Source: a virus. Taken from it: a DNA stretch of 64,000 bases. Shown here one piece after another: positions 1-64,000 of the stretch (positions within the stretch are counted from its first letter, which is position 1; every line of letters begins with the position of its first letter). Under the pieces are notes generated by a model. The model was given only the letters and a program-made list of their open reading frames with translations. It did no database searches and had not been told where the DNA came from. The stretch lies in the IMG/VR virus record IMGVR_UViG_3300022602_000058, positions 1 to 64,000 of that record; one strand, 5' to 3'. Both the position numbers and the translations under genes were made by a program.

Positions 1-17
1 GAAACAATTTTTAAATA

Positions 18-125
18 ATGAAAATTAAGCGGATACATACAATATTACGAAATAATGAGGATGTATATAACATTGAAGTAGCAGATAATAATAATTATTA
101 TGCAAACAATATACTTGTCAGCAAC
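18..125 (+). mobile_element. Split intein C-fragment (IntC, blocks F and G)
   Basis: MKIKRI...VYNIEVADNNNYYANNILVSN|C matches intein blocks F/G with terminal Asn and Cys+1; in-frame TAA at 12-14 precedes the ATG. Confidence 0.85.
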
Positions 126-887
126 TGCCACCGTTTACGTAAAGGTAATAAGGTTAATGATATACTCAAAAAGATTAAAACGCCTTATAGATTTGGGTTT
201 ACAGGTACAATGCCTGAAGAGAATCTCGATCAATGGAATATTATAGGTAAGATAGGACCTGTCATTTACGAAAAAAATAGTTTCGATCTAAGACAAGAAA
301 ATTATGTAAGTAACGCTTCAATTCAAATATTAAAACTTATACATAAAGACAGACTGTCAGTACCGGAAGGTGGCAATGCTTATAGAGCAGAACTTGAGTA
401 CCTCACAACATGTAAATTTCGTAATGAGCTCATTACTAAGCTTGCCCAGGGATTAAAGCAAAATACTCTTATCATGGTAGACTTCATCCAACATGGTGAA
501 TTACTTTTTGATATGCTTCAAAAGACGCTACCAGATAAACAGTGTTTTTTTATACGAGGTGAGGTGGAAGTAGAAGAAAGAGATAAAGTACGACAGCTTA
601 TGGAAACTAATAGCAATGTTGTTGTTGTTGCTATCTCTAAGATTTTTTCTACAGGCATTAACATTAAGAATTTACATTACATAGTTTTTGCATGTGGCGG
701 TAAAGCTAAAATAAAAATTGTTCAATCAATAGGTCGCGGTCTTAGGTTGCATAAAGATAAGACTAAGCTTATAATATTCGACATAGCTGATGATCTCCGC
801 TATAGCGCCGCCCACGCTTTAAAACGGCAAGCACTTTATGAAAAAGAACACATCACCTTTGCAATCAAAGAAATCGAAGAAAAGTAA
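18..887 (+). CDS. uvsW: UvsW-like SF2 DNA helicase, C-terminal part, preceded by a 36-aa split-intein C-fragment
   Basis: After ...ILVSN comes CHRL (second half of a DExH box), then GFTGT (motif III), FSTGINIKNL (V) and QSIGRGLR (VI); lies upstream of 55/47/46. Confidence 0.9.
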   Translation: MKIKRIHTILRNNEDVYNIEVADNNNYYANNILVSNCHRLRKGNKVNDILKKIKTPYRFGFTGTMPEENLDQWNIIGKIGPVIYEKNSFDLRQENYVSNASIQILKLIHKDRLSVPEGGNAYRAELEYLTTCKFRNELITKLAQGLKQNTLIMVDFIQHGELLFDMLQKTLPDKQCFFIRGEVEVEERDKVRQLMETNSNVVVVAISKIFSTGINIKNLHYIVFACGGKAKIKIVQSIGRGLRLHKDKTKLIIFDIADDLRYSAAHALKRQALYEKEHITFAIKEIEEK

Positions 888-1452
888 GCTTAAGAAAGAG
901 CCTAAAATTCTAGATTTAAATCTTCCTATTGATGATACAGAAGATTTAGTTGAGATGATACCTGATGAAATACTACAGGCTATTCCTCTTGTTGAGGAGC
1001 AAGAAGCTCAACCGAAGAAAATTAAGCCTAAGGATAAGATTCATTATGTTAATAGTAGAGAATTTGAAGAGGAAATTAAAAACTACTATAAAACTGATAT
1101 TCTATCTGAGAAGGTATGTGATAGCTTAAACAAGATTGCTAATGGATTATCTTATGCACCTAACTTTATGAATTATTCGTATAAGGAAGAGATGGTAGGA
1201 GATGCAATTGTAAAGATGTTTTCAGCTTTAAAGAATAAAAAGTTTAAGATTGATTGTGGTTTCAGTCCATTCTCATATTTCACCACTATTGCCTTCCATG
1301 CATTTATTAATAGAATAAAAAAGGAAAAGAAACATCATGAAGCACTAAATGAGTATAGAGATAAAGTATATACTGAATTAATGCTTAACCCTGAAGAGAA
1401 TAATGGAGCTCATATCTACATTGAACCAACAGGTGACGATCCTGAAGAATAA
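838..1452 (+). CDS. gp55: T4 gp55-like late-transcription sigma factor
   Basis: HYVNSREF, NFMNYSYKEEMVGDA and PFSYFTTIAFHAFINRIKKEKK motifs; synteny with 47/46; true start uncertain. Confidence 0.85.
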   Translation: MKKNTSPLQSKKSKKSKLKKEPKILDLNLPIDDTEDLVEMIPDEILQAIPLVEEQEAQPKKIKPKDKIHYVNSREFEEEIKNYYKTDILSEKVCDSLNKIANGLSYAPNFMNYSYKEEMVGDAIVKMFSALKNKKFKIDCGFSPFSYFTTIAFHAFINRIKKEKKHHEALNEYRDKVYTELMLNPEENNGAHIYIEPTGDDPEE

Positions 1453-1457
1453 ACAAC

Positions 1458-2516
1458 GTGGAATTATTTTTAAATAAATCGAAAGTAGCAATATTTTCTG
1501 ATCTACATTTAGGGGTACATCTTGATTCAGGTATTTGGCATCAAGTAGCTCTTGAATGGTGTGATTGGTTTATTGCTGAATTGAAGAAACAAAACATTCA
1601 AGATATTTTATTTCTTGGTGATTTCTATCACCATAGAAGTGATATCTCTGTTTCAACACTTCATGTTGCAAGTCTCATTCTCGATAAATTGAGTGACTTC
1701 AATATTATAATGATTGTTGGTAATCATGATGCTTATTATAAAGATCGTTCAGATGTCAATTCCTTATCAATTTTAAGCGGTAGAAAGAATCTAACAGTAA
1801 TCAGTGAAACCACATCAAGCACTCTTTTTGGTAAGACTTTAACCTTTATACCATGGGGTGGCGATGTATCGAACATAACGAAGTCTGATGCTATTTTTGG
1901 TCATTTAGAGATTGAGAGCTTTAAGATGAATAGCTACAAAACCTGTGATCACGGTACTAAGACACGTGATCTTTTAGCTAAAGCCAATCTCGTAATGTCG
2001 GGACATTTTCATTTAAGAGACGAACGCATTTACGATGAAGGTACTATTGTATATGTAGGTAATCCGTTTGAAATGGATTTCGGTGACTTAGGCGGTATAA
2101 AAGGGTATTATATTCTTGATCTAGAAACGTTAAAATATAGCTTTCATGAGAATAGACTTTCGCCAAAGCATAAAAAAATCTCATTAACTGATCTTACAAA
2201 TACAAAATCTCTTACAGGAGCTGATATCAATGAAATGGTAAATGGTCACTTTGTTAAGTTTGTTGTAGATAAAAAGGCAAATGGAGACATAATTGATACA
2301 CTAATACAGAAATTCTCTGTATATAAGCCACTTTCGTTTACTACAGATTACACTTATACCGAAAATAGTTATAATGTAGAGGATAAGAATTACGATTCAA
2401 CAGGCGTAAATATGCAGGAAACTATTGAGGAGTTTATTAATGTCCTAGATATTGATGATAAAGGAAGTATAATTCAGTATTGTACGGAGCTATTTAAACG
2501 TGCTAGCGAACTATGA
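1458..2516 (+). CDS. gp47: Recombination endonuclease subunit (Mre11/SbcD-like)
   Basis: Metallophosphoesterase motifs SDLHLG, LGDFYH, GNHD, GHFH. Confidence 0.92.
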   Translation: MELFLNKSKVAIFSDLHLGVHLDSGIWHQVALEWCDWFIAELKKQNIQDILFLGDFYHHRSDISVSTLHVASLILDKLSDFNIIMIVGNHDAYYKDRSDVNSLSILSGRKNLTVISETTSSTLFGKTLTFIPWGGDVSNITKSDAIFGHLEIESFKMNSYKTCDHGTKTRDLLAKANLVMSGHFHLRDERIYDEGTIVYVGNPFEMDFGDLGGIKGYYILDLETLKYSFHENRLSPKHKKISLTDLTNTKSLTGADINEMVNGHFVKFVVDKKANGDIIDTLIQKFSVYKPLSFTTDYTYTENSYNVEDKNYDSTGVNMQETIEEFINVLDIDDKGSIIQYCTELFKRASEL

Positions 2517-4324
2517 AGCAGATTAATTTTAAAAATATTACAATAAAGAATTTTCTCTCGGTTGGTAATATTCCCGTAACAGTAGACTTTAAGCGAGGTT
2601 TACACATTATTACAGGTATTAATAAAGACAAAGAGGACCGTCAAAACGGTGTAGGTAAATCAACAATTGCTGATGCAATTAACTTTGCCGTGTTTGGTGA
2701 AACTCTTCGTGATCTTAAGAAAGAATTTATTGTCAATAGTATTAACAAAAAGAATTGTGAAATTATTTTGGAAGCCTCTGTAATACAGTTTGATAGTACA
2801 GAACATATTAAGATAGTACGTACATTAGAACCATCAAAGTGTTTTATCTATATAAATGGAGAGGATAAAACACGAGACAGTATTTCAAATACTAATGACT
2901 TCATCATGAAGAAATTTAACTGCACACCTGAAATCTTTCAAAACTGTGTAATTATGACCATAAACAATACAACTCCGTTTATGGCCAAGAAGAAGCAAGA
3001 AAAAAGAAAGTTTATTGAAGATATTTTCAATCTTGGTATTTTTAGTAATATGTCTAATTTACTAAAAACCGATATAACTGAAAATAAAAAAGCTCTTGAT
3101 ATTGAAGGTACACGATATGAAGAAGTAGATAAGACTCTTGGAAGTTATATCCGTCAGCGTGACAATTCAATTGAAGAGCGAAAGCTAAAACATGAAAAAT
3201 ATACTCAACGTAAAATTAATAACGCTAATGAAATAGTAGAAATTAACGAGAAGATAAATTCTTTCAAGAGTAAGAGCGTAGATAATATAAACGTAGCTAT
3301 CGACAAATTAAAAGAAGCTACAACCAAGAATGATAAAAAGATTCAAGATAATAGGCATCAAAAAAGTGAAAGTCAGACTCTTATAACTCAACTACAAAAG
3401 CAAATAGCAGCTGTCGGTACAGATAAAGATAAATGCCCGACATGTCTACGTTCAATTGAGGAAAGTGATAAGAATCATATTAAGCGTGAAAAGAAAGCTC
3501 TTAATGATAAGATATCAGAATATCAATTGACTATTACTGAATGTAATAACGTTGAGATGAGTCTTTTAGAGAAAAAAGCTGAAATTGCTACCAAGACAAA
3601 ACAACTAGAGAGTAGTATTCACGCGTATGAATTAGAGTTAAAGGATCAAGAAAAATATAAGTCAAGACTTGATCAATTAAATGAATGGCAAGTGATGTTA
3701 GATCAGGATTTACATGACCTTGAACAAGCATCCACACAGTTTGATAATTTAATTAATGAAAAGAGTACTGAGTTAGATAAACTTAAGGATAGCTTAGATA
3801 AGATTAAAAATACAACACATGTATTAGATGTGGTAAAGTTTGTTGTATCTGAAGAAGGCGTAAAATCTTATCTTGTAAAGAAAATACTTCAACTCTTCAA
3901 CAGTAAACTTTCCTATTATCTTCAAAAAATGGACGCAAATTGCATTTGTACATTTAATGAATACTTTGAAGAAGAAATTGTCGACTTAAAAGGCACACCT
4001 CGTTCTTATTTTAATTTTAGTGGAGCCGAAAGAAAGAATATGGACCTTGCCTGTCTATTCACTTTTATGGACATGCGTAGGTTACAAGGTGACGTCTGTT
4101 TTAATTTTAGCATTTATGATGAGCTTTTTGATTCAAGTCTTGATGCACGTGGCATCGAACTTGTTATCAGTGTATTGAAGGAACGTGTTGAGAAATACAA
4201 TGAGAGTATTATGGTAATAAGTCATCGCAAAGAAAGTGTAAAAGCTGCTACAGGTGATGTTATTTTTCTAGAAAAGTGCAATGGTATAACAAGACGCGTT
4301 GATTACGTAGATACAGCTCTATAA
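2513..4324 (+). CDS. gp46: Recombination ATPase subunit (Rad50/SbcC-like)
   Basis: Walker A NGVGKST, coiled coil with CPTC zinc hook, FSGAE signature, YDELFD Walker B, ISH. Confidence 0.93.
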   Translation: MKQINFKNITIKNFLSVGNIPVTVDFKRGLHIITGINKDKEDRQNGVGKSTIADAINFAVFGETLRDLKKEFIVNSINKKNCEIILEASVIQFDSTEHIKIVRTLEPSKCFIYINGEDKTRDSISNTNDFIMKKFNCTPEIFQNCVIMTINNTTPFMAKKKQEKRKFIEDIFNLGIFSNMSNLLKTDITENKKALDIEGTRYEEVDKTLGSYIRQRDNSIEERKLKHEKYTQRKINNANEIVEINEKINSFKSKSVDNINVAIDKLKEATTKNDKKIQDNRHQKSESQTLITQLQKQIAAVGTDKDKCPTCLRSIEESDKNHIKREKKALNDKISEYQLTITECNNVEMSLLEKKAEIATKTKQLESSIHAYELELKDQEKYKSRLDQLNEWQVMLDQDLHDLEQASTQFDNLINEKSTELDKLKDSLDKIKNTTHVLDVVKFVVSEEGVKSYLVKKILQLFNSKLSYYLQKMDANCICTFNEYFEEEIVDLKGTPRSYFNFSGAERKNMDLACLFTFMDMRRLQGDVCFNFSIYDELFDSSLDARGIELVISVLKERVEKYNESIMVISHRKESVKAATGDVIFLEKCNGITRRVDYVDTAL

Positions 4325-4334
4325 TTATATAAAC

Positions 4335-5558
4335 ATGATAAGCCCATTCGCCTCACCGTTTGCGTCTCCTTTCGCTTCACCCTTTGGTACAACACCACTA
4401 CAACCGCTTGCACCGGCACAGCCTATTATTGAGCAACCACCTGAGCTTTCACTAAAGCGCGTAATGAATTATTATGCTGATTATAGCGGATGTGGGTTCT
4501 GGCGATTGATATGGCCAGAGCATATTCTTAATGCACATCAAAAGCAAGTAGTCCATGGTAGTACAATGATGTGCTTTGACCCTAATTACTTTAGAGGTGC
4601 TGAATGTGTACGTATTCAACGTCAAGCAACACCACATCAATTACAATTTGTTAGATTTCTTAAAGAGCTTAGTAAACAGCTTGGATTCAGAATTATTTAC
4701 GAGATTGACGATCTTATTTTTAGTGAAGATATTCCTGAGTATAATAAGTTTAAACCTGCTTTTGTAAATCCTGAAATTCGTAAAACAGCTCAAGAGATTA
4801 TGGAGTTGTGTGATGAAGTGACTGTAACTTGTGATTTCATGAAAGAGTATTATATGGGTAAAACAGCGAACAAGAATGTTACTGTTATACCTAATTACCC
4901 ACCAAAGTTCTGGATGGGTAATTTCTATAATGAAAAGAAGATTTCAGATAACTACGATAGGTTCCAGAAGAAGCCTCGTATTCTCTATGCTGGCTCAGGT
5001 GCACACTTTGATGTTGATAACCGTGTTGGTCAGAATGACGACTTTGCACATGTAAATCGCGTCATTCGTGCAACTAAGGACAAATATCAATGGGTATTTC
5101 TCGGTGCATACCCGCTTCCGCTGCACGATCTTATTCAGAGTAGAGAATTTGAATACCACCCTTGGGAAACTCTTTATAGATACCCTGAAAAGATTGCTAG
5201 CTTGAATGTGAATATGATGGTTGCACCTCTACAGAACAACACATTTAATAAAGCTAAGTCAGATCTTAAGTTTATTGAGGCTTGTAGTTACGGTTTACCG
5301 ATTGCTTGTCAAAATATTGTAACGTATGAAAATGCACCTTACAAGTTTGATACAGGTGAGGAAATGATTGATATTGTTGATGATGTTCTCTCTAGGAAGG
5401 GCCGATACATGAATATTTCATCTAAGATGCGTAAGCTTGCTGATGAGCGTTGGCTTGAGAATGAGGATAATATCAACAAATATGTCGAACTTCATACATT
5501 GCCATATGGACATAAAGATAGAAAGCTTTTGAATGCTATCAATGGTATTAAGGCTTGA
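4335..5558 (+). CDS. GT-B fold (GT4-like) glycosyltransferase
   Basis: GCGFWR, EIDD, VIPNY and APLQNNTFNKAKSDLKFIE..YGLP motifs typical of phage GT-B enzymes. Confidence 0.7.
   Translation: MISPFASPFASPFASPFGTTPLQPLAPAQPIIEQPPELSLKRVMNYYADYSGCGFWRLIWPEHILNAHQKQVVHGSTMMCFDPNYFRGAECVRIQRQATPHQLQFVRFLKELSKQLGFRIIYEIDDLIFSEDIPEYNKFKPAFVNPEIRKTAQEIMELCDEVTVTCDFMKEYYMGKTANKNVTVIPNYPPKFWMGNFYNEKKISDNYDRFQKKPRILYAGSGAHFDVDNRVGQNDDFAHVNRVIRATKDKYQWVFLGAYPLPLHDLIQSREFEYHPWETLYRYPEKIASLNVNMMVAPLQNNTFNKAKSDLKFIEACSYGLPIACQNIVTYENAPYKFDTGEEMIDIVDDVLSRKGRYMNISSKMRKLADERWLENEDNINKYVELHTLPYGHKDRKLLNAINGIKA
4341..4388 (+). repeat. Tetrapeptide repeat (SPFA)x3-SPFG
   Basis: agc cca ttc gcc / tca ccg ttt gcg / tct cct ttc gct / tca ccc ttt ggt. 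Confidence 0.9.
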
Positions 5559-5582
5559 TACTATTCTTAGCTAGTATATACT
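5555..5582 (+). promoter_or_regulatory. Sigma70-type early promoter for the polymerase N-fragment
   Basis: TTGATA-16nt-TATACT, 6 nt before GTG at 5589. Confidence 0.55.
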
Positions 5583-5588
5583 ATTGGT

Positions 5589-5993
5589 GTGTACAGGAAC
5601 GTTTCATACTCACCACAAGATCAAACCATTCATCTCCATACATGGGATGAGAATGGTAAGAGAGTAACCGTACAGTCAACGTACGAGCCTTATATCTATC
5701 TTGAGACAAATAATGCGCCAGACGCTCATAGTATCTTTAATACTAAGTTAAAGAAAAAGAAATTTAGGAATCAATACGATAGATCCAAATATATCAAGGA
5801 CAATAAGGTAACGCGAGTATTTGAAAACTTTAACGTATACCAACAATTTTTGATTGATGCATACTGGCAGGAGAATGAAAAACCTGAATTTACAAAGAAT
5901 CAATTAAAGGTATATTTTATTGATATCGAGACCGACTGTCATAATGTTAAGGATAGTAAAAAAATTAAAATTCGCAAAAAAACAATTTCTTGA
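5589..5993 (+). CDS. gp43: DNA polymerase family B, N-terminal fragment (N-domain plus ExoI motif)
   Basis: gp43-like N-terminus (YEPYIY) ending in LKVYFIDIET (ExoI), followed by a 19-aa basic tail and a stop. Confidence 0.85.
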   Translation: MYRNVSYSPQDQTIHLHTWDENGKRVTVQSTYEPYIYLETNNAPDAHSIFNTKLKKKKFRNQYDRSKYIKDNKVTRVFENFNVYQQFLIDAYWQENEKPEFTKNQLKVYFIDIETDCHNVKDSKKIKIRKKTIS

Positions 5994-6003
5994 TATAGAG
6001 ACG

Positions 6004-6011
6004 TATAAATA
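6004..6011 (+). promoter_or_regulatory. T4-type late promoter for the HNH endonuclease gene
   Basis: TATAAATA 5 nt upstream of ATG 6017. Confidence 0.65.
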
Positions 6012-6016
6012 ATTTA

Positions 6017-6823
6017 ATGGATTATAAGTTAATATATCAAAGATTATGTCTCCGCGGGCAAACTAGAACCAAAAATAGTAATATATATCTCGAAAAACAT
6101 CACATTCTACCAAAATGCCTTGGTGGAGACAATTCATTTGCTAACCTAACACTTCTTACAGCCCGTGAACACTATATAGCTCATTACTTGCTGTGTAAGG
6201 TATATAACGATAGCAACATATCAGTTCGAGCTAAATTATCCTCTGCTTTTAACAGAATGTGTACGCTTAATACACATAAACGCCAATTTACATCGCGTCA
6301 ATATGATGTTGCGAGAAAGTATTTTTCTAAAAATCATCATATGAAGAGTAAGGAGTGTAGGGATAAGGTTGCCCTAGCTCTTAGGAAGAAAGGTATAATT
6401 ACAAGACAGCTTAGAGAGCAGCTGCTACCGCTGTGTAAGTGCGGTTGCGGTAAAAAGGTAAAAAATAAATACCACCAATATCTTTATAATCACTGGGACA
6501 GAAGTGTAACAAAATCAGGCTTTACAGAAGAAGTACGTAAACGGCTAAGCGAAAAAGCTATAAAGCGTATATTAAGCCTCACGGATAAGGAAAAGAAAGA
6601 CAGATTACAAAAATCCTTGCATAGTGAGAAAGTGGATCATATTATGAGAGGTAGAAAGATATCTCTCTCCAAAAGAGGGAAGAAAACCAACCAACAAAAT
6701 ATAATGGGTGAAAGATTTGCGAATATGACGGAGGATGAGTTTTTATTATACTTAAACACAGTATCACCAAAGGTATGGACAAGATATACAAAATTAAGAA
6801 ATAGATGTCTGAACAAGAAGTAA
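6017..6823 (+). CDS. HNH homing endonuclease (MobE-like) inserted in the polymerase gene
   Basis: EKHHILPKCLGG..NLTLLTAREHYIAHYLL HNH motif, CKCGC motif, basic C-terminal DNA-binding region. Confidence 0.88.
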   Translation: MDYKLIYQRLCLRGQTRTKNSNIYLEKHHILPKCLGGDNSFANLTLLTAREHYIAHYLLCKVYNDSNISVRAKLSSAFNRMCTLNTHKRQFTSRQYDVARKYFSKNHHMKSKECRDKVALALRKKGIITRQLREQLLPLCKCGCGKKVKNKYHQYLYNHWDRSVTKSGFTEEVRKRLSEKAIKRILSLTDKEKKDRLQKSLHSEKVDHIMRGRKISLSKRGKKTNQQNIMGERFANMTEDEFLLYLNTVSPKVWTRYTKLRNRCLNKK

Positions 6824-9165
6824 CATTAGGGCACTTCCGTAATAATAAATTATGGGAACAAGACTACGAGGTGTGGGATGAAAAAACCGGTACATGGATA
6901 GATTATTTTTCATCATCTTATTCTACAGACACATCGTTTCCGAACCCCCAGGATCCCGATCATCCCATTAATATCATAACTATCTATGACACCATAACAA
7001 AGAAGTTTTATTCATGGGGACTTAAACCTTATAAAGCAAAATCTGTTGATGTAACATATATTGCATGTAAGACAGAGGAAGAGCTATTGCATAAGTTTGT
7101 TACTTTCTTTAGTAAAGATTATTGCGATATCCTTTCGGGATGGAACTCAGAATTTTTTGATGTACCTTATGTTATTAATCGAGTAAGAAAAGTTTTAGGT
7201 GAAGAATCAATGCAAAAACTTTCACCAGCAGGTTCATTGCGTTCAAGAACCTTTATGGGTAAGTATGGTAGAGAACAAGTTAAATGGCATATTGAGGGAT
7301 TATCTTGTGTTGATTATCTTGATATCTATAAACGTTTCTGTCAAACTCTTCGTGAGTCTTATAAATTAGATGCGATTGGCGAAGTGGAATTACAAGAGCG
7401 TAAGATTGATTACGGTGATCAGAATTTGACTGAACTTGCTGATAATGACTGGGATACTTTTGTTGATTATAATATTCAGGACGTTAATCTTTTAGTAAGA
7501 CTAGAGCAAAAACTTCAGTATATTCAATTATTACGAATGATTGCTTATGCTGGTCTTACGACGTTTGAAGGAGCACTTGGATCACTTTCTGTTATTACCG
7601 GTCTTTGCTCTATTCGTGCACGTCTTAAGGATAAGCGTATTCCCACTTTTGTAAAGGATGTACAAGAGGGTACAAAGAATGCTGGTGCGTATGTAGCAGA
7701 TCCACAGCAAGGTTTTCAAGAGCATATAGTATCGTTGGACGCTAATAGTCTATACCCCAACACGATGATTACACTTAATCTCTCACCAGAGACAAAAGTA
7801 GGTAAGATCATTGGAAAGAATGATAAAGAAATTACTATTAAACACGTAAATGGTCAAACGTTCAATCTTACACATGAAAAGTTTGCTGCGTTTGTTAAAC
7901 AGGAGGAGATAGCAATTTCACGTGCTAAAATTCTTTTTACACAAAAGGAGAAAGGTATTATACCTGATACAATTGACTATTATTACAATAAGCGTGTAGA
8001 GGTTAAGAAGCAACTTACTAAAGCAAAGAAAAAATCGCTTACTCTTACTGAAAACACAAAAGAGTATGATAATAATCAGATCGAAATTGACCGACTAAAC
8101 ATTCGTCAGCATACTATTAAGATTTTGATGAATACAGTGTATGGATATTTTGGCAATAAACATAGTCCGTTAGGTGACGATGAACTTGCCGAATCTATTA
8201 CACTTACCGGGCAAGCTGTTATTAAAGAATCAAATCGTATTTTGACTGAATATATCAAGACAAATACCGGTCTGACCGATGAAGATCTAAAAGATAATTC
8301 ACCTATTATCTATAACGATACAGATTCAAGTTATATTTCAATTAAACATCTTGTTAAAGCGAAAAAGATCCCTGTATTTGATAAGGACGGTAATGTACAT
8401 CCTGATTATTACAAAGCTGTTGCTGATATTGAAGATCATTTGAATAATGAAATTATTAAATGGGGCAAAAGCGCGTTAGGATCAAAGGATTGTCGACTTG
8501 TGTTCAAGCGTGAAGCTATTGCTGATGTCGGGCTGTTTCTAGCAAAGAAACGTTACGTCCTGCATACACTTGACGTCGAAGGCATTCCTGGTAAGAAATT
8601 TAAGTATACAGGCGTTGAAGTTGTACGTACAACCATGCCTACACCTATTAAACCTTACGTTAAAAAAATTATTGAAACAATGCTTTTGACGAAAGACTAT
8701 AACGCCACTAATAAAGTGTTTAATGAAACATACGAAATCTTTAAGAAATTACCACTTGAAGATATTGCATTTGTAATGGGTGTGAAGGGATATGAAAAGT
8801 ATGCCAATCGTAGTAATGGATTTGAGACAGTAAAGGGAATGCCCAAACACGTTAAAGCTGCATACTATCATAATATTCTTCTTGATCGATTCGGTATTGA
8901 ACGAAAATATGAAAAGATGACATCAGGTGATAAGGTAAGATTCTTTGAAGTAAAGAAACCTAATAGCTTTGGACTATCTGTTATTGGATACAAATACTAT
9001 TACCCTAAGGAGTTTCAATCTATTTTTGAAATTGATTATGAAACAATGTTTGAAAAGATTATCTATTCTGTTATTGAACGTTTTTACGAAGCTGTAAATT
9101 GGACAGTAAAAAGACCAGGTAATGATGCGCAGATTGATCTTTTTGATTTACTTGGAATGGAATAG
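6805..9165 (+). CDS. gp43: DNA polymerase family B, C-terminal fragment (ExoII/ExoIII plus polymerase domain)
   Basis: GWNSEFFDVPY (ExoII), YNIQD (ExoIII), DANSLYP, KILMNTVYG, YNDTDS, KKRY. Confidence 0.95.
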   Translation: MSEQEVTLGHFRNNKLWEQDYEVWDEKTGTWIDYFSSSYSTDTSFPNPQDPDHPINIITIYDTITKKFYSWGLKPYKAKSVDVTYIACKTEEELLHKFVTFFSKDYCDILSGWNSEFFDVPYVINRVRKVLGEESMQKLSPAGSLRSRTFMGKYGREQVKWHIEGLSCVDYLDIYKRFCQTLRESYKLDAIGEVELQERKIDYGDQNLTELADNDWDTFVDYNIQDVNLLVRLEQKLQYIQLLRMIAYAGLTTFEGALGSLSVITGLCSIRARLKDKRIPTFVKDVQEGTKNAGAYVADPQQGFQEHIVSLDANSLYPNTMITLNLSPETKVGKIIGKNDKEITIKHVNGQTFNLTHEKFAAFVKQEEIAISRAKILFTQKEKGIIPDTIDYYYNKRVEVKKQLTKAKKKSLTLTENTKEYDNNQIEIDRLNIRQHTIKILMNTVYGYFGNKHSPLGDDELAESITLTGQAVIKESNRILTEYIKTNTGLTDEDLKDNSPIIYNDTDSSYISIKHLVKAKKIPVFDKDGNVHPDYYKAVADIEDHLNNEIIKWGKSALGSKDCRLVFKREAIADVGLFLAKKRYVLHTLDVEGIPGKKFKYTGVEVVRTTMPTPIKPYVKKIIETMLLTKDYNATNKVFNETYEIFKKLPLEDIAFVMGVKGYEKYANRSNGFETVKGMPKHVKAAYYHNILLDRFGIERKYEKMTSGDKVRFFEVKKPNSFGLSVIGYKYYYPKEFQSIFEIDYETMFEKIIYSVIERFYEAVNWTVKRPGNDAQIDLFDLLGME

Positions 9166-9202
9166 TTGATTTTAATTAAAGATATAATAATATATTAAAG
9201 AT

Positions 9203-9559
9203 ATGAGCGAAACAAAACTTATTACATTCATTGATCACATCGGCCGCACTATTATTGGTGAGTCCGTTGGTGATGTAGACAGCGGCGCTTCTTTCCTTGT
9301 AAAGAATCCTGCCATCATCCATGTTCAGCCTACCCAGCAGGGTCAGCTTAACGTACAAACAATTCCTCTCTACTTCCGTGAGTTTGTTGGAGAGAAATCA
9401 AAAGAGAATGGTACGACTTGGAAGTATCATTATGCTAATGTCGTTTTTGGTGTTGATGTTGATAACGACCCACGCCTTATTGATCAGTACAGTAAACTCT
9501 TTGCGGCACCTGCCGAGGTAGCCAACGACCCTCAGGTTGTAAAGCTTTTTGATGAGTAA
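9203..9559 (+). CDS. Conserved phage protein, possible Sm-like beta fold
   Basis: Clean ORF between pol and uvsX, beta-rich (LVKNPAII...IPL), with an upstream TTGATT promoter and a downstream terminator. Confidence 0.5.
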   Translation: MSETKLITFIDHIGRTIIGESVGDVDSGASFLVKNPAIIHVQPTQQGQLNVQTIPLYFREFVGEKSKENGTTWKYHYANVVFGVDVDNDPRLIDQYSKLFAAPAEVANDPQVVKLFDE

Positions 9560-9591
9560 TATATCGTAATCTGCTCTCAAGAAACCAGATT

Positions 9592-9621
9592 AAATACCCG
9601 ACTTCGGTCGGGTATTTTTTT
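9592..9621 (+). terminator. Rho-independent terminator with a UUCG tetraloop
   Basis: aaatacccgac-TTCG-gtcgggtattt followed by a T run. Confidence 0.9.
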
Positions 9622-9623
9622 GC

Positions 9624-9651
9624 TTGAATTTATAATCTGGTGTGGTATAAT
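9624..9651 (+). promoter_or_regulatory. Sigma70-type promoter with extended -10 for uvsX
   Basis: TTGAAT-16nt-TATAAT with TGn extension, 7 nt before ATG 9659. Confidence 0.65.
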
Positions 9652-9658
9652 AGGTGAT

Positions 9659-10789
9659 ATGGATAAAGATTTACTTAAAACCCTTTCTATTATTGATGAG
9701 CATAATTCTGATGCTTGTTTTTTGTCTGAAAATGCTCTTTCGAATTTTACTGAGTGTTATGATACTGGTTGTTATGCTCTTAATGCTATTCTTACCGGTG
9801 ATTTGAGAAATGGTGGTGTACCGCAGGGTCGTATTATTGGTTTTAGTGGTGAGTCTGGTACTGGTAAGACTCTTATTACTGGTAAGATTCTTGCTAATGC
9901 TCAGAAGAAAGGTGTTGTACCAGTTATCTTTGATTCTGAAATTGCAGTGGATAAGAATTCTGTTCGCGGTGTTGGTCTTGATCCAGAGAAAGTTAAGTAC
10001 GTACCGATTGATACTATTGAAAAGTGTCGTAACCAGGTTGGTGCCTTACTTGATAAGGTTATTGCAAATAACCAACATGGTAAGATTATTATCTGTATTG
10101 ATAGTTTGGGTAATCTTGCGTCACAGAAAGAGCTCGATGATGCGCTTAAGGATAAGTCAGCTACCGATATGGGTATGCGTGCTAAGGCTCTTAAGTCTAT
10201 GCTTCGTACCTTGACCTATAAGGCTGCTAAGGCTCAGGTATCAATTATCTTTGTTAATCATACATACTCTGATCCTGCTGCTATGTATCCATCTTTGATT
10301 AAGTCACAAGCTGGTGGCTCAGGCCCGGTTTATATGGCAAGTATACTTGTTCAGCTTGCTAAGAGAAATGAAAAGGCTGGAGAAGGCGAGTTTGGTAATA
10401 TTGAGGATAATAAATTATCTGAAGCTAACAAATATAGTGGTGTAACTCTTCGCGCACTTACAGCGAAGAATCGATTTATTCCTCAATTCCTTGAAATTGA
10501 GATGTATCTATCATTTAAGTCAGGACTAAACAAATACAGTGGCTTGCTTGCCATGGCCACAGCAAGAGGTATTGTAGAGCAGAACGGGTCGACTTATACT
10601 GTAGGTATTGATGGCGGTAAATATAAGAAGGGTGATAAGCTTGGTTATGCGAAGAACTTTACCAAGGACCCATCTTTTTATGAGGATTTTATTATTCCAG
10701 CTTTAGATGAAGCTTTGAAAAAGGATTACCGCTATCATCAAGCTGCTGATGATATTGTTGATAATGTTGTTGAACAGGACGCTGAATAA
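9659..10789 (+). CDS. uvsX: RecA-like recombinase
   Basis: GESGTGKT Walker A, FDSE, IDSLGNL, AGGSG, KNRF; start placed at ATG 9659 (MDKDLL) downstream of the promoter. Confidence 0.92.
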   Translation: MDKDLLKTLSIIDEHNSDACFLSENALSNFTECYDTGCYALNAILTGDLRNGGVPQGRIIGFSGESGTGKTLITGKILANAQKKGVVPVIFDSEIAVDKNSVRGVGLDPEKVKYVPIDTIEKCRNQVGALLDKVIANNQHGKIIICIDSLGNLASQKELDDALKDKSATDMGMRAKALKSMLRTLTYKAAKAQVSIIFVNHTYSDPAAMYPSLIKSQAGGSGPVYMASILVQLAKRNEKAGEGEFGNIEDNKLSEANKYSGVTLRALTAKNRFIPQFLEIEMYLSFKSGLNKYSGLLAMATARGIVEQNGSTYTVGIDGGKYKKGDKLGYAKNFTKDPSFYEDFIIPALDEALKKDYRYHQAADDIVDNVVEQDAE

Positions 10790-10851
10790 TGAGTAAAGTT
10801 GTTGTACCAGTTTCCGGTGGGATAGGTAATAGTATTGACAATACTAATTAA
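10789..10851 (+). pseudogene. Abandoned 5' stub of queC (MSKVVVPVSGG...)
   Basis: 20-codon ORF coupled to uvsX by TAATG; matches the QueC N-terminal strand and the SGG of the PP-loop, then diverges where the GIY-YIG gene ends. Confidence 0.7.
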
Positions 10852-11479
10852 CCATCTCAAACCCTTTTTCTCTACCTTGCTTGAGCTTTCCTTTACGTTT
10901 TAAGAACCCTACATCAAAGCCAAATAAATTAAAGAATTCTCTGTTATTCTTAATATTTACAATTTTTCCACATGGCAACTTAACACAAAACGGTCGACTC
11001 TTTATATCACTTAGCTTTGATTTAACATCTGCACGGAAAGAAGGGTTGTCCTTTTTTAATCTTTGACTCTTTGCTTCGCTCACACCTGGCAGGTTGTTGA
11101 GATTATTGATCTTCATCTTTTCTGACATTAATCTTCTTCTCTCCTTCGACCATATTTTTTTCTTTTGCTCGTCAGTGTATTTGAATCGTAACCCGGTTGT
11201 GTCAAAATCTTCTGTTTGAATATGCATATTATACCAATCATTTGATAGCTTAACATTCCATAGCTTTTGATAATAAATTTCTCTTTTATTAAGATCAGCT
11301 GCATTTAGGCAATATTCGATAATATCTTTTTTAAAATTGTCTATCCCTAAAATCTTTATATCATTTTTTAGCCATTTCGAGCTACCGAAATAGTTTTCAT
11401 GCCCTTTATCAACCTTCTTTTTACCTATATAACGCTTGCCTGTTACGATATTCGTTGTAATGTAGATATAACCAAACAT
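10844..11479 (-). CDS. GIY-YIG homing endonuclease (Seg-like)
   Basis: GYIYITTNIVTGKRYIGKK, YFGS, LNKREIYY, WYN; TAAATA 5 nt upstream (11485-11490). Confidence 0.88.
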   Translation of the reverse strand: MFGYIYITTNIVTGKRYIGKKKVDKGHENYFGSSKWLKNDIKILGIDNFKKDIIEYCLNAADLNKREIYYQKLWNVKLSNDWYNMHIQTEDFDTTGLRFKYTDEQKKKIWSKERRRLMSEKMKINNLNNLPGVSEAKSQRLKKDNPSFRADVKSKLSDIKSRPFCVKLPCGKIVNIKNNREFFNLFGFDVGFLKRKGKLKQGREKGFEMVN

Positions 11480-11511
11480 GCAAATATTTATGGGATGGGT
11501 GTACGGAGTAA

Positions 11512-11539
11512 TTGATTTTTAATGAAAATATAATATAAT
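11512..11539 (+). promoter_or_regulatory. Sigma70-type promoter for queC
   Basis: TTGATT-16nt-TATAAT, 7 nt before ATG 11547. Confidence 0.6.
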
Positions 11540-11546
11540 CTTTAAT

Positions 11547-12248
11547 ATGCGCAAAAAGTCCGTTATTTTAAGTTTTAGTGGTGGAGCAGACTCAACAATT
11601 CTATTACACCTAGCTGCAAAACAATTTGAGAATGTACATGCTGTGTCTTTTGATTACGGTCAAAGACATAAAAGAGAATTACTCTGCGCGGAACAACAAC
11701 TATCATCGATACCTAATCTTATACAGTATAATATACTAACTCTACCGTTTATTAAGCAGTACAAAACATCAGCACTAACAAATAACGATATTAATGTACC
11801 AAAGACACAACATGTTATGGGTGATCCACAAACGTCTGCTTATATTCCTAATCGTAATATGACATTTCTTTCAATATTAATAGGTATAGCTGAGGACAGA
11901 GATATCGATACAGTGTGGTATGGAGCTGCGCAAGCAGACAGCGTGGCAGGATTTTACGACGGGTCTCCGGAATTCCTTACAGCTATTAATAACGTAGCTG
12001 CTCTTAATAGACGAAACAAAATTAGAGTTGAAGCGCCTCTTATTGATAAATCCAAAAAAGAAATTATTGAAATGGGGTTAGAGCTTGGAGTTGACTTTAG
12101 CCGTACTTGGACCTGTTACGAAGGTCTCGATCAAGCATGTGGCGAATGTACAGCGTGTTCCCTGAGATTACAGGGATTTATCCAAGCAAAGGTTAAAGAT
12201 CCGTTAGCTTATTCAAAGGATATACCTTGGGATAAATTATTGGCTTAG
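11547..12248 (+). CDS. queC: 7-cyano-7-deazaguanine synthase
   Basis: SGGADS PP-loop, FDYGQRH, IPNRN, TWTCY...CGECTAC..R zinc site. Confidence 0.92.
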   Translation: MRKKSVILSFSGGADSTILLHLAAKQFENVHAVSFDYGQRHKRELLCAEQQLSSIPNLIQYNILTLPFIKQYKTSALTNNDINVPKTQHVMGDPQTSAYIPNRNMTFLSILIGIAEDRDIDTVWYGAAQADSVAGFYDGSPEFLTAINNVAALNRRNKIRVEAPLIDKSKKEIIEMGLELGVDFSRTWTCYEGLDQACGECTACSLRLQGFIQAKVKDPLAYSKDIPWDKLLA

Positions 12249-13159
12249 CCGAAGTCAACACCGTGGCGACCACCTTCACCGCCAAAGGCTTGACGAGCTG
12301 TTGTTGGTCGACCACCAACGCCAAATTCACGGGCTGCGTATTCTTCAGGCTCTGCTGTTACGAGAGATAAATCACCCTTATCAGCGAATTCTTCGGCTTT
12401 GTCTCCTAGCTCGATAATATTACCTCTTTTTGATAGAACTTTAGCTGCTACTAATTTACTGATAATTCCACGAGCACGACCTGTAGCACGTGCATCACTT
12501 ATTTCTGAATCCTTTTGAACAATATGTTGCTTAAGTGAAGCAATAAGTTCATTCTCATGAACACCTTCACCAGCTTGTTCAACAGCTGACTGCATTAACG
12601 TATTTGTCTCTCTATCTTCAACAGCACTTTCAGGCTCTGTTGTTGCAGCACCATGTTGAGCAGGAGCTGCTTTGAGCTCTTGACCAGATTGCTCGTCGTT
12701 ATTTTCGATCGAATCGACAACAGCGTCTTCAACATCCTTATGATCAACGTCTTCACCCTCAGCGGCTTTATCGTTAAGGAATTTTACAGCCGGGGCTACA
12801 GCATTCTTAATAATACGTGCTGTATAACCTGCACGAGCTTTTGGATAACCAAGATGAACAAGCTCACTATGAATTGCATTCTGAAGACTATTCAATTGAT
12901 CTTTCTCTGAACCTTCAGCATCAAAACGTCCACCAGGAAATAAAGCATCAAAAACTGGCTTAACGATCATGTCAACAACTTCATCAGCAGATTTACCAGT
13001 CTTTTTAATTAAGTCAGCGAAAAGGTATGTATCGCCAGCACGTCCTGTAACAGCTTGCTTTGTTGCTGCAGCAAACGGCTCGTATTCAGCACCGATCGGC
13101 GCTTCTTTAATAAGGCTCTTACGATATGCTTCAAAAATTAAATTGGAATCTTTATTCAT
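12245..13159 (-). CDS. Late-expressed hypothetical protein, possible internal head protein
   Basis: TAAATA upstream; N-terminus MNKDSNLIFEAY...LIKE; acidic and Ala-rich. Confidence 0.55.
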   Translation of the reverse strand: MNKDSNLIFEAYRKSLIKEAPIGAEYEPFAAATKQAVTGRAGDTYLFADLIKKTGKSADEVVDMIVKPVFDALFPGGRFDAEGSEKDQLNSLQNAIHSELVHLGYPKARAGYTARIIKNAVAPAVKFLNDKAAEGEDVDHKDVEDAVVDSIENNDEQSGQELKAAPAQHGAATTEPESAVEDRETNTLMQSAVEQAGEGVHENELIASLKQHIVQKDSEISDARATGRARGIISKLVAAKVLSKRGNIIELGDKAEEFADKGDLSLVTAEPEEYAAREFGVGGRPTTARQAFGGEGGRHGVDFG

Positions 13160-13163
13160 AGTC

Positions 13164-13191
13164 TTGAATTATTTATTCTTGAGGGTATAAT
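13164..13191 (+). promoter_or_regulatory. Sigma70-type promoter for the amidotransferase operon
   Basis: TTGAAT-16nt-TATAAT, 9 nt before ATG 13201. Confidence 0.6.
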
Positions 13192-13200
13192 ATATTCATA

Positions 13201-13884
13201 ATGTGTGGAATATTCGCAGCTTCAGACTTTAACAAATATATGAAGCTTTATAATAAAAATAAAGAAAGAGGAAACTTTGCTTATGGAGCGTTATTTTTAA
13301 GCTATTCATATGATGCTACTATGAAAGTTGAAGGCACGGTTGAATTATCTAAAAATATGCTAGTTAACAACTACGATGTTGCTATGAAGCCATCGGAATT
13401 TTATTATTTTATGGGACACACCCAAGCTCCCACTAGTTCAAAACGTATATTTGATGAAAATACATCACATCCCTTTTGTTGCGGTGATTGGGTTGTAGCA
13501 CATAATGGTGTACTAACTAACGATAAGAAGCTTAAAAATAGAGTTGAGAAACCGGAAAATTATAATGAGGTCGATACATCTGTAATACCCGCTCTACTTG
13601 ATCAGTATTCTGATGAAATAGAGAATGAAGTTAGCTTAATTTGTGAGGTCCTATCAAAGCTTGAAGGTACATTTGGTCTTTGGATTTATAATAAATTATC
13701 ACACAATATATATTTTGCCCGTTCAGGTAGTACTCTATATGCTAATTTAGTTGAAAATACTATATCGTCTTTACCTGATGATAACATGGAATCCCTTGAA
13801 GAAGGTGTTCTTTATCTTGTAACGCCTGAAGGCTTAACTTCAGTAGGGGGCTTCACTAAAAACTCTCCATTTTTTATTATATGA
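13201..13884 (+). CDS. Class II (Ntn) glutamine amidotransferase domain protein
   Basis: N-terminal MCGIF with nucleophilic Cys2, RG, GHTQAPT, SHPF, AHNGVLTN, VDT. Confidence 0.85.
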   Translation: MCGIFAASDFNKYMKLYNKNKERGNFAYGALFLSYSYDATMKVEGTVELSKNMLVNNYDVAMKPSEFYYFMGHTQAPTSSKRIFDENTSHPFCCGDWVVAHNGVLTNDKKLKNRVEKPENYNEVDTSVIPALLDQYSDEIENEVSLICEVLSKLEGTFGLWIYNKLSHNIYFARSGSTLYANLVENTISSLPDDNMESLEEGVLYLVTPEGLTSVGGFTKNSPFFII

Positions 13885-14570
13885 CATTTGCAATATTTTC
13901 CTGTACTCAACAATCTGATTATAAACAAACTCTACTTTATAAAAGTATTGCAAAGATTGAACGTGAGACAAATTTTGTTTTATTAGATAAGTTATTCTTC
14001 GCAACGCAAAATAAAAAAGGGTTAAGTGAAGCCTATAATAAATTCCTTTTTGATAATCCAATCTATGATATGGTTGTTTTTATACATGATGATATGTGGA
14101 TAGATGACGCAGGGTTCATTACAAAGCTTAAAGAAAATCATACAAAATACGATATCATCGGTCTTGCCGGTGGTTTAAATCCTGTTCTTAAAGCACCTGC
14201 TCTATGGCATATAATGTGTGGTGGATTTCAAGGCGGTAATCTACGAGGGTTTGCCGGTCATTATCTTCCTGATGGCATTACAACAAGTATTACAAACTTT
14301 GGACCATCTCCAGCTCGAGTTGCTATAATCGATGGAGCGTTTATGTCTATAAATGTTAAAACTGTAACAGCAGCTAAGTGGAAATTTAACAAAAATTATA
14401 CTTTCCATCACTATGATATTTCAAGCTGTATTGATGCGAATAAACTTAAGCTTAAAATCGGCGTTGTACCTATCTTAACTTATCACAACTCTCCAGGATT
14501 AATGGATATCAATGATAAAACATTTACAGAAAACCAAGCAAAGTTTTTAGCAGAGTATGCTAGCTATTAA
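13881..14570 (+). CDS. GT-A fold (GT2-like) glycosyltransferase
   Basis: GLSEAYN, FIHDD (DxD-like), IIGLAG, IDGAFM, FHHYD, terminal HNSPG. Confidence 0.75.
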   Translation: MTFAIFSCTQQSDYKQTLLYKSIAKIERETNFVLLDKLFFATQNKKGLSEAYNKFLFDNPIYDMVVFIHDDMWIDDAGFITKLKENHTKYDIIGLAGGLNPVLKAPALWHIMCGGFQGGNLRGFAGHYLPDGITTSITNFGPSPARVAIIDGAFMSINVKTVTAAKWKFNKNYTFHHYDISSCIDANKLKLKIGVVPILTYHNSPGLMDINDKTFTENQAKFLAEYASY

Positions 14571-14597
14571 TATCACTAGCTAGTATTATAGATAGGA

Positions 14598-15911
14598 ATG
14601 GCTAAGATCGATCATGATTATTTTGAAAATGTGTTAGTGTATAAAGCGCTGACTGATGAGATATATCTTGCTTCTATTGTCGATCATATAAAACCAATTT
14701 ATTTTAAGGATAAGGATATTAAACCTATCTTTGAGATTATTAAGGACTTCTTTAATCGACGAAATACTTGCCCGACTAATACAGAGATTAAAGCATGTTT
14801 AACAACAAAAGAACTCAAAGATTCATACATTAAAACTGTAGAGCGCTTTAAGGATATAGATAAAAATATGAATTCTGATGAGCTATATCAGAATACAGAA
14901 ACGTTCTTAAAAGAAAAAGCTGTATACCATACAATGTTAGAAGTTGTAGAAAAACCTGATATGGATACAGCAAAGATCTTAGAGAAGTTCGAGGCATCGT
15001 GTAATATCTCACTTACTACAGAACTAGGTCTAGATATGATTGATGATGTTGATAGGGTTATAGAAAGCCTTAGTTCACAAATTAACTACATTCCAACAGG
15101 ATGGACTTGGCTTGATGAGAAAATTGGTGGAGGCTTTCTACAAGATGGACGTTCGTTGTATGTTTTTACCGGTGAAACAAATATTGGTAAAAGCATATTC
15201 CTTGGCAATGTTGCACTAAACGTAGCTAAACAAGGTAAAAATGTATTACTTATTACCCTTGAAATGCCTGAAATTCTCTACGCACAGAGAATCGGATCGA
15301 ATATGACCAAGATTCCGTTGAGTAAGTTGAGAACAGAGCTACCAACTTTCAAGCAAGCGGTTGACGAGTATTCCGGAAATCATCCAGGCGCTAAGATCTT
15401 GATTAAAGAATTTCCTCCATCTACAATTACAGTAGGTTATCTACAGTCTTATATTAAGAAGCTTCGTAATAAGGGATTAAAGTTTGATGCAATTGTTCTT
15501 GATTATGTTAATCTTTTGACTTATCCAGGTGATGGAAATAGTTACGAAAAAGTCAAAAAGATAACCGAACAGCTGAGAGCACTGACTTATGTTTTTAACT
15601 GCCCGATTATTACTGCTACGCAGGTTAATAGGAGTGGATTTGGTGTAGCAGATCCTGGTATGGAAACAATCTCTGAAAGCTCTGGCTTAGCAATGACAGC
15701 AGACGTTATTATGAGTATATGGCAGGAAGCAACTGATAGAGAGCTTGGCGTAATTAAGATGGGTATGATGAAAAATCGCTTTGGTCAGAACTTCGGTCAA
15801 TGTATTTTACGTATTGATTATTCTACTTTAACTTTAACAGAAGATAGTCACTTAAATGATACTGAAGCATCAGCAAGTACAATTAACACACTCGCCGCCT
15901 TATCTTTATAA
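14598..15911 (+). CDS. gp41: Replicative DnaB-like helicase
   Basis: GETNIGKS Walker A, ITLEM, IKEFPP, LDYVNL, TATQVNRSG, SESSGL, KNRFG. Confidence 0.93.
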   Translation: MAKIDHDYFENVLVYKALTDEIYLASIVDHIKPIYFKDKDIKPIFEIIKDFFNRRNTCPTNTEIKACLTTKELKDSYIKTVERFKDIDKNMNSDELYQNTETFLKEKAVYHTMLEVVEKPDMDTAKILEKFEASCNISLTTELGLDMIDDVDRVIESLSSQINYIPTGWTWLDEKIGGGFLQDGRSLYVFTGETNIGKSIFLGNVALNVAKQGKNVLLITLEMPEILYAQRIGSNMTKIPLSKLRTELPTFKQAVDEYSGNHPGAKILIKEFPPSTITVGYLQSYIKKLRNKGLKFDAIVLDYVNLLTYPGDGNSYEKVKKITEQLRALTYVFNCPIITATQVNRSGFGVADPGMETISESSGLAMTADVIMSIWQEATDRELGVIKMGMMKNRFGQNFGQCILRIDYSTLTLTEDSHLNDTEASASTINTLAALSL

Positions 15912-15951
15912 ACATTGATTTAATCTAATTTATTATTAATTAGATATATTA

Positions 15952-16239
15952 ATGAAAGACTTAGATAATAATGTATCACTTGTAACATATGAACAAGAGC
16001 ACTTGTTTTTAGCGTTTTGCTCTTTCGTTACGTTAATACATGCTAAAAAGCTTAATCTTGCTAATGTTTTTCTATTGGTATTACAAAATAAAAAACTCCG
16101 CGATCTTTTTAAACTATATTGTGATGCAAACAATGATTTTGCAGTAGTACAAGCATTTCTTTCTTTTGATCCTAGCTTACATAAAAGCAAATATGTAATG
16201 AAATACTTGAATAATAATAAAAAGAAGATTACAATGTAG
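15952..16239 (+). CDS. Hypothetical protein
   Basis: Co-directional ORF filling the gap after gene 41. Confidence 0.55.
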   Translation: MKDLDNNVSLVTYEQEHLFLAFCSFVTLIHAKKLNLANVFLLVLQNKKLRDLFKLYCDANNDFAVVQAFLSFDPSLHKSKYVMKYLNNNKKKITM

Positions 16240-16241
16240 AG

Positions 16242-16898
16242 ATGGAATCATCTCTTACGGAGTTCGAAAAACATATTTATAATACTCATCTTCGAATCTC
16301 TCGTAGTAAGAAGGGGTTACCATTCAAATATAGAAAAGATTTTGATCATCTAAATGATGCCTATATTAACAGTTTAAAAAAGATATCAATATTCTTAGCT
16401 AAGTTTCCTCATATTAAACTTGAGAACTTTATAAAAGCACCATACGAAATTTATTCTGATCAGGATCATTTTGATTTAGATTACTACACGACACTTAAAG
16501 CGACAAAGGCATATACACTATACCAAAAAAGAATTGAAACACTTGACCCAGATTCAGAAGAACAGCTTTCTAATATTATCGAAGCTTTAAAGTTTATCTC
16601 AGTATTTTGCTTTGAAAATAATATACTCATTGACAACTATATTGAACATCAAACAAATAGTACACCGTCATATATCTTGCACCTTAAGGAACATAGAATA
16701 AATGTCTATACATTATTTGGATTTTCAAACTTTGAACAAAATATAAGAACTATTAATAACGAGCTTCTTGGTTTTATTCTCGGTGAAGATTTTACGAGTA
16801 ATCTTTCAGGCTTCCGATTCAAATTCTTTACTTCTAAAAAAGCAAAGAGATTAGTCGAACTTGGAATAGAAAAATTAAAAAATAAAAATACTGCTTGA
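16242..16898 (+). CDS. Hypothetical protein, possibly gp59-like helicase loader
   Basis: About 218 aa, basic and helical, directly upstream of gene 32 as gene 59 is in T4; function inferred from position only. Confidence 0.4.
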   Translation: MESSLTEFEKHIYNTHLRISRSKKGLPFKYRKDFDHLNDAYINSLKKISIFLAKFPHIKLENFIKAPYEIYSDQDHFDLDYYTTLKATKAYTLYQKRIETLDPDSEEQLSNIIEALKFISVFCFENNILIDNYIEHQTNSTPSYILHLKEHRINVYTLFGFSNFEQNIRTINNELLGFILGEDFTSNLSGFRFKFFTSKKAKRLVELGIEKLKNKNTA

Positions 16899-16937
16899 TT
16901 AAACTAAAACCACAACATATACTAAACAAAATTAACT

Positions 16938-17810
16938 ATGAGCTCCTCATTCACATCATCAATGTTCGATAGCATTAAGTCAGCCCTTACTAAGAATACC
17001 GAAGGCGGTAATACTAAGTTTAAGGACTATCTCCGCACAGAAGCTGGTAATACATATACGATCCGTCTTCTTCCAAACGTAAAGGATCCTAATAAGACCT
17101 TTCTACATTATTATTCTTACGCATGGAATAGCTTTGCCGATGGTAAGCTTATCAATGTAATTAGCCCTACTACCTGGGGTCAGCGCGATCCTATTGCCGA
17201 GGAGGGTTATCGTATCCGTAGAAATGGTACAGAAGAGGAAAAGGACAAAGCACGTGCCCTTAATCGTAAGGAAAACTGGCTTGTTAATGTCTATGTTGAA
17301 AATGACCCTGTTCATCCTGAGAATAACGGTACTATTAAGGTTCTTCGTTATGGTCGTCAGTTGAATAAGATTATTATGGACGCTATCGAAGGTGATGACG
17401 CTGCTGATTTTGGTGCTCGTATTTTTGATCTCTCGCCTAATGGCTGTAGTTTCCGTGTAAAGGTTGAGAAGCAAGGTGATTATCCAACTTACGTCTCTTC
17501 TAAATTTGCTCTTCCTAAGGCTATAGCTGGTCTTGACGAAGATTCATACGAAGAGATTTACAGCAATATCCTTGACCTTGAGTCATATCTAACTACTAAG
17601 AGTTATGACGAACTCAAGGAGATCCTTAATATGCACTACTTCTGTGTAGCTGACGTTGAAGAAAAAGAAGGACCAGTAGCTATTAAGTCTACTCCTGCGC
17701 CACAGCAAGCTCCTAAACCGGTTGTTGAAGCTTCAGCACCTAAGAAGCCAGCACCTGCTAGTCTTGATGATGATTCAATCGCTGATCTTCTCAAGGGACT
17801 TGAAGACTAA
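16938..17810 (+). CDS. gp32: Single-stranded DNA-binding protein
   Basis: IRLLP, NVYVENDPVHPENNGTIK, GCSFRVK, YVSSKF, acidic C-terminal tail. Confidence 0.88.
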   Translation: MSSSFTSSMFDSIKSALTKNTEGGNTKFKDYLRTEAGNTYTIRLLPNVKDPNKTFLHYYSYAWNSFADGKLINVISPTTWGQRDPIAEEGYRIRRNGTEEEKDKARALNRKENWLVNVYVENDPVHPENNGTIKVLRYGRQLNKIIMDAIEGDDAADFGARIFDLSPNGCSFRVKVEKQGDYPTYVSSKFALPKAIAGLDEDSYEEIYSNILDLESYLTTKSYDELKEILNMHYFCVADVEEKEGPVAIKSTPAPQQAPKPVVEASAPKKPAPASLDDDSIADLLKGLED

Positions 17811-18256
17811 TGGAAACCTTTAACGATAATTTATCGCCAGAAGAGCTTAAGATGCTGACCCTTCAGTTTATGGGTCAGCATTTAACTGGTGAACTAAAAG
17901 AGCTTGATAAAAATTTAATTAGTAAAACTAATACATTAAAAGGTGCGGATTTAAATCCGCACGCTGTTATTAATTCTATTAATAATGTCATACCACAGCA
18001 ACATGCTCCAACACAGGTATCTCAACCTTCACCAGATACCGTAATTACTCCAGCTATTCAAACTGCCCCTGCTGCTCAACAACAGGCCGTTCAGCAATTA
18101 GTTCAGCCCACCGTTGACCAAAGTCAGCTTGAATTTAGCTTCGAAACGAGTCCACTCTCACAACGTATTTTTGATTTTCTCGAGCGTATTGAAAGAAAGC
18201 TTTCTCTTATTGATGAGAGACTTAACGATCTTGAGGATACTAAAAAAAAGGATTGA
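17810..18256 (+). CDS. Hypothetical protein (Gln/Pro-rich linker, C-terminal coiled coil)
   Basis: Coupled to gene 32 by TAATG. Confidence 0.55.
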   Translation: METFNDNLSPEELKMLTLQFMGQHLTGELKELDKNLISKTNTLKGADLNPHAVINSINNVIPQQHAPTQVSQPSPDTVITPAIQTAPAAQQQAVQQLVQPTVDQSQLEFSFETSPLSQRIFDFLERIERKLSLIDERLNDLEDTKKKD

Positions 18257-18298
18257 TATATCGCTTGTTTAAGCGTATAAAGAGTATATTATAAGGTA

Positions 18299-19033
18299 AT
18301 GATTTTAACTATACCTGATAGAGAAGATTTTCTTAATAACTTTCTGACACCTCTTAGCCGTGTAGCCGATAGTGCAGTACTTAAATTACAAACAAACGGT
18401 GTCTCGTCTATTATTACGACGAGCGACAATACGCTAGTTGTTCATGCAACATATAAGAATATTCTATCAGGTGTAGAAAAAAATCTTAATATACCAGATG
18501 TAAAAAAACTTTGTCGTGTTCTTTCCTGTATTGAAGATAAGGGCTGTGTATTAGACATTTCAGCAAATCATATTGGTTTTGAATCTGCTACCGTTCGATT
18601 CAAATATTATCTTTACGAAGATAATATTATTAAAACACCTAAGCAGATTAATTTAGAGAAATTAAAGGAGTTACCTTTTGATGGTAAATTTACAATTCCT
18701 TTTACATCTGTTACATCTCTTATTAAGGGTAGTTCAATAGCAACAGAAACAAATAAGATCTATATTTCATTTAAGGGTAGTGATGTATTTGGTGAGTTAA
18801 CTGATAAGACAAGAGCAAATACAGATTCATACGGTATTAATATTTCATCTGACTTTATTGGAGATAATATTAGTTTGCAGATACCGTTGAATTTTGAATT
18901 ATTTAGAATAATTTCTTGTATGAAATACAAGGTATTAGAAGCTAATATATGCTCTAAGAGAGGGGTATTAACACTTGATACCGGTACAGAGACAACAGGA
19001 ATGAAATTTATTGTCTCGGCACTACAAAACTAA
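18299..19033 (+). CDS. gp45: Sliding clamp (gp45/PCNA-like)
   Basis: 244 aa with a clamp-like alternating alpha/beta pattern (LNIPDVKKL, FKYYL, KFIVSAL) in a replication cluster. Confidence 0.65.
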   Translation: MILTIPDREDFLNNFLTPLSRVADSAVLKLQTNGVSSIITTSDNTLVVHATYKNILSGVEKNLNIPDVKKLCRVLSCIEDKGCVLDISANHIGFESATVRFKYYLYEDNIIKTPKQINLEKLKELPFDGKFTIPFTSVTSLIKGSSIATETNKIYISFKGSDVFGELTDKTRANTDSYGINISSDFIGDNISLQIPLNFELFRIISCMKYKVLEANICSKRGVLTLDTGTETTGMKFIVSALQN

Positions 19034-19041
19034 TTTACTTT

Positions 19042-19443
19042 ATGAGCAACAACAAACTAAAAACACCAGGTTATTTTATTAAACGTCTACGAGATAATGG
19101 CTTTGTTGTTATTCGATTATTTTCTGTCTACGCAAAACAAGATCCTCGCCGCTGGACGGTTTTAGTAAATCCTAGTGAACGTTCAGTCATGATCACTTGT
19201 TATTATAATAAGAGTGAACTCGGCGAAATCTTATTTGAGATTAATGACGGCGGTCGTGAGATACCTAAGAATTATAGTATAAAGACAGATAGTATTGAAG
19301 TAATTATTGATTATTTGATTACACATGGTGTATCTAATAATATTGATTATCACGGAAAATCTCGATACCTTGTCAAAAGAATAAATAATAGTAATGAGCG
19401 AGAAACGCCCGAACAACAAGGAGAAGAAAGTGAGGAAAGCTGA
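19042..19443 (+). CDS. Hypothetical protein
   Basis: Co-directional ORF. Confidence 0.55.
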   Translation: MSNNKLKTPGYFIKRLRDNGFVVIRLFSVYAKQDPRRWTVLVNPSERSVMITCYYNKSELGEILFEINDGGREIPKNYSIKTDSIEVIIDYLITHGVSNNIDYHGKSRYLVKRINNSNERETPEQQGEESEES

Positions 19444-19729
19444 TCCAAAATTAAATAATGAGGATAAAGAGATTCTAAAAAAAGCTATGATTTCTGCTCT
19501 CCAGGAAAATCTTGATGAGCGTAATCATGGTATTAAAAAAGATTTGCGAGCGTTATCAACTACTGTAGAAGAATATCTCTCGTCATTTATTATCCTCGGA
19601 TATACATTTAACGGTGAACCAGTACAGTGCATCTCAGCTCATAATCAGCAAGAAGCAGATTCATTAGTGACTTTAATTAATAAGTTTTTTCATAATCATA
19701 TTGAAAATGAATCTTCTGAACAAGATTAA
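19394..19729 (+). CDS. Hypothetical protein, late promoter
   Basis: TAAATA at 19382-19387, 6 nt before ATG. Confidence 0.55.
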   Translation: MSEKRPNNKEKKVRKADPKLNNEDKEILKKAMISALQENLDERNHGIKKDLRALSTTVEEYLSSFIILGYTFNGEPVQCISAHNQQEADSLVTLINKFFHNHIENESSEQD

Positions 19730-20012
19730 GCTTAGATCAAGTCATCCAAAGCAGCCTTTTATATATGCAGTAACTGCAGGTAAGTATCTTGGCGAATTAC
19801 TTGTTTACGTCGAGACAAAAGAAACGGATTACGCTTTTTTAACCTTACCTAATATGAATATTAGGCATATACCTATTGAAAAATTTGAATCTGGTTTAAA
19901 GGATAAGATTGTTGAAGTAGTAGAGAAATTACCCTCTTTTGTACATAAGACCTGCATTCAGCAATATAATAAGAATAAAACAACATTAGCATTTAAACAT
20001 ACAGAGGATTAA
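19701..20012 (+). CDS. Hypothetical protein
   Basis: Co-directional ORF; start may be the ATG at 19707. Confidence 0.5.
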   Translation: MKMNLLNKIKLRSSHPKQPFIYAVTAGKYLGELLVYVETKETDYAFLTLPNMNIRHIPIEKFESGLKDKIVEVVEKLPSFVHKTCIQQYNKNKTTLAFKHTED

Positions 20013-20020
20013 ATACTGTT

Positions 20021-20209
20021 ATGGACACAATTCAACCAAAGGTCATTGCATCGCCTGTTAGCGGTGAACCAATAAGACCTAGACTCAAGACATATATTCG
20101 CGACAACCAAGAAATTGTTGAAGCAGAGTATATTTGTCCTGCTTCTGGGAAGTTCATTCGTAAGGGTGTTGTATCAGTTAGAGATCTAAATAAACCTGAA
20201 GCCCGGTAA
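20021..20209 (+). CDS. Small hypothetical protein, degenerate zinc-ribbon-like (SPVSG/CPASG)
   Basis: TAAATA at 20010-20015, 5 nt before ATG. Confidence 0.55.
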   Translation: MDTIQPKVIASPVSGEPIRPRLKTYIRDNQEIVEAEYICPASGKFIRKGVVSVRDLNKPEAR

Positions 20210-20252
20210 AATTATTCTTGTAATTAGCTAGACTAGCAATTATATTGATAGT

Positions 20253-21287
20253 GTGGTACTTCCTCAGGAATATATAGTTCAGAAATTTTATCAATACGCA
20301 GGTTATCCTAAGTATAAAAAATCCTCAAATACCTATGAGGCAGGTTGTCCGATTTGTCGTGAAGGTGCCTCTTGGTTAAAGAAGCGTAGATGTTATTATC
20401 TTGTTGAAGATAGTATAATTTGTTGTCATAATTGTGGTTGGTTTAGCAAGCCATTGAAATGGATTCAAGAGGTTGCTGGACAAACATATGATGAGATTAT
20501 AAAGGAAGTAAGAACGTACGATATTCTCCCGGAGGATATTTCGCATGAGGATATACCTCTTCAACCACAAAAAGTAAATGACAAGTTGCCACTAGATTGC
20601 ATTAATCTTTTTGATACTAATCAAACAGAATATCATAAAAACAACCCTATCGTACAAAAGGCACTAGAGCTAATTAAGAAAAGAAAACTCGATACAGCTA
20701 TTAATAGACCGAGTTCTCTTTGGTTGTCGTTAACTGATAAAATACATAAAAATCGACTAATCATACCATTTTATAACGAAAAAGAAGATATTATATTTTA
20801 TCAGTCTAGAACAATCATCAATCAACCTAATGATAGGCTACCGAAGTATCTAAGTAAAATTAATGGTGAAAAGGCTTTATTTAACTTAGATAAGATTAAT
20901 CCTGAACTAGACTATATTTTTATCTTCGAAGGTCCAATTGATGCGTTTTTTGTTAAAAATGGGACAGCTGTAGCTGGTATACAGGAAAACAGTAACAATA
21001 CATTTTCATCACTACAACAGTCACAAATTAATATCTTTAAATTGGCCAAGACAATATGGGTTCTAGATAGTCAATGGCTAGATTCAGCCAGTAAAATTAA
21101 AACAAAACGTTTAATAGATCAGGGAGAAACGGTTTTTATCTGGCCGGAAAAGGTTGGTACACGATATAAGGATTTCAATGACGCTTGTATAGCGGCTAAT
21201 ATTAATGAAATATCGTCGAAGTTTATATTAGATAACTCTTATTCCGGACTTAAAGCCAAACTCCTTATGTCGGAGATTAAATCTTAG
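20253..21287 (+). CDS. gp61: DNA primase
   Basis: CPIC...CHNC zinc finger, RLIIPF, YQSR, PKYL, FEGPIDAFF TOPRIM, KDFND. Confidence 0.92.
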   Translation: MVLPQEYIVQKFYQYAGYPKYKKSSNTYEAGCPICREGASWLKKRRCYYLVEDSIICCHNCGWFSKPLKWIQEVAGQTYDEIIKEVRTYDILPEDISHEDIPLQPQKVNDKLPLDCINLFDTNQTEYHKNNPIVQKALELIKKRKLDTAINRPSSLWLSLTDKIHKNRLIIPFYNEKEDIIFYQSRTIINQPNDRLPKYLSKINGEKALFNLDKINPELDYIFIFEGPIDAFFVKNGTAVAGIQENSNNTFSSLQQSQINIFKLAKTIWVLDSQWLDSASKIKTKRLIDQGETVFIWPEKVGTRYKDFNDACIAANINEISSKFILDNSYSGLKAKLLMSEIKS

Positions 21288-21691
21288 TCATTTGCTGAGG
21301 CAAGATATCCCTTAAGAGACTGACTAAGGGTACCGAGATCTGCTGCAAGACGCGCAATCTTCTTCTTTTCACTTCTCGCAATGTCCTCAAACATCGTATC
21401 GCAAGGCGCTGAATGTAATTGAATTTGTACGGAGTTACTCTTTGTATCGTTAAGAAAAATAACAAATTCATCTATTTTCTCAATCCAACTATTCAATGTA
21501 TTAATTTGATCAATCTTAACATGATCAATGCGCTGCTGTCTTTCAGCAGCCTTTACATCAAAGTCAGAAGGCTTTGCAGTATCAAGCTGCTGTGCCATGG
21601 CGTCTTTATCTGTTGCAGGTGGCTGTACCTCTGGAGCTGGTGCTTCATCTGCTTCTAGAATATAATCGAACCTTGACTTAAAATAACTCAT
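21284..21691 (-). CDS. Late-expressed hypothetical protein
   Basis: TATAAATA at 21697-21704, 5 nt before ATG; N-terminus MSYFKSRFDYILEA. Confidence 0.6.
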   Translation of the reverse strand: MSYFKSRFDYILEADEAPAPEVQPPATDKDAMAQQLDTAKPSDFDVKAAERQQRIDHVKIDQINTLNSWIEKIDEFVIFLNDTKSNSVQIQLHSAPCDTMFEDIARSEKKKIARLAADLGTLSQSLKGYLASAND

Positions 21692-21725
21692 AATAGTATT
21701 TATAGCCGCGATTAAATAATTTCAC

Positions 21726-22112
21726 ATGAAAAAGAAAGTTGTATTTGAAGACACAGTTTCGGTATATAATAAATGGGTTTCAGGTCAAGCTTCACGTGAA
21801 TTTAGTGCAATTAAAATGAAGTTTAGTGACTTGTTAGGCGATGATAAAGGTAAGAATACACAAAGCCCAAACGATGCTCGTGCAAATAATGTACTTCCTT
21901 TCCCGCTACCGAATACTGCATCAATTCTTGGGGATTTGCTCACTAACACGACAAATGCTATTGGCGCATATAAAGACGCATTAAAAAACCCGCTTGTAAG
22001 AGAAGATGAACAAGCCAGAAAAGAAATAGAAAATATTGTTATTTGCCTTAAAAAGTCCTTAATTGAGCTCAGAGGTATTTTTGAAGTCGTTGAAGATAGT
22101 GCAAGCAAATAA
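21726..22112 (+). CDS. Late-expressed hypothetical protein
   Basis: TAAATA at 21713-21718. Confidence 0.55.
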   Translation: MKKKVVFEDTVSVYNKWVSGQASREFSAIKMKFSDLLGDDKGKNTQSPNDARANNVLPFPLPNTASILGDLLTNTTNAIGAYKDALKNPLVREDEQARKEIENIVICLKKSLIELRGIFEVVEDSASK

Positions 22113-22150
22113 GCTTGATTTTTAACAAAACTTACGTTATAATAATAACG

Positions 22151-22582
22151 ATGCTTAGTAGACTTTTAATTCAGCTTACAGCACTTATTGCTGTATCAAT
22201 TTTATTTGGACTTGTTCTTGGACAGTTTCATGTAAATTTACTTTACAGTATACCACTTGGTATAATCATACAATTCGGCATATATTACGCTTATATTACT
22301 GCGCTTAATGCTTACGTTGAACTTAAAAATAAAAAACTTGAGAACGAAAGAATTAAAGAATTTAGCTTACAAGGCTTAGAAGTTACATGCCCATGTGCGT
22401 TAAAGAAAACAGAGTTTGTACCAATCGTATTGAACACACCTAATACATATAAGTGTGATTTCTGTCAAAAGAATGTAAGTGTCTATATCGTTCCTGAGAC
22501 AGCAATGATCACTGAAACACTTGCAAACATGACTTTACCTACTGAGATGCCTCTACCTCAATTTGATAATGGAAATTCCTGA
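22151..22582 (+). CDS. Membrane protein with two TM helices and a C-terminal Cys4 zinc-finger-like motif
   Basis: Two hydrophobic segments, CPC...CDFC; start moved to ATG 22151 after TTGATT-17nt-TATAAT (22115-22143). Confidence 0.6.
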   Translation: MLSRLLIQLTALIAVSILFGLVLGQFHVNLLYSIPLGIIIQFGIYYAYITALNAYVELKNKKLENERIKEFSLQGLEVTCPCALKKTEFVPIVLNTPNTYKCDFCQKNVSVYIVPETAMITETLANMTLPTEMPLPQFDNGNS

Positions 22583-23027
22583 AAGTATTAATAACCTTAC
22601 TACAGAAGTAGTAGCTAGTCAACTTGCTGCATCTAATGTGCAAATGCAAGTAAATCTCAATAATATTATTGATTTGATCCGTCAGCAATTACCTTATTAT
22701 GACAATAAGGCATTTGACGAAGGTCTAGCTTTCTATAAAAAAGACACAAGTTCAGATAAAGACTTTACTAGGAACTTATGTTATCTTTTTTGTGAAACGC
22801 TTACAAAGGCTATTAAGACGTCTTCTATTGCCGATGATAACAAAGCTGAAGTAGAGCGAGCAATTACTTCAAGTATTGATGGTATAATTCAAAATATTGA
22901 AGGAATATACCGTCTTATACGGTTTTTAAATAGTGATAAGAATATTATTGACGTTCAAAAAATTTCATGCATAATACTCGGATATGTCATCGACACCATT
23001 AAACGAAAAAACGTCACTAAAAACTGA
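22563..23027 (+). CDS. Hypothetical protein
   Basis: Co-directional ORF; start may be ATG 22569. Confidence 0.5.
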   Translation: MIMEIPESINNLTTEVVASQLAASNVQMQVNLNNIIDLIRQQLPYYDNKAFDEGLAFYKKDTSSDKDFTRNLCYLFCETLTKAIKTSSIADDNKAEVERAITSSIDGIIQNIEGIYRLIRFLNSDKNIIDVQKISCIILGYVIDTIKRKNVTKN

Positions 23028-23295
23028 ACTTAATAAGAATAACATGTCATACGACGAGTATGCACGTTGGCTATGTCTTCTTGAAGGTATTGAATTAGTA
23101 GGTAAGCGTGAGGAGCAACTTAAACGTCGCACAGGTGTTAACGATATTGATTGGATCAAGCCTTTAGCTTTTCAAAAATATATTGATGAGCGCTTTCTGT
23201 CAATGAAATCAGATCTTGATGAAATTGAACTTAACAATGCAATTACTGCCCCAACACTTACATGCACTACATCATTGGTACCAGCTTTAGCGTAA
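22984..23295 (+). CDS. Hypothetical protein
   Basis: Co-directional overlapping ORF. Confidence 0.5.
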   Translation: MSSTPLNEKTSLKTELNKNNMSYDEYARWLCLLEGIELVGKREEQLKRRTGVNDIDWIKPLAFQKYIDERFLSMKSDLDEIELNNAITAPTLTCTTSLVPALA

Positions 23296-23537
23296 AGGCT
23301 GATCCCCGTCGTGGGTTTAGATCTTTAGAGAATCAATTTAATACAAATATATTGTATAAACTCGTCAATATAACTGTTGACGCAAACAACACGCTTGCAT
23401 ATAGATTCGATGGAGTTGATGGCTCGCGTGTTGTGTTAAACTTTGATGCAAGTAAAAACGCTGATAATTTTATTGCAAAGCTACGTAATGAAAGTTTACC
23501 GGATTATAGCAAAAACCTCGGTAAAATAGACATTTAA
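23262..23537 (+). CDS. Hypothetical protein
   Basis: Co-directional ORF ending in a 4-nt overlap with gene 14. Confidence 0.5.
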   Translation: MHYIIGTSFSVKADPRRGFRSLENQFNTNILYKLVNITVDANNTLAYRFDGVDGSRVVLNFDASKNADNFIAKLRNESLPDYSKNLGKIDI

Positions 23538-24274
23538 GCATATCCGCCGTATACACTATCATAGTCTGTTTTTGAATAATCGAAAACTTTTTGTGATGCA
23601 ATATCAGCGCTATAACTATATGGCTTTTGTGTGCCAGAAGCTGTAGGATTTAATGTATCATCATATACTTGCTGATTAACTGCTTCACCGGATAAGCCAG
23701 GTTCAAAAGACCATTCAAAACGTTTTGCTTTAATTAACCAAACATAGTGACCGGCTAGAGGATTGATTTGTGCTATATCTTGATCAAGTCGCTCTGTAAT
23801 TTCATAAAAATTACCATCTCTACCTTCGACACGATCACTGCCGTACTCAGACATTTGAAATACATCTCCTGACTTTGGCTCAGAGCCAGCACCGAAAACA
23901 CTATAAAAGCCTTTATAGGGGACAAACGCTGTTATTTCATCATCTGATATAAGACCATACTTACTAAGCATAACAGCGTTTTCATTTAGATTAACAGCTA
24001 GAATAATAGGGAGTGGAGGTGCAAATTGTTGAGTTGGCTGCTCACCATAAAGCATATCTGCCGATAAAGTACTGAATGTATTCACATAATATTGTACTTG
24101 TTGGCCATACTGACTGATCTGCTCTTGCCAATAAGTCTCATAAAGAATACGCTCGTTCTGATTATTATTTTTATCAGTAAAGCGAAAGCAAGGATTGGTC
24201 TGATAGTTTATACTCGCAGGGTAAATCTGAGGTGTATTATTACCTGTATAAAAATCTTTTGTAGGTATTGTCAT
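23534..24274 (-). CDS. gp14: Neck (head completion) protein
   Basis: EQISQYGQQVQYY, LYGE, LSKYGL..DDEIT, PKSGDV and FEWSFE resemble gp14. Confidence 0.7.
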   Translation of the reverse strand: MTIPTKDFYTGNNTPQIYPASINYQTNPCFRFTDKNNNQNERILYETYWQEQISQYGQQVQYYVNTFSTLSADMLYGEQPTQQFAPPLPIILAVNLNENAVMLSKYGLISDDEITAFVPYKGFYSVFGAGSEPKSGDVFQMSEYGSDRVEGRDGNFYEITERLDQDIAQINPLAGHYVWLIKAKRFEWSFEPGLSGEAVNQQVYDDTLNPTASGTQKPYSYSADIASQKVFDYSKTDYDSVYGGYA

Positions 24275-24621
24275 TACTTTGTTAGGGTAAAAAACCCCGG
24301 TTCATGATGTGGAGCTAAGAAGATACCTGTATTACCTAAATTGCCTCGAAAATCATTAAGCTTGAATTGATCTTTAAGTTTACGTGCTTTAAGTAATGTT
24401 ATTGTTTTTGTACCAGAATTCATCCGTTTAAGAGCTTCGAATTCTTGAACAGCATTGTTATCAGATTTACAATACTCAGGTACAGTCTTACCACCTGTTG
24501 CAGAATGGGTATTGACATCGGGTATAATATCAGCCATATGCCGATGTTTTCTTAGTTCACCGGTTTTTTTATTAATATGAGGATTAAACACCTCATTAAA
24601 AAAATCTTTAAAGCTATTCAC
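24274..24621 (-). CDS. Late-expressed hypothetical protein
   Basis: TATAAATA 5 nt before GTG 24621; N-terminus MNSFKDFFNE. Confidence 0.55.
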   Translation of the reverse strand: MNSFKDFFNEVFNPHINKKTGELRKHRHMADIIPDVNTHSATGGKTVPEYCKSDNNAVQEFEALKRMNSGTKTITLLKARKLKDQFKLNDFRGNLGNTGIFLAPHHEPGFFTLTK

Positions 24622-24635
24622 CAAAGTATTTATAC

Positions 24636-24666
24636 AAAAAAAAGGGCCTTATTACTAAGGCCCTTT
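24636..24666 (-). terminator. Rho-independent terminator for the 24694-25566 gene
   Basis: aaagggcctta-ttac-taaggcccttt hairpin with an A run that reads as a U tract on the minus strand. Confidence 0.85.
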
Positions 24667-24693
24667 AATTTATAATCTATTTTTTACTTAAAC

Positions 24694-25566
24694 TTACTTA
24701 AGACCAGCTACGTAAGCACCAACCTTTGAAGTCTTTGAGTTAACAACATTTGACTTACCAGTTACTGGTGTTGGATGACCCTTCTTAGCATTGACAAGAG
24801 CGTGACCTTCGTCTTCGCCTTCTGCGTCGATACCATCTTTGATCTTGCCATCGCCACCCTTACCATCAACGAGCTTTGATGTCTCGTCACCAACTACATT
24901 AGCCTTACCGCCAACCTTTGTAACCTTGGCGACTGAACATGGAAGCTCTTTAAGCTCTGTAGCTTCTGGAAGTGTATTTTCTTCATCTTCAGCATCTTCT
25001 TCACCTTCGTCTTCACCTTCGTCTTCAGCGTGTTGCTCTTCATCAGAGCCAAGTACTGCCATAAGAGCATCGTGAAGCTTACCAGCAAGTTCTTTACTGA
25101 GTGTGATTGTTACCTCATCATCACCGTGTACCTCTGTACCAGGAAGGTCAAGAGCATGTGCATCATGAAGATCTGTGTCTTCAGGTGAGTTAATGTTATC
25201 GGACATTACGTCCTCATATAAGCGATCAAAAATAGATTTGTTCATAAAATTATTTATAGTCTCTACTTCCTTTTTTTCAGGAGACTCAGAAAATTTCTCT
25301 ACACCAGTAAAAGTTGGCTTGCCCTTGGCATCCTTTTTCTCGAGCGGTTTTGCAAGAGATTTTTCGTTTTCATTGCTCAAAGGCCCGCGCTTATCATAAG
25401 CTTTTGTCTTAAGCCCCTTTGGTAATACAACATCAGATGTCTTCTTACCAGCTACAGCGAAAGTGTCTTTGGTGATACCTTTAAGGTTGTTCTTCTTAGC
25501 TGCCTCAGTAAGTACTGTTGAAGCATAGAATTCACCCATTTCAACGAGATTGCGTGCTTTATTCAT
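24694..25566 (-). CDS. Late-expressed acidic protein, possible head core/scaffold-like, with an internal second start at 25245
   Basis: TAAATA upstream, long Asp/Glu tract, dedicated terminator. Confidence 0.6.
   Translation of the reverse strand: MNKARNLVEMGEFYASTVLTEAAKKNNLKGITKDTFAVAGKKTSDVVLPKGLKTKAYDKRGPLSNENEKSLAKPLEKKDAKGKPTFTGVEKFSESPEKKEVETINNFMNKSIFDRLYEDVMSDNINSPEDTDLHDAHALDLPGTEVHGDDEVTITLSKELAGKLHDALMAVLGSDEEQHAEDEGEDEGEEDAEDEENTLPEATELKELPCSVAKVTKVGGKANVVGDETSKLVDGKGGDGKIKDGIDAEGEDEGHALVNAKKGHPTPVTGKSNVVNSKTSKVGAYVAGLK
25251..25258 (-). promoter_or_regulatory. Internal late promoter preceding in-frame Met108
   Basis: TATAAATA-atttt-ATG (25245) on the minus strand. Confidence 0.6.
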
Positions 25567-25589
25567 ATTTGCTTAATTATTTATGCTAA

Positions 25590-27311
25590 ATGGCTACTAA
25601 AAAAGAAAAACAACAATTTTATCTCGGTAATGAAAACTTACCAACACCGGACGCCTTATTTGATTATAGCTCAAACCCAGAGTGGGTTAAGGATATTGAA
25701 AAATGTAAAAAGAATATTTTATATTTTGCTGAAAATTTCTTCTACATTACCAATCTTGATGAGGGTAAAATAAAGATTAAACTACACTTATTTCAAAAGC
25801 GTATTCTCCGCTCTTTACGTGATAATCGATTTGTTATCATGTTGTCATCACGTCAGAGCGGTAAAACAACATTATTTACTATCTACGCGTTATGGATGGT
25901 ATGCTTCCAAACTGACCAGCGTGTTCTTATTGTTGCTAACAAAGAATTAACAGCTATTAATATTTTCAAGCGTGTTAGAATGGCTTATGAAAAGTTACCA
26001 AATTATCTAAAACCTGGTATCTTAGAATATGGTAAAACATCTATGGCTCTAGCTAATGGATCGAGTATTGGTATTAGCACAACGAGTAGTGATGCCGGTC
26101 GTGGTGATTCAGTAAACGTTGTACTATTAGATGAGTTAGCATTTATTGATAATCATTTAGTTGAAGAGTTCTGGGCATCAGTTTATCCAATTATTTCATC
26201 ATCTAAGAAATCTAAAATTTTCGTGGCAAGTACCCCGAATGGAACCGGTAATTTATTCCATGAGTTGTATGAAGGCGCTACAGAGGAAGACCCTGAAAAG
26301 CACAATGGATGGAAAGCTGAACGCGTTGATTGGTGGGAAGTACCTGGTAGAGACGAAAAATGGAAGATCAAGACGATTCGTGAGATGGGGAGTAGGGAGA
26401 AGTTTGATCAAGAATTCGGTAATACATTCCTACAATCAGGTGAGAGTGCTATTGATGAAGCGTTCTTTGATCGTTTAAAAACGGAGTGCACAGATCCATC
26501 CTTTGTATTTGATGATGGTCATTATCTGCTATGGAGAGAACCTAACAAAGAAAGATTATATGTTGTGGGTGTTGATGTTGCTGAAGGCGTCGGTGATGCA
26601 GCTTCAGTCATACAAGTTATGGATATCACTGATTTACGTAATATAGAACAAGTGGCAATATATCATAATAACAACATAAGTCCATACAATTTTACAACAA
26701 AATTACATGAAATCCTTCAGCATTGGGGCAACCCGCCTGCGTTAATTGAAAGAAATAATTGCGGTGCACAGGTTGTTGATCAGTTAAAAAATAATATTAG
26801 ATATGAGAATATTGTAAGTTACGCATCAAAAGCAGGTGAAAAGACGTTTAATAATCCTGGTGTTGTAGCACATACCAATACAAAGTATAAAGGTGTGACT
26901 AATATGCGTTATTGGCTCAATGAGTTAAACACTGTACGTTTAAAAGATATAAGAACAGTAATGGAATTAAAGAATTTTGTACGATATCCAAATGGTACAT
27001 GGGCGGCAAAACCAGGGAGCGGTAATCAAGATGACAGAGTTATGAGTTTAATCTGGTCATTAATGATACTTGAAAACGAAATTACCGAAAAATATTATGA
27101 AATTGTAGAATTAGATGATAATAAGCGACCGCTGAAACTCAAATCTCTTGATTACGGTATTAAATATTTTATAAATCCTACATCAATGTATAACAACGAA
27201 AACAATAAAGAAGAAGGTACTCCTATGCCTATTCTTTTTGATCTCGGTGACTCACCTGAAAAGACAGGCATTAATGAAATGGAGGATGATGGTTGGAAAT
27301 TATTAAACTAA
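25590..27311 (+). CDS. gp17: Terminase large subunit
   Basis: SRQSGKTT Walker A, LLDELAF Walker B, ASTPNG, FDQEF, GVDVAEG and DDRVMSL nuclease motifs. Confidence 0.95.
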   Translation: MATKKEKQQFYLGNENLPTPDALFDYSSNPEWVKDIEKCKKNILYFAENFFYITNLDEGKIKIKLHLFQKRILRSLRDNRFVIMLSSRQSGKTTLFTIYALWMVCFQTDQRVLIVANKELTAINIFKRVRMAYEKLPNYLKPGILEYGKTSMALANGSSIGISTTSSDAGRGDSVNVVLLDELAFIDNHLVEEFWASVYPIISSSKKSKIFVASTPNGTGNLFHELYEGATEEDPEKHNGWKAERVDWWEVPGRDEKWKIKTIREMGSREKFDQEFGNTFLQSGESAIDEAFFDRLKTECTDPSFVFDDGHYLLWREPNKERLYVVGVDVAEGVGDAASVIQVMDITDLRNIEQVAIYHNNNISPYNFTTKLHEILQHWGNPPALIERNNCGAQVVDQLKNNIRYENIVSYASKAGEKTFNNPGVVAHTNTKYKGVTNMRYWLNELNTVRLKDIRTVMELKNFVRYPNGTWAAKPGSGNQDDRVMSLIWSLMILENEITEKYYEIVELDDNKRPLKLKSLDYGIKYFINPTSMYNNENNKEEGTPMPILFDLGDSPEKTGINEMEDDGWKLLN

Positions 27312-27315
27312 TATT

Positions 27316-27939
27316 ATGTCAAATGCTGTAACATATACCCAGAGCCCCTTTAATAAAACAAGAAAAGATAAATTTCTTATGGTATTGAACATACCAACAC
27401 CATTAAAGGCAATTGCTTCAAAATTTACACGTAATGGTATTAATATTCTCCCCGATACACTTCAATTTTCGGTATTTGGTACTATTGTACCGGAGATTAA
27501 TGTACCGGCGATAGAGAATCGATATGCCGGTCAAACACAATATGTAACATCGCATTCACGTACACCATATCCACCTGTAACTGTTAACTTTACTGTTGAT
27601 AACCGCTTTAATAACTATTGGGTTATATATTCATGGTTAAATTTCTTAAACGATGCTAGTACTAATACATTTGATAATATGGATTTAACTGTGCCGACCA
27701 GTACGATAGCAAATCCTCACTCAAAAGGTGCATATAACCAGTATAAAACAGCAGTTTCAATTTTTGGTCTTGATGAATATAATAAAAGAGTAATAGAATT
27801 TAAATACACTGAGGCTTTTCCAACAAATCTTGGTAATATTTCTTACTCTTACAGAGATGCAGATGAGTTGGAATCTAATTTTACGTTAAATTACGATCAA
27901 CTTCTTATTACCCCTGTATCAGAAATAGAAAGTCTATAA
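27316..27939 (+). CDS. Tail tube-fold protein (gp3-like tail terminator/completion)
   Basis: VNFTVDNRFNNYWVIYSWL and FKYTEAFPTNLGNISYS patterns of gp3/gp19-fold proteins. Confidence 0.6.
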   Translation: MSNAVTYTQSPFNKTRKDKFLMVLNIPTPLKAIASKFTRNGINILPDTLQFSVFGTIVPEINVPAIENRYAGQTQYVTSHSRTPYPPVTVNFTVDNRFNNYWVIYSWLNFLNDASTNTFDNMDLTVPTSTIANPHSKGAYNQYKTAVSIFGLDEYNKRVIEFKYTEAFPTNLGNISYSYRDADELESNFTLNYDQLLITPVSEIESL

Positions 27940-27968
27940 AAAGCTAAAAAAATATTTCTCAAACACCA

Positions 27969-27974
27969 TAAATA
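27969..27974 (+). promoter_or_regulatory. Late promoter for the tail sheath gene
   Basis: TAAATA 6 nt before ATG 27981. Confidence 0.65.
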
Positions 27975-27980
27975 CTTTAT

Positions 27981-30362
27981 ATGGCAAGAACAATACAAAG
28001 TCCCGGCGTACAAATTAGCGAAGTCGATCTCTCACTTAATGCAAGTCTTGTAGCACCAACAAATATTTTAATTCCTGGATTTGCCCCTAAGGGTCCTTCA
28101 TCAGATCCTATACAAGTCAGTACACTTTCAGAGTTCGAACAGATTTTCGGTACCCCAACTAATGCAGCTGAGCGTTATTTCTATCAGACAACAAAGGCTG
28201 TTTTTCAATCACCCGCTAATGTCTCAGTTTACCGTCTTCCATACGGTGCAGGCGCCGGTTTAGGTTATAGTAGTCAGTATAGCGCTCTTGTTTATCCTGT
28301 AATTGCTGCTTCACTGTCAGCTAACGGTACTGGTATTGTAACATTAACATCAACAAATCTTAATTACCCAGCTTCAGCTTCCAATATTAGCTATTTTTTC
28401 GGTGCACCTACGCACATTAGTCTAACAGAATCCGATTACCTCAATATCCAGCGTGGTAATGCATTCAACTGGTCAACATCTGCAGCCGATGCAAATGGTA
28501 ACCCTGTGACATCATTCACCCCAACAAATACAGCTACAGGAATTGCAAATGCTAACCTTGGTTCTGCTGGTCTTATCGTTCTTAACAAATCACAAGCTTC
28601 AATCAATAGCCGTTTTGAAGGTACATACATTGGTATTGTTGATAATACAGCACTAAACCGTGCATCACAATACGACGATTTCAGCGGTGTTGCTTCTGTT
28701 AATGTAAATGGCTATATCACACCTAATAACTTCGTTCAAGTACCAACACAGCGCTTGACATTCCCACTTTCTGCCACTGCAACCGGTGCAAGTAATAGTG
28801 TTTCACAGGTTGTTGAAGGTATTTCAACTTTTGATATCTCAAGCAACGCGTTTAACGATACAATTAACCTCGGTGTATTCAAACTTCGTCAGTCTGTCTT
28901 CTCACCTGATACAATTCAACTCGATTACGTTCTACAGGAAGGCTATAACGCCTCATTTGACTATTACCGTCAGATTAACAATCAAAACGGTGGACCTGCT
29001 ATTAGTTATTATCTTGATTCTGTCGATAGTAACTCAAATAACATTGTAACCATTGTTAACCCATATATTTCCAACAAGAATACATCAACATGGTTGAGTC
29101 TTAGCGGTACGCCAAACAAGAGTGTACGTTTCTTAAATACAGCACGTGCTGTACCATATACTTTTGACACAGTAACATCTGCTGTTGATACATTTGCAAC
29201 AAGAACCGGTGTTACATCCGCAGCATATAACGCCCTTATCAACACTTACGGTAGCACAAATCAACTCGTAGCACTTGGTGACTACACAGTTGAGAATGTT
29301 GCAACTAAGGTAATCGGCGATGTACCGACGAAGGTCAATACAATGCTTGGAACTATTGCAAACCCTGACTTATATCCGCTTTCAATCGTTTGCGAAGCCG
29401 GTCTCGGTACAGTATACGCTAATACATTCAATCCTTTAACATCCGGTTATTTTGATGATAGTGTTCCGTATAGCAATTCTGACTTTACAGCTCTTACAGC
29501 TCAAGATGGTACAGGTTCAAGTGCTGTAGTAGCACAGTACTATCAAGCCGTTGTTCAGCAATTCGTATCCTTCGCTTCACAACAGCGTAAAGATCACATC
29601 TTCATTGCCGATCCATTGACTAATATCTTTGTACAGAATAACGTTAAGACACTCACTGATCCTAACAATAACTTCTCATCAAACATCTTCTGGCCACTAT
29701 ACAACTTAATGGCGCCAATTAACAATAGTTATACAGTATCTTATGCAAATTGCGTACAAGTAGCTGACCAAGCTTCAAGTAGAAATGTTTGGGTACCGTT
29801 CTCAGGCTTTGCTGCAGCAGCAATGGCTAGAACAGATTCAAATTACCAGCCATGGTTCGCACCAGCTGGCTTTACAAGAGGTGCTGTAGCCGGTGTAACA
29901 GATATTGCAATATATCCAAACCAAAAGCAGCGTGATCAGCTCTATAACATCTCGCTTAACCCAGTCGCATTCTTCCCAAATGAAGGATTCGTAATCTACG
30001 GGCAAAAGACAATGTCAAAGGTACCTAGTGCGTTCGATCGTATTAATGTACGTAGATTGTTCTTAACTCTTGAAAACCAGACAAACGCAGTTGCAAGAAA
30101 TTACGTTTTCGAACCAAATACACTCTTCACAAGAACACAAGTTCTCAACGTCTTAACACCAATCTTCGATAATGCAAAGAATACAAGCGGTGTTTATGAC
30201 TATTTGATTATTTGTGATGAAAGAAACAATACACCAGCGGTTATTGATGATAATTCACTCGTGATTGACATCTACTTGAAGCCAGTAAGAACAGCTGAGT
30301 TCATCTTAGTCAACTTCTACGCAACAAGAACAAGTCAAAACTTCGCTGAGATTGTTGCTTAA
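27981..30362 (+). CDS. gp18: Tail sheath protein
   Basis: SPGVQISEVDLS, PWFAPAGFTRG, FDRINVRRLFL, FEPNT, CDERNNT, IYLKPVRTAEFI. Confidence 0.95.
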   Translation: MARTIQSPGVQISEVDLSLNASLVAPTNILIPGFAPKGPSSDPIQVSTLSEFEQIFGTPTNAAERYFYQTTKAVFQSPANVSVYRLPYGAGAGLGYSSQYSALVYPVIAASLSANGTGIVTLTSTNLNYPASASNISYFFGAPTHISLTESDYLNIQRGNAFNWSTSAADANGNPVTSFTPTNTATGIANANLGSAGLIVLNKSQASINSRFEGTYIGIVDNTALNRASQYDDFSGVASVNVNGYITPNNFVQVPTQRLTFPLSATATGASNSVSQVVEGISTFDISSNAFNDTINLGVFKLRQSVFSPDTIQLDYVLQEGYNASFDYYRQINNQNGGPAISYYLDSVDSNSNNIVTIVNPYISNKNTSTWLSLSGTPNKSVRFLNTARAVPYTFDTVTSAVDTFATRTGVTSAAYNALINTYGSTNQLVALGDYTVENVATKVIGDVPTKVNTMLGTIANPDLYPLSIVCEAGLGTVYANTFNPLTSGYFDDSVPYSNSDFTALTAQDGTGSSAVVAQYYQAVVQQFVSFASQQRKDHIFIADPLTNIFVQNNVKTLTDPNNNFSSNIFWPLYNLMAPINNSYTVSYANCVQVADQASSRNVWVPFSGFAAAAMARTDSNYQPWFAPAGFTRGAVAGVTDIAIYPNQKQRDQLYNISLNPVAFFPNEGFVIYGQKTMSKVPSAFDRINVRRLFLTLENQTNAVARNYVFEPNTLFTRTQVLNVLTPIFDNAKNTSGVYDYLIICDERNNTPAVIDDNSLVIDIYLKPVRTAEFILVNFYATRTSQNFAEIVA

Positions 30363-30394
30363 TTGAGATATAAACAACTAAATAATTACATAAT

Positions 30395-30961
30395 ATGGCC
30401 GATACAAACCAACTAATTAGTACATTCTACAGTGAAGCTGCAAATCGCGATTTCGCGCGTGATTTTAGTTTCAGAGTATTATCAATATCAACAGGCGGTG
30501 CTACAGACGCTGCTAATCAAGTTATTAACTTCGGTGATACTGATCTTGTATATGTTAAGACAGCAACATTACCTGAAAGAGCTATAACAAACGTACCTGT
30601 ACCATATATGGGTCTTAACTTCAATCTTCCTGGTAATGCAACTTACCCAGGTTCTGAAGCCTATAGTTTAACTTTCTACGCTGATGCTAACTCACAAATT
30701 AGACAGAAGTTTGAAGATTGGTCACGCTATACGTTTGACGACGCAAACAGTACAGGTGATTACCTAACACCAGATCAGACATCTGTTATCAATCTTGCAC
30801 AGCTCGACAGCAAATTAAATCGTATTGCAACATACAATCTAGTTGGTGTATCACCACGTAGTGTTGGTGCTCTATCGTATAATATTGCTGCTGGTACAGG
30901 TCAGACCATTGAGTTTACAGCTACAATGGCATACCATTATTTCACTCGTACATCACCCTAA
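30395..30961 (+). CDS. gp19: Tail tube protein
   Basis: Follows the sheath gene; TATLPER, VPYMG..LPG, IRQKFEDW, IEFTATMAYHYF. Confidence 0.85.
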   Translation: MADTNQLISTFYSEAANRDFARDFSFRVLSISTGGATDAANQVINFGDTDLVYVKTATLPERAITNVPVPYMGLNFNLPGNATYPGSEAYSLTFYADANSQIRQKFEDWSRYTFDDANSTGDYLTPDQTSVINLAQLDSKLNRIATYNLVGVSPRSVGALSYNIAAGTGQTIEFTATMAYHYFTRTSP

Positions 30962-30990
30962 AGAAGTAGCTACCTAAGCTAAATAATTAG

Positions 30991-31887
30991 GTGAATGATC
31001 CGTTTAGTAGTGCACTCGATAGCTTAGGGCAGAATATTGCCGGTATTGGCTCGGGGTCTAACCCTCTTTTTGCCCCTCAAGCTGCTCAACTCTTTGGACT
31101 AAATCTTCCTGCTGTACCGATAATCAGTACACGGGATTATTTCCTGACTCAGATGGAGTCATGGTTTACAGCCATACCTATGGCAACTCAATGGATTATT
31201 CTTATTGATAGCTATCCACCTGGCTTGACGACATCTATTATTCAAGGATTAGAACGTACTGATGGTTCGAAGCAAGGCTTTGATATAGATAGTGCTAAGA
31301 ATATTTTAACTTCATTCCCTTTAAACAAAGTCATTGGTTGTTTGTTTGCAAATAATATTACAATACCGAATGAAGCTTGGAATGTAGAAAGTGCCTCTGT
31401 AGATAATAATAGAGGTTTTATTCCAGGTGTTTTAGGTGGTGGTAGAAACCATGAAGCACCAGTTTTAGATATAGGTTTTAGAGAAACAAATACATCGTTT
31501 ATTGATTTCGTTATACGCCCTTGGGTAATTCTTGCAGCTCACTTTGGTCTTGTGGCTAGAGACCCAAACGATACAGCCCAAGCACTAAAGAACATGAAAG
31601 TTAATATGCACGTCATGCAATATACGCGCTCAAGGGCTGGTGTGTCAATGATACCTCGTAAGATTTGGAATTTCTATAATTGTGTACCGTTCACAGTTAA
31701 CGAAGAAACTTTAGAGTATACAGAAGAGAAGATGACAGTGTTTAATACTCGCTGGACGTACTCCAACTACACAGTATCAAATAATCTCTACTTACCAATT
31801 GTAGATATCATTCATAACTTTGCACAAAACGGTGCACCGCAAATCGGTAATCCTAGTATCTTCAAGGGGTATGGCCTACCTGTCTAG
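30991..31887 (+). CDS. Tube-fold baseplate/tail-tube junction protein (gp54-like)
   Basis: Tube-like motifs (FRETN, FYNCVP, TRWTYSNY); late promoter 5 nt upstream. Confidence 0.5.
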   Translation: MNDPFSSALDSLGQNIAGIGSGSNPLFAPQAAQLFGLNLPAVPIISTRDYFLTQMESWFTAIPMATQWIILIDSYPPGLTTSIIQGLERTDGSKQGFDIDSAKNILTSFPLNKVIGCLFANNITIPNEAWNVESASVDNNRGFIPGVLGGGRNHEAPVLDIGFRETNTSFIDFVIRPWVILAAHFGLVARDPNDTAQALKNMKVNMHVMQYTRSRAGVSMIPRKIWNFYNCVPFTVNEETLEYTEEKMTVFNTRWTYSNYTVSNNLYLPIVDIIHNFAQNGAPQIGNPSIFKGYGLPV

Positions 31888-31924
31888 CATTGAGTTTCTC
31901 GGTCACATGTCTTAAGTAATCCTT

Positions 31925-32818
31925 GTGAGACAATTTGTATATACAGTCTACCTACCTGGACAGAAAAAGACAGTACAAATAAAGGAATTACAGTTTAATA
32001 GATACAAACATCTAGTCAAAATTATTACAAATAACAATGATGAAATTGTTGCAAATTTCTTCGATGAACTTTTAATTGATCTCTGTCCAGAAGAAAAAAA
32101 TATACGCTCGTTTTCTTTTCTTGATAAACTTATAATACTTCTAACTATTCGTATAGTATGTATATCACCTCAATTAGAACTAATTGTTAACTGCCCAGTA
32201 ACACAAAAACAATTTAATACAACCGCTAAGCTTTCAGATATTATTGACAAATTACAAAATTTAAATCTTGCTGATGATGTATACTTAACGACTAAAGAAT
32301 ATAACACCGGTGATTTAAAGATTGACCTAGGTATGCCTTCAACGCTTAATATTAAGGAAAGAGATCTTACAATTATAAACACCGTTGTTAAGAAAATCTC
32401 TCTTAGCAATAATAGCACAGATAATATAACAGAGCAACTTATTGATAGATTGCCTGCATTTATATTGAGTGATATTACAAGTTATATTAGTTACTTTAAT
32501 GAAAGCTTGCAGAATATAAATCTGATTAACATTCAATCACCCTTTGCTACAGCTGATACGAATATTAGCATACCATTAAATTTATTTTCTAATTCAATAA
32601 TAGAATTTCTTAAGATAATTTTTAAACGCGGTCTATTATCTATCTATGAACTTGAATACTTTCTAATCAATAAACTTAATATTGATTACGATCTCATCAA
32701 AACATCAACACCCGCTGAATTAAACGTATATATAAACTTCTTTAAGGAAGAAAAAGAAAAGGAAGAAAAAGCTGAACGTAAGAAGAGCTTGAATTTACCA
32801 AATACTGGACCTATATAA
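31925..32818 (+). CDS. Baseplate hub assembly protein (gp26-like, possibly with gp51-like C-terminus)
   Basis: YTVYLPG, DKLIILLTIRIVCIS..CP, C-terminal TPAELNVYI. Confidence 0.5.
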   Translation: MRQFVYTVYLPGQKKTVQIKELQFNRYKHLVKIITNNNDEIVANFFDELLIDLCPEEKNIRSFSFLDKLIILLTIRIVCISPQLELIVNCPVTQKQFNTTAKLSDIIDKLQNLNLADDVYLTTKEYNTGDLKIDLGMPSTLNIKERDLTIINTVVKKISLSNNSTDNITEQLIDRLPAFILSDITSYISYFNESLQNINLINIQSPFATADTNISIPLNLFSNSIIEFLKIIFKRGLLSIYELEYFLINKLNIDYDLIKTSTPAELNVYINFFKEEKEKEEKAERKKSLNLPNTGPI

Positions 32819-32822
32819 TAAC

Positions 32823-33587
32823 ATGAGTAGTAATGTAAGCGATATTCTTAAGCAATTAGATACCTTAAATCAATCAACAGGTATTGATGTTTTTATACCA
32901 TCTTTAGCTAAAAAAGTTAAGTTTAAAAACTTAAACCTTAAACAACAAAAAGATTTACTCAAAGCGTCTGTTGACGAAACACTCACTAAACTTTCCTTTA
33001 TTGTTAATTTTTATAGCATCATTCAAGAGAACCTTATTGATACAACTATTGATATTAACAAGCTCTATACATTTGATCGACCTGCTATAGCACTTGCCCT
33101 TCGCGTAAGTGGTTTAGACAGTAACTATACATCTGAAGATAACGTATACGACCTAAACGAGCTGCTTAACACAATCCCTACAATTGATACGTCTAAGCAA
33201 GAGTTAAACGCTATAATTGATATACAAAACTTGACAGTAGAACTAGAAGTACCGCATCTTAATACAGATAGGGATGTCAGCCTAGCTACAATTAACAAAT
33301 TAAAAGGTATTCAGGATAAAGATATTAAGACACTTGTTGGTGAGCTCTTTATTCATGAAATTACTAAATTTGTTAAAACTGTTACATTTAAAACAGAAAC
33401 CGAAGATCAGGCAGTAGCGTTCTCAGGTCTTAAGATTGAAGATAAAATCGCTATTATTGAAAAATTTCCCTCCAACCTTACAAGCAAGGTATTGGAGTTT
33501 ATTAAAAATTATAGAGATTTTGAAGCTAAATTTACAACAATCGATACAGTGAATATCGAGATTGATGGTAGCTTCTTTAGCGTATAA
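32823..33587 (+). CDS. Baseplate hub assembly protein (gp26-like)
   Basis: IPSLAKKVKFKNLNLKQQKDLL, FDRPAIALALR, terminal IDGSFF. Confidence 0.55.
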   Translation: MSSNVSDILKQLDTLNQSTGIDVFIPSLAKKVKFKNLNLKQQKDLLKASVDETLTKLSFIVNFYSIIQENLIDTTIDINKLYTFDRPAIALALRVSGLDSNYTSEDNVYDLNELLNTIPTIDTSKQELNAIIDIQNLTVELEVPHLNTDRDVSLATINKLKGIQDKDIKTLVGELFIHEITKFVKTVTFKTETEDQAVAFSGLKIEDKIAIIEKFPSNLTSKVLEFIKNYRDFEAKFTTIDTVNIEIDGSFFSV

Positions 33588-33632
33588 TTGAATCATACTT
33601 ATATCTAGATTGTTTAGTGATAAATAATATAG

Positions 33633-36119
33633 ATGGATGGTATAACATTTGACCAATTACAATCTGTTTTCGGTGATGTAGAGTCTGAACTAAAACAGAC
33701 AAGTAGTCTTTTGGAAAACATTCAAGGATTTCTTAATCAAAAACTTAAATCTTTTGATGAACCTCTTGAAAAGCTTAATCAAATTTCATCATATCTTAAA
33801 CAATTAAAAGAGCCAATTGATGTAAAAGAAATTGACAAACAAAAAGTTGTTAATAAAGAGACAAAACAAGACAAAGATAATACAGCTAAAAAAGGTAATT
33901 CGATATTTGATATTGAAGCAACTACAGCTTCAAAAGTTATTTCAGCTAGCGCAAAAGTTCTACCTGTACGTGTAGTTGATGATCCAAAGAAACATACCCA
34001 AGTCGACATTCTCATTCCACCTGTAACAAGAGTTTTTATCGAGAATTTGCTCGGCGATAATATAAAATTATTAACCGAATTTATTTCACATGAAACTGAT
34101 CGTTTAATTAAATCCCTAAGTAAGAAAGAAGAAAAAAAAGAAGAAAAGAAAAATTGGTTAGATAAACTTTTAGCGGGACTAATGGGTGCTGGTTTAATTG
34201 GTAAATTACTAGGTGGTCTATTAAAACCATTTGAATGGCTTGCAGGTAAACTTTTTAAGTTATTACCAACTATTCTCAAGGATCTCGGTAAGCTTGTAAT
34301 GCCCATTATACGTGGACTTCTCGGAGCTGTTGGCCCATTACTCGCCGGTGCAGGACTTGCTATAGCTGGTATTGCAACACTCTTAAGCGGTCTGAAAGAT
34401 TCTGGCCCATATAAGGGATTAAAAAAACTTCTTGGTAAAGGGCTTTTAAGTATAGGATCAGGAATTTTAAAAAAAGAATTTGGTAAATTGAGTAAACTTG
34501 CTTTCGATTCAGCTAAAAGTCTCTCAAAGGAAAGTAGAAAATTTGTTTTTGGTGCAATGAAAGGCTTAAAAGGTATTTTTAAATATATAGCTGAAGCACC
34601 TGGTAAACTTTTCGGTGGTATATCAAAGGCGATAAAGAATCTCTTCTCAGGAGGCGCTTTAAAGGAGGCTGGTGAAGTTGCAGCAAAAGGTGCTGGTAAA
34701 GGTGGGTTTAAGGCTATTTTGGGTAACGTTGGTAAATTTTTAAGTGAAAAAGTTCTCAAGCGCTTACCGTTTATTGGTACTCTTATTGGTTTAGGGTTTG
34801 CTTTTACACGTTTAATGAAAGGTGATGTTATAGGTGCTTTACTTGACGTTGCGTCAGCGCTTGCTACCTCTGTGCCTGTAGTTGGTACAGCTCTTTCTAT
34901 CGCTATTGATGTATTTAGCGCTGTAAGAGATACTCAGACAGGTGGATCTGAAAAGGCAGGTGCAGGAAATATGGAGTGGATAGAAGGTATGAAAAAGTGG
35001 ATCTGTGAACGTATTAAATATGTACCTGTTATTGGACCGTTAATTGATATGGTCAAGGCATTCGGTGACGGTAATTATCTCGATGCGTTAGGTTACCTTG
35101 CTAAAGCTGCTATACCTCCTCTCGGTATTCTTATTGATATATTGAACAATAAAGAAGCTGTTAGTAATAATATTGCTGACGCTGGTAACTGGGTTGCTGA
35201 TGCTACATCTTGGATATATAGTAAAGTAAAAGATATTCCAGTTATTGGCTCGTTAGTGAAAGCTGGTGAGGCCATTGCTGGAGGTAAATGGGGAGATGTA
35301 TTAGGGTATCTTGGCGAAGCTATTGAACCTCTACAATATATCGGTAAATTAATTGAAAGTGGAGCTGAAAATGTCGCACAAGCTGTTACTACCGGTGATT
35401 TTAGCAGTATTAAAACATTCTTTACAACCATTAAAGATAGTCTTATTAAAGCTGTACTAAATTTACTACCTGATGAAATTTTTGGTATTAGTGTACGGTC
35501 AAGAGTAGCAAAAATGTTAGGTATTACCGGGTACGGTGATGTTAAAGACGGTGATAGTGCTGCCCAAAGTACAAGTGGTCAACCTTCGCCAACAACATCT
35601 ACTAAAGCACCAAAGAAAGAAGAAAGTCACTGGTGGAATCGTTTTAGTAAAAAGACTAACGAAACAACTAATACCAGTGCAGCAAATACACCGCAAGCTA
35701 CAACACCGAATAATAACAACACAACACAGCCTAGTACAAGTACTGGTAACGTAGCACCTGTCACATCACAGCCTAATATAAATGCAAGCGAGTCATCAGC
35801 ACCTACTTTACCATTAGCTGTAAACATACAGCCTAGTGACCAGCCATTTGTACCTGATGCAAGTGATGATGATAAGGATGATACAGCAGATAGTATGAGC
35901 GATATGAGTGACTCATTAAGTGAGCATTCAAATCTCTTGAAAGGTTTAATTGAATATCAAAAACAAACTGCAGCTAATACAAAAGAATTAATACAAGCCT
36001 TCATGAAAAATCAAGGTAATAATAACAACGTAAACGTAAACAATGTTAATAGTTCTACAAATATTATATCAAGCCCGGTAACAAGTTCTATGTTCAGACA
36101 GGCTGTACTGCAACGATAG
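33633..36119 (+). CDS. Tail tape measure protein (gp29-like)
   Basis: Long Gly/Ala/Leu-rich amphipathic helical protein with repeated P(V/F)IG units, located in the tail module. Confidence 0.7.
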   Translation: MDGITFDQLQSVFGDVESELKQTSSLLENIQGFLNQKLKSFDEPLEKLNQISSYLKQLKEPIDVKEIDKQKVVNKETKQDKDNTAKKGNSIFDIEATTASKVISASAKVLPVRVVDDPKKHTQVDILIPPVTRVFIENLLGDNIKLLTEFISHETDRLIKSLSKKEEKKEEKKNWLDKLLAGLMGAGLIGKLLGGLLKPFEWLAGKLFKLLPTILKDLGKLVMPIIRGLLGAVGPLLAGAGLAIAGIATLLSGLKDSGPYKGLKKLLGKGLLSIGSGILKKEFGKLSKLAFDSAKSLSKESRKFVFGAMKGLKGIFKYIAEAPGKLFGGISKAIKNLFSGGALKEAGEVAAKGAGKGGFKAILGNVGKFLSEKVLKRLPFIGTLIGLGFAFTRLMKGDVIGALLDVASALATSVPVVGTALSIAIDVFSAVRDTQTGGSEKAGAGNMEWIEGMKKWICERIKYVPVIGPLIDMVKAFGDGNYLDALGYLAKAAIPPLGILIDILNNKEAVSNNIADAGNWVADATSWIYSKVKDIPVIGSLVKAGEAIAGGKWGDVLGYLGEAIEPLQYIGKLIESGAENVAQAVTTGDFSSIKTFFTTIKDSLIKAVLNLLPDEIFGISVRSRVAKMLGITGYGDVKDGDSAAQSTSGQPSPTTSTKAPKKEESHWWNRFSKKTNETTNTSAANTPQATTPNNNNTTQPSTSTGNVAPVTSQPNINASESSAPTLPLAVNIQPSDQPFVPDASDDDKDDTADSMSDMSDSLSEHSNLLKGLIEYQKQTAANTKELIQAFMKNQGNNNNVNVNNVNSSTNIISSPVTSSMFRQAVLQR

Positions 36120-36137
36120 AAGTAATTAAATAATAGT

Positions 36138-37475
36138 ATGCCAAATTTCCTCTGGGGATTCACAAATAATATTACGGGTGCAAGTGATGCATCACCTAAT
36201 AGCCTTGCTTTACCTGAAATAAAGCCAGCAGGTACAATAGCTAACGGCTTTAGCGTTAACACTATCAAGACACCAACAAGTCTTGTAAATGTTGTAAGAG
36301 ACTTTTATTGGACATATTCGCCAGTCGGTGATGTGGCGCGTGCTGAGGTGCCGAGAATTATTTTAACTGAACGTAAATTAAGAACAAATGCTCTAATAAG
36401 TCAATTAAAATACTCACTTGGCCAAGCTTTTAGTGGCGGTGCGCAGACATTACAGAATATACAGCAATTCGGTAATAACACCGGCGCAACAGCTGCGTTA
36501 CAGAGTGCAGGTCAGACTATAGGCAGTGGGTTAACAAAATTCATATCTGGGTTACAAAATACCTCAATAGGTCAAGCTGCTGGTAGTATTGCCCAGGGTG
36601 CCGGTACAGCAGTTACTGATGAAGCAAGCAAGGTTGGTGGTCAGATCGCCAATAATTCTGCATATCAACAAGGCCTTGGTGTAGCCAAAAATGCGTATGC
36701 ACAAGTTAGCGATGCGTTAGGTGCGACATTTGTAGATGATAATAATCCAACGGTCAATAGTAGTCCTTGGTTAGCGCCTTACAGAAATCTTTATTTAACA
36801 GACCCTACAGGATGGGTTTATGTACTACCATATTTTAGCAACAATCAAGCTAATCAATCTAATAATTTTTCTGATTCAGGTAATACCGGTGCTTTCTCGG
36901 ATAAGTTTCTTGGCCCTGCCGCGGGAATAGCAAATGAAGCTGCAGGTCTTATAGCTTCTATTAATAATCCAGCTCAAATTACATATATTGAAAAAGCTAA
37001 GTTTTATAATTATCCAACTGAAGGTGAAGACATAACAGTTGAATTTCCTTTGATTAATACCGGTAATGTATCATATGATGACGTAGTACGTAACTGGCAA
37101 TTTTTATTCCTTTTACTTTATCAAAACCGTCCAGGTAAAACAAGTCAAAATACAGTCGATCAACCTGTAATTTATCAAGTTGAAGTACCAGGTAATAAAT
37201 TCTTTCCATTCTGTTTTATTCAAAGCCTCAATATTGAATTCATGGGATCAAGACGCGAGATGAATATTACAGTACCATCTAATACATCTACATCTGCAGA
37301 CTTAGGACAAGTTGGACAGGCACTTGGTAATGCATCTAGCTCTGTATCGATTCCTGTAGTAATACCAGATGCTTACAAGGTAACAATAGCATTGAAGAGT
37401 ATGATTGCTAATTCAAAGAACTTTATGCAACATATGATTGGACCACATCAAATTGTAACAACAGGTACAGCGTAA
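36138..37475 (+). CDS. Baseplate tail-tube cap-like protein (gp48-like)
   Basis: Between tape measure and gene 53; C-terminal tube-fold features (VEFPLIN, FCFIQSLNIEF, IPDAYKVTI). Confidence 0.5.
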   Translation: MPNFLWGFTNNITGASDASPNSLALPEIKPAGTIANGFSVNTIKTPTSLVNVVRDFYWTYSPVGDVARAEVPRIILTERKLRTNALISQLKYSLGQAFSGGAQTLQNIQQFGNNTGATAALQSAGQTIGSGLTKFISGLQNTSIGQAAGSIAQGAGTAVTDEASKVGGQIANNSAYQQGLGVAKNAYAQVSDALGATFVDDNNPTVNSSPWLAPYRNLYLTDPTGWVYVLPYFSNNQANQSNNFSDSGNTGAFSDKFLGPAAGIANEAAGLIASINNPAQITYIEKAKFYNYPTEGEDITVEFPLINTGNVSYDDVVRNWQFLFLLLYQNRPGKTSQNTVDQPVIYQVEVPGNKFFPFCFIQSLNIEFMGSRREMNITVPSNTSTSADLGQVGQALGNASSSVSIPVVIPDAYKVTIALKSMIANSKNFMQHMIGPHQIVTTGTA

Positions 37476-37516
37476 GAGCTAAGTTGTGAAACCAGAATAG
37501 GTTCCTAAATACTTAC

Positions 37517-37924
37517 ATGGCAGGTTCAAATCAAAATATTACAGCTTTACAGCCCCTATCAACATATGGGCAATATCAGAATAATATTTCGTCATTACCT
37601 GAGCTTAATATCTATAGATACGAAAAGATATTAAAATTATATCAAACTGGTAATAATCAGTATTTTTATAATTTAGTACAGTCCTTATTTCTCCCTGATA
37701 AACTAGATAAACGTGCTTTATTTTATATTACAGTACAAGGACAACAACCCTGGACCACTGTAAGTTACAATGTATATAAAACAATTGAATTATGGTGGTT
37801 GATTTTATTAACTAATAAAATTTATAATCCTTTTGATATACCTAAAACAGGTACAGTTATAGCGGTAATTAAACCTCAATACGTACCTGATATCCTAAAG
37901 GAAATTAACGCCTCTCTACAATAA
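37517..37924 (+). CDS. gp53: Baseplate wedge protein with LysM-like domain
   Basis: WTTVSYNVYKTIELWWLILLTNKIYNPF. Confidence 0.75.
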   Translation: MAGSNQNITALQPLSTYGQYQNNISSLPELNIYRYEKILKLYQTGNNQYFYNLVQSLFLPDKLDKRALFYITVQGQQPWTTVSYNVYKTIELWWLILLTNKIYNPFDIPKTGTVIAVIKPQYVPDILKEINASLQ

Positions 37925-39696
37925 TGAGTACTAGTGTTACAGCGTATAATCACAGAATCAATAACAGTGACTATATTTTTAAAGTCACACTAGTGAGTGC
38001 TGCCGGTGGTAAGTCAAGAGCTCAAGATATTAAACCAACAGCTATTAAAGAATTGCTTATTAGTGACTCATTTAAAGACTTTTTTCAACAAGGTTATATT
38101 ATTATTAATAATTCCCAAGACGTCATAGAGCGCGATACACCTGATACCCAGCCTTATAATAAACCCGCGTACTATAATAACGCAGGTAGTACAACAAATG
38201 GTACAAACCCTGACGACCCAGACGGTGCTACAAGTAATGCTGACGCTGGGTTTTTATTCCGTGGTGAATCACGTGACATACTTCGTATTGATATTATGCC
38301 TAGACTTGATAACCCTACTATTGACAGTCTAGGTTCTGCTGAAGGTAGAAAATATTTTTATATAGGTGCAGATTTTGCTATCTACGACTCTGAAGAAATT
38401 ATAGGCGAATCACCAGGTCAAAAATATAAAAAATTATATTTTTGGGATTTATACTACCAGTTAATGCTTGAAAAGAATGTACAGTTCTCAACAGCAAATG
38501 TTGTTAATTATATAAATTCCACAACACCAGGGCTCACTACAACAACATCAAGTCCTTCAGCTACATTACCACAAAATGCTGATAATAGCGACCGTGCTGT
38601 AACAACAGGAACAGCCTTAAAAGAATTTCTTAAAGCGGCTTTTCCGGATAATGAGAAATATCCTATTAGTTTTTCTGTTACAATACCAGGTGTTGATAAT
38701 ACACAAGGATTATCACAGCAAGATCAAGATCAACAAAATATTGACTGGGACTTAGGTGGTACTAACTTATTTTTTTCAACACCAGCAAACTTTAAAGCTA
38801 TTGATTGCGTAAAATATATCATGCAGCGACACGTCTCAAATTCCAATTCAAATTTTGACCAATGTTTCTTACGGTTAACAGGCGATAAAAGAGAATTTAC
38901 ATTTAAGAGTTTGACACAGTATTTTAAGCAAGCATATAATCCTGAAACCGATACACCTGGTGATTACTATTTAGAAACAGTTAAGATTGGTGGTAATACC
39001 CAACAAGACGGTAAGAGTAATGTAGCACCTTATTTCACACCTAGTACAGGCGTTTATTTTGAACGCATCGGTACCATCAAAAGTTTTTCTTTTGATAATA
39101 TAGCAGGCATTCATGCACAACAGAGACTAGTACCGACATTTGTACATAGTTACGATACCCAAAATAAACAGTTCAATATAGATATTGAACGCAACGGTAT
39201 TGAACAAGCGATGAAAACATATCAGCAGAACTATATTAATCATATGAATAGTTCTTCTGAAGAACCTGCATTTACAAACTTCGCACCTGGTCAATTAAGA
39301 TATCAAAATAAAAATGTGCAGAACGTATTCTCTGTATCAGAACAAGATCCTGATCAGCGGTTAGCTTGGGGACGAAATGAATTCTTATACGCGAGTATTT
39401 TTACTAATAATTTGATCTCATTCCGTCTTCCTGGTTCAACACATCGTGAAGCAGGCTCATTTATAGGCATAGATAGAGATGGTGCAATACCAAATAGTAA
39501 ATTCGATAATAAATTATTAGGTATCTATTTTATTGTTGAAGTGAAACATTCTTTTACCGGTAATGAATACTTTAATGATCTTTACTGTATCAAAGTTTAT
39601 AACTTTAAACAGCTCGATGATACATATACTGGTAATGAGAAAACTACTACCGGTGATAGCTTACAATTGAAAGGATTAGTGTCAAACGGTTTATAA
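37924..39696 (+). CDS. Baseplate hub protein (gp27-like)
   Basis: Follows gene 53; C-terminal LPGSTHREAGSFI...LLGIYFIVEVKHSF typical of hub proteins. Confidence 0.55.
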   Translation: MSTSVTAYNHRINNSDYIFKVTLVSAAGGKSRAQDIKPTAIKELLISDSFKDFFQQGYIIINNSQDVIERDTPDTQPYNKPAYYNNAGSTTNGTNPDDPDGATSNADAGFLFRGESRDILRIDIMPRLDNPTIDSLGSAEGRKYFYIGADFAIYDSEEIIGESPGQKYKKLYFWDLYYQLMLEKNVQFSTANVVNYINSTTPGLTTTTSSPSATLPQNADNSDRAVTTGTALKEFLKAAFPDNEKYPISFSVTIPGVDNTQGLSQQDQDQQNIDWDLGGTNLFFSTPANFKAIDCVKYIMQRHVSNSNSNFDQCFLRLTGDKREFTFKSLTQYFKQAYNPETDTPGDYYLETVKIGGNTQQDGKSNVAPYFTPSTGVYFERIGTIKSFSFDNIAGIHAQQRLVPTFVHSYDTQNKQFNIDIERNGIEQAMKTYQQNYINHMNSSSEEPAFTNFAPGQLRYQNKNVQNVFSVSEQDPDQRLAWGRNEFLYASIFTNNLISFRLPGSTHREAGSFIGIDRDGAIPNSKFDNKLLGIYFIVEVKHSFTGNEYFNDLYCIKVYNFKQLDDTYTGNEKTTTGDSLQLKGLVSNGL

Positions 39697-39699
39697 AAA

Positions 39700-41298
39700 A
39701 TGAGTACGCCTAATACAACAAGAAAGCCTGATACAAATATTATAACTATAGCACCGTATATAGCTGATATTGATCTAGCAGATTCGTACGATCAACTCGT
39801 TAGTACAACTAATACATCGTTAAGTTCTGTATTACCTGCAGATGTACTACCACCTGTAGAGCTACAAGCTACAGTAGATTATAGAAATTCATTTAAACAA
39901 GGCGATACAATAACTGCTGTAAATCAATTTTTTAAAAATTTAACCACAACATCCTTCAAGCAGCCAGACTTTTCACTTGACGCTATACTTTACTGGTACC
40001 AGAAATCGACATATAGTAATAAGGAAATAACATCGTATAAATCACAAAATAGTTTTAATAATCAAAATATCTTATTAAATCAAATTCCAGGTGCAGCTGC
40101 TTTTGCGCAGAATATTGTCAACGATGCAAACGCTACAACCAGTTATTTTGATATTGTGAGTGATAGCATCGGTGTTATTGCTAATTCAAAATTTATACAA
40201 CTTGATAGTACTTTACCGCTTTTTGATGTCGATCAAAAATATTATGGTGTACCAATTCCTATAGCCGCATCAACGGATAATAAGATTAGCGCTAATACAA
40301 GAAATGTAATGTATAATTTAAGCCAAAAAACAACAATGATTATGAAGCGTAACTTACTAAACATTGGCTATACAAATACTTTACTACAGCAAAATCTTGC
40401 AGCTGACGCTACAACTTCACATGGATTAAATCTTATTAACGACTTACCAACATTTGTTAATATCAATAAAAAACTCGAGCAATTCAAATCAGCTCTTGCA
40501 GCAGTTTATGCGCAATTAAAAACATTTAGTTTTGTACAGTATCTTAATAATATCGGTAATACCACAGCTCTCAACTTACGTGATATCTTCCCAGTAGCAG
40601 CAGGTGATCGTGAATTTACAGTTGTAACATCACAACAAAATGCACAGGCATCAGTAGCTGAAGCCCAGCAAATACAATCAGATGCAACTGCCGCCGCTAC
40701 ATTAGCACAGCAACAATATCAAACATCAGTAAGTAGCGGTAATGCCGCTTTTGGTAATCCTAACGTTTTTGTACCAGGGCCTGCTGTAACAGCGACAGGT
40801 TCATCTTCTGTCGCGCCTGTTGGTGAGAAGCCTGGTTATACTATTATAAACCAAGGCGATAAACAGTATATATCTCAGCAAGATCTTTACAATATTAACA
40901 AATACAACGTTGAAAATTCCGGCCTTGTAGGTTATGTACCTACTGACGGTGCTAAGTATGGTATTACAACAGGATCTGCTGATGAGTGGGCAAATTATTT
41001 TACCAACTACGCTCCTAACGAATCTGCAACAACAAGTAATGGATTAATACAAGTTAATGAAAGCTTCACTGAAAGTAATGGTCAAATATCAGCAGGTGTA
41101 TTTAGTATGAGTGTTGGTGAAGAAGGACTCACATCGACATCAATAAATGACCCTGCAGCGAACTCAGCCGCTGCTATTCAAACATCAGCAAATCTTATTA
41201 AACGAGATGGTGTTATTGCTGCACAATCACCATCAGGCAAATGGCAGGGTATGGCGGCATATTTTGGCCCGTTGAGGAGGGGCGCAGGACAAGTATAA
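39700..41298 (+). CDS. Virion protein with C-terminal lytic transglycosylase-like domain
   Basis: WANYF...NES, SAGVFSMS, DPAANSAAA, AAYFGPLRR in the last ~130 aa. Confidence 0.55.
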   Translation: MSTPNTTRKPDTNIITIAPYIADIDLADSYDQLVSTTNTSLSSVLPADVLPPVELQATVDYRNSFKQGDTITAVNQFFKNLTTTSFKQPDFSLDAILYWYQKSTYSNKEITSYKSQNSFNNQNILLNQIPGAAAFAQNIVNDANATTSYFDIVSDSIGVIANSKFIQLDSTLPLFDVDQKYYGVPIPIAASTDNKISANTRNVMYNLSQKTTMIMKRNLLNIGYTNTLLQQNLAADATTSHGLNLINDLPTFVNINKKLEQFKSALAAVYAQLKTFSFVQYLNNIGNTTALNLRDIFPVAAGDREFTVVTSQQNAQASVAEAQQIQSDATAAATLAQQQYQTSVSSGNAAFGNPNVFVPGPAVTATGSSSVAPVGEKPGYTIINQGDKQYISQQDLYNINKYNVENSGLVGYVPTDGAKYGITTGSADEWANYFTNYAPNESATTSNGLIQVNESFTESNGQISAGVFSMSVGEEGLTSTSINDPAANSAAAIQTSANLIKRDGVIAAQSPSGKWQGMAAYFGPLRRGAGQV

Positions 41299-41302
41299 TC
41301 TT

Positions 41303-42487
41303 ATGGCAACGTCACCATTCATACAAGGTAACTTAAGTTACCTTAATAATTATGATAATAATATAGCACAGCCTGGTATTACACCTAATCCGTACGGGGT
41401 ATTATCACCTGCTGCACAATCTCTTACAGCCCCTAACCCACAAGCTAGTACTCTAACTAGTTCGACAGGTGCCGATGCTCTAATGAGTAAGGCAAAAGGA
41501 GACTACAGTAATAAACAATTTATAGCACCTTTTTCTTATACACAAAATGTTGAAGGTACAATGATACAAGTTGATTATCTCGGCAAAAAAGTTAAAACGA
41601 ATAGTTCAGCATCTTTTAGATCTATTGTATCTCTTTCGGCAACCGCTCTACCAATAACGTTAATTAATGATCCTAATGATAATAACCCTGACAGAGTAAT
41701 AAAAACATTTAACCCGTCGACATTTACCGGATCACCAACTAAAAACGTAGCAACACAAATCTTTGGTACCGGTACAAGCGCTGTCACACAAAGCTTAGCA
41801 GGAAGAACACAGCAATTTTCTAGTCTTATACAGCAACCTACAGGTCAGCTCTTCAGCAATCTAGCTGCTAGTGGACCTGCTGCAATATCAGGACAATTAC
41901 AGAATCTAATACCTTTCTCTAACATTAATCAATCGATCGCAAATCTTCCAGGTTTTAGTGTTGTTACAAACGCATTAGGTCAACTACCTGGCGGAAGTAA
42001 TATTGCCGGTGCACTTACACATCCAGTTGGAGCTGCATCCGGTTTAATACAACAAACATTATCTGATAGCATACAGCTTCAAGGTGGTTTACCTTCAGTA
42101 TCTCTTGGATCACTCGGTGATGTATTTAGCTTTGCAGCAAATATCGCTAGCTCCGGGCCTCCAACAAGTCTTACAGGTATCATCTCTCTTGAAAAACAAA
42201 TTAAATCAATTGTATGTAATTTTACATTACCAATTATTAATATACCACCTTACGACGCTATTCTTAAATTTACCTTTCCTAAGCCACAAGATATCTTTAA
42301 GCAAGTCAAGAAGCAGTTTGACGATCTTAAAGCAAATATCATTAATCAGTTCGATATTGTTAAACAGCTTAACAATATTCTACCAGATCCGCACGAAATC
42401 TATGAAGCTGTCATTAAGGAAATTACTACCTGTGATAAAAAACCGAGTAATGCTAATAATGCAAAGAACGGTAAAGCAGGCGGTTAA
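41303..42487 (+). CDS. Hypothetical virion/baseplate protein
   Basis: Co-directional in the tail module, Ser/Thr/Gly/Gln-rich. Confidence 0.5.
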   Translation: MATSPFIQGNLSYLNNYDNNIAQPGITPNPYGVLSPAAQSLTAPNPQASTLTSSTGADALMSKAKGDYSNKQFIAPFSYTQNVEGTMIQVDYLGKKVKTNSSASFRSIVSLSATALPITLINDPNDNNPDRVIKTFNPSTFTGSPTKNVATQIFGTGTSAVTQSLAGRTQQFSSLIQQPTGQLFSNLAASGPAAISGQLQNLIPFSNINQSIANLPGFSVVTNALGQLPGGSNIAGALTHPVGAASGLIQQTLSDSIQLQGGLPSVSLGSLGDVFSFAANIASSGPPTSLTGIISLEKQIKSIVCNFTLPIINIPPYDAILKFTFPKPQDIFKQVKKQFDDLKANIINQFDIVKQLNNILPDPHEIYEAVIKEITTCDKKPSNANNAKNGKAGG

Positions 42488-42951
42488 CCTATACGTCTAT
42501 CCTCAACAATCTCTGCTTCAATTGGCTTAGCTTTATCAATAAGCATTTTAAAAATTTCTTCTCTTGTAGCAAGTTGTTTATGCTCTATATTAGTCTGTTG
42601 AAGTTCTTTCTTTGATGATATATCCATTTCCTTAAGCTTTACAGAAGTGTTTGAGCGCTTATCGGCGATAGTAAGTTGATTGAGCGAATCAATAGCAGAT
42701 GAAGCAGCCTTTATTAAACCTGCATATGCTTCAACATCTTCAGCGTTAGGTGCAGAAATAATAAAATCCTTGACAGTAGCTACCATGTCGAGCGCATCCT
42801 CAACTAGAGATGCACCTCTCTCTATGGTAAACTTCTCTAATTCTTCTTTTGTAACAGGATTTCTTTCTTTTTTTACTTGCTCTACTTTTGTGCTAACTGC
42901 TTGAAGCTGGTCTAGTAACGTACCTACCTCATTATTTAACTCATCATCCAT
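42484..42951 (-). CDS. gp16: Terminase small subunit-like protein
   Basis: 155 aa helical; APNAEDVEAYAGLIKA and ATREEIFKML parallel the gp16 pattern (HPRAYEV..LIK, GST.ELQK.L); TAAGTA upstream. Confidence 0.6.
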   Translation of the reverse strand: MDDELNNEVGTLLDQLQAVSTKVEQVKKERNPVTKEELEKFTIERGASLVEDALDMVATVKDFIISAPNAEDVEAYAGLIKAASSAIDSLNQLTIADKRSNTSVKLKEMDISSKKELQQTNIEHKQLATREEIFKMLIDKAKPIEAEIVEDRRIG

Positions 42952-43010
42952 ATTCGTAGATATACTTATTCAGGGTTGATTTTAAATAAAGGTATAATAA
43001 TATTGTTTAT

Positions 43011-43457
43011 ATGGATCCTAATATTCAATATCTTCCAATTTTAAAGTTTGAAAAAACACACGAGTTAGCTAAGCTACCGACAAAGAACCATGAATCAGAT
43101 ACAGGTTATGATGTTTATAGTGTAGAAGATGTTACTGTACCAGCTAGAGGCAGTGCTGTTGTACCAGTAGGATTGAAATTTGCTTATATCCCAGAAGGTT
43201 ACTGGATTAAGGTAGAGTCAAGAAGCGGTTTAGGATTTAAGCATGGTATTTCAGCTCATCCAGGTATTATTGATAATGCTTACCGTGGTGATGCTGGCAT
43301 TAAATTATACAACAATACAGATGTTGACTATAACATAAAATCTGGTGATAGAATTGCTCAATTTGTAATTTATTTAAATATCCATATGCCTGTTGAATGG
43401 GGTATAGCAGGTGAGACAGAAAGAGGTAGTAAGGGATTTGGTTCATCTGGTAAATAA
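43011..43457 (+). CDS. dut: Trimeric dUTPase
   Basis: TGYDV, SRSGLG, GIIDNAYRG, GDRIAQ, RGSKGFGSSG. Confidence 0.95.
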   Translation: MDPNIQYLPILKFEKTHELAKLPTKNHESDTGYDVYSVEDVTVPARGSAVVPVGLKFAYIPEGYWIKVESRSGLGFKHGISAHPGIIDNAYRGDAGIKLYNNTDVDYNIKSGDRIAQFVIYLNIHMPVEWGIAGETERGSKGFGSSGK

Positions 43458-44389
43458 TGAATTACGATTTTTCTAATCTCTGGGTCGAGCGTTATAGGCC
43501 GTCAAAGCTTGACGACTTTATTAGCTCATCTTTTATAAAAGAGTCTCTTATATCCTTTAAAAATAAGGAAGAGATTCCAAACTTGCTTTTTACAGGCGCA
43601 GCTGGTATTGGTAAAACATCTGCAGCAAAGATTATTGTAAACGATATTCTTGAATGTCAATATCTTTATATTAATGCTTCAGATGAAAATGGCATTGATA
43701 CAATCAGGCACAAAGTTGTAAACTTTGCACAAACCATGAGTATAGATGGTAAGATTAAAGTCATTATTCTCGATGAGTGTGATGGTCTATCTATTGACGC
43801 ACAACGTGCACTTAGAAACACAATGGAAGAGTTTGCAGGCATTACTCGTTTTATTCTTACAGCAAACTACAAATATAAAATTATACCCGCTCTACAGAGT
43901 AGATGCCAGAGCTTTGATCTAACACCACCGCTTGACCTTGCCGTAAAAAGATGTGCAAGTATTCTTAAGAAAGAAAATATTACTGTGCCTGATGAACAGC
44001 GTGTAAAGCTTGTTGAATTTATTAAAGGTACATACCCTGATCTTCGCAAATGCATTAATGAGCTACAGAAATATTCTTCTTCTGGTACTCTCGTATTAGC
44101 AGATGTTAAAAACAATAAAGTTCTTGAACTTATCTTTAATGAAGTAAAGAAAAAAAATGTTGAATCTCTTCGTAAAGCACTGATTGAAAGTGAGCAATTG
44201 TTTAACGCTGATTATACTTCTCTTTTACGTAATCTTTTCAATTACATAGACGAGAGCGAAACAAATACTGATTTAAAACGATTCTATCTGCTTACTATAT
44301 CTGAATATCTATACAGGGACGCGTTTGTTGTTGACAAGGAAATTAATTGTTACGCTTGTTTAATTCAGTTATCTGAAATTAAACTTTAG
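43457..44389 (+). CDS. gp44: Clamp loader AAA+ subunit (RFC-like)
   Basis: LWVERYRP, GAAGIGKT, INASDENG, ILDECD, AQRALRNTME, LQSRC, PDLRKCINELQ. Confidence 0.92.
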   Translation: MNYDFSNLWVERYRPSKLDDFISSSFIKESLISFKNKEEIPNLLFTGAAGIGKTSAAKIIVNDILECQYLYINASDENGIDTIRHKVVNFAQTMSIDGKIKVIILDECDGLSIDAQRALRNTMEEFAGITRFILTANYKYKIIPALQSRCQSFDLTPPLDLAVKRCASILKKENITVPDEQRVKLVEFIKGTYPDLRKCINELQKYSSSGTLVLADVKNNKVLELIFNEVKKKNVESLRKALIESEQLFNADYTSLLRNLFNYIDESETNTDLKRFYLLTISEYLYRDAFVVDKEINCYACLIQLSEIKL

Positions 44390-44978
44390 GTAAATATCCT
44401 GCTGTATAAGAAGCAGGGTCCTTATGATTTACAGCCGGTGAAGCCGGAATCTTAGTATTAATGTTTTTAAGCTTTGTATCTGTTGGAGCTAACTTATTAT
44501 TACCAAGATCTGCTGTACGTGTACGAGCTGGTGAATAAAAAGGCACTTCTTCAGCTTCATCTTTAACTTCTTCAGGCTTAATCTTTATCTTGTTATCGTA
44601 CTTGTTTCTATTAGGTACTTCTTCAAGACCTGGAACGGTATCGATTTTATCAATCATACCGACGTGAACAATAGCTGTATTGAATATTCTACCACCGCCT
44701 ACATCGAGACCTACCTCAACTGTAAAGTCAGGACCTGTATCATCAGCATTACCAACACCCATAACCGCTGGATATTTGTTAATAACGTTTGTAACTCTAA
44801 GCGTACGACCATCCTTAATTATTTCTGAAAGATTCTTTACAAGCTCATCTGATTGGGTTGCAACAAAGGGATGCTTAAGAGCATCAGCCTTAAATTTGAT
44901 AATATCACCTTGTAAGAAACCACCGTGGTTATAACGAGTTAACCAGCTTTCATAGAGCTTTAAGAAACGCTTTTTCAT
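44379..44978 (-). CDS. Late-expressed hypothetical protein
   Basis: TAAATA at 44986-44991; N-terminus MKKRFLKLYES. Confidence 0.55.
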   Translation of the reverse strand: MKKRFLKLYESWLTRYNHGGFLQGDIIKFKADALKHPFVATQSDELVKNLSEIIKDGRTLRVTNVINKYPAVMGVGNADDTGPDFTVEVGLDVGGGRIFNTAIVHVGMIDKIDTVPGLEEVPNRNKYDNKIKIKPEEVKDEAEEVPFYSPARTRTADLGNNKLAPTDTKLKNINTKIPASPAVNHKDPASYTAGYLPKV

Positions 44979-45048
44979 GTAATATTATTTATTGTCCGAG
45001 GTGCAATAAACCAATCACTGAAACCTTTTAAAACAGATAAATATCTTT

Positions 45049-45561
45049 GTGGCTTCTATAAAATTAAACAGTTTAATACAAAGACCTACTAAATCTAATG
45101 CAGGCTATACGTATAACGATCTACATCTAGACTTTACACCTATTTTCAAAGACCCCCCTTTCGGTTCATATACACAAAATAATCAACTTTTTCATCCAAA
45201 AGAAATAGTAGATATAGTAGCTGATTATGACTTAGGGGCTATATCCAATTCTATTAGAAATCTATTTTTAACAATACCCGGTCAAAAAATTTTAAATCCT
45301 CTATTTGGTCTCAATCTCGTACAGTATGTATTTGATGCATGTACAGAGGAAATGGCTGGTGTTATTGGTAATGAGATAGTAGCGGGTATTACAACTTTTG
45401 AACCTAGGATATCTCTTACTAATGTAACAGTTATTGCCCAGCCTGATCAACAACAGTACAATATTACTATTTCTTTTACAGTACCTGCTATAGGTACAAC
45501 TAGCTTCTCACTAAATGGAGTATTAAGTACTTCTGGGTTCGTTTACATCAATACTCAATAA
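45049..45561 (+). CDS. gp25: Baseplate wedge subunit
   Basis: AISNSIRNLFLTIPGQKILNPLFG, FEPRI; TAAATA 5 nt upstream. Confidence 0.85.
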   Translation: MASIKLNSLIQRPTKSNAGYTYNDLHLDFTPIFKDPPFGSYTQNNQLFHPKEIVDIVADYDLGAISNSIRNLFLTIPGQKILNPLFGLNLVQYVFDACTEEMAGVIGNEIVAGITTFEPRISLTNVTVIAQPDQQQYNITISFTVPAIGTTSFSLNGVLSTSGFVYINTQ

Positions 45562-45567
45562 TAATAT

Positions 45568-47448
45568 ATGGCATCACCTAACAATAATCAGTTTAACGAT
45601 TTTAATTTACCTATTAACGGATACGCAGCATTTGATGCGTTAAGTTTAAAGAATCTTATTATCGCAAGACTTAATTCTACTAATGCATATACCGATCAAC
45701 GGTATGAAGGTAGTAATTTATCATCTATTATTGATATTATTGCTTATGCATACCACGTACTGCTCTTTTATCTAAACCGTACGAGTGCTGAAACGACACT
45801 TACAACAGCTGAACTCTACGAAAACGTTAATAAAATTGTTAAATTAATCGGATATAATCCTATCGGTTATCAAACAGCAATCCTACCATTTAAAGCAACA
45901 GCTAATACTAGTTTTGCACCAGGTACCTATACCATACCACGCTATGCATATTTTAATATTGGCAATATTACATATTCTTTTAATGCTGACGCTACCTTTA
46001 CATATAACAATCTAGCAAATAGCTCTGCTTCAATTACCGACTTACAAGATAAAATACTTCTTTATCAAGGTGTATATACAGAGTATCCAACATACTTTGC
46101 TACCGGTGCTCCATTTGAAGTACTCACACTTGCTATTGTAGATCCTAATAACCAAAATATTATTATTGATCACTTTAATATTGATGTATATGTAAAAGAT
46201 AGTTTAGATCCAAACGCTAAGTGGGTTCAATGGGCACCAACACAGTCATTATTTCTTGAACAATCTAATGCAACAAAATATGAAATTCGTTTAAATGAAA
46301 ACGGGCGTTATGAAATTAAATTTGGTAATAATGTAACAGGTAAACAACTCAATCCTAATACTCAAGTTGCTGTGTATTACATACAATCTGCTGGCACAAG
46401 AGGACAAGTTGGACCAAATACACTCAATAATAATCAATTATTTTTCTACAGTACTGCTAGATTTAATAGTATTTCTAACGACGTAATACCTGCAAACTTA
46501 AAGTCGAATATTATCTTACCAACACAATCAGCTAATATTAATTTTTCAAACACTGACCCTTCGACAAACTTTGTAGCCGCTGAAAATGTTGATAGTATAA
46601 AATTAAACGCAGCAAATACTTTTAGAAGTCTATATAGACTCATCACACCCGACGACTTTACAACTTATATTAATAAAAATTACAGTAATATAATTGTATC
46701 AACACAGGTAGTGAGTAACTGGGATTATATTAGCGGCCATTTAAAGTACTATTTTGATTTAGGTATTTCTACACCTAACGTACAATCACGTGTATTATAC
46801 AATCAAGTTAAATTTGCAGATTCAACAAACTTTAATAATGTTTATATTTATGCTGTACCGAAATTAACAAAAATTTCATCAACTTCTACAAGAGTAAATT
46901 ATCTTAATAACGCTCAAAAACAACTCATTACAAATGACTTACAGGGTGTTAAACTTACAACTGCCGAGCTAATTATTAACGATCCTGTATATGTAGAAGT
47001 CAGTCTTGGTGTAACTGTTCCAAATGTAGCGTTAGACCCATCATTCGGTAATAATACTAAACTAGTCATAACACGTGATATTGCATCAAATACTACTGTC
47101 TCATCAATTCAAAGTCAGGTATCTAATATCTTTCAAAATTATTTTGCTACAACAAATAATAACCTCGGTCTCTTTATCGATATTAATACACAATTAACAA
47201 ATGAGATTTTAGCTATTAATGGCGTTATAAGCGTAACTACACAATATACAGATCCAGAAGGTAATGTCTATACTGTACCAGGTGTAAGTTTATTAATTTA
47301 TAATCCGATTTACCCATACGATGATATTAACGTATATACACAAAACGTACAATTACCGTATTTTAAATTCCCATACTTGAAAGATACACTTAATTTTAGC
47401 AATAATATTAGCGTAATTACACCATCAATTCAGACACTGACTAATTAA
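45568..47448 (+). CDS. gp6: Baseplate wedge subunit
   Basis: YEGSNLSSIIDIIAY, VKLIGYNP, YEIKFGN, ENVDSIK..A...RLITPDDF. Confidence 0.85.
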   Translation: MASPNNNQFNDFNLPINGYAAFDALSLKNLIIARLNSTNAYTDQRYEGSNLSSIIDIIAYAYHVLLFYLNRTSAETTLTTAELYENVNKIVKLIGYNPIGYQTAILPFKATANTSFAPGTYTIPRYAYFNIGNITYSFNADATFTYNNLANSSASITDLQDKILLYQGVYTEYPTYFATGAPFEVLTLAIVDPNNQNIIIDHFNIDVYVKDSLDPNAKWVQWAPTQSLFLEQSNATKYEIRLNENGRYEIKFGNNVTGKQLNPNTQVAVYYIQSAGTRGQVGPNTLNNNQLFFYSTARFNSISNDVIPANLKSNIILPTQSANINFSNTDPSTNFVAAENVDSIKLNAANTFRSLYRLITPDDFTTYINKNYSNIIVSTQVVSNWDYISGHLKYYFDLGISTPNVQSRVLYNQVKFADSTNFNNVYIYAVPKLTKISSTSTRVNYLNNAQKQLITNDLQGVKLTTAELIINDPVYVEVSLGVTVPNVALDPSFGNNTKLVITRDIASNTTVSSIQSQVSNIFQNYFATTNNNLGLFIDINTQLTNEILAINGVISVTTQYTDPEGNVYTVPGVSLLIYNPIYPYDDINVYTQNVQLPYFKFPYLKDTLNFSNNISVITPSIQTLTN

Positions 47449-47453
47449 ATCTA

Positions 47454-50400
47454 ATGTCAACACAAAGTCTTAACTATACATACATATATTTTGACGTGCG
47501 TGATTACACGAACAGCAATGTTTTATCATCATACACCCTAGGCAATACACCGCTTACCTTTATACCTGATTTTACAACATCAAATATTCTATCTGGTGCA
47601 CAGAATATTTCAAGTAAAACGCTCCGTTGGGAGTTCGGTGACGGTGCATATTCAAACGAGTTGAGTCCAACCCATTATTATCAATGGCCTGGTGAGTATA
47701 ATGTTACATTAACAGTTTATGATGGCAGCGGCAACGCATATGATAGTACATTCAGTTCAACGGTGCAGATTTATGATTTTATCGCAACTCAAATTTCCTT
47801 TCAAGATTATAAGAGCTTAATCTATGATATACCTGTCGGGCAATTAATCGACCCTTTAATTATTAATGCATATTTTAGCTGGCAAAACTATCAAACATTA
47901 AGTGCGACAGGTTATACTATTAATCTCTACGCATCCGGTGCGAGGGGAGCTTATAATTATGTTACAAAAGAGCAAAACGATAAATGGGCACACCTTAGAA
48001 GTCTAAGTCGTTTTTATACACTATCAACTATTAACGGTAATCAGGGCTACGTTACGATAGAAAGTATACAACCAACAATAAAGCCAATTTACGTTAATAT
48101 ACAAAATAATCAGCTACAGCTTTGTAATTCTACAGATCCTGGAAGTATACTAGCTGGTGTTACCGGCTCATGTCAATTCTGGTATACAGATGATATACCT
48201 GCAAATCTATTAACCGAGAGTAACCCAATTATTATTTTTGCATCTATTGATAATTCTAAATTTGAAGATGCATTTACACAAAGAACTAACGTGTATGATT
48301 ACATTAGTTACCCGCCCTACGGTTATCAAAATATCGACCCTGCTGTATTTCCGGATATTAAAACTCGCTATAATCCAGCAAATCATCTATCAATCACTAC
48401 AACGGGTATTGACGGTGAGGGTAATTTGATACCACCGTTTTCAGACTTTAATATCCCATATAGCAGTTGGCAAGACACTGAAGTACCATATGTAATAAAA
48501 TTTAAAGATAATATTAATTTTACAACTAAAAATTATCCACCACTTTCATCATCAATAGCTAACCCTTCAATTGCCCCGCAACCTGCTTATGATGTACAAA
48601 CCGGTATTGTCTATGTAAGTGGTTATGGTATTGTACCATTAAGCAGTACAGTTTTAGTACCAGTGAGCGAGGTAACATTTTATGAGGATTTTCCTGCACA
48701 AGCACCACAGTCATTAGGAGCCTTTTATAAGGGATATTTTATAGCACAGCAATCAACAGAAAATTGTTATCTTACAGCTTCTGTCAATGTAATCGATCCA
48801 CCTTATTACAAGAAAGACGCTCTTGTCAACTGGATTACAATACCACAATATAATTCTGCCTTGCGAATTATCAAGCAAGAAAACTATAACGGATATAATA
48901 ATTTACTAACTGTTACCTTTACTAATAATTCACTATTTCCGACAAGTTCAAATAATACATACGCAATTACCGTTGCACCTTCCGGTATCAATGCAGCCAA
49001 TGATTATCAGACATGGTTTGCAGACCCTGTAAATGACCAGATATTAAAATATGATATATACGGTAATTTAGTGACATCATATTCATTATCATCAGCTATT
49101 ACACTAGTAAATAATCTAACAACAACACAAAATTTTCAAACACCAGCTTCAAATGGTATTCTACCTCATGCAACACCTAATGATATGGCTCTTGATGGTA
49201 ATAATAACTTATGGGTTACGTTATTTGACAGTGGTTCGGCAATTAAATTTGATGCATCAACAGGATATATAACCGCTATTGCAACGCCAAGTGGGTCAAT
49301 TACGACGACATCTAATTTCTTCCCTACGCTAGGTTCTGACTATAATAGTTTGAGCGGATTTGCTGGTGAAAGCCTATTATTACCATCTTCAATTGATACA
49401 GATATAGATAATAATATATGGGTTGCTTATACGCATCCAGATGCAAGCGCAATTGTAAAATACCAAGGCTCAAACAATCTTACTATAGCTGCTGCTCAGC
49501 TCACAGCCATACCATTTCCATCAGGTATTACACCGGAGCAACTACAAATTGATAGAAACGGTTATGTTTGGGCTACAGCAATTAATCACAATACTAACGG
49601 TGTAGGGTTTAATAATAGAAATGATTATCTCTATAAGTTTGATAGTAATGGCAATTTACTACCCGGGTACCCTTTAAGTGGTTTTAACCAAATTGGTAAT
49701 ATTACAATTGACGGAAATCAAAACGCTTGGGTCGTGCAAGGTGCTGAGACATTAACGAAAATCGATGGTGTCTCGGGTATAACAACCAATTATATTGCAG
49801 GACTTGGTAAAAACCAGACAAATTATATTTGCAGTGTTGGTGGTTTAACCTGCGATACATCAAATAATATTTGGGTCATTAATAATTTTGATAATAGAGT
49901 ATATGTTATTGATGCTAACTTACCATCAACAGGTGCACTTAATGCAAAGTATACAATACCTCTCAATTATCCTAACTCTACCTTACCACCTATAACATCT
50001 TATTCTTTTGATGCCGATACTTTAGCGTATTTTCAAACAGCTAATATTACAGATTCCGTAGCACAACAACAACTTGCATTCTTTATAGCAGGTGTAAAGC
50101 AGCTTGGACTTTGGAATAATCTTATTTGCTGGCCTTTAATAAGTACGCAGAATTCTAATACAGGTACAATATATAGTTTAGGTGGATATGGCTCGTATAA
50201 CGGTTATCTTGCAAGTTATAAAAATGGTCTATACACCACACCTACCTCTCTCCCTACATCCGGTCCAGGTGCAACAGTTTCAAGTGTACTAACTATAAGT
50301 GGTTTTACCACTACGACTGTCAATTCAGCGATGCTTGTAATACCTAATGCTGATATATTATCCGGTGATCCAATAACATCGGGTATTGTATATGAGGGTA

Positions 50401-51923
50401 TTGAACCTCTTTGGGCCGGTGGAGAGTTTTGGATGTATGGTAATACATACGGTAATACTGGTAATCCTAATGGCGGTGGTTGGTTTAGAGAATCAGGTGA
50501 TGTTGGTATTTTAAACCAGATGCATAATACCACAATGACAGACTCTATTACATCATTTACTTCTAGTGATGGTACATCACACGGTCAATTATTACTTTAT
50601 ACTAACGTAACACAAGGTACTAATTCGTATAATTTTAATAACGGTACATCTGATCGCATACAGCAAGTACCTGCATATCAATACCCACCTGCAACAGGCT
50701 CATATTCATATCAAGTAGGTCGATCGACCAGCACAGCTCTACCTGCAGCTACAGGTAGAGCAGCATTCCATTATGTTGTTAAAAATACCGCGTTAACAAG
50801 CGGTCAAGTAGCTGCATTATATGCTCTTTATATTACAACACTTGGTAGTAATTTAAAGAATTTTGGTACACCGCAAAGTTATAGTACTAATACACCACTT
50901 GTAACAAGTTTTACACCCACTACAATTCCCCCTAATCAATATAGCGACGGATTACAAGAATTTCAAGCTTACGGGGACTGGAATGGATATAATTGGTTAA
51001 ACAAATATGCTTCACCTATCAGTACATTTCGTACTATTACCGGTGCATCAAATTTGTTCAATATATACCCGGCAACAGGGCAATTCAACATTGCAAAAAT
51101 AAATGAAAATTGGAATGCATCTGGTTATTATGACTCATTACGCTTTCAAGAAACACTCTTAGATAAACAGGTCTTTTTTGATCAATTCTTAGGTGTCATT
51201 CTCGGTAATATGGACGCACAGCCTTATGAACTCGGTAAAACAGTTTATGAAAAGATAGCTAACTTTGTTGATAATAACGCTGACATTGATAAGGTCAACA
51301 TCAACGAATTATTTTCATTCTGCACTGAATTATCAATAGAATTTGACCAATACAATGTTGTGTTCCCACCACAGTTACGTCGTCTTGTTGACCTTCTATC
51401 TATTAAACAGAGTAAGCTATGGGGTACAACTAATAAGTACGGTACAAACTTTGATGCACGGGGTACAATATTTCCAAATAATACATACGGTATTAATTTA
51501 AGCTCTATTATTGATCCTCTCACCGGTACATTTATAAACGGAGTACCGATTGTAGCGCAAGAAACATTCTCCGGTAACTATAAAGTTGTTAATACTAATC
51601 TTATCAATGATTATAATATCGGTGATAGTATACCACTTTCCGCCTATACACCTAATTGGGGTTGGGGGTTGGTAGCACCTGATATTACAGGTTATCAAAT
51701 TAACAATTATTATAGTTTCTACGTATATAACCCTGTATATAGTGATACACATTATGACAATATAATTGATTGGAATGACCCGTATACTACCCTCGCACCA
51801 ACTAATAGCGCCTACGCAGATTGGAGTTCTGATAACGGTATAGTACAGAGTTTGCTTAGCTATGAGATAACTAAAGGATTCCGGTTATTTACTTCGGCAG
51901 CTAACATTACATACAACAACTAA
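47454..51923 (+). CDS. Large virion protein (PKD domain, beta-propeller repeats, inserted module), possibly gp7-like
   Basis: WEFGDG...PTHYY..PGEYNVTLTV PKD motif; repeated D.NNN.WV propeller blades; follows gene 6. Confidence 0.6.
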   Translation: MSTQSLNYTYIYFDVRDYTNSNVLSSYTLGNTPLTFIPDFTTSNILSGAQNISSKTLRWEFGDGAYSNELSPTHYYQWPGEYNVTLTVYDGSGNAYDSTFSSTVQIYDFIATQISFQDYKSLIYDIPVGQLIDPLIINAYFSWQNYQTLSATGYTINLYASGARGAYNYVTKEQNDKWAHLRSLSRFYTLSTINGNQGYVTIESIQPTIKPIYVNIQNNQLQLCNSTDPGSILAGVTGSCQFWYTDDIPANLLTESNPIIIFASIDNSKFEDAFTQRTNVYDYISYPPYGYQNIDPAVFPDIKTRYNPANHLSITTTGIDGEGNLIPPFSDFNIPYSSWQDTEVPYVIKFKDNINFTTKNYPPLSSSIANPSIAPQPAYDVQTGIVYVSGYGIVPLSSTVLVPVSEVTFYEDFPAQAPQSLGAFYKGYFIAQQSTENCYLTASVNVIDPPYYKKDALVNWITIPQYNSALRIIKQENYNGYNNLLTVTFTNNSLFPTSSNNTYAITVAPSGINAANDYQTWFADPVNDQILKYDIYGNLVTSYSLSSAITLVNNLTTTQNFQTPASNGILPHATPNDMALDGNNNLWVTLFDSGSAIKFDASTGYITAIATPSGSITTTSNFFPTLGSDYNSLSGFAGESLLLPSSIDTDIDNNIWVAYTHPDASAIVKYQGSNNLTIAAAQLTAIPFPSGITPEQLQIDRNGYVWATAINHNTNGVGFNNRNDYLYKFDSNGNLLPGYPLSGFNQIGNITIDGNQNAWVVQGAETLTKIDGVSGITTNYIAGLGKNQTNYICSVGGLTCDTSNNIWVINNFDNRVYVIDANLPSTGALNAKYTIPLNYPNSTLPPITSYSFDADTLAYFQTANITDSVAQQQLAFFIAGVKQLGLWNNLICWPLISTQNSNTGTIYSLGGYGSYNGYLASYKNGLYTTPTSLPTSGPGATVSSVLTISGFTTTTVNSAMLVIPNADILSGDPITSGIVYEGIEPLWAGGEFWMYGNTYGNTGNPNGGGWFRESGDVGILNQMHNTTMTDSITSFTSSDGTSHGQLLLYTNVTQGTNSYNFNNGTSDRIQQVPAYQYPPATGSYSYQVGRSTSTALPAATGRAAFHYVVKNTALTSGQVAALYALYITTLGSNLKNFGTPQSYSTNTPLVTSFTPTTIPPNQYSDGLQEFQAYGDWNGYNWLNKYASPISTFRTITGASNLFNIYPATGQFNIAKINENWNASGYYDSLRFQETLLDKQVFFDQFLGVILGNMDAQPYELGKTVYEKIANFVDNNADIDKVNINELFSFCTELSIEFDQYNVVFPPQLRRLVDLLSIKQSKLWGTTNKYGTNFDARGTIFPNNTYGINLSSIIDPLTGTFINGVPIVAQETFSGNYKVVNTNLINDYNIGDSIPLSAYTPNWGWGLVAPDITGYQINNYYSFYVYNPVYSDTHYDNIIDWNDPYTTLAPTNSAYADWSSDNGIVQSLLSYEITKGFRLFTSAANITYNN

Positions 51924-51940
51924 TTTAGCTAAATATTTCC

Positions 51941-54900
51941 ATGGCCGAGACCTTACAATTTATAGATGAAAGACTCAGCAATTCGATTACCGCTATTGTA
52001 CCGACTGATAAGCCTGTAGATAGATTACAACCGCTAACATTTACCGATTGGTTGTCATATAATACAAAGCTATTTACAACAACTAATGAATTTTTAAATA
52101 GATATCAATCTTATCTCAATAATTGGTATGCAGCAAAAGGAGCTAATGTAAAACAGGCATCTGCCGGAATACAAACATACTACACTAATTTAATAAACGA
52201 AATTGTTATTAGTTACACATCTGCAGACGAGCAGCGTTACTTACAAAATATTGATGTAACAAATCCACGAGATCTCGCTATCGTTGTACCTTTTATATCA
52301 CAGAAGATTAAGGATATTTGCATATATTATAGTAATCTACGTGACGACGTTAAAACAGCGTCAACGCAGTATAACTTAAAAGGTTCAAATATCGGTATAG
52401 AGAACTTACTATATGTTAACATTATAAAGGCGCTTAAAACGCAGAATTTAAGTACCACTCTTAATACGTTAAATCTTTCTCTTTCTACTATCAGTAATAA
52501 TCTCATTATAGACATCGAAGATCTATTTGATACATATACTGACTATTATGATATTAGCCCAACAGCACCCGCATCAGCGTACAACGTCAATAAAGGCGCT
52601 AGAAAGGATTATTTTAGTTTAAATCAAAACAATATTGACCCGTATCTGTATCTTAATATTAATCAGAGCGTATTAAATGCAATTCTTTCATATCCATTTT
52701 ATACAATTGAATTTGGTACCAATAACTTTACTATTGATCCTTTAGTAAACTCAAGCCAATTAAATTTTCTTAAAGATCGTGATTTTACTTCTACAGTTAA
52801 TGACGGTGATGTAAATAATCTTAATTTACAAATTCAGAGCCAGGAAATTACAAAGTATATTGGAGCTGATTTTTATTATATCGCGACAGGTAGTACACAG
52901 ACAGCCTATACTTCAGGTTTGCTCTTTAAATCAAATAGCGAGTACGCTAACGTTTTAAATAAACGATACCCAAGTATTGCTGCTGTACCTAGTGAGGAAT
53001 TTTTAAAAACAGGTAAAGAGATTGGTTTGTTTTTTAAACCAGATAAAATCGGTTTGATTAATTTTACAAATTTTAACTTTACTGCAACAATTGATCTAAC
53101 CAAGCTACAACCTAATACGGTATATTACTTCCCGGATCCATCAAAATATGGTAATATATCTGGCAATACTAAACTTGACTTTCAATCACCGGTAACGTTT
53201 TTTGAAAATAATTATTTCAATAAAATTGATTACTCTAATCAATATATGTTTGGTGATGTAGTAAGTGATCCGTATTATCAGACATTTCGTGCCTATCAAT
53301 CACGTGAACAAACTCTAAACTATTCTAATTTCGGTGTTCAACGATATACAGATTCACAAGATTTCTTTAAAGGAGATCAAGATGCAATATGGAGTAACGT
53401 TGACGTATATCCAATAACACCGTATGGTGAATATCCATTAAATGAGAGAACAGAGGCGTTATTACCGATTAATAAAACACTTGTTCAATATAAGAGTGAC
53501 GTATATGGTAATCAGTATGGTCTTTATAAATCAGCTGTTAATAAACAATTTGGCTCGATTGTACCTTCACATATTATTAATGATGTTGTATTTGATGGGT
53601 ATGTGTTTAATTTAACAGCAGTAGATATAAACTGGCCAGGTTGGTATAAAGCTAAAGGTAATGTTGAGAATGTTAAATATATGACGCTTGGCTCAACATT
53701 GAGCTATTCAGGTGTTGCGTTTAAAACAAGTATTACCGAATCAGTAGATACTACTTACGGTACACCTATTACATCAAACAATAATACAACATTTAATACA
53801 CTGTACGACTATTACGGTGAACTAATCTACAGTAATATATATGTTGATAATAACGGCTCATTTCTTGACGGTGGCGATGCAATCGTGCTAGAATCATATG
53901 ATTTTTCAACCAACGATACAACACATAATGGGTTTGGCGGGTATTTAGCCACATATACCTGTAGTATAAGAGATGCGGAGTCATTTATTAGTCCGCTTAC
54001 AGCATTTCTTCCTGATTCACCAAGCGATCAAGCCGGCTTTAACATTGCTGATTCATCACTCTATTATAACACACTAGCAGATGCGTCACCGCAACCAAAT
54101 GGGCCTAACGCAGTTGCAACATTCTTAGATCAGGCTCATTTCTATACAAATAATACTACAAATAATTATATAACCGAAACATATGACTGTAATGTATTCA
54201 TTGATTCAAACAACGTTAACCCATGCCCAGTAGTCGGTGCATTAAGCGGTATACACGATACAATAATATATACATATTCATACACTGAGCCTACTAACTT
54301 CGAAAATATAAGACTATCAAATACTGATACAGTTTTAGATTTCTCTCTTACTGGTGTTAATACAACAAAGAATTCTATCTATTATACACGCAATGTAGAG
54401 TATGGTGATTTCTATTTTAGAAACGCAAGCAATACATTCATCGGACCAATTTCTTCATCTTTAAGTGCCGTATTTGTAAATTTCTCACCAGCTGTAAGTG
54501 CAGAGCTAACGAATAGTGTTATTAATTTTGACATGTACTATGATACACTACAAATAGAAACAGAAAACTATTTAGTGTTTAATAAGCTTGTTTATGATTT
54601 TGATACCAATCAAGTACTAGGCACAACAAATCTTTATTCAGTAATAGAACGTGGTGATTCACCTGAAGTAGAGAAATTCTCAACAGTTTGGTTGGATGAA
54701 AGAGAAAATACTCTTATTGCTGCTAAAACAACATTACTGCAAGGTAATTTAAGTGCTACTAATTACAAAGTAATCTACCCTACAATTTATAAGACTGATT
54801 TAGTAACAGGTCAAACAATTCAAGTATACCCTGCTAAACCAGCAAATACCTTAACGTTTGCCGAGCTCAGTGCTTTCTCTCTACTAGGTAAAAATCTCGA

Positions 54901-55228
54901 AGTTGAGATTGTACGAGTCGAGAAACCAACACTCAAATATAGTAACGATACGGATTACTACACATTAACATATCTAGGTAAGGACACAGCTAACTGCTTC
55001 TATATTATTACTATTCGCTTCCAGTATATACAGAATATAATTCAAAACTTAACATGTACCCTTCACAAGCCAGCCACAGACGTTTATAATATAACATTCG
55101 CTAATCAACTACCCAATGGTACACGTGTGGGTAGTCCATATTTTAACACATATACAGTTGCTGGATCTGCAACTGGGCGTATAGCTAATGACCAAACGTT
55201 TATTTGGGGATATAATGTTAATGCTTAA
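51941..55228 (+). CDS. Large virion structural protein
   Basis: 1095 aa, Asn/Thr/Tyr-rich, TAAATA 5 nt upstream. Confidence 0.55.
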   Translation: MAETLQFIDERLSNSITAIVPTDKPVDRLQPLTFTDWLSYNTKLFTTTNEFLNRYQSYLNNWYAAKGANVKQASAGIQTYYTNLINEIVISYTSADEQRYLQNIDVTNPRDLAIVVPFISQKIKDICIYYSNLRDDVKTASTQYNLKGSNIGIENLLYVNIIKALKTQNLSTTLNTLNLSLSTISNNLIIDIEDLFDTYTDYYDISPTAPASAYNVNKGARKDYFSLNQNNIDPYLYLNINQSVLNAILSYPFYTIEFGTNNFTIDPLVNSSQLNFLKDRDFTSTVNDGDVNNLNLQIQSQEITKYIGADFYYIATGSTQTAYTSGLLFKSNSEYANVLNKRYPSIAAVPSEEFLKTGKEIGLFFKPDKIGLINFTNFNFTATIDLTKLQPNTVYYFPDPSKYGNISGNTKLDFQSPVTFFENNYFNKIDYSNQYMFGDVVSDPYYQTFRAYQSREQTLNYSNFGVQRYTDSQDFFKGDQDAIWSNVDVYPITPYGEYPLNERTEALLPINKTLVQYKSDVYGNQYGLYKSAVNKQFGSIVPSHIINDVVFDGYVFNLTAVDINWPGWYKAKGNVENVKYMTLGSTLSYSGVAFKTSITESVDTTYGTPITSNNNTTFNTLYDYYGELIYSNIYVDNNGSFLDGGDAIVLESYDFSTNDTTHNGFGGYLATYTCSIRDAESFISPLTAFLPDSPSDQAGFNIADSSLYYNTLADASPQPNGPNAVATFLDQAHFYTNNTTNNYITETYDCNVFIDSNNVNPCPVVGALSGIHDTIIYTYSYTEPTNFENIRLSNTDTVLDFSLTGVNTTKNSIYYTRNVEYGDFYFRNASNTFIGPISSSLSAVFVNFSPAVSAELTNSVINFDMYYDTLQIETENYLVFNKLVYDFDTNQVLGTTNLYSVIERGDSPEVEKFSTVWLDERENTLIAAKTTLLQGNLSATNYKVIYPTIYKTDLVTGQTIQVYPAKPANTLTFAELSAFSLLGKNLEVEIVRVEKPTLKYSNDTDYYTLTYLGKDTANCFYIITIRFQYIQNIIQNLTCTLHKPATDVYNITFANQLPNGTRVGSPYFNTYTVAGSATGRIANDQTFIWGYNVNA

Positions 55229-55584
55229 TTAAGCGTAAGAAGATACTTGAGACGATTTAATTCACCTAGCATCTCGTCACGTATATTTAAAAGATCAGTA
55301 TCATTGACAGGATCAACCTCGTTTGTAATATCAATAAGATATCCAATATATTCATCAATAGCTAATAAAAAATTATCACTAAAATTTTCAAGCTCAATAG
55401 TATAATGGGTTGAAGCCTTAGCACGGCCATACTTACCCATAAAGGTCTCGACAAACTGATCAATTAACTCATCAAAATGCTCATACGCTTTATTAAAGGC
55501 CTTGTGTTGGGAGTAGCTAGTTGTTTGCCAATGAAAGATTCTTATTTGATTCTGTATTTTGAGAAAAGGCGTTATAAGTTTCAT
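55225..55584 (-). CDS. Ferritin/Dps-like four-helix protein (DUF5856-like)
   Basis: IFHWQTTSYSQHKAF, IDQFVETFMGKYGR, NIRDEML..LKYLLTL. Confidence 0.7.
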   Translation of the reverse strand: MKLITPFLKIQNQIRIFHWQTTSYSQHKAFNKAYEHFDELIDQFVETFMGKYGRAKASTHYTIELENFSDNFLLAIDEYIGYLIDITNEVDPVNDTDLLNIRDEMLGELNRLKYLLTLN

Positions 55585-55598
55585 TTTCTATATTTATA

Positions 55599-56054
55599 TT
55601 AAGAAGCTCCAAAGGCAGTACAGAGAATAGATGTTGTATCATGTTGCGTACTAATAGTTGATGTACTATAAGATTCATATTCACCATAGGGATCGGCAGA
55701 CATGGAACTAGCAACCACTGGTTGCGGCGTAGTAATTGATTTATCTAATTTAGCTAAAATAAGTACAAGAAGTTGATGCATAACAATATCAGAGTTAGCT
55801 TCATTTACAAACTCTACGATATCAGCCCGTGTAAGTTTGCCTTTTAAAACTTCAAATGGGTTAGCATAATGCCCAAACACAAAATGAGGCAGATATTTGT
55901 TAGCCAAAGTAGCACAATCTTTAATAACATGAAAGGCTGCAGGTACTTGAATAGTGACACCTGTTTCTGGCCTTTCAGAAGCTTTTTTTGAGGGACCGTT
56001 AAGCTTAGCTTCTTTAATCTGACTATTTTCAAATATCACATCAATAAACTTCAT
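55599..56054 (-). CDS. Hypothetical protein
   Basis: Coupled to the upstream exonuclease gene; N-terminus MKFIDVIFE. Confidence 0.5.
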   Translation of the reverse strand: MKFIDVIFENSQIKEAKLNGPSKKASERPETGVTIQVPAAFHVIKDCATLANKYLPHFVFGHYANPFEVLKGKLTRADIVEFVNEANSDIVMHQLLVLILAKLDKSITTPQPVVASSMSADPYGEYESYSTSTISTQHDTTSILCTAFGAS

Positions 56055-56737
56055 TATCGTAGATAGTTAAGCATAGATATAATTTCATGCTTCATATAAT
56101 TTACCGGGTAATGTGTAAATTTACAAGCCTCTCTATCAAAATAAAGTATACCGAGTTGTTGTACTTTTCTACCTGTTATTCCTTGGTACATATAGGCATA
56201 TAGAGAAAGCTGTAAAGCATAATTTGAATATTCACAAGCTGGTAAATGTTCTACAGGGGAAAGCAAATAATCATTGTACTGACTATACATATTAAACTTT
56301 TTATTAGTCTTGAAGTCAAATACACTAAACCCACCCTTATCTTCAATACGAATAATATCTGCAGTACCTGCTATCTTATATTCATGATTATATACTTGTT
56401 GTTCAATAAGAAGATTATCACGCTTACTATCAATAAGATCTAAGTCAATATAAGCCTGGATAATATCGACATATTGCACGTCATAGGTACCTAGCTTATT
56501 GTATTGCTCAATTGCTGCGTGTATCTCTGTACCGTAGCTTTTGCTAAAATCGTTTGATTGCTTCCATTCCGCTTTTACTTCTTCTACAGTACACTTTCTC
56601 TTCTTTGCTACTCGCTCAGCAACAATATCAGCTTCAAAAGGCTTCTTAAATTTACTTAGTACTGACGAGGCTGAAGCATAAACTTCACCTGTAAATTCGT
56701 TTTTATATGAATGGGCTATAGGGTCAAAAACTAACAT
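56054..56737 (-). CDS. PD-(D/E)XK exonuclease (RecB/Cas4-like)
   Basis: GTEIH, IAGTADII, FDFKT, YALQLSLY. Confidence 0.85.
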   Translation of the reverse strand: MLVFDPIAHSYKNEFTGEVYASASSVLSKFKKPFEADIVAERVAKKRKCTVEEVKAEWKQSNDFSKSYGTEIHAAIEQYNKLGTYDVQYVDIIQAYIDLDLIDSKRDNLLIEQQVYNHEYKIAGTADIIRIEDKGGFSVFDFKTNKKFNMYSQYNDYLLSPVEHLPACEYSNYALQLSLYAYMYQGITGRKVQQLGILYFDREACKFTHYPVNYMKHEIISMLNYLR

Positions 56738-56776
56738 ATCGAATGATTATAAATCATACGAGTTGTATAATCAACT

Positions 56777-56983
56777 CTATTCTGTATAAACATATGTACA
56801 GGTATATCCTGTATCAATAAGAGATTTATGAACTAGAGTGCATCTCATTGAGAGTAAACGTCTGTTCAATGTCGCAAACCATTGCTTCTTAACATTAACA
56901 ATAATACTATTTTTCTTGTTATCAACAAGCATAGTGTCTGTGAATTCTTCGCATATTGAAGCTATGGACGCAAGAGCTGACAT
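56777..56983 (-). CDS. Hypothetical protein
   Basis: Small ORF with upstream TAAATA. Confidence 0.45.
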   Translation of the reverse strand: MSALASIASICEEFTDTMLVDNKKNSIIVNVKKQWFATLNRRLLSMRCTLVHKSLIDTGYTCTYVYTE

Positions 56984-57021
56984 TATACATATATTTAAGT
57001 TTTCCTACCAGCTGTTATGAT

Positions 57022-57210
57022 TTAACTAATATTTGAAACAACATGCTTAAGTTTAACACTTAGCTGTTCAACAACAGGTACGCTTACATCAGCAAACATC
57101 TTTGCATTAAGACAAGTATCAAGGATAAAATCTAATGTTTTAATGTCAGAGATTGTAAGATCAGTGATTAATTCAATCATTTCATCGGGATTAGGTGTTG
57201 TGTTTTCCAT
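57022..57210 (-). CDS. Hypothetical protein
   Basis: Small ORF with upstream TATAAT. Confidence 0.45.
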   Translation of the reverse strand: MENTTPNPDEMIELITDLTISDIKTLDFILDTCLNAKMFADVSVPVVEQLSVKLKHVVSNIS

Positions 57211-57255
57211 TTCTTTGTATATTATATTAATATAAGCTGTAGTAAATAGCCAACA

Positions 57256-57729
57256 ATGACTGTTTTTAAATTAAAGTTGACGCAGAGCTCTATACCTTGG
57301 TTTGAAGAAAATAAGGTAGATGTATATGCTATGGAAGCAGCGCTTTCTTTGCTTTTTGTAGAGCTCGAACCAACGCCTATAACGAAATGTAAACTATTAA
57401 CAATACAAATTGTATACGGTGCAGAGGAAAGTTCGTATCAATTTACAACAGATAAATTATGGATATGTGATGAACCCGATAGCAAGGCAAAATCCAAGAA
57501 AAAGCGTTTACTAGCTTTCTTTGATCACTTTTTACATGAATTTCGACATTGGATGCAGTCAAGAATTTATAAAATAAGCGGGACAAAGCTCACTTATACG
57601 GCTGAGGATGTTCAAAAGAATACAAACGCATATTTTAGGAACGAGTATGAAGTTGATGCACGTCAATTTGCTCGACTTCATATTAAGAAATTTAACAAAT
57701 ATTATACCTATTTCAGTAAAGCTGTTTAG
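57256..57729 (+). CDS. Putative zincin metallopeptidase
   Basis: FLHEFRHWMQ (HExxH) with a downstream YEVDA third-ligand motif. Confidence 0.6.
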   Translation: MTVFKLKLTQSSIPWFEENKVDVYAMEAALSLLFVELEPTPITKCKLLTIQIVYGAEESSYQFTTDKLWICDEPDSKAKSKKKRLLAFFDHFLHEFRHWMQSRIYKISGTKLTYTAEDVQKNTNAYFRNEYEVDARQFARLHIKKFNKYYTYFSKAV

Positions 57730-57926
57730 CCAAGACTCTTCATAAAAGCATTCCACACTTTACCCATATAGGATGCTTTTATATTAGCCTCAGCACATGT
57801 CTTACAATTAGAATTACGTAGATCTAAAATATCCCTTAGATATTGTTCACGTAGTTGTTGACAGTCAGGTACTCTTTCCGGACAGGGACCGTTAAAATTA
57901 AAAAACTCATCTATCAAATTACTCAT
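57726..57926 (-). CDS. Small Cys-rich protein
   Basis: CP....DC...CKTC; start taken at ATG 57926, coupled to the endolysin stop. Confidence 0.45.
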   Translation of the reverse strand: MSNLIDEFFNFNGPCPERVPDCQQLREQYLRDILDLRNSNCKTCAEANIKASYMGKVWNAFMKSLG

Positions 57927-58537
57927 TAAGCACAAGTTTCAACTAAAGCAGCTTCAGCATCACGTCTAGCTAGTAATCCATCTAGCCCTTTACCTTCCCA
58001 TACACGTTTCATACTACGAAGCTCTTCAGCTATACCTTTATAATCTTTCTTAGGAACGAGTTCACGTATTGTACGCATTTCAGCTCGACTTGAACCACTC
58101 AAACTCGTACCTCTATTGAATATTAATGATACTAATGCACCGTAAGCATTATCACATAATTTATCAACACCAGGAAAAGTTTGTTCTGTTAATTTAGCAA
58201 ACTTAGGCCAGGTTAGATCATCAAATATACTAATAGCCTGTTCCCAGGTTACAGTTATATTAAGTGGTTTTATTTGCTTTACATAATCTTTACCTGCTTG
58301 ACCTGTTTTGCCAGATGCATTCTTAATAGCTTCAAGCTGATCACCTGGTAAAAAATAAAAAATCTTCTCTAATTCACTTGGTGTATAATAACCACAATCT
58401 ACACCTATACCTAATGTTGTACCTGAAGCGCCACCCGGCCAGGTAGGATGCGATAAAAGCTTATCATAATAGCTTTTACCACCACCAACTTCGTATTCAA
58501 GGACTAACGCCAATGCTTCAGGTGATGGTTTTTTCAT
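57926..58537 (-). CDS. Endolysin (lysozyme-like muramidase)
   Basis: YEVGGG, WPGGASGTTLGIGVDCG, ALVSLIFNRG, GLLARRDAEA. Confidence 0.8.
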   Translation of the reverse strand: MKKPSPEALALVLEYEVGGGKSYYDKLLSHPTWPGGASGTTLGIGVDCGYYTPSELEKIFYFLPGDQLEAIKNASGKTGQAGKDYVKQIKPLNITVTWEQAISIFDDLTWPKFAKLTEQTFPGVDKLCDNAYGALVSLIFNRGTSLSGSSRAEMRTIRELVPKKDYKGIAEELRSMKRVWEGKGLDGLLARRDAEAALVETCA

Positions 58538-58917
58538 AAGTCTATCCCCCGTATAATATAATCATTTTCTTTAGCGTTATTTGAAAAGAACATTTCGTTT
58601 GAATTGGTATTTTGATTTATATTTATAGGTTGATTGGAATCTATACTCTGATCAGATACTTGATTTATATTTTGTGTCTCACTTGCACTAGTAGAACGAA
58701 ATAATTTCATAGTTTCTGTTCCTGAATACCCTAGTATAAATGAACCTGCTAAAAATGTAAGGAAGGTTAAATACGGGGTAGGATCTTTTAGAAGATGATA
58801 TGCATCTAATCCAATTACAGCGGTCAGATACACTAAAAAGACAACAAGCCATCTCTGCCTGTTACCTTCTAGGAACTTTTCTTTTGTAAAAAGCTTTCTT
58901 CTGTCCTGCTGATCCAT
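58534..58917 (-). CDS. Putative holin (two TM helices)
   Basis: Two hydrophobic segments, overlaps the endolysin start, TAAGTA upstream. Confidence 0.5.
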   Translation of the reverse strand: MDQQDRRKLFTKEKFLEGNRQRWLVVFLVYLTAVIGLDAYHLLKDPTPYLTFLTFLAGSFILGYSGTETMKLFRSTSASETQNINQVSDQSIDSNQPININQNTNSNEMFFSNNAKENDYIIRGIDL

Positions 58918-58935
58918 TTGAAATACTTATCCAAT

Positions 58936-59061
58936 TTAATGTAAGAATAAACTTGTCTTACCTAGATGAAATAAGATACATTGAGCTACAATAAATCCGA
59001 ACCCCAGGCTATAAATGTATAAGAGAATGGAGAGATAGGGGGTACGCTCTTGATAATACAT
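58936..59061 (-). CDS. Small single-TM protein absent from the ORF track (41 aa)
   Basis: MYYQERTPYLSILLYIYSLGFGFIVAQCILFHLGKTSLFLH; fills the gap in the lysis cluster. Confidence 0.4.
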   Translation of the reverse strand: MYYQERTPYLSILLYIYSLGFGFIVAQCILFHLGKTSLFLH

Positions 59062-59081
59062 AATTTATTAAAAATACTCTC

Positions 59082-59297
59082 TTAGACGAGAGTACCTAGA
59101 ATAAAACCAATAACGAAGAAAACGATCGACAGCGCTTCCTTTGGATTAGCTACAATCCAATCCGCAAATGCATTAAGAACAACGGGTGCGTCCTTAGCTA
59201 CAAAGGATTTGAATGTAATAGCTTCGTTTTTAACAGCTGTAGCAGCCTTTTCGACTGCTACCTCTACGGATGTAATTGTTTGTGTTAACGTATCCAT
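59082..59297 (-). CDS. Small membrane protein with C-terminal TM helix
   Basis: ALSIVFFVIGFILGTLV; TAAATA 5 nt upstream. Confidence 0.55.
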   Translation of the reverse strand: MDTLTQTITSVEVAVEKAATAVKNEAITFKSFVAKDAPVVLNAFADWIVANPKEALSIVFFVIGFILGTLV

Positions 59298-59330
59298 GCA
59301 TATATTTATGCTGGACGTTAGTTTTTCCTA

Positions 59331-59918
59331 CTAAAGTAAGAATAACCTACTGACTCTCAAGTAGATATAGAGAGCAATAATACCAAGAAGACCTACAATT
59401 ACAATATCTCTCCAGAGAATAGCAAGATCGCGCTTAGCTACATCTTTCTGAAGCTGATTAAGATCTTTTACCATCTTATCGTTCATGCTCTTTTGATGAA
59501 TAACTTCATCATCTGTGGCTTTCTTATCTTTTTGAAGATTAACATTATCTGCTTTAAGCTGCTTTGCCGTTTCACGGTCTTTTAGGAGTGTTTGGTATTC
59601 ATCTGTACCTACAACAATAACCTTATCTGCCTTAAACTGATTTGGTACAAGAATAACTCTTGTTGAATCAGTAGGACTTGCACCTTTAATTACCTTACCG
59701 GCTGAATAAACAGACTCAACCGGTATTCTATGTTTAGGAATCTTAACAAGCTTAGTTGTTTCATTTGAATAATAATAAGCTAAATCAACTCGACCTTTAT
59801 TAACGGAATCATTAGTAGCGTAAACATTCTGACTCAACGCTTCAGATTGTTTTTCAGTATAATAAGTACAACCTGAAATTAAAAGTCCAGTAAGAAATAA
59901 AACAGCAATCTTCTTCAT
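59331..59918 (-). CDS. Lipoprotein with C-terminal TM helix, unimolecular spanin-like
   Basis: MKKIAVLFLTGLLISG|C lipobox, coiled coil, C-terminal IVIVGLLGIIALYIYL. Confidence 0.6.
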   Translation of the reverse strand: MKKIAVLFLTGLLISGCTYYTEKQSEALSQNVYATNDSVNKGRVDLAYYYSNETTKLVKIPKHRIPVESVYSAGKVIKGASPTDSTRVILVPNQFKADKVIVVGTDEYQTLLKDRETAKQLKADNVNLQKDKKATDDEVIHQKSMNDKMVKDLNQLQKDVAKRDLAILWRDIVIVGLLGIIALYIYLRVSRLFLL

Positions 59919-59951
59919 ACTATTAATTAAAACAGCATGAAGAAAAAGCAA

Positions 59952-60344
59952 CTAATAACTATGGGTACCAGTTATACTAATATCATTATTAGTAAAATTA
60001 GGATCGACTTTAGCGTTATAAAGATAATCCTTCTCGAGTAATAACTCTTCTTTATTCTTTTCAAGATCCGGAAGTGTATCGAGTGATTGTTTTAGAAGAC
60101 TTGACACAACCTCATTAACAGAAATATCCTTTTCACAAGATTCTGTAATAATCATTTCAAGAACTTCTCGACTCCAATCAGCTAAATCAATTTCTACTTT
60201 AGCAAAAGGTCGAAGCTCAATTGAACCATCGTCGTGAACTTTTACATTAAGCTTTTGTCCAGCTTCCCAGCCAAGCTCCTGTATTTCTTCATCGGTAAAT
60301 TGCACGTAAAGGTCGTTTGTTGGTTGTAGTGTTTTCTTTGTCAT
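59952..60344 (-). CDS. Putative DNA-binding protein (AbrB/MazE-like plus ribbon-helix-helix-like)
   Basis: LYVQFTDEEIQELGWEAGQKLNV...GSIEL, then VEIDL...EKDISVNEVVSSLL; start at MTKK. Confidence 0.5.
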   Translation of the reverse strand: MTKKTLQPTNDLYVQFTDEEIQELGWEAGQKLNVKVHDDGSIELRPFAKVEIDLADWSREVLEMIITESCEKDISVNEVVSSLLKQSLDTLPDLEKNKEELLLEKDYLYNAKVDPNFTNNDISITGTHSY

Positions 60345-60345
60345 A

Positions 60346-60657
60346 TTATTTGTGGTTAAGATTTTCTTTGGCCTGCTTATAAGAATCTTCAATATCTTTT
60401 ATTGTTTGTGTCTTATATACTTCAGCTTTTTTCGAAAAAGATTCATAATCAGTTAAGTCATGTACATTGAACTTCGGCAATGGCTTTTCCTTCTTTTTAG
60501 GATGCTGGGTATAGCTAAAAAATAACAATACACTAACAATAAAAATAGCCGCAATAACAGTCTTAAATGCGCCAGCAATAATACGCTCTACAAGCCAAAT
60601 AGAAGCTAAGACAAGAAGAACGGTAATAACAATTTCAAGTGGATTATCTAAACTCAT
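60346..60657 (-). CDS. Membrane protein (two TM helices)
   Basis: Two N-terminal hydrophobic segments. Confidence 0.5.
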   Translation of the reverse strand: MSLDNPLEIVITVLLVLASIWLVERIIAGAFKTVIAAIFIVSVLLFFSYTQHPKKKEKPLPKFNVHDLTDYESFSKKAEVYKTQTIKDIEDSYKQAKENLNHK

Positions 60658-61220
60658 AGTATTGTTGTAGTGTGAATTGTATTGTAGATTATATTAACAG
60701 CTCTTTCAACTGTCATTTCTCCAAAAAGTGTCGATCTTGGATGAATTCGTACTTCAGGAAATTCTGGGGCTTGATATGGGGAATCAATACCTGTAAAGTC
60801 TTTAATTTCACCAGCTCGTACTTTCTTGTACAAGCCTTTGGGGTCCCTTTGTTCACAAATTTCCAAGGGTGTATCCATAAAGACTTCTATAAACCGAGCA
60901 TCACAATACTTTGTAAGAATATCTCGAGCGTCGTTTCGCATTTCCTTCAAGGGAGAAATCAGAGCAACAATAACAATTTCTACTTTTTGAAACTCAATCA
61001 TATTTCTTGCCATATAGATAACATTGTTAACAAATTGCTTTCTCTCTTCTATAGAGAACCCATAAACTCTGCCTTTATTTTCTTCAAAATAATTTCTTAT
61101 ATTATCTCCATCTAAAAAACCTGTCTTACATTGAAATATACACTTTTCATACAATGCCTTGGCAACAGTAGTCTTTCCAGCTCCCGATAGTCCTGTAATC
61201 CAAACAACAGTAGGCTTCAT
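60654..61220 (-). CDS. cysC: Adenylyl-sulfate (APS) kinase
   Basis: WITGLSGAGKTT, LDGDNIR, ALISP, CEQRDPKGLYKK...FTGIDSPYQAP. Confidence 0.92.
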   Translation of the reverse strand: MKPTVVWITGLSGAGKTTVAKALYEKCIFQCKTGFLDGDNIRNYFEENKGRVYGFSIEERKQFVNNVIYMARNMIEFQKVEIVIVALISPLKEMRNDARDILTKYCDARFIEVFMDTPLEICEQRDPKGLYKKVRAGEIKDFTGIDSPYQAPEFPEVRIHPRSTLFGEMTVERAVNIIYNTIHTTTIL

Positions 61221-61444
61221 CGATTTAAATCCAAATGATAGGCTTCTAGTACCTTCCAAAGCTCTGTTCTTACCTCATCCATAGCATTAGTGTATTCATT
61301 GTGAGCATCTTCAGCTGGATACTTTACTTTATTTCTAAGGTATTGATCAAGTTCCCAAAGAACAGTATAAAACTTTCCACCACTATTGGCTAGTTCAAAA
61401 TCATCTTGTTCTTCAGGTAAGGTAAATTTTAAAATAGCTTTCAT
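61217..61444 (-). CDS. Hypothetical phage protein
   Basis: MKAILKFTLPEE... small ORF overlapping the cysC start. Confidence 0.55.
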   Translation of the reverse strand: MKAILKFTLPEEQDDFELANSGGKFYTVLWELDQYLRNKVKYPAEDAHNEYTNAMDEVRTELWKVLEAYHLDLNR

Positions 61445-61452
61445 GTTTCATA

Positions 61453-62118
61453 TTATAGCGCATCCTCTTTATATTTCCACAGGAACCCACCACTTGTTTT
61501 TTGTAATTTAACTAAAACAGCTCCAACTCCTGTAAAGCCAGTTATATTTTGAGCCTCCGTTATAGACTCCCATTCTCTTATAATATTGCCTTTAAGATCT
61601 ATTTGTAAAATAGATCTTTTATTTGTAGATGGTTTGCCTTTTTTAGCTAAAGATATTTTTCTTCTTGTCTCTTCAGAAGATGGCCTCCTTTTTAAAAGTC
61701 TTCTTCTAGTTTTTCCTGTTTGTGCTATAGACATTTTTATTTTAGTTTCTTCTGAATGCTTTCTTCCTTTCATTGGACTTTTTTGTCCTTTATTTGCATC
61801 ACTAATTTTTTTTCTTGTTTCTTCAGAATGATAACCAGATTTATCTTTTGTTTGGACTAGCTTACAATTTAAACCTTCTTCAATCACATTATATTCTTCT
61901 TGCCAATATCTTTCTCTTTCATTAAGATCATTAATTTCACACTCTTCTAAAACCTCGAATTTATGACTCTTTACTCCATATTTTAACAAAGAATTGTAAA
62001 GTTTAGGTTGATCTATACAATCTAAAGATACATAATGCAACCATCTGCTTTTAATATTAGTTGATTGCCCAACATAAATTCTTCCCTTTGGTGATATTAT
62101 TTTGTATATGCCTATCAC
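61453..62118 (-). CDS. GIY-YIG homing endonuclease with NUMOD3 repeats and NUMOD1-like C-terminus
   Basis: GIYKI...IYVGQS, LNERERYW, three (H/S)SEET repeats, WESITEA...SGGFLWKY. Confidence 0.88.
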   Translation of the reverse strand: MIGIYKIISPKGRIYVGQSTNIKSRWLHYVSLDCIDQPKLYNSLLKYGVKSHKFEVLEECEINDLNERERYWQEEYNVIEEGLNCKLVQTKDKSGYHSEETRKKISDANKGQKSPMKGRKHSEETKIKMSIAQTGKTRRRLLKRRPSSEETRRKISLAKKGKPSTNKRSILQIDLKGNIIREWESITEAQNITGFTGVGAVLVKLQKTSGGFLWKYKEDAL

Positions 62119-62157
62119 TACCCATATATTTATGGTTGCTTTTGGCTAACTCTACAG

Positions 62158-63444
62158 TTACTTTGGGCATATAATCTTCTGTGTATATTCTAGCTGCTCT
62201 TCTAGCTTTGCAACTCTCTCTTCTAAGTACTCAGTTGTTGTCTTTTTCTTCCAATCAACAGGCTCTTCAACCCAAGGTTTAAAAGTCTTCTTTTCTTCAA
62301 TACCATATACCTCTCTCCACTTTGCTTGAACAGCATCATCTACAGCAACCTTTGTTGTACTCCATTTTTCAGACTCATACCCACCCCAATGAAGAGGGTA
62401 CATAGGATGCTTTTGTCCATCAATCTTATTTTGTAGCTTCTTCATATCATTATAACTAAAGCTTTCTGCATATTTATCCTGATAATCTCTTACATTACTC
62501 TTCAGTACTTCATTCTCCTTATTAACTGCATTAAAATAATTCTTATATTCTTCATGAATATCTTGCTCTAGTTTACCTTTCTCTGCTTTAAGTCTATCAA
62601 TAGCTTTCTTATATACTGCAATGCCTTCCTTGAGTTTTTCATTCTCCTTATTAGCTGCATCCAATTTAATTGATTTATCTGTATGTTTTGCTACCAATTC
62701 ATGGAACCTAGCTAACTCATCATCAATAGCTTTTTTAAGGATCTCGAATGATTCTTTCTTTTCCTTCTTTAATACTTCAATCTCCTTATTAGCTGCATTG
62801 AGCTGATGTTTATATTCATCTCTATACTTCGTACAACCTTGATAATTATGATCAAGGATTTGATACTTTGCTTTCAATACAGCAATTTCGTTCTTAAGAG
62901 CAAAGATCTCAGCTCTATATGCTTCATTTTGATCACTATCAATCTCATTAACTCTATCCATCAACTCAACATTCTCCTTCTTGAGATGTCTAAGACCATT
63001 AACTTCTTTTAAGAGTTCATTATTTTTGTCTACTACTTCTTGATAAAGATTCATCCAATTTCTATTACCCTTTTTATATTCAGTATTTTCTTCTTCAAGC
63101 TTGTAGATTTTTTCATTACAAAGCTCAGGCTGATGCCAATCTTCAAACTTCTTTAACCTTTCAATTTCATCCTTAAGCTCATCAACAGTATCTGCTTTTT
63201 CATCATATAACTTTCTCCAATTTTTATTACCTATTTTCCAGCCTTCAAGCTCATTCTTAAGCTTCTGGTTTTCAGTTAAGATATCTCCAATATACTGTGA
63301 GAGTTCATCTGCCTTATATGTTTTTCCATTTATAGTAAATGTTGGTGTTGATGTATAGAACCAATTAGTAGCTGGTTTACCAGTAAGATCATCAACGGAT
63401 GCACAATCACCAGGGCTACCAAATTTAGGGAAAATATTGAACAT
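62158..63444 (-). CDS. Long coiled-coil protein with internal repeats
   Basis: Heptad-rich Glu/Lys sequence; start placed at ATG 63444 after TTGACA-16nt-CATAAT. Confidence 0.6.
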   Translation of the reverse strand: MFNIFPKFGSPGDCASVDDLTGKPATNWFYTSTPTFTINGKTYKADELSQYIGDILTENQKLKNELEGWKIGNKNWRKLYDEKADTVDELKDEIERLKKFEDWHQPELCNEKIYKLEEENTEYKKGNRNWMNLYQEVVDKNNELLKEVNGLRHLKKENVELMDRVNEIDSDQNEAYRAEIFALKNEIAVLKAKYQILDHNYQGCTKYRDEYKHQLNAANKEIEVLKKEKKESFEILKKAIDDELARFHELVAKHTDKSIKLDAANKENEKLKEGIAVYKKAIDRLKAEKGKLEQDIHEEYKNYFNAVNKENEVLKSNVRDYQDKYAESFSYNDMKKLQNKIDGQKHPMYPLHWGGYESEKWSTTKVAVDDAVQAKWREVYGIEEKKTFKPWVEEPVDWKKKTTTEYLEERVAKLEEQLEYTQKIICPK

Positions 63445-63453
63445 TGTGTTTGT

Positions 63454-63481
63454 ATTATGGCTCAAATTTTTAAGATGTCAA
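63454..63481 (-). promoter_or_regulatory. Sigma70-type early promoter
   Basis: TTGACA (63476-63481), 16 nt, CATAAT (63454-63459). Confidence 0.65.
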
Positions 63482-63499
63482 GCATAAATAATATTGGTA

Positions 63500-63805
63500 C
63501 TAATAAAAAATGCCTGTCACAGGACTGCAATCCTCACAATGCTTCAAGTACCATTCAACTTCTGCTATAATAGAATTCTTTAAGAGATTGATTAGTTCTA
63601 CCTGACACTCTTCATATGTATCAAAACTTGTCTCTTCATAACTATGGTTAATATAGCCATGATGAGCTACTGTCCACTGTCCCTTTTGTCCATAGGAAAA
63701 AGCCTGAGTAATATAGAAATGACAATCTCGATCTTTATAAAAATCTACACAAACAGTATCATACCAGATTTCATTTAATTCGGCAATTTTATCTAGATTG
63801 GTCAT
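63500..63805 (-). CDS. Hypothetical protein
   Basis: ORF in track; start likely MTNLDK at 63805. Confidence 0.5.
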   Translation of the reverse strand: MTNLDKIAELNEIWYDTVCVDFYKDRDCHFYITQAFSYGQKGQWTVAHHGYINHSYEETSFDTYEECQVELINLLKNSIIAEVEWYLKHCEDCSPVTGIFY

Positions 63806-63998
63806 AATCTTCATAAGGATATTCTGTTTCTAATACTGAGTTCACATCAATGTCCATATCAATTTTGATAGGCTCTCCTACTATATGATTATTTTTATCA
63901 ACAGCTCTTATAATAATAAATCTAGGATTAGTCATGGATTTTTGAACCATACCAGCTCCTGTAATATGGATTACATCATTACCTATACCACCATCTGA
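63789..63998 (-). CDS. Partial hypothetical protein running off the window end
   Basis: Open frame ...SDGGIGNDVIHITGAG...YPYEDYDQSR* with stop at 63789-63791. Confidence 0.45.
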   Translation of the reverse strand, partial: SDGGIGNDVIHITGAGMVQKSMTNPRFIIIRAVDKNNHIVGEPIKIDMDIDVNSVLETEYPYEDYDQSR

Positions 63999-64000
63999 AT

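What the first reader, a model, noticed from the sequence alone, without database searches (positions are those of the whole stretch)
5589..9165. DNA polymerase split inside its proofreading active site by an HNH gene, with no intron or complete intein
Seen: fragment A (134 aa) ends just after ExoI (IDIET). An 807-nt MobE-like HNH ORF follows, then fragment B carries ExoII, ExoIII and all polymerase motifs intact. Only 23 nt of non-coding DNA separate A from the HNH gene and the HNH gene overlaps B, leaving no room for a ribozyme core; fragment B has no intein block B/F/G. Established: mobE splits nrdA of phage Aeh1 into peptides that assemble without splicing, and the known split gp43A/B of some Aeromonas/Acinetobacter T4-like phages break elsewhere in the protein. 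Inference: a heterodimeric polymerase whose exonuclease site is built from two chains.
Basis: partly seen in the sequence, partly recalled or inferred. Interest (0 to 1): 0.88.

Follow-up and report, generated by a model that had tools for sequence, protein, structure and literature searches.

The report
Endonuclease-split phage DNA polymerase with clasp
A lake-water T4-like phage encodes its DNA-copying enzyme as two separate proteins because a selfish endonuclease gene sits inside the gene, and the insert brings a matched pair of peptide ends that probably clip the halves together; the principle is known from one other phage enzyme.

Summary
Gene 43 (family B DNA polymerase) is in three frames: fragment A (5589-5993, ends 19 residues after ExoI), a Mob-type HNH gene (6017-6823) and fragment B (6805-9165, with ExoII, ExoIII and the polymerase motifs). 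No intron (Rfam) or intein (Pfam, size, junction residues) was found.

New here: a 1056-nt block (5919-6974: A tail, late promoter, HNH, B head) is 98-100% identical in phages whose flanking polymerase DNA is only 77-87% identical. An empty-site allele lies in the same lake sample. So it is a mobile cassette.

All 16 loci with a full-length HNH relative (30-99% identity) have it in front of fragment B. All 15 of these with upstream DNA keep an intact A.

The basic A tail and acidic B head are the two parts of a 63-residue module. The module also occurs uninterrupted in many unsplit polymerases. On the polymerase tree it appears and disappears together with the endonuclease.

Best reading: a two-chain polymerase assembled without splicing, with a proofreading site built from both chains, as in Aeh1 NrdA/mobE. 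No biochemistry or structure model was possible.

This scan has reported the same arrangement on other genomes. Four literature searches found no paper on it.

The parts
5589..5993 (+). gene 43 fragment A (134 aa): first segment of the N-terminal domain, the ExoI strand and a 19-residue tail
   Evidence: ORF. phrog_262 positions 16-129. 89% aa identity to residues 1-115 of the unsplit P0005.
5922..5930 (+). ExoI DxE codons (A residues 112-114)
   Evidence: Invariant in 25 of 25 aligned A-type sequences. Aligns with RB69 gp43 residues 114-116 through P0005.
5934..5990 (+). basic C-terminal tail of A (residues 116-134), first part of the module; the conserved basic/aliphatic run is 5961-5981
   Evidence: Net charge +5, pI 10.0; basic in 13 of 13 loci. 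The run is conserved in 14 of 23 aligned database fragments and in all 15 loci with upstream DNA.
5919..6974 (+). mobile block shared at 98-100% DNA identity with phages whose flanks are 77-87% identical
   Evidence: boundaries. dS of HNH 0.019 against 1.8-2.4 in the flanks. An empty-site contig joins 5929 to 6967.
5984..6007 (+). second, untranslated DNA copy of the ExoI/empty-site sequence, abutting the late promoter; candidate operator or hairpin arm
   Evidence: 17-18 of 22 matches to 12 of 12 empty alleles; 0 of 2000 shuffles reach 17. Found in 9 of 13 loci at <=12 of 500 shuffles; mismatches fall on wobble positions 37 of 53.
6004..6011 (+). TATAAATA, T4-type late promoter element, 5 nt before the HNH start codon
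   Evidence: Present in 13 of 15 cassette loci. Only 7 copies in the window, 4 of them 5-6 nt before an ORF start. That this is the T4 late consensus is recalled.
6017..6823 (+). free-standing Mob-type HNH homing endonuclease gene (268 aa); HNH core about 6098-6172
   Evidence: phrog_655, E 3.9e-37. Pfam HNH_4, E 0.0024, below its cut-off. His/Asn residues invariant against the 41%-identical relative in L005. dN/dS 0.11-0.33 in diverged pairs.
6805..6936 (+). acidic N-terminal head of B (residues 1-44), second part of the module
   Evidence: Net charge -5, pI 4.3; acidic in 14 of 14 loci. Conserved positions 21-26, 31, 37-39. Continuous with the tail in unsplit homologues.
6805..9165 (+). gene 43 fragment B (786 aa): rest of the exonuclease domain (ExoII 7144-7161, ExoIII 7468-7482), second segment of the N-terminal domain, palm, fingers, thumb
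   Evidence: 98% aa identity over 699 columns to the unsplit P0005.

Best explanation
A mobile cassette of about 1.05 kb sits in gene 43 of this freshwater T4-like phage, in the loop directly after the ExoI strand. The cassette consists of a free-standing Mob-type HNH homing endonuclease gene with its own late promoter. On one side it is flanked by 19 codons that end fragment A with a basic tail and a stop. On the other side it is flanked by a start codon and 44 codons that open fragment B with an acidic head.

A and B are translated separately and are not joined by RNA or protein splicing.

They assemble into one polymerase (inferred). A supplies the first part of the N-terminal domain and the central strand of the proofreading domain, with the two ExoI carboxylates. 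B supplies everything else. The tail and head re-form one small beta-rich module, so the insert itself neutralises the break.

The cassette spreads by homing into unsplit alleles and carries the module with it.

Shown: the anatomy, the mobility, the conservation, the absence of intron and intein signatures. Inferred: assembly, a composite active site, the clasp role, cleavage of the empty site by the HNH.
For: Anatomy.

No intron or intein.

Mobility:
- The block 5919-6974 is 98-100% identical to L002/L003/L004, while A core is 78-82% and B core 77-82% identical.
- Window against L060: HNH dS 0.019, A dS 2.41, B dS 1.77.
- With the module columns left out, the window's B pairs with the unsplit, module-less P0005 (support 99, 98% identity over 699 columns).
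- A 203-nt contig of run X1 joins 5929 to 6967 with 49 other letters. This is the empty site, in a sample that also holds the cassette.
- Of 51 IMG/VR loci with A relatives, 3 are split, 45 unsplit and 3 undecidable.

Long-term retention:
- 16 of 16 loci with a full-length HNH relative (30-99% identity) have it directly before fragment B, whose identity goes down to 29%.
- 15 of 15 of these with upstream DNA have an intact A with ExoI and the tail.
- L061 against L062: HNH dS 0.69, A dN/dS 0.11, B dN/dS 0.16.
- DxE is invariant in 25 of 25 A-type sequences.

Clasp:
- Tails are basic in 13 of 13 loci (pI 9.5-11.3) and heads acidic in 14 of 14 (pI 4.1-4.9). Crona et al. 2011 report the same polarity (pI 10.4 and 3.8) for the essential Aeh1 NrdA tails (PMC3045599, Discussion).
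- Tail and head are contiguous, 3-8 residues apart, in unsplit polymerases such as Xanthomonas phage X1, P0260, P0220 and P0203.
- Among the best 150 representatives, 40 are split-type, 46 unsplit with the module, 63 without the module and 1 unclear.
Against:
- The cassette reached this lineage recently (HNH dS about 0.02). A's intactness in the window itself therefore says little, and the argument rests on older, diverged cassettes.
- Split alleles are a minority in this clade (3 of 48 decidable loci), which would also fit a mildly harmful insert.
- At the position where 13 of 14 heads have Cys, the window has Ser.
- B has only a weak Shine-Dalgarno-like sequence.
- The assignment of strands in the module rests on residue pattern and on weak Kelch-motif hits (3 of 14 at E 0.07; one PDB Kelch chain).
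Confidence: 0.8

Rival explanations
1. Fragment B alone is the working polymerase, proofreading-deficient or helped by another exonuclease. Fragment A is a leftover that has not yet decayed.
For: The cassette is recent in this lineage (HNH dS 0.019), so A would not have had time to decay here. Split alleles are rare in the clade (3 of 48). T4 exonuclease-deficient polymerase mutants are viable mutators (recalled).
Against: A is intact, with an invariant DxE, in 15 of 15 loci with upstream DNA. These include cassettes whose HNH has diverged to 30-50% identity. A's dN/dS of 0.11 equals B's 0.16 in a pair whose HNH has dS 0.69. By alignment to RB69 gp43 and the recalled fold, A holds the central strand of the exonuclease sheet and half of the N-terminal domain, so B alone should not fold.
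Confidence: 0.07
2. One chain is restored by splicing. Either a group I/II intron carries the HNH ORF, or the tail and head are a miniature split intein that ligates A to B.
For: HNH genes often live in introns and inteins. Fractured genes with split inteins and a free-standing endonuclease between them are known from metagenomes (PMC2677866, passages). The tail and head have opposite charges, as split-intein halves do (stated in PMC3045599, Discussion).
Against: - The Rfam E-value scan finds no intron.
- Only 23 nt are non-coding, and the HNH overlaps B.
- Tail and head are conserved as protein with varying codons.
- The module has 63 residues, under half of a HINT domain (size of HINT recalled).
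- The first residue after ExoI and the residues before the conserved end of the head vary.
- No Hint or intein hit in 14 of 14 heads at E<=5.
- The module stays in place in 46 unsplit representatives that have no endonuclease.
Confidence: 0.03
3. Artefact or dead gene: a chimeric assembly, or a defective phage with a broken polymerase.
For: The record is a metagenomic contig rated 41% complete.
Against: The same junctions occur in three other IMG/VR contigs, in contigs of four studies and in 786-aa proteins from JGI, ENA and Logan sources. All three ORFs are open and under purifying selection.
Confidence: 0.02
4. Rival on origin only. The 63-residue module is an old, native insertion of some polymerase lineages. 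The endonuclease merely landed in one of its loops, and the module reached the window's lineage as an ordinary co-converted flank. It would not be a clasp that belongs to the mobile element.
For: 46 of the best 150 representatives carry the module uninterrupted and without an endonuclease. Cultured Xanthomonas phages X1 and BUDD do so too.
Against: Presence of the module needs at least 10 changes on the polymerase tree of 51 rows. Split forms are sisters of module-less forms at least four times: window-P0005, L063-P0229, L072-P0250, P0158-P0266. This fits a module that arrives with the endonuclease and stays behind when it is lost. The tree is unrooted, so gains cannot be told from losses.
Confidence: 0.35

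Closest known systems
nrdA-a / mobE / nrdA-b of Aeromonas phage Aeh1 ('genes in pieces'; Crona et al. 2011, PMC3045599: abstract and Discussion read. Friedrich et al. 2007 seen only as a citation)
   Same: A free-standing HNH (Mob-type) endonuclease gene splits an essential enzyme gene next to active-site residues. The two halves are translated separately with no RNA or protein splicing. A basic C-terminal tail and an acidic N-terminal tail came with the insert. There, the tails are essential for activity.
   Different: The host gene is the replicative DNA polymerase. Here the tails are strongly conserved across dozens of lineages and are two parts of one module that also exists uninterrupted. 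Mobility of the whole unit, tails included, is directly visible in the identity step and the empty site. Function is untested here.
Split gene 43 (43A/43B) of Aeromonas and other T4-like phages (Petrov, Karam and co-workers; seen only as cited in PMC2677866 and PMC2988022 passages)
   Same: A T4-type family B polymerase is encoded by two genes with intervening DNA. In phage 25 that DNA holds a homing endonuclease gene.
   Different: That split lies far downstream. B alone covers both PHROG families of that split (phrog_2062 on 42-419, phrog_1918 on 404-781). That endonuclease is GIY-YIG, and the gap is 2-3 kb. The present break is directly after ExoI.
Fractured genes with split inteins and a free-standing endonuclease between the halves (Dassa et al. 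2009, PMC2677866, passages read)
   Same: The gene order is N-half, endonuclease, C-half in environmental phage-like DNA. Short added peptides lie on both halves.
   Different: No intein signatures, and the module is too small for an intein. The module persists unspliced in uninterrupted genes.
T4 gene 39 / mobA / gene 60 (as discussed in PMC3045599, Discussion)
   Same: A Mob-type HNH gene lies between two halves of a replication enzyme, and the halves have tail-like extensions.
   Different: No 50-nt bypass element is involved here. The host enzyme is different.
I-TevI autorepression and late-promoter/hairpin control of T4-type endonucleases (review PMC2988022, passages read)
   Same: A sequence resembling the homing site abuts or overlaps the late promoter of the endonuclease gene. 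Here the match is 17-18 of 22; for I-TevI it is 15 of 20. A hairpin encloses the promoter and start region.
   Different: I-TevI is an intron-encoded GIY-YIG enzyme. Binding and repression are untested here, and the window's hairpin is weak (z -1.75).

Membership tests
Gene split by a free-standing homing endonuclease without splicing (Aeh1 nrdA/mobE type) | Host gene in two separately startable and stoppable ORFs with the endonuclease gene between them | tested here: met
   Three ORFs in three frames, 23-nt gap, 19-nt overlap. The profile is covered contiguously, 16-129 and 128-844.
Gene split by a free-standing homing endonuclease without splicing (Aeh1 nrdA/mobE type) | Intervening gene is an intact HNH homing endonuclease | tested here: met
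   phrog_655, E 3.9e-37. Catalytic His/Asn positions conserved. Purifying selection. Pfam HNH_4 only below its cut-off. Nuclease activity not testable.
Gene split by a free-standing homing endonuclease without splicing (Aeh1 nrdA/mobE type) | No self-splicing intron around the endonuclease gene | tested here: met
   Rfam E-value scan of 5000-9600: 5 chance-level hits, no intron family. RNA data are lacking.
Gene split by a free-standing homing endonuclease without splicing (Aeh1 nrdA/mobE type) | Insert-borne tails of opposite charge on the two halves | tested here: met
   Tail +5, pI 10.0; head -5, pI 4.3. Same polarity in 13 of 13 and 14 of 14 loci.
Gene split by a free-standing homing endonuclease without splicing (Aeh1 nrdA/mobE type) | The halves assemble into an active enzyme and the tails are needed | not testable with these tools
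   Needs co-expression and assays.
Gene split by a free-standing homing endonuclease without splicing (Aeh1 nrdA/mobE type) | Mobility: presence/absence polymorphism and a step in identity at the insert's borders | tested here: met
Split intein / fractured gene | Nucleophile (Cys/Ser) as first residue after the N-extein; terminal Asn followed by Cys/Ser/Thr at the C-junction; HINT-size domain | tested here: not met
   Junction residues vary among loci. The module totals 63 residues. No Hint or intein hit.
Group I/II intron with endonuclease ORF | Ribozyme core flanking or overlapping the ORF | tested here: not met
   No Rfam match. The flanks of the ORF are conserved as protein with varying codons.
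gp43A/gp43B split of T4-like Aeromonas/Acinetobacter phages | Break in the polymerase half of the protein, giving products of about 500 and 380 residues | tested here: not met
   B spans both product families without a break. The break here is after residue 115 of about 860.
T4-type family B DNA polymerase (gp43) | ExoI, ExoII, ExoIII and polymerase motifs A, B, C all present | tested here: met
   ExoI is in A, the rest in B. Best solved relative is RB69 gp43, E 1e-60 for the unsplit P0005.

The most novel reading that the evidence does not exclude
The 63-residue module is a portable protein clasp that belongs to the homing endonuclease element. It lets the element invade the DNA that encodes a catalytic motif of an essential polymerase without killing the phage. 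It moves with the element between polymerase lineages, including lineages that never had it. It stays behind as a scar in the many unsplit polymerases that carry it, so a selfish gene has repeatedly remodelled the architecture of a replicative enzyme. The same element also carries a copy of its own target beside its late promoter. The endonuclease reads this copy at the non-wobble positions to repress itself.
Probability: 0.4. Interest if true: 0.72.

Novelty: new variant of a known kind. Interest (0 to 1): 0.58.

Why it matters
This would be the second enzyme, after Aeh1 ribonucleotide reductase, in which a homing endonuclease brings its own remedy for the break it makes. Here the remedy is a conserved, recognisable and widely spread module, not a one-off pair of tails.

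That makes a general question testable: how can selfish endonucleases target the most conserved, active-site-coding DNA of essential genes without a self-splicing vehicle?

It also gives a natural example of a replicative polymerase whose proofreading site is completed in trans.

It offers a small natural split-protein complementation tag.

For annotation, short 'hypothetical' ORFs of about 132-137 residues in front of HNH genes in T4-like contigs are the N-terminal part of the polymerase.

Tried and rejected
1. After my first idea was that B's head is a degenerate duplicate of A's end with the catalytic residues lost. I rejected it when Xanthomonas phage X1 and many unsplit representatives showed tail and head as neighbours in one uninterrupted insertion.

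2. Ribosomal bypass or frameshift into the second ExoI-like copy. The copy lies in frames 0, 1 or 2 relative to A, and in most loci after A's stop. In the window its frame ends in a stop a few codons past the copy. Dropped.

3. Megablast of 5400-9300 against deposited phages: no match. tblastn of the window's B head (48 aa): no match at E<=1. tblastn of L067's B start: 0 of 1557 matching records cover the module part. So no deposited phage with this split was found at that sensitivity. Only X1 and BUDD align from residue 1.

4. No RNA holder is listed for 5700-7100, so expression and splicing could not be examined. Parts of the laid stretch without contig cover are not used as evidence.

5. 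The PDB profile search found no solved polymerase with the module. RB69 and T4 chains match only from the conserved part onward.

6. NCBIfam gave nothing for A or the HNH.

7. Alignment A6 (17 unsplit module-bearing polymerases) was made for a fold that could not be run.

8. Literature. Four full-text searches gave no paper describing a gene 43 split at ExoI. The JMB papers of Petrov et al. (2006, 2010) are not in the library, and supplements were closed, so prior description there cannot be excluded.

9. The tree kept the module's own columns. I repeated it without them and use that one for the counts. Rows were my own choice: 18 split, 17 unsplit with the module, 16 without. They are not a random sample. 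L070 and L071 (truncated or interrupted B), L058 and L059 (near-copies of L060) were left out.


Full report
WHAT IS THERE

The window is the first 64 kb of a 90,084-bp IMG/VR virus record rated 41% complete. The polymerase is followed by a UvsX/RecA-like gene at 9620-10789. Its best deposited relatives are T4-like phages of Pelagibacter, cyanobacteria and Methylophilales, at only 30-32% identity. Megablast finds nothing.

The three ORFs of the finding are as described:
- A: 5589-5993, 134 aa.
- HNH: 6017-6823, 268 aa.
- B: 6805-9165, 786 aa.

They lie in three different frames. The gap between A and HNH is 23 nt, and HNH and B overlap by 19 nt. A covers positions 16-129 and B positions 128-844 of the PHROG polymerase profile. 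Together they are therefore one complete gp43. ExoI (5922-5930) is in A. ExoII, ExoIII and polymerase motifs A-C are in B.

NOT AN INTRON, NOT AN INTEIN

An Rfam scan at E<=10 of 5000-9600 gives five chance-level snoRNA/sRNA hits and no intron family. A and B have no Hint or intein family in Pfam. Neither do the first 115 residues of 14 diverse B fragments at E<=5. The residues at the two junctions vary between loci. The peptides added at the break total 63 residues.

THE UNSPLIT STATE AND THE EXACT INSERT

A word-indexed protein search with B returns two kinds of close relatives:
- 786-aa proteins like B (P0001-P0004 and P0006, 90-92% identity, full coverage).
- Many proteins of 847-863 aa, among them P0005 (862 aa, 97% identical over 95% of B).

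In the alignment P0005 runs straight from ExoI through five residues into the conserved stretch that begins at B residue 45. The window therefore has 19 (A 116-134) plus 44 (B 1-44) extra residues and the HNH gene in place of five residues.

Through P0005 the site maps to RB69 gp43 between residues 118 and 123, directly after the ExoI residues 114 and 116. The numbers are read from the printed alignment. The domain limits of RB69 gp43 and the strand order of the exonuclease fold are recalled, not tested.

IT IS A MOBILE CASSETTE

Three IMG/VR contigs hold the same HNH at 98-99% protein identity. In a DNA alignment with the window:

| Region | DNA identity to the window |
|---|---|
| upstream region | 73-75% |
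| A core | 78-82% |
| tail, spacer, HNH and B head | 96-100% |
| B core | 77-82% |

The borders of the near-identical block lie at about 5919 and 6974.

Synonymous divergence tells the same story. For the window against L060, HNH dS is 0.019, against 2.41 in A and 1.77 in B.

L002 and L004 differ in A (87%) but are 99-100% identical from the cassette rightwards. This points to a recombination joint at the cassette.

Contigs of four freshwater or lake studies carry the cassette. One example is X3 record 16, which covers 5889-6989 with 23 differences. One 203-nt contig of X1 joins 5929 to 6967 with 49 other letters between. That is the empty site, in a sample that also has the occupied one.

Among 51 IMG/VR loci with relatives of A, 3 are split, 45 are open for at least 300 codons and 3 end too early to tell.

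On a tree built without the module's columns, the window's B is sister to the unsplit, module-less P0005 (support 99; 98% identity over 699 columns). It is not sister to the other cassette carriers.

THE ARRANGEMENT IS OLD AND WIDESPREAD

A scan of viral contigs with an HNH alignment kept 80 loci. In 16 of them the match covers the whole endonuclease (30-99% identity). In all 16 it lies directly before a B-type polymerase fragment, whose identity to the window's B goes down to 29%. In the other 64 only the N-terminal nuclease domain matches, and at most a distant or partial polymerase hit lies nearby.

Fifteen of the 16 have DNA upstream of the HNH. All 15 have an open A-type ORF that ends with ExoI, a short variable stretch, the same basic/aliphatic run and a stop.

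The large protein collection holds further A-type proteins of 132-137 residues. Of the 31 hits I aligned 23, and 14 carry this tail. The other 9 are contig-end pieces of unsplit genes or end otherwise.

A profile of 14 B starts found 2149 representatives at E<=0.001 among 1.84 billion. Of the best 150:

| Class | Number |
|---|---|
| begin with the head (split type) | 40 |
| have the module internally at about residue 130-185 (unsplit with module) | 46 |
| match only after it (no module) | 63 |
| unclear | 1 |

SELECTION ON A

In the pair L061/L062 the HNH itself has dS 0.69. A has dN/dS 0.11 and B 0.16.

If the two cassettes descend from one split ancestor, A has stayed under the same constraint as B for that time. 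If it were free to drift, an ORF of 134 codons should have been broken. This last step is my inference.

The DxE of ExoI is invariant in 25 of 25 aligned A-type sequences.

THE TWO ENDS ARE ONE MODULE

The last 19 residues of A are basic in 13 of 13 loci (net +2 to +10, pI 9.5-11.3). The first 40 residues of B are acidic in 14 of 14 (net -2 to -10, pI 4.1-4.9).

Crona et al. 2011 report this polarity for the tails of Aeh1 NrdA-a (pI 10.4) and NrdA-b (pI 3.8). They show that those tails, which came with the mobE insertion, are essential for activity (PMC3045599; abstract; Discussion).

Here the ends are more than charged tails. In the unsplit polymerase of Xanthomonas phage X1, and in P0260, P0220, P0203 and others, the tail-like run and the head-like stretch follow each other with 3-8 residues between. 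All of it lies between ExoI and the conserved stretch. The endonuclease gene thus sits in a turn inside a small module.

The residue patterns alternate, and there are weak Kelch-blade hits (3 of 14 heads; one PDB Kelch chain).

WHOSE MODULE IS IT

On the polymerase tree of 51 rows that I chose, the split state needs at least 12 changes, 11 of them forced by well-supported branches. Presence of the module needs at least 10.

Split forms are sisters of module-less forms in at least four places. In the tree, the pairs L063-P0229, L072-P0250 and P0158-P0266 each have support 100. The window pairs with P0005.

So the module enters module-less lineages together with the endonuclease, as seen directly in the window. 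The unsplit module-bearing genes may be what remains when the endonuclease gene is lost. The tree is unrooted, so the opposite order is not excluded. I give that rival 0.35.

MECHANISM PROPOSED

1. The HNH enzyme cuts or nicks unsplit alleles near the ExoI codons (inferred from the insert site and from the very short shared flanks, about 15 nt on the left and 38 nt on the right).
2. Repair copies the block 5934-6936 with its flanks (supported by the identity step and the empty site).
3. A and B are translated separately. This follows from the frames and the start and stop codons. B's own start has only a weak ribosome-binding sequence, and its surroundings fold weakly (z -0.31).
4. A's ExoI strand and N-terminal segment complete B's exonuclease and N-terminal domains, and the tail-head module locks the joint (inferred).
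5. The proofreading site then has its first two carboxylates on one chain and the remaining residues on the other.

CONTROL OF THE ENDONUCLEASE GENE (SIDE FINDING)

TATAAATA lies 5 nt before the HNH start (6004-6011). It occurs in 13 of 15 cassette loci.

The word is rare in the window: 7 copies against 15 +/- 4 expected. Four of the 7 lie 5-6 nt before an ORF start.

Directly beside it lies a second copy of the ExoI-coding DNA.
- In the window, 5984-6007 matches 12 of 12 empty-site alleles at 17-18 of 22 positions. Shuffles average 11.7, and none of 2000 reaches 17.
- A copy is found in 9 of 13 distinct loci at <=12 of 500 shuffles. In L061, L062, L063 and L066 the best match is no better than chance.
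- Its fourth codon follows the host's own ExoI variant.
- Its 53 mismatches to the real ExoI fall 10, 6 and 37 on codon positions 1, 2 and 3 (chi-square p 1e-7). Yet the copy lies in any of the three frames and mostly behind A's stop.

The review PMC2988022 (passages) describes the precedent. The operator of I-TevI resembles its homing site (15 of 20) and overlaps its late promoter. Hairpins with an internal late promoter control I-TevI, segB and mobE.

The copy is also the 5' arm of a predicted hairpin around the promoter and start:

| Locus | Energy (kcal/mol) | z |
|---|---|---|
| window | -13.7 | -1.75 |
| L067 | -14.1 | -2.9 |
| L064 | not noted | -1.9 |
| L070 | -23.8 | -5.1 |

I read the copy as a target mimic used for self-control, with odds of about one in two. 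A fossil of a former host's exon end is the alternative.

COMPARISON AND NOVELTY

The kind is known: an essential phage gene split by a free-standing Mob-type endonuclease and rescued by insert-borne tails, as in Aeh1 nrdA/mobE. Split gene 43 is known too, but at another site and with another endonuclease family (passages of PMC2677866).

New are:
- the site, directly after a catalytic motif of the proofreading domain;
- the conserved two-part module;
- its occurrence whole or split in many lineages;
- its visible transfer into a module-less polymerase;
- the target-like copy at the promoter.

Four full-text searches found no description. The subscription papers of Petrov et al. could not be read.

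This scan has already reported the same arrangement on other genomes, so it is not new to the scan. My analysis agrees with those reports.

VERDICT

- Observation: confirmed.
- First reading: supported.
- Confidence in the two-chain, non-spliced polymerase: 0.8.
- Class: new variant of a known kind.
- Interest: 0.58.

Noticed in passing
window 5984-6011; also L064, L067-L073 between A's stop and the HNH start: A second, mostly untranslated DNA copy of the host's own ExoI codons lies beside the endonuclease's late promoter. It follows the host's fourth-codon variant and differs from the real ExoI mainly at wobble positions (37 of 53 mismatches). It looks like an I-TevI-type operator or target mimic.
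   Followed up: partly
L002/L058 against L004/L060 (IMG/VR contigs 3300010334_002320 and 3300010885_037880): The two carriers are 99-100% identical from the cassette through B but only 85-87% identical upstream and in A. A recombination joint therefore lies at the cassette's left border.
   Followed up: partly
run X1, record 1, laid on window 5853-5929 and 6967-7040: An empty-site (unsplit, module-less) allele and the cassette-bearing allele occur in the same freshwater sample.
   Followed up: partly
L071:4774-5511: In this relative the B fragment is interrupted a second time. About 740 nt lie between the parts that match B residues 8-332 and 355-770. This may be another mobile insert.
   Followed up: no
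L067:1623-1862 (minus strand): A second, partial HNH-like stretch (42% identity to residues 21-105) lies about 700 nt upstream of fragment A.
   Followed up: no
window, 7 sites (6004, 16274, 21697, 24627, 25251, 55591, 58620): TATAAATA is under-represented (7 against 15 +/- 4 expected). Four of the seven lie 5-6 nt before an ORF start, which fits nearly leaderless late messages.
   Followed up: partly
window 5555-5582: A sigma-70-like promoter match (10 of 12) ends 6 nt before A's GTG start.
   Followed up: no
B residues 17-33 (window 6853-6903) and the same part of 13 relatives: Weak likeness to a Kelch blade motif (Pfam Kelch_2 in 3 of 14 at E 0.07; one PDB Kelch chain at E 1e-5 over 17 positions). 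It may only reflect a strand-turn-strand pattern.
   Followed up: partly

Follow-up and report, generated by a model that had tools for sequence, protein, structure and literature searches.

A freshwater phage DNA polymerase gene split after its Exo I motif by an HNH endonuclease cassette that carries the two halves of a putatively beta-rich module

In a 64,000-nt stretch of DNA from a freshwater phage (hereafter the window), the T4-type DNA polymerase gene gp43 was cut in two by a selfish endonuclease gene directly after the D-I-E-T codons of the Exo I motif. The C-terminal tail of the upstream product (fragment A) and the N-terminal head of the downstream product (fragment B) were, by comparison with unsplit polymerases, two collinear halves of one putatively beta-rich module of about 55 aa. 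The tail, the endonuclease gene and the head moved as one unit between diverged polymerase genes. We consider it probable that this mobile HNH cassette carries a split beta module into gp43 whose halves re-associate, so that the invasion costs the phage little.

Anatomy of the split gp43 locus

The features of the locus are summarized in Table 1. Fragment A aligned to residues 20-127 of the unsplit polymerase of Xanthomonas phage X1, and its residues 1-115 showed 84-92% protein identity with relatives that had no module. Fragment B matched Pfam DNA_pol_B (E 4e-29) and DNA_pol_B_exo1 (E 1.5e-15) and was the sole PolB match in the 90-kb record, which is itself a 41%-complete fragment; its head was followed by the sequence YSTDTSFPNP. 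The endonuclease gene was located in the turn after the first strand of the module (KIKIRKK).

Table 1. Positions of the features of the split gp43 locus in the 64,000-nt window.
Feature	Position	Strand	Remarks
gp43 fragment A	5589..5993	+	134 aa, GTG start; N-terminal domain and Exo I strand ...YFIDIET, then tail and stop
Exo I motif D-I-E-T codons	5922..5933	+	Left border of the cassette directly 3'; module-less loci stop aligning at 5932/5933
Mobile cassette, whole	5934..6936	+	Tail codons, stop, Exo I-like copy, late-promoter-like box, HNH gene, head codons, YSTDTS codons
Tail (N-half of the module), DCHNVKDSKKIKIRKKTIS	5934..5990	+	Conserved core is strand KIKIRKK; stop codon 5991-5993
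Second Exo I-coding copy, TTGATATAGAGACGTA	5990..6005	+	Overlaps the tail stop
TATAAATA box	6004..6011	+	5 nt upstream of the HNH start codon
Putative free-standing HNH homing endonuclease gene	6017..6823	+	268 aa; PHROG 655 match
Head (C-half of the module), 38 aa	6805..6918	+	Starts within the HNH ORF's final 19 nt
YSTDTS codons, 3' end of the cassette	6919..6936	+	Stand in place of YSPDA in empty alleles
Raised-identity stretch, likely co-conversion tract	6937..7000	+	Versus other cassette carriers
gp43 fragment B	6805..9165	+	786 aa; remaining exonuclease domain and polymerase domain

Tail and head as parts of one module

In unsplit gp43 of Xanthomonas, Stenotrophomonas and metagenomic phages, the module ran uninterrupted between DIET and FPxP, and this unsplit form was found in 18 GenBank phage records. 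The alignment of the window with X1, Moby and the metagenomic polymerase P0110 gave one continuous module: fragment A could be followed along X1 up to residue 127, with KKIKIRK aligned to DEVLVRK, and residue 1 of fragment B aligned to residue 131 of X1. In a library of 1.84 billion proteins, the module was unsplit in 8 clusters, and 14 diverged clusters started at the head. Close relatives of the window mostly had neither half. Among 120 relatives listed, 112 had no module, DIET being followed directly by a YSPDxFP-type sequence, seven were B fragments with the head, and one was unsplit with the module; the tail and head are therefore real additions relative to the nearest kin. The module was present in only 3 of the 50 readable loci around fragment A and in only 1 of the 69 around P0110. 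Module-less loci, after ceasing to align at the left border, aligned again to the window from 6935-6937. The module-bearing sequences were found with a profile of the module, and the picture of its deep distribution and of the direction of evolution is biased for this reason.

The 19-aa tail contained six Lys, one Arg and two Asp, and the 38-aa head contained eight Asp/Glu, three Lys/Arg and three Trp, giving net charges of +5 and -5, respectively, by a script count. Opposite net charge and absence from empty-site homologues thus held for both peptides. The charge contrast was largely present in unsplit forms of the module too (exceptions were an acidic N-half in X1 and Moby, an N-half of -1 in P0139, and a C-half of +1 in P0125). 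This indicated that the contrast is no adaptation to the split, and we infer that opposite charges are intrinsic to the module. The tail core [IVM]-[KL]-[IV]-R-[KR]-x and the head motif YEVWDE...W...SCY recurred in diverged split polymerases, so that the pair is no chance feature. In every listed split locus the tail core was found 0-7 residues upstream of the stop, and the 8-14 residues preceding it varied. The conservation of the core in all split loci seen fits a role in tolerating the split. An earlier sequence-only reading of the window had described a basic tail and an acidic, Trp-rich head as a possible clasp, had proposed a search for the same pair in other split genes, and had pointed to charge complementarity as a feature of split-intein association. 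The ORFs were as it described, the peptides matched as collinear halves of one module, and the pair was found again in diverged split polymerases; as for the charges, their opposite sign was real, but an interpretation of them as a split adaptation did not hold, since unsplit forms largely share the contrast.

The pattern YEV[WY]D-x4-W weakly resembled Kelch blades in PDB profiles: single stretches gave i-E values of 2.4-120, and the summed E of 1.3e-10 arose from six repeats. Pfam Kelch_1, Kelch_2 and Kelch_6 each matched one of 15 module sequences, all below the cut-off. With a single Kelch-like unit there is no propeller, and we take this weak likeness as no more than a pointer to a beta meander of four strands.

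The HNH cassette and its movement

The HNH protein matched PHROG 655, annotated as "homing endonuclease" (E 3.9e-37), whereas Pfam HNH_4, HNH_5 and HNH matched it only below their cut-offs. The pattern HH-I-x-P...N...H was conserved between this protein and that of locus L005, and HNH relatives with 30-99% identity were located at the same gp43 position. Full-length HNH relatives (30-53% identity) were present in 13 more loci, of which 12 had an A tail upstream and 12 a head downstream; the tail core was just upstream of the stop in 12 of the 13, as in other split loci. A census of 27 IMG/VR loci with YEVWDE comprised 16 that were split with a PHROG-655 HNH gene, five split with no endonuclease, five unsplit and one cut off, and the intervening genes at this site belonged to the one HNH family, PHROG 655, in 16 of 16 cases. 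These results showed that the cassettes form a widespread family to which a single HNH lineage is dedicated, and family membership together with the fixed site association identifies the HNH protein as a presumed homing endonuclease of the free-standing type. In one of the split loci with no endonuclease (L217), only TAA, a 13-nt spacer and ATG separated the fragments, and the B frame was open across the end of A; consequently, a small indel would fuse both.

DNA comparison with three other cassette carriers (L082, L083 and L084) showed 98-100% identity in the cassette and only 74-88% in the flanking polymerase DNA. The tail and head codons were as similar as the HNH gene (98-100% identity), which indicated that they were part of the same incoming DNA. 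Because a near-identical cassette stood in diverged flanks, the tails belong to the mobile homing-endonuclease cassette, and the comparison showed the cassette travelling as a single block among polymerase genes that have diverged. A reading in which the peptides travel with an endonuclease gene that lives inside an essential gene was thereby supported. The stretch 6937-7000 showed 88% identity with L082-L084, versus 72-77% with module-less loci and 78% in the next bin. One lake-metagenome contig of 1115 nt spanned just 5889-6989.

A tree of 330 columns, taken from downstream of the module, placed every split row beside a module-less one: fragment B of the window with P0011 (97% identity, support 93), P0004 with P0017/L085 (support 99), and P0010 with L088 (support 85). 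The unsplit P0110, with cassette-type borders, was nested among module-less kin (support 99). The borders of the cassette were the same when L006 was compared with L007, and those of the unsplit module of L006 equalled the cassette borders. At the level of sequence comparison, the contrast in identity and the scatter on the tree showed a horizontal spread of the HNH cassette.

Between the tail and the HNH gene, the second Exo I-coding copy reads F-L-D-I-E-T-Y-K-stop in another frame. The Exo I-type pattern had two matches in the window versus 0.12 expected, and the copy matched the window's own Exo I 15-mer at 12 of 15 positions (shuffle p about 0.001). Similar copies were present in 8 of 13 cassettes at p ≤ 0.04, and the TATAAATA box occurred in the same spacer in 11 of 13. 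This box, which we take to be a match to the T4 late-promoter consensus, was inside a weak hairpin (-13.2 kcal/mol, z -1.68). The Exo I copy could be a fossil of an earlier insertion or a hairpin arm.

Explanations for the divided module and comparison with known systems

The cassette supplies the C-terminus of fragment A with 19 codons and a stop, and the N-terminus of fragment B with a start codon and 38 codons that overlap the HNH gene's end. In the re-association mechanism that we favour, the tail strand would pair, after separate translation, with the first head strand (EVTLGHF) and so rebuild the module; the basis for this pairing is the alternation of residues and the unbroken run of the module in unsplit homologues. 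A point against the mechanism is that, in the PolB fold, fragment A already shares an extensive native interface with B. The rebuilt module would supplement the native contacts by which A's Exo I strand is fitted into B's exonuclease fold, and by re-association and native contacts together the invasion would cost the phage little. On these sequence comparisons, the module probably helps the two polymerase pieces to fit together again.

The sequence-only reading had raised the possibility, from a weak likeness judged by eye, that tail and head derive from an atypically split intein now missing its catalytic blocks; our results make this very improbable. Pfam gave no Hint or intein family for 15 module sequences at E ≤ 10, although HMMER filters may hide very weak matches, and none of the 27 matches in a PDB profile search at E ≤ 10 was an intein. 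The Cys or Ser (rarely Ala) expected as first residue was not conserved, the window having Asp and the homologues variable residues (D, A, E, N, Q, R, Y, H, G, S and others), and neither a block B TxxH nor a C-terminal His-Asn was found in the tail or head. The module ended in ...SSS or ...SC, and its +1 residue was Tyr where an intein wants Cys, Ser or Thr. At 54-57 aa in all, it is under half the length of a Hint domain and too short to make up a whole one. Furthermore, unsplit relatives carried the same segment as a continuous insert of the polymerase with no Hint similarity, an outcome that the sequence-only reading had itself named as contradicting it. In favour of an intein origin, oppositely charged strands are a split-intein feature (Dassa et al. 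2009, PMC2677866, in the sections available), a similar origin was speculated for other tails in the accessible part of Crona et al. 2010 (PMC3045599), and a real intein occurred at another site in these polymerases (L006:6195-6719, Pfam Intein_splicing, 38.3 bits). We give equally little credence to a mending of the split in RNA or during translation (by intron splicing or ribosomal bypass) and to a dead polymerase gene. Phage polymerase genes can contain group I introns that carry endonuclease genes (review); however, no Rfam family reached threshold in 5400-7400, and the four weak matches at E ≤ 10 were unrelated and included no intron. With no covariance-model match, and with A and B in different frames with their own stop and start, respectively, a group I intron was rejected. 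The two-cistron layout was also kept at 30-53% HNH identity and with the 13-nt spacer. Against a dead gene, the fragment A protein was 84-92% identical to close kin (L082-L095) while flanking DNA identity was about 74-88%, and there was no other PolB in the 41%-complete record.

It is also conceivable, though we think it unlikely, that the module is an ordinary lineage-specific gp43 insert with its own function, such as contact with a replisome protein, that the HNH gene landed in a permissive hairpin turn, and that the tails have no special role between A and B and were dragged along by homing. The fixed, unsplit module in the 18 cultured-phage records and 8 metagenomic clusters is consistent with such a passenger, as are a charge pattern that exists with no split and the dispensability of the NrdA tails of Aeromonas phage Aeh1 for fragment-fragment binding in the published passages on them. 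In two densely sampled clades, however, nearly all close kin were module-less (112 of the 120 listed; 68 of 69 around P0110), so that the polymerase works with no module, and there the module occurred only with the HNH gene or once alone. The motif census, with 21 split versus 5 unsplit loci, and the agreement of the L006 module borders with the cassette borders also argue against it. A somewhat less doubtful proposal, compatible with the re-association mechanism, is that the module was born as cassette tails and that healing, by loss of the HNH gene and fusion of the two cistrons, gave rise to the unsplit forms (P0110, X1, Moby and others). All intermediates exist (empty site, split with HNH, split with no HNH, and fused), the position and borders of P0110 agree with this origin, and so does the open frame in L217. 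On the other side, none of the fused forms seen retained a recognisable trace of the endonuclease, and the modules of X1 and Moby are strongly diverged and fixed in a whole genus, which would fit an old resident insert equally well; a tree of the 55-aa module would be too short to decide.

A wider reading that we advance tentatively is that tail-HNH-head forms a third self-neutralising element beside introns and inteins, the endonuclease gene riding within a small autonomous beta module whose halves re-associate after translation with no splicing. In this way the element could enter the region of the proofreading active site in an essential polymerase. It would have a full homing cycle, from empty site to invaded site, loss of the endonuclease and fusion of the cistrons, and the unsplit insert would be left behind permanently, the phages of Stenotrophomonas and Xanthomonas being examples. 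At the promoter, the Exo I-like copy would act as an operator and let the endonuclease sense the sequence that it targets. I-TevI represses itself at an operator resembling its own homing site, according to the portion of a review that was available; similarly, a copy of the presumed target (the Exo I codons) stands here at a late-promoter-like box that shortly precedes the endonuclease gene.

In relatives P0010 and P0110, a second gp43 split site was seen. The 43A/43B split of Aeromonas phages reportedly lies further downstream in the polymerase, and may correspond to this second site rather than to the Exo I site. As far as reviews relate the work of Petrov et al. (2006, 2010), gp43 of Aeromonas phages 25 and 44RR is divided into 43A and 43B, and the fragments co-purify and are active. 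Those phages likewise have a T4-type PolB in two cistrons, with a homing endonuclease gene between them in one and an untranslated spacer in another, but that split was reported with a GIY-YIG/seg gene. The available sections of Dassa et al. 2009 (PMC2677866) describe genes in phage-like metagenomic DNA that are fractured by split inteins and a free-standing endonuclease. The order of host N-part, endonuclease gene and host C-part, the complementary charges and a hairpin upstream of the endonuclease are shared with our locus; those loci, however, have real splicing intein halves, whereas no intein feature is present here and the two chains stay separate. T4 topoisomerase gp39/gp60 (mobA), as treated in the part of Crona et al. 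2010 (PMC3045599) that could be consulted, is also an endonuclease-linked split with tail-like extensions of opposite charge, in a different gene and with no evidence there that the tails form a module in unsplit homologues.

The locus has practical and evolutionary implications. The 134-aa and 786-aa ORFs around the HNH gene should be annotated as one polymerase, the locus explains the odd polymerase insert of cultured Stenotrophomonas and Xanthomonas phages, and the module could serve as a natural split-protein tag. Here the tails are traceable to a fused module and seen moving with the endonuclease, and public data hold every stage from empty site to healed insert, so that where such "protein-level fixes" come from and what becomes of them can be put to the test.

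The closest known system is nrdA-a/mobE/nrdA-b of Aeromonas phage Aeh1, an essential gene split by an endonuclease gene (Friedrich 2007; Crona et al. 2010, PMC3045599). According to the accessible part of Crona et al., NrdA-a and NrdA-b carry basic and acidic tails that came with mobE and are essential for activity, the tails themselves were speculated to be intein remnants, and similar tails were predicted in other fractured genes. The sequence-only reading knew of no description of such a module; endonuclease-borne charged tails are described in that paper, and the central idea is thus already in print. In both systems a free-standing HNH endonuclease gene splits an essential phage gene at an active-site region, and a basic C-terminal and an acidic N-terminal tail, absent from unsplit homologues (here empty-site homologues), arrived with the endonuclease. 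As reported for Aeh1, the tails are unneeded for the mutual binding of the fragments and are needed only for dimerisation and activity; by analogy, a simple clasp role may be wrong here too. Tail function was tested in Aeh1, whereas here it is read from sequence. Unlike in Aeh1, the gene and site are gp43 after Exo I, the tails are halves of a module also fused in unsplit enzymes, and the cassette with its tails is near-identical across diverged host genes and forms a widespread family, whereas mobE looked like a one-off transposition in the passages cited. The present locus does not overturn current views; to the questions raised by Crona et al. 2010 (PMC3045599), on the source of such tails and on their generality, it adds a second, much broader system.

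Anatomy of the split locus and the module shared by its fragments

In the window sequence, the polymerase region consisted of three plus-strand open reading frames: two fragments, A and B, of a T4-type DNA polymerase (gp43) and an HNH gene. The extra C-terminus of fragment A (the tail) contained seven basic and two acidic residues, and the extra N-terminus of fragment B (the head) contained eight acidic, three basic, and three Trp residues; a recount agreed with these numbers, reported earlier from the sequence alone, and gave computed net charges of +5 and −5, respectively. The start codon of B was located inside the final 19 nt of the HNH ORF (6805–6823), with no clear Shine-Dalgarno sequence upstream of it in the window, and an HNH/B overlap of approximately 17–35 nt was also seen in most other cassettes of this kind. 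RNA folding of 6770–6840, around the B start, gave no structure beyond that of shuffled sequences (z −0.31). There was no DNA near-identical to 5589–9165 among GenBank phages, the sole tblastn match of fragment A was Synechococcus phage S-SM1 (29% identity), and the host record is a genome fragment, 41% complete.

Coordinates and properties of the ORFs of the split polymerase locus
Feature	Position	Strand	Description
gp43 fragment A	5589–5993	+	134 aa; C-terminal ...YFIDIET then DCHNVKDSKKIKIRKKTIS, stop
HNH ORF	6017–6823	+	268 aa; PHROGs family 655 'homing endonuclease', E 3.9e-37
gp43 fragment B	6805–9165	+	786 aa; 38-aa head, then YSTDTSFPNP...; Pfam DNA_pol_B + DNA_pol_B_exo1

When the first 200 residues of fragment B were used as a tblastn query, 2591 phage records matched, and the head was also covered in only 18: Xanthomonas phages X1 and BUDD and 16 Stenotrophomonas phages (Menderavirus), all 18 of which had an unsplit polymerase gene. 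By BLASTP, the X1 polymerase matched fragment A through residue 127 (DEVLVRK opposite KKIKIRK), and X1 residue 131 stood opposite residue 1 of fragment B. Because the alignments of A and B to X1 end at 127 and begin at 131, the tail and head abut in the unsplit enzyme. The metagenomic polymerase P0110, a single chain reading DIET-DTLYYKGDHKIKIRKKATEEQIVDFKTFRNNKMSADYEVWDEEKQLWCNYNQSC-YSQHTSFPNP, was clearer than X1 in this respect. Comparison of a module profile with 1.84 billion representative proteins yielded 22 matches at E ≤ 0.001, eight of them long polymerases in which the module spans roughly residues 110–185 and 14 of them proteins whose first residue lies no more than a few positions from the head. 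These unsplit and head-starting matches, together with X1 and P0110, show the tail and head to be the two halves of a single module of approximately 55 aa. An identical break point was seen repeatedly in polymerases that were less than 50% identical to one another. Short module queries (85 and 62 aa) gave no tblastn match at E ≤ 1, the module in cultured phages being detected only by longer tblastn queries, and a word-based search with the P0110 module returned P0110 only.

Spread of the cassette between polymerase genes

A free-standing HNH gene occupies the turn that follows strand one of an optional module, itself inserted after the Exo I motif (DIET), and this unit moves as a whole from one polymerase gene to another. 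Full-length relatives of the HNH protein occurred at 16 IMG/VR loci (L-numbers), three near-identical to the window and 13 at 30–53% identity. An upstream gp43 A fragment ending in an RK-rich strand was present at 12 of the 13 diverged loci, as was a downstream B fragment with a head start; L140 was cut off at the HNH gene, and L141 had no head-bearing ORF by pattern. Four partial HNH matches drawn from L149–L212 (L161, L190, L194, and L204) all contained HHIxP and lacked both the gp43 tail and the head of the module. In a census of the 27 IMG/VR loci containing [EDN]YEVWDE, 16 were split by an intervening ORF of 243–298 aa (HHIxP by pattern in 13, the remaining three belonging to PHROG 655), five were split without an endonuclease gene, five were unsplit, and one was cut off. 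With near-duplicates merged, there were approximately 12 split loci with and three without an endonuclease and three unsplit loci; all stages of the homing cycle are therefore on record.

The endonuclease-less splits were located at the module turn (L217, at 2485–2503, L221, L222, L224, and L232), with a spacer of TAA, 13 nt, and ATG in L217 and of approximately 90–185 nt in the other four. The open frame of B in L217 extends past the A terminus, so that a small indel would suffice to join the two cistrons. The order of events in which the tails came first and were later healed into an unsplit module, as opposed to a module that preceded the split, seems to us somewhat less likely than not.

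Presence of the module was optional. Among the 120 listed relatives of fragment B, 112 were module-less, with DIET directly followed by a YSPDxFP-type sequence, seven were B fragments with the same head, and one (P0110) was unsplit with the module; the closest relative, P0011 (862 aa), was without it. Of the 69 loci around P0110 whose Exo I region was readable, only 1 had the module, and of the 50 around fragment A, 3 did, these counts being based on IMG/VR contigs with near-duplicates included. Between L006, which encodes P0110, and its kin L007, YSVDS was swapped for the module exactly between DIET and FPNP, and the flanks were 87–91% identical.

Alignments of module-less loci with the window ran through 5932/5933 and resumed from 6935–6937. 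Three split contigs (L082–L084) showed 98–100% identity to the window over 5934–6936, only 74–84% to the left of the cassette, and, to the right, 88% over 6937–7000 and then 75–83%. A maximum-likelihood tree of 60 rows (quick search; 330 columns from the region 3′ of the module; P0130 left out because the core pattern failed) paired B of the window with module-less P0011 (support 93; 97% identity), split P0004 with module-less P0017/L085 (support 99), split P0010 with module-less L088 (support 85), and P0110 with L007 (support 99). The tree required at least six changes between module and no module, in a sampling biased because the deep module-bearers were retrieved using the module itself. 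Contigs from four freshwater/lake metagenome runs (four studies) covered parts of the cassette at 95% likeness, and one 1115-nt contig spanned 5889–6989; these contigs showed no joints, and no RNA run was listed for the sequence. The flanks 5589–5888 and 6990–7400 had no cover at 95% likeness among the contigs of the same four runs, from which no inference was drawn. From the alignment borders, the identity contrast, the tree, and the metagenome contigs, we conclude that 5934–6936 is a single mobile unit and that the tail and head are part of it.

By record name, metagenomes 3300010885 and 3300009154 (L082–L091) held both cassette-bearing and empty alleles, a situation that can permit ongoing homing.

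An Exo I-coding copy was located at 5990–6011 of the window, at the tail stop beside a TATAAATA box and just upstream of the HNH start, and read F-L-D-I-E-T-Y-K-stop in another frame. Copies of the host Exo I with the box also occurred in L139 (=L005; 3920–3975), L141, L144, L145, and L146. The copies matched the host in having a Thr or a Val codon; in L145 the box was flanked by two inverted copies, and in L136, L137, and L142 the copy paired with the first HNH codons. The search in L147 took the wrong Exo I copy, as the L147 tail ends in-frame in DLDIEV. The Exo I-coding copy could serve as an operator mimicking the homing site, form a hairpin that hides the start codon, or be the relic of a previous insertion. 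The predicted RNA hairpin at the HNH start was weak (z −1.68; 11 of 200 shuffles folded equally well).

Proposed rebuilding of the module and readings weighed against it

In the proposed mechanism, A and B would be translated separately, the tail strand would dock onto the sheet of the head to rebuild the module, and this rebuilding would supplement the native contact, in which the exonuclease fold of B takes up the Exo I strand of A. The tail core was conserved beside a variable linker, which speaks for selection on the tail. In Crona et al. (2010, PMC3045599), the tails of the split NrdA of phage Aeh1 were dispensable for fragment binding and needed only for higher assembly and activity, a result that calls for caution on the tail-docking step.

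We infer a beta-strand-like alternation in KIKIRK, EVTLGHF, YEVWD, and TWIDY. The YEV[WY]D-x4-W stretch matched Kelch blades in the PDB, every single match being weak, and three Kelch families of Pfam each matched 1 of 15 module sequences, all below the cut-off; this likeness is taken as no more than a hint of a four-strand meander. For the module, the ESM Atlas returned PolB exonuclease clusters only, with all scores below 0.9 and no structure model. In 11 unsplit modules, the net charges of the N-half were +4, +6, +1, +1, +3, +6, −1, +8, +3, −2, and −3, and those of the C-half −4, +1, −6, −7, −4, −3, −8, −9, −3, −4, and −6, respectively; two split pairs measured +5/−5 and +6/−6. The charge contrast was mostly inherent to the module. 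A Zn site formed by Cys and His residues was rejected, only one His and one Cys being semi-conserved.

The sequence-only reading had tentatively derived the tail and head from an intein on the basis of a weak Hint resemblance judged by eye. That origin conflicts with the unsplit relatives (X1, BUDD, Menderavirus, and P0110), which carry the module in one chain, and the profile searches did not reproduce the resemblance: Pfam gave no Hint/intein family at E ≤ 10 across 15 module sequences, and none of the 27 matches of the PDB profile search at E ≤ 10 was an intein. Furthermore, the first residue of the insert was variable, TxxH and His-Asn were absent, Tyr followed the module, and its length was 54–57 aa; on these grounds an intein remnant was rejected. 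A matched pair travelling with an endonuclease gene was retained from that reading, but its intein origin was not. An intron was rejected because there was no Rfam intron match in 5400–7400 even at E ≤ 10, and translational bypass and a dead gene were both rejected.

An intein signal was found elsewhere. In L006, a 175-aa ORF (6195–6719) lies between a 560-aa polymerase fragment (P0110; 4001–5683) and a C-terminal fragment (6900–7862), and matched Pfam Intein_splicing with 38.3 bits (cut-off 35.8), at a second split site and not at the module site. Since this match is above the cut-off, the second split site in the L006 phage involves a real intein piece. The second split, near the fingers-domain tip after ...KRVE[VI]KK..., occurred in many relatives: P0007 and P0010 (435 aa), P0110, P0126, P0139, P0143, P0137, and P0144. 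The tails there were Lys/Glu-rich and helical-looking, and B of the window was unsplit at this site.

Comparison with known fractured genes

The earlier statement that no such module had been described did not hold, as the same principle is published for Aeh1 NrdA, which is split by mobE; Crona et al. (2010, PMC3045599) describe opposite charges, tails inherited with the endonuclease, and speculation on inteins. According to reviews, gp43 is split in Aeromonas phages 25 and 44RR, and fractured genes with true split inteins appear in Dassa et al. (2009, PMC2677866). Neither full-text literature searches nor term checks in the main text of PMC2988022, PMC2993671, PMC2677866, PMC8351571, and PMC7544198 turned up any account of this cassette or of a module following Exo I; the papers covered did not include the possibly relevant work of Petrov, Ratnayaka and Karam (2010; J Mol Biol 395:457). 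Relative to these systems, what is new is the site in gp43 after Exo I, the origin of the tails, which can be traced to the two parts of a module known in fused form as well, the identity contrast that marks the tails as mobile DNA, and the size of the family.
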